Shown piece after piece: positions 1 through 28,249 of a stretch of DNA of 28,249 nt (positions are counted from its first letter, which is position 1; the number at the start of each line of letters is the position of its first letter). Location: contig CAZTHU010000001.1 in the NCBI GenBank assembly GCA_964613575.1, positions 1 through 28,249 of the forward strand, in the 5' to 3' direction. This DNA comes from an uncultured Eubacteriales bacterium. Its GTDB lineage: Bacteria > Bacillota > Clostridia > CAZTHU01. The notes below the pieces were generated by a model. That model saw nothing but the letters and a program-made list of their open reading frames with translations, did no database searches and was not told the DNA's origin. The translations under genes were made by a program, and so were the position numbers.

Positions 1-53
1 AATTGTTATGAGTGTATTGGATTAGATTATTATTATTTGGGGAGTGATAAGTT

Positions 54-773
54 ATGTTTATAGAGATGAAGAAAGATGCTAGAGTGTTAAATAGTCTATC
101 AAAGGAGCATAATTGTTTAAATAAAAGTAAGTTTAATCAATTTGATTTTAAAAATAAACATGTTAGTTGTCCACATTTGGATCTAGAACACGTTGGTATA
201 TTTGGACAAAAAGCACAAGCTTTAATTGGTGGGTATGATTATGATAGTATACAAAAGCTAATTACGCATAAATCTTTTGACAATTTGAAAGAATTTCAAG
301 ATAGTAAACCTTCGGCTAATAGAGATTCTATAAAGATATATTCTTATAGGACAAATGTAAGAGGGGACTTATCTAAATACGAGTGCGTGTGGTATAAATT
401 AAAATCTCCAGAGGTTATTGATCAAAACTTAGAAATACCAAAAAAGGGGCCAGTGCTTGTTCCTGAAAAAATATTAGAGCTTGCATTTGAAAAAGCTAGA
501 AAAATAGCGCCTAATGTTGCCTCTAAAGTTGATGCATTAGGTTATAAATTTATATTTGAAAGCGAGGATATGAAAACGGGATTTCACTGGATAAGGTCTG
601 ATTTAACTATTGATTTAAAAAAAAATAAGGAAGTATATATTAAAACACCAACCCTTATTACAAATAAGTTTGTACCTATATTTGGAGGTATGACTTATTG
701 CAAGCTTTTTACACCAAAAGATGCAGTAAATATTTTGCTAGATATTGCAAATGGGAATTTGGGTAAAATTTAG
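54..773 (+). CDS. Hypothetical protein, 239 aa, soluble
   Basis: Long ORF; SD-like GGGGAG about 8 nt upstream of the ATG; no family motif recognised. Confidence 0.75.
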   Translation: MFIEMKKDARVLNSLSKEHNCLNKSKFNQFDFKNKHVSCPHLDLEHVGIFGQKAQALIGGYDYDSIQKLITHKSFDNLKEFQDSKPSANRDSIKIYSYRTNVRGDLSKYECVWYKLKSPEVIDQNLEIPKKGPVLVPEKILELAFEKARKIAPNVASKVDALGYKFIFESEDMKTGFHWIRSDLTIDLKKNKEVYIKTPTLITNKFVPIFGGMTYCKLFTPKDAVNILLDIANGNLGKI

Positions 774-886
774 CTTTTGTTTATAGCTATCAGTTGCTTA
801 TAAACACAAATCATAGTACTTCTATACACAGAGTGCTATGTGGCTATAAATTCGAGGAGTATTAGCGATGTAGGCATCGGATAATA

Positions 887-934
887 AAGTAGAACTAAAC
901 AACTACCCTTTAGGGTAGTTGTTTAGTTCTACTT
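887..934. repeat. Perfect 23-bp inverted repeat overlapping the 3' end of the 910-1455 gene; possible terminator
   Basis: AAGTAGAACTAAACAACTACCCT (887-909), TT, then its exact reverse complement (912-934). Confidence 0.9.
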
Positions 935-1455
935 GCTTTTATAGCTATTATAAGCATATAAATGGGCAAGTATACCAGAAAAACGATTGAAATAATAAGG
1001 TGCAGAACAGGGTTAGAACCATACTTTTTAATTATATAATAATAACCCCAAAAGAGTATTACAATTATTGCTATGTTCACGACGAAAGATACTAACGCAC
1101 CTATTATAGGTATTGAATCAATAATATTAATACCTAAAGGAATAAGAGTTAATAATAAAGGCATGTGTTGTTTATACTTTTTTAGTATATTCGCTAAACC
1201 TGTATTACTATCATAAGCTCCAGCTACATCAAACAATTGTGCAAATATGTATGTAGAAGCTATAGGTATAAAAGCTAACCAAGCATTTTCGATTCTTTCT
1301 ATTTTGCACAGTTTAAATAAAGCTATCGCATAAATTGCATAAAGTACAATCGCTAATATCACTATGGATATAACAGCAACTAAAAAAAATAATAAAAATC
1401 CCGAAGGCGGTCCTAATGAAGTAAAAAAATCACTATTTATAACTGTCCTATTCAT
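910..1455 (-). CDS. Small multi-pass membrane protein, 181 aa, DUF5684-like
   Basis: About four hydrophobic segments; AWLAFIP motif after the first helix; SD GGGGGTG upstream. Confidence 0.75.
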   Translation of the reverse strand: MNRTVINSDFFTSLGPPSGFLLFFLVAVISIVILAIVLYAIYAIALFKLCKIERIENAWLAFIPIASTYIFAQLFDVAGAYDSNTGLANILKKYKQHMPLLLTLIPLGINIIDSIPIIGALVSFVVNIAIIVILFWGYYYIIKKYGSNPVLHLIISIVFLVYLPIYMLIIAIKASRTKQLP

Positions 1456-1613
1456 CTCGTTTCACCCCCTTTTTTTAGTTAAAATGTTAAAACAGCACTC
1501 CAATGCTAAGAGCTTATTTTAATAGTTAGTAATTTATTTTTTTTTACACTTATGCTAAAAAGTAGCATGTTTATTTAAAAATGTCAATTGTTCTTAAAAG
1601 CAATTTTGCTTTA

Positions 1614-1642
1614 TTGACGAGTTTTTTTTTTTGTGATAGGAT
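1614..1642 (+). promoter_or_regulatory. Sigma-A promoter of asnS with a T11 run in the spacer
   Basis: TTGACG, 17 nt, TAGGAT with extended -10 TG; no room for a T-box leader. Confidence 0.6.
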
Positions 1643-1709
1643 GCATATGTTGAATTGTAGTGTATTTACAAGGCTGTACAAAATTTTTTAGAGGATGTGA
1701 AATTTAGAT

Positions 1710-3101
1710 ATGGAGTTTGATTTGATTAATGAAATTACAAAAAATTATGCAAAATTAGAGGGAGCAAGTGTTGTTATTGGAGGGTGGATAAGAACTATAA
1801 GAACATCAAAGAATGTAGGGTTTATTGATGTGAACGATGGGAGCTGTTTTAAAAATGTACAAGTTATTTTTGATAAGGATTTGCCAAATTATTCGGAGGC
1901 AGAAAAATTAACTACAGGCTCAACTATCGTGGTCGAAGGAGAGGTGGTTCTTACCCCTAATTCTAAGCAACCATATGAAATTAAGGCAAATAAAATAAAT
2001 ATTGAAGGAAAATGTGATATCTCATATCCTTTGCAAAAGAAGAAACATAGCTTCGAATATTTAAGGACAATAGCACATTTAAGACCAAGAACTAATACTT
2101 TTTCAGCAGTTTTCAGAGTTAGATCAATTTTAACTCATGCAATTCAATTGTTTCTTTATCAAAGAGGTTTTGTGTATATTACAACGCCATGTATAACTAC
2201 AAGTGATTGTGAAGGTGCTGGAGAGGCATTTAGAATATCTACTTTTGATTTTGCAAATGTACCAATGAACACAGATAAAACAGTGGATTATAGTAAGGAT
2301 TTTTTTGGTAAGGAAGCTTTTATGACGGTAAGCGGACAGCTTAATGTAGAGCCGTTTTGTACAGCGTTTAGGAATGTATATACATTTGGACCTAGCTTTA
2401 GAGCAGAAAACTCGAATACAAGTAGACACGTAGCTGAGTTTTGGCAAGTTGAACCTGAAATGGCTTTTGCAGATCTTAAAGACATGATTCAAGTTGTTGA
2501 AGATATGACTAAATTTATAATTAAATTTGTTTTAGATAATGCACCAGAAGAACTTGAGTTTTTTGATAAGTTTATTGAAAAAGGATTAATAGAAAAGCTA
2601 ACAAGAATTGTTGAGTCTGATTTTGCATCTATAACTTATACTGAAGCTATAGATATCTTGCTAAAATCTGGGAAGGAATTTGAAATACCAGTTAAATGGG
2701 GAGGTGGAATCCAAACAGAGTATGAGCGTTATCTTGCTGACGAGGTATACAAGAGACCAGTTTTTGTAACTGATTATCCTAAAGAGTCAAAGGCTTTTTA
2801 TATGAGGTTAAATGATGATGACAAGACAGTTGCAGCTACAGATTTATTATTCCCTGGGTTAGGCGAAATTGTTGGGGCTAGTCAGCGTGAAGAAAGATAT
2901 GATGTTTTAGTTCAAAGAATTAAAGAGTTGGGCCTAGAGGTAGAGGATTATGATTGGTACTTAGAATTACGTAAATTTGGGACATGTGTTCATAGTGGAT
3001 TTGGGTTAGGGGTAGAAAGAATGATTCAGTTTATAACGGGAATGGAAAATATCAGAGATGTCGTTCCTTATCCTAGAGCACCTAAATCAGCGGAATTTTA
3101 A
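1710..3101 (+). CDS. asnS: Asparagine--tRNA ligase
   Basis: OB-fold N-terminus (GGWIRTIR); class IIb motifs [29 protein letters not shown]; C-terminal [11 protein letters not shown]. Confidence 0.96.
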
Positions 3102-3175
3102 CCATTTGTAATAATGCAATAATTGCCAGAAAAGTGCACTTGTGCAGGTTATATTGTTTACGGAAGGGGAACGAA

Positions 3176-4084
3176 ATGGGGTTTTTTGATAAATTAAAAG
3201 ACGGTTTAAACAAAACACGAAAGGGCATTGTAACTAAAATTGATGAGGTTTTAGTTTCATTTGGAAAGATAGATGAGGAGCTGTTTGAGGAGTTAGAAGA
3301 TATTTTAATTTCTTCGGATGTGGGTGTAAATACTACGATGAAGATTATTGAGGCTGTTAAGCTTGATGTTAAAGAAAAAAAGCTTACAGAAGCTTCGGAT
3401 GTTAGAGATGTTTTAAAAGATCAAATGAGAGGAATTTTAGGTGTTGAAAATGAATCATTAGATCTTAAAACCACTCCTTCGATTATTTTGATAGTGGGAG
3501 TTAATGGTGTTGGAAAAACAACATCAATAGGAAAAATTGCGCATAAGCTTAAATGTGAAGGTAAAAAGGTAATGGTAGCTGCTGCAGACACTTTTAGAGC
3601 AGCTGCTATAGAACAATTGCAAATATGGACTGATAGAGCGGGTGTTGATTTGATAAAGCACTCAGAGGGAGCAGATCCAGCTGCTGTAGTTTTTGATGCT
3701 ATTGTTGCAGCAAAGGCCAGAAAAACAGATGTTTTAATATGTGATACGGCAGGGAGGCTTCACACCAAAAAGAATCTTATGCAGGAGCTAGGTAAAATTG
3801 GGAGAATATTAAGCAAGGAACTTCCACATGCGTCTAAAGAAGTTTTACTTGTTCTTGATGCAACTACTGGACAAAATGCTATAAGTCAGGCTAAAATTTT
3901 TAAAGAGGCTGTTGATATTAATGGAATTGTTTTAACAAAGCTTGACGGGACCGCTAAGGGTGGGGTTGTGATTTGTGTTAAGTCAGAATTAGATGTTCCA
4001 ATAAAGTTTATTGGAGTAGGAGAGGGTGTAGATGACTTGCAAAGTTTTAAAGCTGAAGAATTTGTAGATGCATTGTTTAATTAG
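3176..4084 (+). CDS. ftsY: SRP receptor FtsY, short form without a long acidic domain
   Basis: GVNGVGKTTSIGK, DTFRAAA, DTAGR, TKLDGTAKGG; start moved to ATG 3176 behind SD GGAAGGGG (ORF track start 3134). Confidence 0.96.
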   Translation: MGFFDKLKDGLNKTRKGIVTKIDEVLVSFGKIDEELFEELEDILISSDVGVNTTMKIIEAVKLDVKEKKLTEASDVRDVLKDQMRGILGVENESLDLKTTPSIILIVGVNGVGKTTSIGKIAHKLKCEGKKVMVAAADTFRAAAIEQLQIWTDRAGVDLIKHSEGADPAAVVFDAIVAAKARKTDVLICDTAGRLHTKKNLMQELGKIGRILSKELPHASKEVLLVLDATTGQNAISQAKIFKEAVDINGIVLTKLDGTAKGGVVICVKSELDVPIKFIGVGEGVDDLQSFKAEEFVDALFN

Positions 4085-4110
4085 GTCATTTGAAAGGAGA
4101 ATTTATTGTT

Positions 4111-6903
4111 ATGGTGTATGACTATTATAAGGAAATGAAAAGCAGAAAGGGAAATAAAAAAATTTTTGTAATAGCAGGATTAGTTTTAGCTTTTATACTT
4201 CTATCTATAGTTTCTAGCATCTATTTGGAAGTTATACAGCTAAAAGAGATAGGCGATTTTGATACGGTTTTTTGGACTAATTTTGCATATAAGGCAATTT
4301 TTGCGTCGATAGTATTTGTAATTATATTCTTAGCAATCTTTATAACCAATATACAAATCAAAAAAAATTTTGAGAGGTATTTTAAAGGGTTAGATGGTAA
4401 GTTGAGCAAAGTTTATAATATCCCAGTTGCACTTTTAATTGCATTAGTTGGAGCATTCTTTAGTAAAGAGGCATTTTTTGAAAAAGGTTTGATGTATCTT
4501 AATCGGGTAAATTTTGAAACCGTAGACCCAATTTTTGGATTAGACATAGGATACTTTCTGTTTTCTAGACCATTCCTAATGACTGTATACGAATTTTTTA
4601 GTGCGCTTATGATTTTTTTGATTATATATACCGTTGTTTACTATATCCTTCTAGGGGTAGGTTCGGTAGATAAAATTGTGCTAAAATCATTAAATCTTGA
4701 CAACTCTTCGTTGAAGCCTTTTTTTAGGCATAACTTAGTTAATATTGCGTTGTTTTTCTTTATAAGGACTTTTTCTTATAGGTTTAGAGGAGAGGGGTTG
4801 GTTTATTCAACCTTTGAAAATGTTAGAGGGGCAGGATATGTTGATGTGAATATTTGGCTAAACTTTTTCAAGGTTATACCATTTGTTCTTATGTCACTTG
4901 TTGTCATAGCATTAGTTAGTTTGTATAAAGGTAAAATAAAAAGAAGCTTAACTACAATACTTGTTTATCCTGCTATTTGGATTTTAGTATCGTTAATTGC
5001 AAGTGGAGTTCAATTTTTTATGGTTACACCAAATGTTTCAAGTTATGAAGGTCCATTTATTGGAAATAATATAGCAATGACAAAGCTAGCCTTTGGGTTG
5101 GACCAAATAAAATCTGTTGATTTTCCTGATATACAAGAACTTACGCCAGAGGTTTTAGAAAGAAATAAGCAAACTGTAGATAATATAAGGATAATAGATT
5201 ACTCATCTACCTTAGCCAATAATAGGCAGGTTCAATCACTTAGAAATTATTACACATTTAGACATGGAAGTATTGTTAATTTCCCACAGGATGGTGAAAA
5301 CATACCAGCATTTATTACAGCAAGGGAGATGGAACGTGATAATCTCCCAGATAAGACATATCTTAGTAAAAGGTTTAGGTATACACATGGTTTTGGTGTA
5401 GTAGTTAACCCGTTAAATGAGATATCAAATCAAGGGCAGGTAAGATTTATTCTTGGGGATTTAGAAGATGGTAATAAAAATTTAGAAAATCCTGCTATTT
5501 ACTATGGACTCCTTTCTGATGATTATGTTTATACTAATGCGCAAGAATTGGATGAAATTAATTATGATGGAACTGCAAGTGTAAGATATGAAGGTGATGG
5601 TGGGCTCTTGATGACACCATTAAATAGGCTTTTGTTTTCCATTTACTATGGTGATTATCAAATGCTTGTTTCTCGGCATATAAATAATCAAACTAGACTT
5701 TTATTAAATAGAGAAGTGGTTAACAGAGCAAGAATGGCACTTCCGTTTTTAAAAATTGATGATGATCCTTATATTATGATAAGTGATGAGGGGCGTCTAA
5801 AATGGGTTGTAGATGGGTATACTACATCGAATAGTTTTCCATATTCTCAAAGTGTCAGAGATTTTGGATTTGGAGAATATAACTATATAAGAAACTCAGT
5901 TAAGATATTGGTAGATGCTTATGATGGTACTGTTGAGTGTTATGTTATAGACAGGGAAGACCCTGTGATTAAGGTTTATAAAAATATATATCCACAGGTT
6001 TTTGCAGAAGGTGATCTTCCTTTGGATGTAAGAAGTTACATGAAATATCCAGAATATTTGTTTAATGTTCAAACAAGGCTTTTAAGAAGATATCATCTTG
6101 GCGAAGATGAAGTAGGAAAGTTCTTTTCAAATACAGATTTATGGGAAATATCAAAAACTTTAGGTTCTCAAACTTCTAATGTGGTCGATATAGAGCCATT
6201 TTATAATATGATAAGGCTTCCTGGTGAAATTTCAGATTCAGAAGAATTTATATTAATGAGACCTTTCTCGCCTTCTGGGGAAAGAAATAATATGGTTTCA
6301 TGGCTTGCAGCAAGAAATTCATACGAAAATTATGGAGAAATGGTGCTATTTCAGTTTTCTAGAGATAGTAATGTTTTAGGGCCACAACAAGTTGGTGTGA
6401 CTATAGATCAAGATGATGAAATCTCTTCTGCTACTACATTATGGGGGCAATCCGGTTCTAGTGTTTATAAGGGAAGCTTATTGGTTATACCTATTGAAGA
6501 GTCAATACTGTATATTCAACCTATATACGTAAGGGCGGAAACTGGTTCTTCTATTCCAGAGGTAAGAAGAATTATAGCAGGTTTCCAAAAAGATGGCCAG
6601 TTTGTTTTTGGAGCAGGTCAAATGCTTGAAACAGCATTAGAAAACATGTTTGAGAGTGCTAAAAGAGGGGAAGTTATTATTGATGATATACCTGAATCGG
6701 ATTTGGACAAAGAAATTCAAGATGAGCAAGAGCAAGAACAAGAAGTAGAACAAGAATTAGAAGATGACCACGAGCGAGAAATTGAAGAAATGATAAATGG
6801 TGATTTAGAAAATATTTTAAACCAGATTAGCAATAGGTTTGACAGTATTAAAACTGATTTAGATAGTTTAGAAAAACTTATAGAGGATCTTGATTTAAGA
6901 TAA
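4111..6903 (+). CDS. UPF0182 family membrane protein with an acidic C-terminal tail
   Basis: N-terminal TM bundle; DPIFGLDIGYFLF, YTHGFG, NYIRNSVK, GSLLVIP motifs; ATG 4111 follows SD GAAAGGAG (ORF track start 4090). Confidence 0.85.
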   Translation: MVYDYYKEMKSRKGNKKIFVIAGLVLAFILLSIVSSIYLEVIQLKEIGDFDTVFWTNFAYKAIFASIVFVIIFLAIFITNIQIKKNFERYFKGLDGKLSKVYNIPVALLIALVGAFFSKEAFFEKGLMYLNRVNFETVDPIFGLDIGYFLFSRPFLMTVYEFFSALMIFLIIYTVVYYILLGVGSVDKIVLKSLNLDNSSLKPFFRHNLVNIALFFFIRTFSYRFRGEGLVYSTFENVRGAGYVDVNIWLNFFKVIPFVLMSLVVIALVSLYKGKIKRSLTTILVYPAIWILVSLIASGVQFFMVTPNVSSYEGPFIGNNIAMTKLAFGLDQIKSVDFPDIQELTPEVLERNKQTVDNIRIIDYSSTLANNRQVQSLRNYYTFRHGSIVNFPQDGENIPAFITAREMERDNLPDKTYLSKRFRYTHGFGVVVNPLNEISNQGQVRFILGDLEDGNKNLENPAIYYGLLSDDYVYTNAQELDEINYDGTASVRYEGDGGLLMTPLNRLLFSIYYGDYQMLVSRHINNQTRLLLNREVVNRARMALPFLKIDDDPYIMISDEGRLKWVVDGYTTSNSFPYSQSVRDFGFGEYNYIRNSVKILVDAYDGTVECYVIDREDPVIKVYKNIYPQVFAEGDLPLDVRSYMKYPEYLFNVQTRLLRRYHLGEDEVGKFFSNTDLWEISKTLGSQTSNVVDIEPFYNMIRLPGEISDSEEFILMRPFSPSGERNNMVSWLAARNSYENYGEMVLFQFSRDSNVLGPQQVGVTIDQDDEISSATTLWGQSGSSVYKGSLLVIPIEESILYIQPIYVRAETGSSIPEVRRIIAGFQKDGQFVFGAGQMLETALENMFESAKRGEVIIDDIPESDLDKEIQDEQEQEQEVEQELEDDHEREIEEMINGDLENILNQISNRFDSIKTDLDSLEKLIEDLDLR

Positions 6904-6909
6904 AAGCAT

Positions 6910-6958
6910 GAATAAATCACTCTCTTTACTCGAATAATAAGGGTAAAGGGAGTGATTT
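6910..6958 (+). promoter_or_regulatory. Predicted sigma-G/sigma-F-type promoter overlapped by a 16-bp inverted repeat that covers the RBS
   Basis: GAATA (6910-6914), 18 nt, AATAATA (6933-6939); arms AAATCACTCTCTTTAC (6914-6929) and GTAAAGGGAGTGATTT (6943-6958), followed by T4. Confidence 0.55.
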
Positions 6959-6960
6959 TT

Positions 6961-7767
6961 TTGATTCGTAAATTATTTAGATTTGTTTTTTTGATGATTT
7001 TTTCTATCTCTTTATTTATAGGCTGTGAAGAAAATATAAAGGATAGTGAATTAGATTCATTAAGACTAGAAGGCGGAGCTGAAATAACAACAAGGGAGCC
7101 GTCTCCTGTATCAAATAATATTTTGCAGGCAAAATATTCAGAATTTGTATTCTTAAGCGGTCAGAAAGATGACTTTAGGGTTGCTTTAACCTTTGATGAT
7201 GGACCGGATCCAAGATATACGACAAGAATTCTAGACATACTAAAAAAACATGATGCTAGAGCAACATTCTTTTTAGTGGGTGCAAGGGCGAAGGCTTATC
7301 CAGATATAGTAAAAAGAATGAGAGATGAGGGGCATAGTGTTGGAAACCACACATTTTGGCATCCAAATCTTGCGAAAGAAGGAACGCAAAGGATGCATTG
7401 GGAGCTTACCCAAACCTCGAAGGTTTTACATGATATCTTAGGTTATCGAACATCTTTATTTAGAGCACCCTATGGTTCGCTTAATGAAGAATTAGTTGAA
7501 TTAGCAGGCAGTATGGGTTATAAATTTATAGGTTGGTCTGTAGATTCAAATGATTGGATGCAGCTATCTAGCGAACAGATTAAAAAAAATGTTCTTTCCA
7601 ATGTAAATCCGGGAAGTATTATTCTAATGCATGATGGTGGGCACTGGACAATGGATCTATTAGGAACAGTAGATGCTTTAGAGGAAATTATTATAAGACT
7701 AAAAGAAGATGGTATCGAGTTTGTAACAGTGGACGAGCTTTTAGATCTCCCTGTTGAAAAAGAATAA
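6961..7767 (+). CDS. Polysaccharide/peptidoglycan deacetylase (NodB/CE4), predicted lipoprotein
   Basis: TFDDGP, NHTFWH, FRAPYG, WSVDSNDW, ILMHDGG motifs; signal peptide ending SLFIG-C; TTG 6961 fits SD GGGAGTGA better than GTG 6952. Confidence 0.9.
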   Translation: MIRKLFRFVFLMIFSISLFIGCEENIKDSELDSLRLEGGAEITTREPSPVSNNILQAKYSEFVFLSGQKDDFRVALTFDDGPDPRYTTRILDILKKHDARATFFLVGARAKAYPDIVKRMRDEGHSVGNHTFWHPNLAKEGTQRMHWELTQTSKVLHDILGYRTSLFRAPYGSLNEELVELAGSMGYKFIGWSVDSNDWMQLSSEQIKKNVLSNVNPGSIILMHDGGHWTMDLLGTVDALEEIIIRLKEDGIEFVTVDELLDLPVEKE

Positions 7768-7866
7768 AATTCATTTTTCAAGGGTGAATTAAAGGTTCTT
7801 CATTTTGATGAAGATTTAGGTCAGTATAATAATAAAGGCGGAAGTTATGATCATAAAAATCAAAAG

Positions 7867-8544
7867 ATGAAGTTTGATACAGAACATTTTAGCATGTTTT
7901 TTATAACAACATCAAATAGAGGCTATAACGACTTATCATCTGAAAACCATTGGGCGAAAAGATTTGTTGAATCTTTAGCAGCTAGAGGTATAGTTAATGA
8001 TGTTGCTGATGGTCAAGATTTTCACCCATCTGATAGTATAACAAGAGGTGAGGTTGCAATAATGGTAGGTAATGCGTTTAATCTCTTAGAATATGACTTG
8101 CCTAATTCGTTTAATGATGTTGATGATGATGCAATTTATGCCCGACATGTAGCGTCTTTGTATAAGAATAGAATCATAAGAGGAACAGGTAATGGTAGGT
8201 TTAATCCGTATGAGGAGATTAAACGTCAAGATGTTGCAATTGTATTATCAAATGCTCTTTTGCTAAAGCATAAGAATTCCTTGAGACTTCCTATCCATAC
8301 TCAACGTTATCTAGAAAATTTTGATGACGCCCAAGAAATTTCAAATTATGCTAGTCGTCATATTGCATTTTTATCAGAATTGGGTATTTTAAACGGAAAT
8401 AAGCAAGGCGACCAATTGAATGTAAATCCGCATTCATCGCTAGGTCGAGCTGAGATGGCAACACTTATATATAATAGTTTGCAATTAAAAAATATACAAT
8501 CGTTCCCAGATTGTGTTTTGACAGAAGGTGTAAATGTGAATTAA
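7867..8544 (+). CDS. SLH-domain protein with three SLH repeats; probably the C-terminal fragment of a larger surface protein
   Basis: HWAK..ITRGEVA, FNDV..IKRQDVA and ISNYA..LGRAEMA SLH motifs; no signal peptide; frame stays open back to 7768. Confidence 0.75.
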   Translation: MKFDTEHFSMFFITTSNRGYNDLSSENHWAKRFVESLAARGIVNDVADGQDFHPSDSITRGEVAIMVGNAFNLLEYDLPNSFNDVDDDAIYARHVASLYKNRIIRGTGNGRFNPYEEIKRQDVAIVLSNALLLKHKNSLRLPIHTQRYLENFDDAQEISNYASRHIAFLSELGILNGNKQGDQLNVNPHSSLGRAEMATLIYNSLQLKNIQSFPDCVLTEGVNVN

Positions 8545-8556
8545 TACTTTTTTAAT

Positions 8557-8604
8557 AAAAAAGAACTCTTGGCTTGAATAGTTAAGACCAGGAGTTCCGT
8601 TTTT
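8557..8604. terminator. Bidirectional intrinsic terminator between the SLH gene and the ftsH paralog
   Basis: Stem GAACTCTTGG / CCAGGAGTTC flanked by A6 and T5, between convergent genes. Confidence 0.65.
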
Positions 8605-8713
8605 GTTAAATTTTAGTCAAAATATGATTCTAACTGAGTCTTAAGGCTTGTTCACAAACTTAACATTTAGAATGCTGTTAAATTATGTATTTTATTTGAT
8701 GTGAAGAATAAGT

Positions 8714-10492
8714 TTAGCTTGCCTTACCATTAATGTCTTTAGATGCTTTAGAATTATTCCACATTTTCACAAGCTCTTCCTCGGTTAGTGTTTCTTTTTC
8801 TATAAGAGCTTTTGATATTTTTTCAAGCGCGTTTTTATTTTTTTCTAAATATTCTAAAGTCTCTTTGTATAATGTTTGCGACATCACCTTTATTTCCTCT
8901 AGTACTTTTTCACTTTTTATATCTATAACATCAAGATTTATCATACCAAAATTACTCATGCCAAATACTTTTACCATCGTGTGTAATTTTTGTGTAGCCA
9001 TTCCAATATCAGAGCTTGCACCTGTAGTAATTTTATTTTCATCGTTAAATAATATAAATTCAGCTGCTCTACCACCATAAGCAATCATTATATCATTTTT
9101 AATATCCTCTTTTGAAAGAAGATGTTCTTTTTCATTATTTATAAATGTCACTCCACCTGCACCACTTGTAGAGGCAATGATAGATACTTTAGGTACATTT
9201 TTATTTGCTAAAAATTTTGCAATAATAGCATGCCCTGCTTCATGATAGCCAACCGTTTTTACCTCTATAGGATCTCTATCTAAGTTCTTTCGTTGATATC
9301 CCTTCATGACTGCTTTATAAAAAGCCTCATCTAAATCTTCATTGTCTATAGCTTTTTTTCTTTTTACAGAGGCACTAATTGCAGCTTCATTTATTATCTT
9401 TGCAATATCGGCACCTGAACATGTTGAGGTGTATTTTGCAAGGCTTTCAAAATCGATTTCCTTGGCCAATTTTTTATTTTTCGAATAATATTCAATTATT
9501 TTTTTTCTATCATTTATATCAGGAAGTCCAATTGTTATATGTCGATCAAAACGACCTGAACGGGTAAAGGTTTCGTCTAATGCATTTAAATTATTCGTTG
9601 CGCCAATTACTAATATTCCGCTTGATTCATTAAACCCGTCCAATTCAACAAGAAATTGTTTTAATGTTTGTTCTTTTTCAGAGTTATTATCAATACCAGC
9701 CTTTTTAGCTAGTGCTTCCAATTCATCTACAAATATAACACAAGGTGCTTTTTGACGGGCATCTTTAAATAACTGTCTAACCCTAGAAGCACCAACACCT
9801 ACATACATTTCTACAAATTCTGATGCATTTACATTAAAAAATGGTACATCTGCCTCGCCAGCTATTGCTTTTGCAAATAATGTTTTTCCAGTTCCAGGTG
9901 GTCCATGAAGTATAACTCCTTTAGGAAGTTTTGCTCCAAGTTGTTGATATTTTTTAGGATTTTTCAAAAAATCGACTAAAAGAACAAGATCTGTTTTGGT
10001 TTCTTCGTGACCAGCTACGTCAGAAAATTTTACATTTGATGTTATGACTATATTTTCTTTAGTGTTTTTGTTTTTGGGCATATATCCCCTCAAAAAGAGT
10101 AATAGAATACCAATAGGTATGATTACAAATAGGATCTCAAGTAAAAACCTAATAGCATTCATGTGAAATGGTGTTGGCAATTCGGAAACCTCGACACCAT
10201 TTTCTAGCAAGAATTTTCTAAACTCTGGAAAATCTGGATCGGATACAAAGAAAACTTCTTCACTTTGCGTAGTAACTTTGAGTTTAGATTTATTCGATTT
10301 AAACTCAACCGTATCTATTTCACTATCTTTAACCTTTTCTCTAAATAAATTATATTTTAGGCTATCATCGGAAGATTCTTTTTCCATTTCATTATTACCC
10401 AAAATTCCGAAGCTATAGCTAACAAATAGAATACCGCCAACAATAGCTAAAATAAACAAAATTTGTTTTAAGATACTTTTATTTTTTTTCAT
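8714..10492 (-). CDS. ftsH: ATP-dependent zinc metalloprotease, FtsH family, divergent paralog
   Basis: Two N-terminal TMs, Walker A GPPGTGKT, Walker B VIFVDE, SRH TNN..RSGRFDR, zinc motif HEAGH; SD AGAGGAG. Confidence 0.9.
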
Positions 10493-10544
10493 AACATAAA
10501 ATCTCCTCTAAATAACTTTTCTGAGTTTCTGTTTAAAAATCTAC

Positions 10545-10853
10545 GCAATAATTCTCGTGACTATAGTAGTGAGATGAATTGCGCCACTTAATATATATGC
10601 TAGTTTTTATAACAACTAATATATAGTTGTTATGGAACTAGCAAAACCAGTAGTTTCCCTTAGCCAATGTTGGAAAAGCTTCGCAATGTGGTTGACCTTT
10701 CCTTTCCTTCAGAACTTTTACAGAGCCACGATAGTGCCAAGAACTATGGAATCATTCTTGGGTATCTACTTCTAATCCAAAGTAGTCAGTTAAGACTTAG
10801 GCTAGTCAATAAGAGCTTTTACAAGCCCGTCACTTTAGTGATGGATTATTGAC
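10545..10853. mobile_element. Non-autonomous IS200/IS605-family (IscB-type) MITE with no nuclease or transposase gene
   Basis: Two related subterminal hairpins, CTCGTGAC-TATA-GTAGTGAG (10554-10573) and CCCGTCAC-TTTA-GTGATGGA (10826-10845); + strand ends in TTGAC (10849-10853); omegaRNA-like interior. Confidence 0.8.
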
Positions 10854-10873
10854 AGAGTGTTCTAGTTTTGTTA
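10645..10873 (-). ncRNA. HEARO / IscB omegaRNA scaffold (10853 to about 10645) with a putative 5' guide from the flank (about 10873-10854)
   Basis: Minus strand reads GTCAATAA..TTATTGAC-TAGCCTAAG..ACTACTTTGGA..GATACCCAAGAATG..AGTTCTTGGCACTATC..AAGC..TCCAACATTGGCTAAGGGAA, the motif order of HEARO/omegaRNAs as I recall it; the helices are directly visible; ends approximate. Confidence 0.8.
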
Positions 10874-10930
10874 CAACGTAGTAATTTTAAAGTAGGAAAA
10901 ATTAGAGTTTGAAATTTCAATATTAAGATT

Positions 10931-10959
10931 ATTATAACATATCAATAAGAAAAAGTCAG
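10931..10959 (-). promoter_or_regulatory. Sigma-A promoter upstream of the omegaRNA and ftsH paralog
   Basis: Minus strand CTGACT, 17 nt, TATAAT with extended -10 TG. Confidence 0.55.
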
Positions 10960-10964
10960 TATTC

Positions 10965-11022
10965 AAACAATATCAATACAATTATTTTGTATTTAATGCA
11001 GAATAATTGTATTGTATTGTTT
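10965..11022. terminator. Long AT-rich inverted repeat just downstream of the ankyrin gene; likely terminator
   Basis: AAACAATA(T)CAATACAATTATT pairs with AATAATTGTATTGTATTGTTT (21 bp, one bulge). Confidence 0.5.
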
Positions 11023-11032
11023 GTTAGCTATA

Positions 11033-12190
11033 TTAAACAGTTAAAGATAATGATTTTTGTTTAGTTTCTTGCTGTAGGTTTAAGCTTAGCTCTTTTTTAG
11101 GTAGCTTTCTTTCTTTAGTGTTAGGAGTATATTTTGCATATATGCTATTAGAGTCTACGACTTTCTCAGCCTCTTTTTCTTCTACCCTAGGTTGTACTTG
11201 ATGTTTGTTTATATAGTTTGCTAAATCTAGGTTATCTTTTAAAACAGCCAAATCGGAAGGCTTTCTTTTCCATTTGTCTAGCAGTTTTGGATTTGCTCCA
11301 TTATCTAACAAGGTATCTACAGTATCTTTATTGCATTTGTAAGCAGCTATATGAAGAGGTGTAAGGTTTTTCTTAGACTTAGCATTAACATCTGCACCAC
11401 TATTTACAAAAAGTTTTACAAGCTCAGAATCTTGCTTTAATACTGCTAGATGAAGTGGACTATATCCATTTTTTTCTTTAGTATTAAGCTTTATTTCATT
11501 TTCAACAAGCTTTTGAATTATTCTTTTCTTTTCATCTTGGTCAGGTAATAAGGTTTCCTTTTTATCAAAAACGCTAAGTGGATATTCAACCATGTCTGGA
11601 TTAGGAATAAGTTCTTTTTTATTGTCATCAACTCTTTTAATATCGGATATGTAAGCGTTTTTTACTATAACTCCCTTTACATCACCTATAAAAAGGTTTT
11701 GTATAGGTGTTTCTTTACTTCTGTTAAAAATTTTAGTTTTTGCACCTGCATTAAGAAGAGCTTGAACTGTTTCTTCTCTTTTAAATAGATTTTTTTTAGC
11801 ACTGTCTAAAAGATAACCACCAAACTCAGGATTAACATGGTCGTTAGTAGAAAAGTTAACAGTATTAGAAGATAAACTTAGACCTAAGCAAGATCTTCCT
11901 TTGTGGTCACGTGTATTTGGGTTAGCACCGTATTCCAATAAAAGACTTGTAAGTCTTGGGTTTGACGTTTTAGACGCAAAAGATATTAAAGGTACTTTAT
12001 TACCTTTTTCATCTTTTAAAGTAGCGTTTGGATTGGCATTTAGATCTAATAGCTTTTCTACATCATCTAATGTAGCGTTTGTAGCAGCAAGGTGATCTTT
12101 GTTTTGCCCGTCAGTTTTTTTGAATAATTCGACTAATTTGTTTGTTGCTGTTTTACTGTAGCTGTCTGTACATGAAAATAATTTGTACAT
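11033..12190 (-). CDS. Ankyrin-repeat protein, 385 aa
   Basis: GYSPLHLAV..GADVNAK, NLTPLHIAA..GANPK, LLLEYGANPNTRD repeats; SD GGGGG; no signal peptide. Confidence 0.9.
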   Translation of the reverse strand: MYKLFSCTDSYSKTATNKLVELFKKTDGQNKDHLAATNATLDDVEKLLDLNANPNATLKDEKGNKVPLISFASKTSNPRLTSLLLEYGANPNTRDHKGRSCLGLSLSSNTVNFSTNDHVNPEFGGYLLDSAKKNLFKREETVQALLNAGAKTKIFNRSKETPIQNLFIGDVKGVIVKNAYISDIKRVDDNKKELIPNPDMVEYPLSVFDKKETLLPDQDEKKRIIQKLVENEIKLNTKEKNGYSPLHLAVLKQDSELVKLFVNSGADVNAKSKKNLTPLHIAAYKCNKDTVDTLLDNGANPKLLDKWKRKPSDLAVLKDNLDLANYINKHQVQPRVEEKEAEKVVDSNSIYAKYTPNTKERKLPKKELSLNLQQETKQKSLSLTV

Positions 12191-12242
12191 ATTAATTACC
12201 CCCTTTGTATTTTATAAAAAAACATTTCTCTGTATTATGTGG

Positions 12243-12271
12243 ATTATATAACACGATTGTTGAATATGCAA
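12243..12271 (-). promoter_or_regulatory. Sigma-A promoter of the ankyrin gene, divergent from hrcA
   Basis: Minus strand TTGCAT, 17 nt, TATAAT. Confidence 0.65.
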
Positions 12272-12274
12272 CCC

Positions 12275-12307
12275 TTTTAAAGTTAGTTTTTAAAGTTAGT
12301 TTTTAAA
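12275..12307. repeat. 13-bp tandem repeat, 2.5 copies, between divergent promoters
   Basis: TTTTAAAGTTAGT x2 followed by TTTTAAA. Confidence 0.85.
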
Positions 12308-12315
12308 AAATGGGG

Positions 12316-12344
12316 TTGACAATTAAGGGTTTAGATGGTATTTT
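12316..12344 (+). promoter_or_regulatory. Sigma-A promoter of the hrcA-dnaK operon
   Basis: TTGACA, 17 nt, TATTTT with extended -10 TG, directly upstream of CIRCE. Confidence 0.8.
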
Positions 12345-12355
12345 ATTAATTGAAA

Positions 12356-12382
12356 TTAGCACTCAATCAGATAGAGTGCTAA
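12356..12382 (+). promoter_or_regulatory. CIRCE operator (HrcA binding site)
   Basis: Exact consensus TTAGCACTC-N9-GAGTGCTAA. Confidence 0.98.
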
Positions 12383-12397
12383 CAAGAGGTGATAGAT

Positions 12398-13435
12398 ATG
12401 TTTTTGGAAGACAGAAAAAAACGTATTTTAAAATCTATTATAGATGACTATATAACTACTGCAGAACCTGTGGGTTCTAGAGCTATAGCTCGCAAATATG
12501 AACTAGGTTTGAGTTCTGCCACAATTAGGCTAGAGATGGCAGATCTCGAAGAGCTAGGTTTTTTGATGCAGCCATATACGTCTGCAGGTAGGGTGCCTTC
12601 TGACAAAGGCTACAGATTTTATGTAGATGAACTTATGGATCTAGAAAAGCTAACGGTGGAACAGATTCAAAATATAAGGCGTGCTCTAAAAGATAAAATA
12701 AATGAGGTTGAACAATTAGTAAGAATGGCTTCATCTATTTTATCTAATGCAACTAACTATACTTCAATGGCTACTGCTCCGTCGATTAATAGCGTGATTG
12801 TTAAAACTATCCAACTGGTTTGGGTAGATGATAAAAAAATTTTGGTAGTTTTAGTAGTTGATGGAAATATTATAAAAAATGCCTTAAAGAGGCTTTCTTT
12901 GACTATTACTAAAGATGATACGAACATACTCACAAATTTAATAAATGAAAAAATTACAGGAATACCTTTACAACAAATTGAACAAGCGTTAAACTCTATA
13001 GAGTATTTAATACTTGGAATTGAACCAAAATTATTTAGGGAAGTTTTAGGAGGTATATTAGAATGTGTAAGTCAAATAGATGTGGTGGATTACTTTCTAG
13101 AAGGAACTAAAAATATTTTGAACTTTCCTGAATTCAAAGACTTAGATAAGGCAAGATTATTTTTAGAGATGATGGATAAAAAAGAGTACATTAGCACAAT
13201 GTTAAAAACACAAGAAGATGCAAGAGATATGAATATTCAGATAGGCCAAGAAAATGAGATTATTGAAGCAAGGGATTGTAGCGTTGTTATTACGAGCTAT
13301 TCCTTGGGGGACTCAATCATTGGTTCTATTGGAATTATAGGACCTACAAGGATGGAATATGCTAAGGTGATTAAATATATGAATCATATAAGAAAGATGG
13401 TAAACGAGGAAATTCAAAAGTTGGTTTCGGATTAA
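12398..13435 (+). CDS. hrcA: Heat-inducible transcription repressor HrcA
   Basis: PVGSRAI, SSATIR, PYTSAGRVPSDKGYRFYVD, GIIGPTRMEY; ATG 12398 follows SD GAGGTGA (ORF track start 12389). Confidence 0.97.
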   Translation: MFLEDRKKRILKSIIDDYITTAEPVGSRAIARKYELGLSSATIRLEMADLEELGFLMQPYTSAGRVPSDKGYRFYVDELMDLEKLTVEQIQNIRRALKDKINEVEQLVRMASSILSNATNYTSMATAPSINSVIVKTIQLVWVDDKKILVVLVVDGNIIKNALKRLSLTITKDDTNILTNLINEKITGIPLQQIEQALNSIEYLILGIEPKLFREVLGGILECVSQIDVVDYFLEGTKNILNFPEFKDLDKARLFLEMMDKKEYISTMLKTQEDARDMNIQIGQENEIIEARDCSVVITSYSLGDSIIGSIGIIGPTRMEYAKVIKYMNHIRKMVNEEIQKLVSD

Positions 13436-13460
13436 AAATACAATGGAGGCTTGATGTATA

Positions 13461-14075
13461 ATGAAAAAAAACAATAAAAAGAAAGACAATTTGAAGGGTA
13501 AAGAAAATAATATTAATTTAGATGTTGAAGAAAAAGAGGGCGATAAAGACCCTCGTATTGATGAAACAGAAAGTCAACAGCCTTTAAACGATCAAGATGA
13601 GCAACATGAAGAAAAAGAAACAAATGAGGAAAATGAAGTTAAAAATTTAGAAAAAAAATGCGATGATTATGCAAAAAAAATGCAAAAAGTTGCGGCTGAT
13701 TTTGAGAATTACAAAAAAAGGGTTTTAAAAGAAAAGCAAACAACATATGCTGATGCATTAATAGAAGCAGTAGAAGCATTTTTACCCTTGATGGATAATT
13801 TTGAAAGAGCACTGAAAGTATCTTCAGACTGTGAAAAAGACCCTTTTAGGGAGGGGATTGAAATGTTGTTTAAGCAATTTGAGGAAGCCTTTTTTAAACT
13901 AGGAGTTAAAGAGATTAAATCGTTAGGGGAAACATTTGATCCGCAACTACATAATGCAGTTATGCATATAGAGGATGAAAGTTTTTCAGACGGTGAGATT
14001 ATTGAAGAACTTCAAAAAGGTTATCTTCTAGGAGATAAAGTCATAAGGCATAGCATGGTGAAAGTAGCTAATTAA
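13461..14075 (+). CDS. grpE: Nucleotide exchange factor GrpE
   Basis: ADFENYKKR, FDPQLHNAV, QKGYLLGDKVIRHSMVKVAN; operon position. Confidence 0.96.
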   Translation: MKKNNKKKDNLKGKENNINLDVEEKEGDKDPRIDETESQQPLNDQDEQHEEKETNEENEVKNLEKKCDDYAKKMQKVAADFENYKKRVLKEKQTTYADALIEAVEAFLPLMDNFERALKVSSDCEKDPFREGIEMLFKQFEEAFFKLGVKEIKSLGETFDPQLHNAVMHIEDESFSDGEIIEELQKGYLLGDKVIRHSMVKVAN

Positions 14076-14141
14076 ATTGGTAGCAAATGTTCTTATATGT
14101 AAAAGATACAGCTACCAAACAAAAATACAAATTATAGATAG

Positions 14142-16037
<1,896 letters not shown>

Positions 16038-16055
16038 TGTTAAATAATAAAAAAC

Positions 16056-16079
16056 GGCTCCTAAAAGTTTTTAGGAGCC
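16056..16079 (+). terminator. Stem-loop between dnaK and dnaJ (partial terminator or mRNA stabiliser)
   Basis: GGCTCCTAAA pairs with TTTAGGAGCC. Confidence 0.6.
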
Positions 16080-16109
16080 TAAAGTTTTTAAATAGTGAGG
16101 GATTAATTT

Positions 16110-17258
16110 ATGGCAGAAAAAAGAGATTACTATGAGATATTAGGTGTATCAAAGGATGCTTCGGATGCTGAAATAAAGAAGGCTTTTAGAAAATATGCTA
16201 AAAAATATCACCCAGATGTAAATCCAGGTGATAAGACGGCTGAAAAAAACTTTAAAGAGGCAAATGAAGCTTATGAAGTATTAGGTGACCCTAAAAAGAA
16301 AGCTAATTATGATAGATTTGGACATGCTGCGCAAGGTGGAGGTTATGGAGGCTTTGAAGGTTTTGGAGGATTCTCTGACGGCGGTGACTTTGGTTTTGGG
16401 GATATATTTGAGGCGTTTTTTGGTGGTGGATTTGGAGGTGGCAGATCTTCTAGAAGTAGAAATGCTCCAAGAAGAGGGGCTGATCTAAAAATGAGCCTTG
16501 AGGTGACTTTTGAGGAGGCAGCATTTGGAACAGAAAATACGGTCACAATTCCAAGAATGGAACAGTGTTCTACTTGTAATGGCGCAGGCTCAAAGCCTGG
16601 AACTTCACCAGTTACATGTAAGCATTGTCATGGAAGAGGTCAAGTTGAGGTTACACAAAGGACTCCATTTGGGCAATTTGTTAATGTTAAAACATGTGAT
16701 GTTTGTAGTGGTGCAGGTAAAATTAATGAAAACCCTTGTCAAACTTGTAGTGGAAATGGAAAGGTTAAAAAGAATACCAAACTCAACATAAAAATACCTG
16801 CAGGGATAGATAATGGTCAAACGATTTCTTTAAGAGGAGAAGGAGAAGCTGGTGCGAATAATGGGCCAAGTGGTGATTTGCATATCAACATAAGGGTAAA
16901 ACACCATAATCTATTTACTAGGGAAGGTTATAATGTACATATCACTATTCCAATAACTTTTGTACATGCAGCACTAGGTGGAGAAGTTGAAATACCTACC
17001 CTTTATGGAAGAGAAAAACTTAGTGTTCCGGAAGGGACACAAACTGATAGGGTTTTTAAACTAAAGAATAAAGGCATTCCTTATTTAAGAGGAAGTGGTA
17101 AAGGTGACCAATATGTTAAAGTTGTTGTTGAAGTACCGGAAAGATTAAATGAAAAGCAAAAGCAGATCTTAAGGCAGTTTGCTGAAGAAACTTGTGATGA
17201 TTGCTATAGACAAAGAAAGAGTTTTTTTACTAAGATGAAGGATGTCTTTGGTATTTAA
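16110..17258 (+). CDS. dnaJ: Chaperone DnaJ
   Basis: J domain with HPD, G/F-rich region, four CxxCxGxG repeats. Confidence 0.99.
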   Translation: MAEKRDYYEILGVSKDASDAEIKKAFRKYAKKYHPDVNPGDKTAEKNFKEANEAYEVLGDPKKKANYDRFGHAAQGGGYGGFEGFGGFSDGGDFGFGDIFEAFFGGGFGGGRSSRSRNAPRRGADLKMSLEVTFEEAAFGTENTVTIPRMEQCSTCNGAGSKPGTSPVTCKHCHGRGQVEVTQRTPFGQFVNVKTCDVCSGAGKINENPCQTCSGNGKVKKNTKLNIKIPAGIDNGQTISLRGEGEAGANNGPSGDLHINIRVKHHNLFTREGYNVHITIPITFVHAALGGEVEIPTLYGREKLSVPEGTQTDRVFKLKNKGIPYLRGSGKGDQYVKVVVEVPERLNEKQKQILRQFAEETCDDCYRQRKSFFTKMKDVFGI

Positions 17259-17285
17259 GTGTTAGTTTTAGTTTGGGGAGGAAAC

Positions 17286-18275
17286 ATGGACTATTTAAAG
17301 GTAAAAATTTATACTACAAGCCAAGGTGTTGAGTCTATTACTGGAAGGCTGTATAACCTTGGCATTAATGGTTTTGAAATTGAAGATGAAAATGATTTTG
17401 ATATGTTCTTACAAAACGAATCTCCAAATTGGGATTGTGTGGATGATTGTGTAAGAGAAGGTTTTGAAAAAGGAGTAGCAGTTATAAAGGTATACTTATC
17501 AAATGATAATTATGGCAAAGAAAATTTAGAACTAATAAGAGCGGATTTAAAAACTTTAAAAGCTACTCAATTAGATTATGATTTAGGTACTTTAAATATT
17601 TTACTAGAAAATGTTAAGGATGAGGATTGGGCAAATAATTGGAAGCAATATTTTACACCAATAAAGTTAGGAGAAAAGATATTCATAAAGCCAAGCTGGC
17701 AAGAACTTGATGGTTTAGATGTTGGTGAAAGAAAGATTTTTGAAATTGATCCTGGAATGATGTTTGGAACTGGATTGCATGAGTCTACTAGGCTTTGTAT
17801 TAGAGCTTTAGAAAAATATTTAAAAAAAGACCAAGAAATTTTAGATATTGGTTGTGGTAGTGGTATTCTTTCTATAATTTCAGTTTTGCTTGAAGCTAAA
17901 AGTGTTAATGCGGTTGATATAGATCCGAATGTTTTTAAGGTTATGGAAAGAAATATTGCATTAAATAACCATGGCATGGATAAATATACTATAATGGCAG
18001 GTGATGTATTAACCGATAGTGATTTAAGATTAAAGCTTGGGGAAAAATCTTATGATACTGTTTTTGCAAACATTATAGCTGATGTATTAATTCCCTTAGC
18101 GCCGTTTGTTCGAAATTGTTTAAAACAAGGCGGAATATTAATTTCAGGGGGCATTATATTAGACAGAAAAAAAGAGGTAGAAGAAATATTTAGGGTAAAT
18201 GGGTTTGAAATATTAGAAACAATACAAGAAGGCGAATGGGTGGCGATGGTTGCAAAATGTCTAGATTCTTTGTAG
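17286..18275 (+). CDS. prmA: Ribosomal protein L11 methyltransferase
   Basis: WANNWKQYF, IDPGMMFGTGLHEST, LDIGCGSGILS, ANIIA; ATG 17286 follows SD GGAGG (ORF track start 17259). Confidence 0.95.
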   Translation: MDYLKVKIYTTSQGVESITGRLYNLGINGFEIEDENDFDMFLQNESPNWDCVDDCVREGFEKGVAVIKVYLSNDNYGKENLELIRADLKTLKATQLDYDLGTLNILLENVKDEDWANNWKQYFTPIKLGEKIFIKPSWQELDGLDVGERKIFEIDPGMMFGTGLHESTRLCIRALEKYLKKDQEILDIGCGSGILSIISVLLEAKSVNAVDIDPNVFKVMERNIALNNHGMDKYTIMAGDVLTDSDLRLKLGEKSYDTVFANIIADVLIPLAPFVRNCLKQGGILISGGIILDRKKEVEEIFRVNGFEILETIQEGEWVAMVAKCLDSL

Positions 18276-18994
18276 AAAAAGGTGCTCAAATTGGAGAAAT
18301 GCTAGTAATAAAGGGCGAGAATTTCCATCATATAAAAAATGTGTTAAGACACAAAATAGAAGACAGGCTGGTTTTTTGTGATGGAAGTGGGCTAGAATTT
18401 TTTTGTGTGATAAAAAGAATATTTAAAGATTGTCTTGAGGTTTTTGTTGAAGATGTAAGAAAATCTAAAAATGAGCCAGACTTAAAGATAACTCTTTTTC
18501 AGGGACTGCCAAAAGCGGATAAGTTTGAATACATAATACAAAAAGCTGTAGAACTTGGTGTTAATAATATAGTTCCTGTTAAAACCTCTAGATGCATAGT
18601 TAAGATAGACGAAAATAGTGCTCAAAAAAAGATTGATAGGTGGCAAAAAATTTCCTTTGAGGCAGCTAAGCAGTCAAGAAGGGCAATTATTCCTAAAATA
18701 AAAAACATAGTATCATTTAACGAAGCTTGTAAAAAACACCAAGATTTCGATTTAAGAATAATTCCTTATGAGAATGAAAAAATAAATACAATAAGACAAG
18801 CCCTGAAAGCAAAAAATCTGATAAAGAACATAGGTGTTTTTATAGGGCCAGAGGGAGGTTTCGAGGAATCTGAAATAGATATTGCTAAGCAAAATTCTAT
18901 AATACCTGTAACATTAGGCAATAGAATTTTAAGGACAGAAACTGCTGGTATCGCAATTTTGTCAATGCTTATGTATGAATTTGAAGAAGCTTAA
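18257..18994 (+). CDS. rsmE: 16S rRNA m3U1498 methyltransferase RsmE
   Basis: HHIKNVLR, QKAVELGV, EAAKQSRR, IGPEGGF, LGNRILRTETA; likely start MSRFF at 18257 (ORF track start 18236). Confidence 0.95.
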   Translation: MSRFFVEKGAQIGEMLVIKGENFHHIKNVLRHKIEDRLVFCDGSGLEFFCVIKRIFKDCLEVFVEDVRKSKNEPDLKITLFQGLPKADKFEYIIQKAVELGVNNIVPVKTSRCIVKIDENSAQKKIDRWQKISFEAAKQSRRAIIPKIKNIVSFNEACKKHQDFDLRIIPYENEKINTIRQALKAKNLIKNIGVFIGPEGGFEESEIDIAKQNSIIPVTLGNRILRTETAGIAILSMLMYEFEEA

Positions 18995-19015
18995 TAATGG
19001 GCGCTTTATCTGTTG

Positions 19016-19044
19016 TTGCTAAATTTACGTTTTTATGATATAAT
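19016..19044 (+). promoter_or_regulatory. Sigma-A promoter of the yloC operon
   Basis: TTGCTA, 17 nt, TATAAT with extended -10 TG. Confidence 0.65.
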
Positions 19045-19093
19045 CAAAAATTGTGAATTGTTAATTTTAATAAAAAATAATTAGGAGAATGAT

Positions 19094-19972
19094 ATGATAA
19101 AAAGTATGACTGGCTTTGGTCGCGGAAAGTACCAAACAGAAGGTATTGAATTGTTAGTAGAAATTAAAGCTGTAAACCATAGGTATTGTGATATATACCT
19201 TAAACTACCAAGACAGCTAAATTTTTTAGAGGATAAATTCAGGCAAACGCTTACAAGTTTTTTATCTAGAGGTAAAATTGAAGTATATGTAACCTATGTA
19301 GATAAAGTGACGCAAACTTCAATGGTTTGTATAGATGACAATTTAGCAAAAATGTATGTAGATAATTTAAGAACACTACAGGAAGAATATGATTTAATTG
19401 ATGATATTTCTGTATCCTTAGTATCTAAATTTCCTGATGTATTAAAAATACAATCAAAAGACTTAGATGAACAAATGATTTGGGGCATGGCAAAAAGTGC
19501 TCTAGATCAAGCGTTAGAAACTTTAGACTCTATGAGGAAGTTTGAGGGAGAAAAGTTAGATAACAATCTAAAAAACAGAATAAAAAATGTTAAAGATAAG
19601 CTATCGAGAATTGCTAAAAAAGCACCAGAGGTTCCAATAGAATACAGAAGGAGGCTTCAAGAAAGGATCGACGATATTTTGGATGGGCAAGTTGTAGATC
19701 AGAATAGACTCGCAATGGAGGTTGCTGTTTATGCTGACAAATGCAATATAGATGAAGAGCTAGAAAGATTACAATCTCATCTCGCTCAGTTTTTATCAAT
19801 GTTAGACGAAGATGAGCCAATTGGCAGAAAGATGGACTTTCTAGTTCAAGAGATGAATAGAGAGGTAAATACAATAGGCTCTAAAGCAAATAACTTAGAT
19901 GTAGTTAAGGATGTTGTTGATTTAAAGAGCGAAATAGAAAAAATAAGAGAACAAATTCAAAATATTGAGTAA
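19094..19972 (+). CDS. yloC: YicC/YloC family endoribonuclease
   Basis: [56 protein letters not shown]. Confidence 0.93.
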
Positions 19973-19997
19973 AGCAAACAAAAAAAGGGGGGGTTTT

Positions 19998-20288
19998 GTG
20001 AAATTTATAAACATTGGATTTGGAAACATTGTTTCAGTTGATAGGCTTGTTGCCATAGTAAGCCCTGAATCAGCACCTATAAAAAGAGTTATACAAGAGG
20101 CTAGGGATAGAGGTATGTTGATAGACGCAACCTATGGCAGAAGGACAAGGGCAGTTGTTGTTATGGATAGCGATCACATTGTATTATCAGCAGTACAACC
20201 AGAAACTGTTGCTCATAGGCTAACGTCAAAAGAGAATAATGTAAATTCTTCTAACTGTAATTTAGATGAACCAACAGAGGAAGTTTAA
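19998..20288 (+). CDS. remA: RemA / DUF370 family regulatory protein
   Basis: [42 protein letters not shown]; GTG 19998 follows a G7 SD (ORF track start 19965). Confidence 0.92.
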
Positions 20289-20349
20289 CCAAATAGGTGG
20301 AATATAACTAGAAAAAGCTCTTTTACAAAACAAAAAAGGGGGAAAAGTT

Positions 20350-20586
20350 ATGATAATTAAAAAACAAGAACAAGAGTCAATGATTGAACCGCCACTAAAT
20401 AGCCTGCTTAAAAGAATCGACACAAGGTATACATTGGTGGTTGTAGCAGCAAAAAGGGCAAGACAGTTAGAAGATGGGGCTAATAGACTAACTGATTGTA
20501 TTTCAGATAAACCCGTTACAGTTGCAACAAATGAGATTAATGAGGATAAAATTACTTATATTAGAACAAAGAGCGGAATAAAGTAA
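20350..20586 (+). CDS. rpoZ: RNA polymerase omega subunit
   Basis: LLKRIDTRYTLVVVAAKRARQL, KPVTVATNEI; upstream of coaBC. Confidence 0.93.
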   Translation: MIIKKQEQESMIEPPLNSLLKRIDTRYTLVVVAAKRARQLEDGANRLTDCISDKPVTVATNEINEDKITYIRTKSGIK

Positions 20587-20615
20587 ACTTTAGGATTTAA
20601 GGTTTGGTGTACAGT

Positions 20616-21818
20616 ATGAATATTGTTATTGGAGTTTCAGGTGGCATTGCCGTTTATAAAGCTTGCGAACTTGTAAGGCTTTTTAAGAAAAATGGGCACG
20701 ATGTCTATGTAGTAATGACTAAAAATGCATGTGAATTTGTCTCACCACTTACATTTCAGACACTTTCTCAAAATACTGTAGTGGTAGAAATGTTTGAAAA
20801 ATTTGAAAATTGGGATGTCGAACATATCGAATTAGCCAAAAAAGCAGATTTGGTTATAATAGTTCCTGCTACAGCTAATATTATAGGTAAGATTGCAAAT
20901 GGGATAGCGGATGATTTTTTAACAACAACCGTTATGGCAACGTTAGCGCCCGTTTTGATTTGTCCTGCGATGAATACAAATATGTATAAAAACAAAATAG
21001 TTAAAAGAAACATACAAGAATTAGGCATTAATGGTTATTGTATAATAGAACCAATTGATGGAGAATTGGCTTGTGGAGATGTTGGAAGTGGAAAGCTTGC
21101 AGATATAAATGAGATATACAAAAAGGCTTTATCGTTATTAAATAAAAAAAATGATTTTAAAGATAAAAAAATCTTAATAACTGCAGGACCCACAAGAGAG
21201 CCAATTGATCCTGTTAGATACATATCAAATAGATCGTCGGGAAAGATGGGATATAGCATTGCAAATGCATGCTTAGAAAGAGGAGCGGATGTTACTATTG
21301 TGTCAGGGCCTGTTAGTATAAATCAGCCAACTATGGCTAAAGTTATAAGCGTTATAACTGCTGAACAGATGTATGAAAAGGTTTTAGAACAATTTGAAGA
21401 TTTTGATATAGTTATTTTAGTTGCAGCGGTAAGTGATTTTAAATGTAGGAAAGAGAGTTCCCAAAAGATTAAGAAAAAAGATAATGATTGTGGACAAATC
21501 TCTCTTGAGTTAGAGCAGAATGTCGATATAGCAAAACAAATAGGTAATATTAAAACAAAGCAAGTCCTTGTAGGTTTTTGCGCTGAAACACAAAATTTAA
21601 TAGATAATGCAAAGCAAAAGATTATTTCAAAAAATTTAGACTTAATTATTTCAAATGATGTAAGTTTGGAAAATAGCGGTTTTGATTCAAATTTTAATAT
21701 GGTAACTATTATTGATAAGTTTGGAAATAAGGAGCCTTTAGAGAAGATGACAAAAGAGGCTGTAGCCCATAAAATTCTCGATAGTATTCAAACTTTTATC
21801 TTTTCAAATAAAAAGTAA
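20616..21818 (+). CDS. coaBC: Bifunctional phosphopantothenoylcysteine decarboxylase / phosphopantothenate--cysteine ligase
   Basis: GVSGGIAVYK, PATANIIGK, PAMNTNMY, TAGPTREPIDPVRYISNRSSGKMG; start is 20616 or 20604. Confidence 0.95.
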   Translation: MNIVIGVSGGIAVYKACELVRLFKKNGHDVYVVMTKNACEFVSPLTFQTLSQNTVVVEMFEKFENWDVEHIELAKKADLVIIVPATANIIGKIANGIADDFLTTTVMATLAPVLICPAMNTNMYKNKIVKRNIQELGINGYCIIEPIDGELACGDVGSGKLADINEIYKKALSLLNKKNDFKDKKILITAGPTREPIDPVRYISNRSSGKMGYSIANACLERGADVTIVSGPVSINQPTMAKVISVITAEQMYEKVLEQFEDFDIVILVAAVSDFKCRKESSQKIKKKDNDCGQISLELEQNVDIAKQIGNIKTKQVLVGFCAETQNLIDNAKQKIISKNLDLIISNDVSLENSGFDSNFNMVTIIDKFGNKEPLEKMTKEAVAHKILDSIQTFIFSNKK

Positions 21819-21906
21819 TATGATATACTACCAAACGGTGGAAGAAATGGCTAAAAATAGCGAAGTAGCTTTCGCTGTTGGGAATAAATATTAAGGAGGT
21901 AAGGTT

Positions 21907-24534
21907 ATGTCAAAACATGTTTATTTGTTTAGTGAGGGTAATTCATCTATGAAAAACCTTTTAGGCGGAAAAGGTGCAAATTTAGCAGAAATGACAGAAT
22001 TAGGACTGCCGGTTCCAGGGGGTTTTACGGTTACAACTGAGGCATGTATAAGATTTTACGATGACGGTGAAAAAATATCAGAGGATATTGAAAAAGAAAT
22101 TTATGTAGCGTTAGAAAAGGCTGAAGCAAATGCAGGCAAGAAATTTGGGGATCCTAACAATCCATTTTTAGTTTCAGTTCGTTCTGGAGCTAGAGCGTCT
22201 ATGCCAGGAATGATGGATACTGTTTTAAATCTTGGATTAAATGATGCAGTTGTTGAGGGGCTTGCTAAGGCAACAGATAACGAAAGATTTGCTTATGATA
22301 GCTACAGAAGATTTATTCAAATGTTCAGTGATGTGGTAATGGAAGTTCCTAAAGCTAGATTTGATAAAATCTTAGAGGCTGTTAAAGAAGAAAATGATGC
22401 TGAATTTGATACACAGCTTAATGCATCACATTTAAAAGATATAGTACAAAGGTATAAAGAGCTCTTTAAAAAGGAAAAAGGTTTTGATTTCCCACAAGAG
22501 CCTAAATCTCAATTGTTAGAGTCTGTAAAAGCAGTGTTCCGTTCTTGGAACAATCCTAGAGCTATTGTTTATAGAAGATTAAATGATATCCCTGGTAATT
22601 GGGGAACTGCGGTAAATGTACAAGAGATGGTTTATGGTAATATGGGTGATACTAGTGGAACCGGTGTTGCATTTACTAGAGATCCTTCAACAGGTGAAAA
22701 GAAGCTTTATGGTGAGTTTTTGATGAATGCACAAGGCGAGGATGTTGTTGCAGGAATTAGAACTCCAAAACCTTTAGAACATTTGAAAGAAATAAATGAG
22801 AAGGTTTATAATCAATTTATTGAGATTGCTAATAAACTTGAGAATCATTACAAGGACATGCAAGATATGGAATTTACAATTGAAAAGGGTAGGCTTTTCA
22901 TGCTTCAAACTAGAAATGGAAAAAGAACTGCACAGGCTGCATTGAAGATTGCTGTTGATTTGGTAAATGAAAATATGTGCTCGAAGGAAGAAGTAATAAT
23001 GAAGGTTGATCCAAAACAACTTGACGCATTATTACATCCTAACTTTGAAGCTACTGCATTAAAAAATGCAAACATTGTGGCAAAAGGTCTTCCGGCTTCA
23101 CCAGGGGCTTCAACTGGTAAAGTGTATTTTGACGCAGAGTCAGCTGTTGAAGCAAGCAAGAATGGCGAAAAAAGTATTGTATTAGTTAGACTTGAAACAT
23201 CACCAGAAGATATTGAAGGTATGAATGTAGCAAGTGGGATCTTAACTGCAAGAGGTGGGATGACTTCTCACGCTGCTGTTGTTGCAAGAGGAATGGGAAT
23301 ATGTTGTGTAGCTGGATGTGGTGAAATAAAAATAAATGAAGCAGAGGGCTTTTTAACAGATAAAGATGGCAGAAGATATAACCAAGGTGATTGGATTTCT
23401 TTAGATGGTTCATTAGGAAATGTTTATGGTCAAAAACTACCAACGGTTCCACCTGAAATGACTGGAGATTTTGCAACTCTAATGGGATGGACTGATGAAA
23501 TAAGAACATTAAACGTAAGAACTAATGCAGATACCCCTAAAGATTCTAAGGTAGCAAGAGAATTTGGTGCAGAAGGAATTGGACTTTGTAGAACAGAGCA
23601 TATGTTCTTTGAGGGTGACAGGATTTCTGCTATGAGAGAGATGATTGTAGCAACAACTGAAGAACAAAGAATAAAGGCATTAGATAAGCTTCTGCCTATG
23701 CAAAGAGAAGACTTCGAAGGTATATATACTGCAATGGATGGACTACCTGTTACAGTAAGGTTATTAGACCCACCTTTACATGAGTTCTTGCCACAAGAAG
23801 AAGAAGATATTAAAAATTTAGCTTCAAGGGTTGGAATTTCACTTAAAGATATGCACGAAATAATTGACTCATTACATGAGTTTAATCCAATGATGGGACA
23901 TAGAGGTTGTAGATTAGCGGTATCTTACCCAGAGATGGCAAAAATGCAAACAAGAGCAATTATAGAAGCTGCGGTAAATGTTTCTAAAAAAGGTGTTACA
24001 GTTCATCCAGAGATAATGATACCTTTGGTTGGGGAAATAAAAGAATTAAAGTTTGTAAAAGATATTGTTGTAAATACAGTTAATGAAGTGTTTGAAGAAA
24101 AGGGAGCGACGATTGATTACAAGGTTGGTACTATGATAGAAATTCCTAGAGCTGCATTAACAGCCGATGAAATTGCAAAAGAAGCAGAATTTTTCTCATA
24201 TGGAACAAATGACCTAACTCAAATGACATTTGGCTTTAGCCGTGATGATGCTGGCAAATTTTTAGATGACTATTATTCTAAGAAAATTTATGAGGCAGAT
24301 CCTTTTGCAAGATTGGATCAAACGGGTGTTGGTAAATTGGTAGAAATGTCTGTAGACCTTGGTAAGAAAACAAGGCCTGACATTAAACTTGGAATATGTG
24401 GAGAACATGGTGGAGATCCATCATCAGTTGAGTTTTGTCATAGAACAGGACTTGCATATGTATCGTGTTCACCATTTAGAGTGCCTATCGCAAGATTAGC
24501 AGCAGCACAAGCAGTTGTAAGAGAAAGAGGATAA
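21907..24534 (+). CDS. ppdK: Pyruvate, phosphate dikinase
   Basis: LLGGKGANLAEM, SVRSGARASMPGMMDT, RGGMTSHAAVVARG (phospho-His), GLCRTEHMF, GICGEHGG. Confidence 0.98.
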   Translation: MSKHVYLFSEGNSSMKNLLGGKGANLAEMTELGLPVPGGFTVTTEACIRFYDDGEKISEDIEKEIYVALEKAEANAGKKFGDPNNPFLVSVRSGARASMPGMMDTVLNLGLNDAVVEGLAKATDNERFAYDSYRRFIQMFSDVVMEVPKARFDKILEAVKEENDAEFDTQLNASHLKDIVQRYKELFKKEKGFDFPQEPKSQLLESVKAVFRSWNNPRAIVYRRLNDIPGNWGTAVNVQEMVYGNMGDTSGTGVAFTRDPSTGEKKLYGEFLMNAQGEDVVAGIRTPKPLEHLKEINEKVYNQFIEIANKLENHYKDMQDMEFTIEKGRLFMLQTRNGKRTAQAALKIAVDLVNENMCSKEEVIMKVDPKQLDALLHPNFEATALKNANIVAKGLPASPGASTGKVYFDAESAVEASKNGEKSIVLVRLETSPEDIEGMNVASGILTARGGMTSHAAVVARGMGICCVAGCGEIKINEAEGFLTDKDGRRYNQGDWISLDGSLGNVYGQKLPTVPPEMTGDFATLMGWTDEIRTLNVRTNADTPKDSKVAREFGAEGIGLCRTEHMFFEGDRISAMREMIVATTEEQRIKALDKLLPMQREDFEGIYTAMDGLPVTVRLLDPPLHEFLPQEEEDIKNLASRVGISLKDMHEIIDSLHEFNPMMGHRGCRLAVSYPEMAKMQTRAIIEAAVNVSKKGVTVHPEIMIPLVGEIKELKFVKDIVVNTVNEVFEEKGATIDYKVGTMIEIPRAALTADEIAKEAEFFSYGTNDLTQMTFGFSRDDAGKFLDDYYSKKIYEADPFARLDQTGVGKLVEMSVDLGKKTRPDIKLGICGEHGGDPSSVEFCHRTGLAYVSCSPFRVPIARLAAAQAVVRERG

Positions 24535-24543
24535 GAAGTTTTT

Positions 24544-24576
24544 AAAAAAGGGGACGGTAAGTCGTTCCCTTTTTTT
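24544..24576 (+). terminator. Intrinsic terminator after ppdK
   Basis: A6-GGGACG, loop, CGTTCCC-T7. Confidence 0.75.
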
Positions 24577-24595
24577 GAATATAAGGGGGGTTTTT

Positions 24596-25393
24596 ATGTT
24601 CAGGTGCATAGATACTAAGGTTAATGATGCATATTATAACATGGCGGTGGATGAGTGCCTTTTAGAATCAATTTCTCAAGGGTTGAGCAGTCCTGTTTTA
24701 AGATTCTATGGATGGAACCCACCTGGGTTATCACTAGGCTATTTTCAGAAAGTTAATTCTAGTGTAAATGTTAATTTTTGTAAAGAAAATAATGTTTCAA
24801 TCGTAAGGCGCCTTACGGGGGGCAGAACTGTACTACACTCTGATGAGATTACTTACAGTATAATAATCCCTGAGTCTCATAGTCTTGCTAGTGGAAGCAT
24901 AACTAGTTCATATAAGAATATATCAGTGGGTATTTTAGAAGGGTTAAAAAAAGCAGGGGTTCCAGCAGAGATTTCTTTAGGGAGTTTGAAAGAAGCTAAG
25001 TCTTCGGCGTGTTTTGAAGCAACGAGTAAGTATGAGATTGTTATAAATGGGAAAAAAATAGTGGGAAGTGCTCAAACCAGAAAAAAAGGTTGTCTGTTGC
25101 AACACGGGTCTATTATAATTAGTTTAGATTTAGAGTTTTTCTCAAAGATGCTTTGCTTAAATGAAAGTCAAAGAAGTTTATTTTTGAATGGATTTAAAGA
25201 AAAAGCGTCAGATATTCAAACTCAAACAGGGGTAAAATATGAAAGAGGCATTCTTATAGATGGTTTAAAGTATGGATTTGAAAATTTTTCAAATATTGAG
25301 TTAATAGATGATGAATTAAGTCAAAGTGAGATAGATAGAATTAACATTCTTTATGATAAATATAAAAGTGATGAATGGACATATTTGAGATAA
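24596..25393 (+). CDS. lipM: Lipoate-protein ligase family protein, LipM-like octanoyltransferase
   Basis: NMAVDE, RFYGWNPP, VRRLTGGRTVLH, GKKIVGSAQ, LLQHGSI; lacks the LplA C-terminal domain; ATG 24596 follows a G6 SD (ORF track start 24575). Confidence 0.7.
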   Translation: MFRCIDTKVNDAYYNMAVDECLLESISQGLSSPVLRFYGWNPPGLSLGYFQKVNSSVNVNFCKENNVSIVRRLTGGRTVLHSDEITYSIIIPESHSLASGSITSSYKNISVGILEGLKKAGVPAEISLGSLKEAKSSACFEATSKYEIVINGKKIVGSAQTRKKGCLLQHGSIIISLDLEFFSKMLCLNESQRSLFLNGFKEKASDIQTQTGVKYERGILIDGLKYGFENFSNIELIDDELSQSEIDRINILYDKYKSDEWTYLR

Positions 25394-25408
25394 GGAGTTG
25401 TAACTAAA

Positions 25409-27247
25409 ATGCAAGTAGTGTTTTTAATATTGGCTGTAACTGTTGTGTGTTTTTTAATACCTAAGTTTAGGGCTGATTTAGTTGCATTAGGTTCTTTATT
25501 AGCATTATATTTAGCTGGGATATTAGATGTAAATGAGGCACTTTCAGGTTTTTCTAATAGTGCTGTTGTTATGATTACTGCTCTTTTCATAATAGGTGAA
25601 GGTGTTTTTAGAACTGGGCTTGCTCAAAGAGCAGGTGACATCTTGGTTAAATTTAGTGGTAAAAGCGAGTTTAAAATGACAGTTATTATGATGCTTCTAG
25701 TTGCTGGATTAAGTGGATTTATGAGTAATACGGGAACTGTTGCAATTTTAATTCCAGTTGTAGTAAGTCTTTGCAGAAGATTAAATTTAGCACCAAGCAA
25801 GTTTTTAATGCCACTTGCTTTTGCAAGTAGTATGGGAGGTACATTAACGTTAATTGGAACACCACCAAATCTTTTGGCAAATCAGAGCATGGTAGATCAT
25901 GGGCTAAATGAATTTTCTTTCTTTGCTTTTGCGCCTATTGGCTTATTGGCGTTGATAGTTGGTATTACATATTTATGGTTTGTTGCAAGAAAGATGTTAG
26001 ATGGTAAGGAAGATAAGTTTCAAAATAAGAAAGATAGTTTTGATGGAGACAGATTATTAAAAGAATACGATATAAAGGGGCATATTCATTACTTGATTGT
26101 TCCTAAGAATAAAAGAATTTCTGGAAAAACACTAAAAGGATTAGATTGGTCAAGTAAATATGGAATTGTCGTTCTTGAGGTTTTTAAAAAAACATATAAA
26201 AATAGAATAATAAATAAGAAAAAGTATGTATACCAAAGACGGGTTGTGACAGCAAGCTATAGATTAGAAGCTGGAGATATACTTGTAATATACAGTAAAA
26301 CTAATGAAATTACTGATTTTAAATCTCTTGGACTTAAAACTTGTTCAAGTGATTTAAGGGATGACTTAAAACTAGATAAATCTATATTTGCTGAAATAAT
26401 TCTAGCGCCACAATCAAATCTAATAGATAGATCTTTATTGGATTTAGATTTTAGAAAAAAAATAGGTCTTACTATACTCTCTGTAAAGAAAAGATTAAAA
26501 AAAGCAAAATGCCCAGATCCCAATTATAAACTGTCTGATGGAGATACGCTTCTAGTTCATGGAAAATGGGATGTTATAAATAATTTGGCAGAGGAAAAAA
26601 ATAATACAATAGTTTTGAATTATTCTCACACGCCTTTTGAGAGAAAAAATAATCCTAATAAGCTTAAATTAGCAATCCTTATATTGTTATCCATGGTTGC
26701 ATTAATGGTTTTAGAGGTTTTTCCAACAGTAATTGTAATTTTACTAGCAGCTTTTGCTATGGTTATATCAGGATGTACTGGAAAAATAGAGAAGGCATAT
26801 GAGGCTATAAATTGGTATACTATAATTCTTATAGCATGTATGTTGCCAATGGCTGATGCTCTAGAAAAAACAGGAGGTGTTTCGTATATATCCGAAACAC
26901 TTACATCCACATTAGGGCAAATAGGTCCACTTAGTACATTAGCAGGGCTTTATGTTATAACGGCTGTATTTGGTTTTTTTATGAGCAACACTGCAACTGC
27001 AGTTTTGCTATATCCCATTGCTGTTTTAACAGCTGAACAATTAGGTGTAAATCCTGTTCCAATGGTAATGGCTGTAGCATATTCTTCGAGTATGTCATTT
27101 ACTACACCTTTTTCTACTCCTCCTAATATGCTTGCAATGGCAGCTGGTAAATATTCATTTTGGGATTACGTGAAGGTAGGGCTTCCTTTGCAGATAGTTA
27201 TAGGTATTGTTATAATTCTTATATTGCCTATTTTTTATTCGTTCTGA
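25409..27247 (+). CDS. SLC13/DASS family permease with TrkA-C (RCK_C) domains, YfbS-like
   Basis: GFMSNTGT, GGTLTLIGTPPN, central soluble RCK_C region, SNTATAVL, PFSTPPN, YSFWDYVKVGLPL. Confidence 0.88.
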   Translation: MQVVFLILAVTVVCFLIPKFRADLVALGSLLALYLAGILDVNEALSGFSNSAVVMITALFIIGEGVFRTGLAQRAGDILVKFSGKSEFKMTVIMMLLVAGLSGFMSNTGTVAILIPVVVSLCRRLNLAPSKFLMPLAFASSMGGTLTLIGTPPNLLANQSMVDHGLNEFSFFAFAPIGLLALIVGITYLWFVARKMLDGKEDKFQNKKDSFDGDRLLKEYDIKGHIHYLIVPKNKRISGKTLKGLDWSSKYGIVVLEVFKKTYKNRIINKKKYVYQRRVVTASYRLEAGDILVIYSKTNEITDFKSLGLKTCSSDLRDDLKLDKSIFAEIILAPQSNLIDRSLLDLDFRKKIGLTILSVKKRLKKAKCPDPNYKLSDGDTLLVHGKWDVINNLAEEKNNTIVLNYSHTPFERKNNPNKLKLAILILLSMVALMVLEVFPTVIVILLAAFAMVISGCTGKIEKAYEAINWYTIILIACMLPMADALEKTGGVSYISETLTSTLGQIGPLSTLAGLYVITAVFGFFMSNTATAVLLYPIAVLTAEQLGVNPVPMVMAVAYSSSMSFTTPFSTPPNMLAMAAGKYSFWDYVKVGLPLQIVIGIVIILILPIFYSF

Positions 27248-27275
27248 TAATTTTTTGTTAGTTAAATCATATTGC

Positions 27276-27347
27276 AAGAGTAAGAAATAGGGTAAGAGTA
27301 AGAATTATTTTAAGAGTAAAAGATACAAGATTAAAAGGTGATACAAG
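27276..27347. repeat. Degenerate 18-bp-period repeat
   Basis: AAGAGTAA at 27276, 27294, 27312; GATACAAG at 27322, 27340. Confidence 0.7.
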
Positions 27348-27391
27348 CCTAAAATTTGATTTTATACTGCGATGATTGATTGTAGGCTTTG

Positions 27392-27440
27392 AAAGAGTAA
27401 CTTCCACTGTTTGAGAAGTGAAGGGTGGAATTTACTTTTT
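27392..27440 (+). terminator. Long stem-loop ending in a T-run; probable terminator of the lipM-permease unit
   Basis: AAAGAGTAACTTCCAC pairs with GTGGAATTTACTTTTT (one G-U pair, one mismatch). Confidence 0.45.
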
Positions 27441-27568
27441 CAATTAATAAAAAGTAAAAAAATATTTAAAAAACAAAAAACATGTTAACGTTTTTTGAAA
27501 AAACGCCGATAAACATAATAAGAAGTGGATAAATTAATTTGTTACTATATAGATTGGAGATGATACAT

Positions 27569-28249
27569 ATGAGTGTCAAAATTAATTCAAAAATGTTGTG
27601 TTTATTTTTAGCTATGTCTTTTATAGTGACTGGCTTAATGGCATTTGGGATTTTTGGAAATGTCTTATTTTCGAATGCAACAACAGAGTATGAGTTGTTA
27701 TTAGGAAATTACTTTGGAACGACTACACATTGGGTTGGCCAAAGGAGAACTCAATATACAACTTGGGAGATTGTAAGGTTAGAGAGTGATAATTCAGGTG
27801 AAAAGATTTATGAAGGTACCCGTTTTAATGATGAAACAGGTTCTATTTTTGAAAGTGAGTTTATATTAAATACTCAGACAGGAGAAGTCGAAGTTCGAAC
27901 AACCCGTGCGATAGAGGGAAGCCCAGCGGACCCTACGGTTTCGATAAATGGAAACGCGCTAATCGGGGAAAAAGAAAGTAGAGATGGTGATATTGGTCCT
28001 GTTCATGTTACTTATCAAGGTATAGTGTTTGAATCACAGGATATTTATGTGTCAAAGGGCGAAAGGGAGTGGATAATACATGATTGGGTTGATAATGTTG
28101 TTGTTCATAACCCAAATGAAGAAGACCCTGAATTTAGTTTTGATTATGCAAAACCAAGTGATGCAAGTTCCATAACTATATCTGGGATATCAGCTGGTGC
28201 TCTAGAGTTTGAAATACGGGATAATACAACTACGGGATCGTTTGAGTTT
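27569..28249 (+). CDS. Secreted or surface protein, 5' part only (227 codons, open to the window edge)
   Basis: My translation MSVKINSKMLCLFLAMSFIVTGLMAFGIFGNVLFSNATTEYELL... has no stop; SD GGAGA; signal-peptide-like N-terminus followed by an acidic beta-rich region; absent from the ORF track. Confidence 0.85.
   Translation, partial: MSVKINSKMLCLFLAMSFIVTGLMAFGIFGNVLFSNATTEYELLLGNYFGTTTHWVGQRRTQYTTWEIVRLESDNSGEKIYEGTRFNDETGSIFESEFILNTQTGEVEVRTTRAIEGSPADPTVSINGNALIGEKESRDGDIGPVHVTYQGIVFESQDIYVSKGEREWIIHDWVDNVVVHNPNEEDPEFSFDYAKPSDASSITISGISAGALEFEIRDNTTTGSFEF

Follow-up and report, generated by a model that had tools for sequence, protein, structure and literature searches.

Junctions of many copies and one empty allele delimit an omegaRNA-bearing IS200/IS605-type mini-element in an uncultured Clostridia bacterium

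The HEARO family of Rfam has been described with many copies that lack an open reading frame, and IscB elements of the IS200/IS605 family reportedly encode an omegaRNA. The target sites of two Helicobacter pylori members of this transposon family are short, TTTAA for IS605 and TTAC for IS608, and in IS200/IS605 elements a short 'DNA guide' segment separates the cleavage site from the foot of the hairpin.

In IscB elements HEARO is bounded by RE, the donor joint consists of the TAM and the RE flank, and the elements are preferentially oriented like the upstream gene; PATEs that carry omegaRNAs depend on a nuclease supplied in trans (Meers et al. 2023). In this established framework the guide comes from the DNA flanking the 5' end of the omegaRNA, the TAM lies at the other end, and the excised allele is the target; a sequence-only reading of the DNA analysed here had adopted the same framework.

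The DNA is a 28,249-nt stretch (the window) belonging to a MAG of 1.8 Mb in 224 contigs (84% complete, 33% GC). The mini-element in it is real and of an ordinary, already described kind: it agrees with what has been published on transposon-encoded guide RNAs and PATEs, and no new principle is involved. We consider it likely that window positions 10536-10853 are a non-autonomous, protein-less (PATE/MITE-like) derivative of an IS200/IS605-family IscB element, with the guide that had been proposed and to which the homing model would apply. The value of the analysis is chiefly corrective, in that IS200/IS605 ends defined by eye tend to stop at the foot of the hairpin and so misplace the TAM, whereas the junctions of many copies together with one empty allele fix a TAM of this type to the base. 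The features of the locus are these:

10536-10853, minus strand: the whole ORF-less IS200/IS605-type mini-element (PATE), 318 nt, delimited by the empty-allele joint from 10535 to 10854, the copy on contig C4 and the junction alignments.
10650-10853, minus strand: omegaRNA scaffold, a full-length match to Rfam HEARO (RF02033) at 109.4 bits against a gathering score of 83, covering model positions 1-211.
10854-10873, minus strand: predicted guide-encoding flank directly 5' of the omegaRNA scaffold, outside the element, with a 16-nt core at 10854-10869; similarity among five copies stops here.
10827-10844, plus strand: subterminal hairpin of RE, separated from the cleavage site by 9 nt, with a DNA fold of -5.5 kcal/mol (z -3.0), conserved in all copies.
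10598-10643, unstranded: long hairpin of 46 nt (8 + 10 bp) where full-length relatives have iscB, DNA fold -14.1 kcal/mol (z -7.8).
10544-10583, plus strand: LE subterminal imperfect hairpin, DNA fold -7.2 kcal/mol (z -2.2), conserved in 11 copies.
10536-10544, plus strand: LE terminal 9 nt, internal to the element, in which GTAG and the final T are constant and the 4 nt between them differ among subfamilies; missing from the empty allele.
10532-10535, minus strand: transposon-adjacent motif TAAA (TTTA on the plus strand), kept in the empty allele on the flank side of the joint and found in 10 of 11 copies.
10931-10959, minus strand: promoter-like site upstream of the guide, with 10/12 matches and a TG before the -10 hexamer; a lead only.

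HEARO is the sole Rfam match in the window, and with a score above the gathering threshold over the full model the mini-element belongs to RF02033. On the transposase top strand, which is the plus strand of the window, RE lies at 10853 and LE at 10536. Both ends carry subterminal hairpins 8-9 nt from the cut sites, terminal inverted repeats are absent, and the bases of the RE hairpin make up, on the opposite strand, the first stem-loop of the omegaRNA. The imperfect subterminal hairpins, the precise excision without duplication and the conserved short motif abutting LE are those of the IS200/IS605 family, while the small size (318 nt), the lack of coding capacity, the multiple copies and the ends held in common with a coding parent element are PATE/MITE-like. 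An IscB ORF directly downstream of the omegaRNA, as in a complete IscB-omegaRNA system, is absent from the window, whose ORF list contains nothing between 10650 and LE.

The closest described systems are IS200/IS605-family IscB elements such as the ISGst IscB element (Meers et al. 2023), with which the window element shares an omegaRNA starting at RE, a flank-derived guide, an AT-rich adjacent motif at the other end, subterminal hairpins at both ends, the lack of a target duplication, a donor joint composed of guide match and TAM, and co-orientation with the upstream gene. It differs from them in that they carry iscB, whereas here there is no iscB ORF and a 46-nt hairpin stands in its place, and in its motif, which is TAAA in omegaRNA orientation as against TTCAT on the transposase strand for GstIscB. 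From PATEs and stand-alone HEARO copies it differs in nothing essential: it is likewise short, protein-less and multi-copy, has both IS ends and an omegaRNA, and would need a transposase and a nuclease in trans, the family having its own end sequences and residing in a soda-lake Bacillota-like MAG. As in IS605 and IS608 of H. pylori, insertion takes place on the 3' side of a short T-rich tetra- or pentanucleotide at LE, a short segment lies between cleavage site and hairpin, and excision is precise; unlike them, the window element has neither tnpA nor tnpB, and its end sequences are unrelated to theirs. Pairing of TAM/TEM with the LE and RE 'DNA guide' segments, tried by hand after the IS608 rule, gave no convincing result.

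Six HEARO matches were found in the MAG, and BLAST with the element added further end fragments. We were thus able to align the 5' junction in five copies (C1, C4, C17, C45 and C3) and the 3' junction in 11. A full-length sibling copy at C4:18190-18507 is 94% identical over its whole length; the copies on C45 and C3 start within the omegaRNA, at contig ends, and the far-end hairpin occurs on C12, C173, C31, C167, C199, C117, C77 and C147, the majority also at contig ends. The same ends are common to the mini-element, to the iscB-bearing contig ends C117, C167, C45 and C3, and to a deletion derivative on C17, while C12 and C173 carry truncated LE-only remnants, the one on C173 decayed.

The 5' junction is sharp at 10853|10854: all five copies begin with GTCAAY, with unrelated sequence right upstream, and position 1 of the HEARO model coincides with 10853. 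In further copies from metagenomes (Logan contigs) similarity likewise ends at 10853, and at the other side at 10532. The guide that the sequence-only reading had drawn from the RE flank (10854-10873) is borne out by this five-copy junction and by the empty allele described below.

The other end had been placed at 10544|10545, with GTAGA (10540-10544; TCTAC on the plus strand) as the TAM and guide|GTAGATTTTTAAAC as the expected empty site. The arithmetic behind this was right, as removing 10545-10853 does yield the minus-strand string that had been quoted; the foot of the LE hairpin starts at about 10544-10545 and looks like an end by eye, and 5 of 11 copies have GTAGA next to the hairpin. The alignments, however, put the end farther out. 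All 11 copies remain homologous for 13 nt past this boundary, through 10532, and then diverge; in omegaRNA orientation the LE hairpin is followed by GTAG, four variable nucleotides and TTAAA, after which the sequences are unrelated. The four variable nucleotides read ATTT, GCTC, GTTC or GCGC depending on the subfamily, and because flanking DNA would not give subfamily variants framed by constant bases, the GTAG-NNNN segment must lie inside the element. A boundary at 10545 would also leave no room for a 'DNA guide' segment between the cleavage site and the hairpin foot, and the observed empty allele lacks 10536-10544. An element of 10545-10853 with a GTAGA TAM is therefore scarcely credible: the proposed boundary is 9 nt short, and GTAGA is internal.

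The motif that the copies have in common on the flank side is TAAA, which is missing only from the decayed copy on C173, against a background of 0.0136 per position in the genome (P ~2e-18). A fifth position, 10531, shows a weak bias to A (7 of 10 copies). The expectation that copies would share a flanking motif thus holds, with TAAA in the place of the proposed GTAGA. Judged from these aligned junctions, the transposon-adjacent motif is TAAA(N), that is, (N)TTTA on the transposase strand.

An empty allele came from Logan contigs of four soda- and salt-lake metagenome runs, placed on window positions 9900-11500 at 85% likeness. One contig each in runs X1 and X3 joins 10535 straight to 10854, skipping 318 nt (10536-10853), with no letters between the two sides (depth 2.6 and a shorter side of 53 nt in X1; depth 2.3 and 47 nt in X3). 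Because these contigs join 10535 to 10854, the element is 10536-10853. The empty site reads ...ACACTCT|TAAACAG in omegaRNA orientation, or ...CTGTTTA|AGAGTG... on the plus strand (10535|10854), and so departs from the string that had been predicted; in the occupied window the 3' end of the element is ...GCGTAGATTTT, and the flank then opens with TAAACAG. The right breakpoint agrees with the one expected from the sequence-only reading and the left one does not. There is no target-site duplication, as that reading required: the empty allele joins without extra letters, and no direct repeat is common to the flanks.

Contigs of such low depth (2.3-2.6), placed by alignment at 85% likeness and recorded with 'between: not known', could in principle represent an assembly chimera, as joints of this kind can arise from repeats, or an unrelated organism, in which case the left boundary might fall anywhere in 10532-10545. 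We regard this as very improbable, since the identical joint is found in two separately recorded runs (a study is named for only one of them, X3 being without a study name), one of its sides coincides exactly with the 5' junction, which had been derived independently, the other lies exactly between the variable subfamily segment and the invariant TAAA, and both lie in unique flanking DNA outside the repeat.

The joint leaves an ambiguity of 1 nt, as there is an A at both 10536 and 10854. An element shifted by one base, 10537-10854, would have the motif TTAAA (TTTAA on the transposase strand, as for H. pylori IS605), and a T does precede TAAA invariably in the 10 intact copies as well as in three distant relatives. 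The first base of such an element would, however, vary among the five copies, in which the base adjoining GTCAAY upstream is T, T, C, A and A, though the copies are otherwise 86-96% identical. Because this base varies, the ambiguity is settled for 10536-10853, and we consider the shifted element improbable.

The element at 10536-10853 was also sought as an empty site in the 40 nearest GTDB species genomes (none closer than the same class), where none was found, the matches being confined to the ftsH coding part or to HEARO copies; a search for the orthologous locus with the ankyrin protein against JGI metagenome contigs found none, the sole match having 29% identity. Metagenome depth within the element is far above that of the flanks; it sums contigs of all organisms and thus gives no copy number. 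In X1, X2 and X3, contigs at depth 4-20 connect 10682 with 10815 and leave out 132 nt, so the community includes related omegaRNA copies that have lost an internal part of the scaffold. In run X4 (a lake-water metagenome, 2025), contigs with about 90% likeness to the flanks stop matching exactly at 10535 and at 10856, where other letters follow; these contigs, too short to interpret, may belong to a relative with different content at the same site.

The spacer that hosts the mini-element is 540 nt long and separates an ankyrin-repeat gene (11033-12190, minus strand) from an FtsH-type protease gene (8714-10492, minus strand), and the mini-element has the same orientation as the upstream ankyrin gene. 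We propose that a mini-element that kept RE, the complete HEARO scaffold, a hairpin replacing iscB, and the LE hairpin with its 9-nt terminal segment would have inserted into this spacer immediately 3' of TTTA on the plus strand, without a target duplication. A transcript entering from the flank would then carry about 16-20 nt of it (10854-10873) as a guide fused to the scaffold. IscB acting in trans, directed by this guide and presumably reading TAAA as its TAM, would cleave the empty allele, and this break would cause the element to be copied back from a sister chromosome. Such a function in trans is plausible. The use of the guide by IscB likely spans about 16 nt (here 10854-10869).

The promoter-like site at 10931-10959 is a possible source of the guide-bearing transcript, the alternative being read-through from the co-oriented ankyrin gene; the promoter scan returned 3 such sites in all as against 3.4 expected from shuffled sequence, an absence of excess that gives no support for a dedicated promoter. 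The mini-element occupies the leader and promoter of the ftsH paralogue (window 10493-10959), which is encoded on the same strand, and may change the expression of ftsH; the ankyrin and ftsH genes of the empty allele are only about 222 nt apart. A 19-bp AT-rich inverted repeat, described as terminator-like, lies shortly after the ankyrin stop codon (10974-11014), and BLAST shows a partial reverse copy (10964-11023).

Other targets of the predicted guide were not found in the MAG (allowing as many as 4 mismatches over 20 nt, or 2 over 16 nt, with TAAA following), nor did IMG/VR contain an exact match of the 16-nt core plus TAAA. The remark that no second target could be seen in the window therefore stands, and extends to the whole MAG (up to 2 mismatches in the 16-mer plus TAAA). 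This lack of other targets is more in keeping with a homing guide than with a defence spacer.

A cognate IscB had been assumed; the window contains none, and the assembly holds only fragments of it. The RRXRR search of the MAG yielded only a 25-aa remnant on C17, and tblastn with P0003, a 423-aa RRXRR+HNH protein from an ENA metagenome whose N-terminus is near-identical to this remnant, found fragments and no intact iscB in the 84%-complete MAG. The contig ends of C117 and C167 encode the last 52 aa of IscB (156 nt of the iscB 3' end, ...HNNNWQYILE*), which in a protein search are 98% and 94% identical, respectively, to P0003. At the position of the long hairpin (10598-10643), C17 has instead an RBS and the start of iscB, and contigs of X1 and X3 run from HEARO into an RBS and ATG like those of C17 (loose end at 10598). 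The guide match plus TAAA target and the near-cognate P0003 make up a concrete candidate IscB/omegaRNA/TAM triple from an alkaline-lake Bacillota-like organism.

The C17 locus (1314-1865) is an internally deleted iscB element comprising HEARO, an RBS, IscB aa 1-25 (MKVFVLNKNNKPLMPC...), pieces corresponding to aa 136-175 and 388-423, and the LE hairpin; it ends in the 13 nt GTTGGCTCTTAAA. Another deletion derivative, at C199:1-161, joins an IscB HNH-motif remnant (...NLITVCPDCH...) straight to the LE hairpin.

Eight MAG contigs break off within the element family (C45:1-89, C3:1-69, C31:11798-11850, C77:8152-8204, C117:6434-6646, C167:4831-5052, C147:1-83 and C199:1-161). The element-family repeat is a main cause of assembly breaks in this MAG, and full-length iscB copies are absent from the bin probably because of such breaks; the simplest reading is that full-length iscB elements are present in the organism or community but broke the assembly. 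Our reading presumes an intact IscB and a TnpA in the cell. A short canonical tnpA was not found in the 84%-complete MAG, in which the only candidate transposases are two Y1_Tnp-domain ORFs, of 253 aa on C113 and 325 aa on C82, both longer than canonical TnpA and neither located in the element.

More distant IscB relatives, with 61-65% aa identity, come from Bacillus methanolicus PB1 and rumen Clostridia MAGs. Downstream of the stop codon, three of these have the same type of hairpin, then about 10 nt and TTAAA, beyond which two sister loci diverge. The end architecture, and probably the motif, are therefore features of the clade.

The HEARO scaffold of the window scores 22 bits lower than that of the C4 copy (109.4 as against 131.3 bits). 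Two private substitutions fall on conserved HEARO positions (ACGUU to ACUUU at 10781, GGCGA to GGCUA at 10662), and there is an extra broken pair; at these two and six further positions nearly all related metagenome contigs carry the consensus letter. These substitutions suggest that the window copy may be drifting. The same anatomy could accordingly be that of an inert fossil, in which the omegaRNA is no longer made or loaded into IscB and the guide is nothing but the chance flank of a dead mini-element; consistent with this, there is no iscB in cis and no intact iscB in the MAG, and decay is common in the family, as C12 and C173 are truncated and C173 is decayed. The HEARO score is, however, well above the Rfam cut-off across the full model, the ends and hairpins are intact, full-length iscB elements are apparently present both in this genome, where contigs end in them, and in the community, and the orientation agrees with that of the upstream gene, as in active IscB elements. 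An inert copy is a serious possibility, to which we give somewhat less than an even chance.

The reading that we prefer, a protein-less derivative of an IscB element, can be extended to the subfamily with a hairpin in the place of iscB (C1, C4 and the related end fragments C12, C31 and C173). Carrying nothing but guides, this subfamily might be spreading actively as a parasite of the iscB-bearing elements of its genome, borrowing TnpA and IscB in trans and homing to its own empty sites via private flank-derived guides. Its central hairpin might then have been selected to stabilise the 3' end of the omegaRNA or to terminate it, and would not be a deletion scar. We offer this extension as speculation and think it rather unlikely.

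The MAG also contains a second IS200/IS605-like end family, consisting of a hairpin CCAC..CTAAAGG..GTGG followed by TTTCGGTTAAGTT.TTATAAA. Its eight copies, which diverge right after TTATAAA, are at C41:4515-4580, C17:4411-4489, C173:4742-4803, C132:3-55, C23:8025-8087, C111:1649-1698, C53:6069-6107 and C66:8850-8900. These are probably the left ends of a second HEARO subfamily, again with a TAAA-like adjacent motif, whose scaffolds lie at C66:5857-6084 (123 bits), C41:4197-4424 (112 bits) and C113:6247-6467 (68 bits), none with iscB after it. The HEARO copy on C113 is upstream of a 779-aa ankyrin-repeat ORF, about 2.6 kb from the 253-aa Y1_Tnp-domain ORF.

Follow-up and report, generated by a model that had tools for sequence, protein, structure and literature searches.

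An orphan HEARO-type RNA on a small, probably internally deleted IscB-type element between ankyrin-repeat and ftsH genes

The stretch of DNA analysed here (28,249 nt; hereafter the window) carries on its minus strand, at 10853..10650, an RNA whose sequence and structure make it a HEARO/IscB-type omegaRNA, although it is an orphan. The element that bears it, 10537-10853, is very probably an internally deleted, non-autonomous derivative (PATE) of an IscB-type IS200/IS605 element, inserted beside TTAAA between an ankyrin-repeat gene (ank) and ftsH. The RNA is a real but fairly ordinary transposon remnant; orphan copies are common. The features of the locus are collected in Table 1.

Table 1 Features of the orphan RNA, its element and the surrounding ank-ftsH spacer.
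Feature	Position	Strand	Basis or remark
Ankyrin-repeat gene	11033..12190	minus	Pfam Ank families; upstream of element
Terminator-like inverted repeat, 20-nt arms	10974..11014	minus	90% complementary; after ankyrin gene stop
Promoter-like site CTGACT-17 nt-TATAAT with TG	10931..10959	minus	Consensus scan, 10/12 matches
Putative guide, flanking DNA 5' of scaffold (...GTAACAAAACTAGAACACTCT)	10854..10873	minus	Outside element
IscB-type omegaRNA scaffold (HEARO, RF02033)	10650..10853	minus	Rfam full model; helices covarying in 17 relatives
Near-end subterminal hairpin CCATCAC-TAAA-GTGACGG	10844-10827	minus	Within 5' part of scaffold
Filler, 63 nt, AT-rich, in place of iscB	10587..10649	minus	No IscB similarity
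Filler hairpin GCTAGTT..ATAACAACTA-TATAT-TAGTTGTTAT..AACTAGC	10641-10600	minus	MFE fold and repeat scan (I7)
Far end (LE)	10537..10586	minus	80% identity over 51 nt to L082
Far-end outer stem	10583-10578 / 10549-10544	minus	Intact
Far-end inner hairpin TCTCACTAC-TATA-GTCACGAGA	10573-10554	minus	Weakened
Candidate target-adjacent motif TTAAA (plus strand TTTAA)	10532..10536	minus	Analogy with relatives; just beyond far end
ftsH	8714..10492	minus	Pfam AAA, Peptidase_M41, FtsH_ext; downstream of element

In an Rfam covariance-model search, 10853..10650 matched RF02033 (HEARO) over the entire model (positions 1-211 of 211) with 109.4 bits, compared with a gathering score of 83, and an E-value of 5.3e-22. 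This was the sole Rfam family match across the 28-kb window. The search bears out the HEARO/omegaRNA identity that an earlier note had proposed from a reading of this DNA, and the nested minus-strand helices that it had described from 10853 are all legible. Helix GTCAATAA/TTATTGAC encloses CCATCAC-TAAA-GTGACGG and GCTT-GTAA-AAGC, and further scaffold helices are formed by GATA-CCAAGAA/TTCTTGG-TATC, GTGG/CCAC and TTGGA/TCCAA. We mapped these helices and two possible pseudoknots onto 17 aligned family members whose hosts are very different. Standard pairs occupy 83.4% of the alignment cells; shifting the 3' partners by 1-3 columns lowers this to 32-44%. Changes on both sides are seen in 35 pairs, and none of 500 shuffles reached the observed values. 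The pseudoknot UAGCC/GGCUA is well supported in the same alignment (83.5% paired). The loop-loop pseudoknot TTCC/GGAA, the one suggested by the earlier note, receives only moderate support (69% paired, with one pair changed on both sides). The 336-nt stretch has a folding energy of -87.9 kcal/mol (z -3.66), a stability that none of 100 shuffles attained. The window copy is thus like HEARO in its full-model match, helices, pseudoknot and covariation.

The 5' end of the scaffold, GTCAA, doubles as the near end (RE) of the transposon. In the relatives, the sequence upstream of GTCAA differs from one insertion site to the next, right up to the G. One element is found at four sites in the Ga0194137 contigs, and the same holds for L070/L083 compared with L067/L076/L079. 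Since the same element occurs at different sites, GTCAA is a true transposon end, and the near boundary of the window element lies exactly at its G. Published work describes the omegaRNA as bounded by the RE, with the variable flank as the guide (Meers et al., bioRxiv 10.1101/2023.03.14.532601), and the window copy is like HEARO in both respects. The near-end hairpin is intact, with a predicted energy of -3.7 kcal/mol.

The far end was defined by comparison with full-length elements (L082, L089, L071, L073 and L076). These consist of a variable flank, GTCAA and the scaffold, an ORF, and a far end in which an outer stem surrounds an inner hairpin with a TAAA loop. The far end overlaps the stop codon of the ORF in L082 and lies just downstream of the stop in the other four. 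The ORFs of L082 and L089 are IscB, with RRXRR and HNH domains in Pfam; iscB-bearing relatives, whose existence the earlier note had made a test of its reading, are thus found among the related loci. In the window, 10586-10537 aligns to the L082 sequence that overlaps the iscB stop codon (80% over 51 nt). The layout of outer stem, inner hairpin and tail, the last reading AGATTT in the window, is shared with L073, L089, L071, L076 and the Clostridia orphans. The second hairpin that had been pointed out at 10554-10573 is real; its homologue in full-length iscB elements is the hairpin at their far end. In L082, in three Clostridia orphans and in four Bacillus mini-elements the far end runs up to ...TTAAA, and the flanks diverge beyond it; other relatives end at an equal offset in ...TTTATGAA, which is the published GstIscB target-adjacent motif (TAM), TTCAT, on the opposite strand. 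By analogy, TTAAA at 10536-10532 is likely to be the TAM of the window element, and the far boundary is more likely at 10537 than at 10545. The element would then measure 317 bp and not the 309 bp first given, the boundary being about 8 nt further out. Both the far boundary and the TAM rest on analogy because no empty site was recovered; these boundaries predict an empty site in which ...AACACTCT is joined to TTAAACAGAAAC.... The description of the locus as a small IS200/IS605-type element without a nuclease stands, with both ends recognisable and the inner hairpin of the far one weakened.

Between the two ends, the iscB gene of about 1.3 kb is gone, and a 63-nt AT-rich hairpin is in its place. 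In the relatives, the IscB start codon lies 227-243 nt past the scaffold start, equivalent to about 10626-10610 here, within the filler, which consists of the hairpin followed by an (AT)n run. The element holds no protein-coding gene. Its sole ORF, of 61 aa, runs antisense inside the RNA, and the source assemblies have no gene calls within the element. The absence of iscB and tnpA reported by the earlier note was confirmed by Pfam and tblastn searches of the window. Pfam detected no nuclease or transposase domain in the 20 larger ORFs, which include every ORF of at least 181 aa. With 16 ORFs from downstream of related scaffolds as tblastn queries (several IscB-like, at least two not), the best match in the window had an E-value of 0.22, and no iscB remnant was detected by tblastn in 10493-10650. 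The window belongs to a 92.6-kb ENA metagenome contig, of which 47 kb was read (record positions 13,153-60,346). In the 19 kb of contig added in this way, the called genes have no recorded Pfam matches to HNH, RuvC or Y1 transposase, and there was no second HEARO copy; the 47 kb of genome examined contained neither a sister copy nor an iscB parent. Unlike the RNAs of L082 and L089, the RNA at 10853..10650 is therefore not placed upstream of an iscB gene.

IscB guides are about 16 nt long. On the analogy of the relatives, the putative guide of the window RNA is the flank of about 16 nt just upstream of 10853 (..AAACTAGAACACTCT). The scaffold looks usable, and a function as guide of IscB, in binding and in DNA cleavage beside the TAM, is putative for this RNA. 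No other targets of the putative guide and no other copies of the filler were found in all the sequence gathered. The guide flank (10869-10862) contains the 8-mer AAAACTAG, and the filler hairpin repeats it in its 3' arm (10607-10600); the MFE fold has the guide segment base-paired to CUGGUUUU (10650-10643), immediately 3' of the scaffold. The repeat and the pairing may be due to chance, may occlude the guide, or may be a trace of the deletion event.

To place the window copy in its family, we gathered about 110 related loci by three motif scans. The first genome scan with the 5' motif returned 60 loci, none closer than about 76%. The metagenome scan yielded relatives of the lineage, none of them from the source organism, and the viral scans yielded one iscB-bearing contig and then none in a later scan. 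L089 (IMGVR_UViG_3300038318_000152) is a full iscB element of the same lineage at the end of a viral-classed contig. In L082, the 16-nt sequence ATAGCAGGGTGGGCCA lies 8 nt upstream of the scaffold start (oriented positions 111-126) and recurs at about 1971-1986, some 290 nt downstream of the far end. Among the 56 related loci with at least 1.6 kb of downstream sequence, iscB is present in 30, remnants are present in 4, and IscB similarity is absent from 22. The rarity implied by the earlier note does not hold, given these 22 of 56 comparable loci and the gene-less PATEs already published as relatives of ISGst5, an IscB element of Geobacillus stearothermophilus, whose omegaRNAs, it is argued, have to act in trans (Meers et al., bioRxiv 10.1101/2023.03.14.532601). 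The window element resembles those PATEs in being small and gene-less and in having ends like those of the full iscB element. It differs from them in lineage and host, in its TTAAA as opposed to ATGAA (TTCAT on the opposite strand), and in being a single copy in the 47 kb read, whereas the Geobacillus elements are multi-copy with a cognate TnpA.

The closest scaffold lineage in complete genomes is that of the Bacillus mini-elements (78-82% identity over the core). Four of these (L095, L099, L111 and L113), from Bacillus cereus-group relatives and B. rhizoplanae, have one common iscB deletion junction, and L094 is probably another. Like the window element, they have lost iscB and kept both ends, with TTAAA after the far end. 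They retain the first 13 nt of iscB and have another type of far-end hairpin, whereas the window element contains the unrelated 63-nt filler. Where upstream sequence is available, for three of the four, it places each at a site of its own, and their genomes contain iscB copies as well; of the window element, in contrast, one copy is known. B. methanolicus has another orphan, L101, which differs in its 3' part.

The orphan L086 (OHAY01000230, human gut; oriented scaffold start 2857) has a full scaffold that scores 143.6 bits and an internal iscB deletion, which extends from inside or near the iscB start to near the far end. It is like the window copy in having a complete scaffold without a nuclease, but it has no far-end hairpin at all where the window element keeps a weakened one. 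Upstream, L086 has 600 nt in common with the iscB-bearing L079 and its immediate flank in common with L076, and the downstream flanks all differ. Four tRNA genes lie within about 2.4 kb downstream of it, the nearest at about 200 nt. Short derivatives in which the scaffold is reduced to its first 58 nt (93-95% identity with the window copy), and which fall below the Rfam threshold, were found in the Clostridia MAG CAZCIZ01 (L014, L016, L031, L036 and L043) and in metagenome contigs (L068, L072 and L074). At least five are thus present in the one MAG, and some have the far-end hairpin and TTAAA. Beside a truncated copy in a Clostridia MAG, the ORF of L041 was considered as a possible IscB and set aside: it has no IscB similarity and appears by eye to be of the response-regulator/BTAD type.

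Several features bear on how well the window copy is preserved. Nine iscB-linked relatives, among which the iscB of L082 and L089 is confirmed by Pfam, reach 112-156 bits with RF02033. The window copy lies just below this range, at the low edge (L082 has 112.3 bits), and its RNA may be slightly impaired or simply divergent. Apart from the score and the missing iscB, it departs from HEARO in the motif CUACGUU, which reads CUACUUU here, a U replacing a G that is present in 16 of the 17 aligned sequences. This was one of two consensus departures named by the earlier note, and it is upheld; the other, TTCCATAG, comes down to a single loop base that differs from TTCCCTAG in the closest relatives, beside the putative pseudoknot. 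In the inner hairpin of the far end, the stem carries two substitutions (CTAC versus TGAC in the relatives) and the loop is TATA in place of TAAA. Its predicted energy with DNA parameters is -1.3 kcal/mol, in a shifted register, compared with -2.7 to -7.1 kcal/mol in the relatives. The partial decay suspected earlier is thus seen in the weakened hairpin and the mutated, nearly invariant G. Because the far-end inner hairpin is weakened, mobilisation by TnpA is doubtful, and to judge from the sequence the element may no longer be able to move. Together with the mutated scaffold base, this indicates that the element is most likely a stranded, slowly decaying copy and not an actively mobile one.

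The RNA lies in a 540-bp spacer between ank and ftsH, in the same orientation as both genes, with hrcA-grpE-dnaK-dnaJ-prmA beyond on the plus strand. A promoter-like site precedes the scaffold by about 70 nt and is the likely origin of a transcript through the RNA in the direction of ftsH. The site is a consensus match, and such sites are no more numerous in the region than in shuffles. Between the element and ftsH, no promoter passed the consensus scan. Because the RNA has the orientation of ftsH, with a promoter-like site upstream and no comparable site in between, it is probably transcribed with ftsH, either as part of the leader or by read-through. This arrangement matches a reported tendency of iscB elements to be oriented like the gene upstream of them (Meers et al., bioRxiv 10.1101/2023.03.14.532601). 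The filler hairpin was also considered as an intrinsic terminator, which was unsupported: it has no U-tract and was not called by the scan.

In the nearest relative (L120/L121, 1753-4779), a 385-aa ankyrin gene lies 90 bp upstream of ftsH without such an RNA. The proteins are 66% (FtsH) and 57% (Ank, a likely orthologue) identical to those of the window. The conserved adjacency implies that the ank-ftsH pairing is old. The spacer is 450 bp longer in the window (540 versus 90 bp), of which the element explains 317 bp, and the GC content of the element is 0.37-0.40 as against 0.21-0.27 in the adjacent spacer. The longer spacer is consistent with insertion of the element. No empty site was recovered; the closest FtsH is 66% identical, and the spacers of L120/L121 and the window do not align. 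A search by FtsH in representative genomes found no related loci. The genome is of low GC with a Firmicute-type hrcA-grpE-dnaK-dnaJ-prmA block, and it has no close relative in the collections searched; its gene content and order suggest a low-GC Firmicute. Elsewhere, SLH-domain proteins are encoded at 7867-8544 of the window and at 12422-14698 of L116, and a UPF0182 protein at 4090-6903. Two ORFs at 54-773 (239 aa) and 910-1455 (181 aa) are called genes in the source assemblies and have no Pfam match.

The history that best accommodates these observations, in our judgement, would begin with the insertion of an iscB-type element next to TTAAA in a short ank-ftsH spacer, followed by loss of iscB, with the RE and RNA 5' end, the complete scaffold and a recognisable LE kept. 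By the established OMEGA model, an IscB made elsewhere and loaded with this RNA would then cut an empty ank-ftsH site, which would present the guide match and then TTAAA, and through such a cut the element would promote its own retention. That the locus is a chance resemblance, or an artefact of assembly such as a chimeric join through a repeat, and no real feature of this genome, is in our view most improbable. Two Logan contigs and one ENA contig do end inside the element (L062, L063 and L065, at 10627, 10806 and 10815), and because two assemblies break there, the interior rests on the ENA contig(s) of one sample. Against an artefact, independent assemblies of at least three samples or runs extend both flanks into the element at 99.9-100% identity, the ank-ftsH join is backed by synteny in the nearest relative, and the Rfam match spans the full model (E 5e-22) with helices that covary. 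One of the Logan contigs ends exactly where the lineage-wide 30-mer CCATCACTAAAGTGACGGGCTTGTAAAAGC would branch a k=31 graph (k being assumed), which makes a second family member in that community probable, not necessarily in the same genome.

This contig end also bears on a livelier interpretation, in which a Y1 TnpA still moves the element as an active, stand-alone guide cassette and an IscB from the same genome is loaded in trans with the element's RNA, the whole behaving as a functional non-autonomous OMEGA element. We regard this as possible, if doubtful. The complete scaffold scores above the Rfam threshold and near the iscB-linked L082, the closest lineage includes RNA-only mini-elements that have spread to several sites in iscB-bearing Bacillus genomes, PATE-borne omegaRNAs must act in trans according to Meers et al., and a second family member in the community would explain the graph branch. 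That member need not share the genome, however, and neither iscB nor tnpA nor another copy is present in the 47 kb inspected; the inner hairpin of the far end has left the register of the family, and the nearly invariant G of CUACGUU is lost. A domesticated leader that controls ftsH in cis, through stability, attenuation or processing and independently of any nuclease, is very unlikely. The shared orientation with ftsH, the only good promoter-like site upstream of the element, and the long hairpin after the scaffold would suit such a leader, but that hairpin lacks the U-tract of a terminator, the 90-bp spacer of the nearest relative does without the RNA, both transposon ends are still recognisable, and elements of this family insert behind many unrelated genes. 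The internally deleted, non-autonomous IscB-type derivative remains the reading that we favour.

The locus adds one well-delimited example to a known class, that of IscB-type guide RNAs that outlive their nuclease on small IS200/IS605 derivatives. About 40% of the scaffolds gathered from the HEARO family have no adjacent iscB. For annotation, the locus shows that a HEARO match does not imply a nuclease nearby. The element occupies what is probably the 5' leader of ftsH and may therefore affect the expression of this essential gene. It is improbable, in our estimate, that this orphan omegaRNA in the ftsH leader of a deep-branching Firmicute is functional, whether as a guide in trans for IscB or a nuclease-dead relative or as a co-opted RNA on which ftsH expression has come to depend; if it were, it would represent a step from a selfish guide RNA towards a host regulatory RNA. 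Independent deletions, at the window locus, in L086 and in the Bacillus mini-elements, have repeatedly dropped the nuclease and kept the RNA, with the ends also kept except for the far-end hairpin of L086. These repeated deletions fit a modular system in which guide RNA, nuclease and transposase are able to act in trans.
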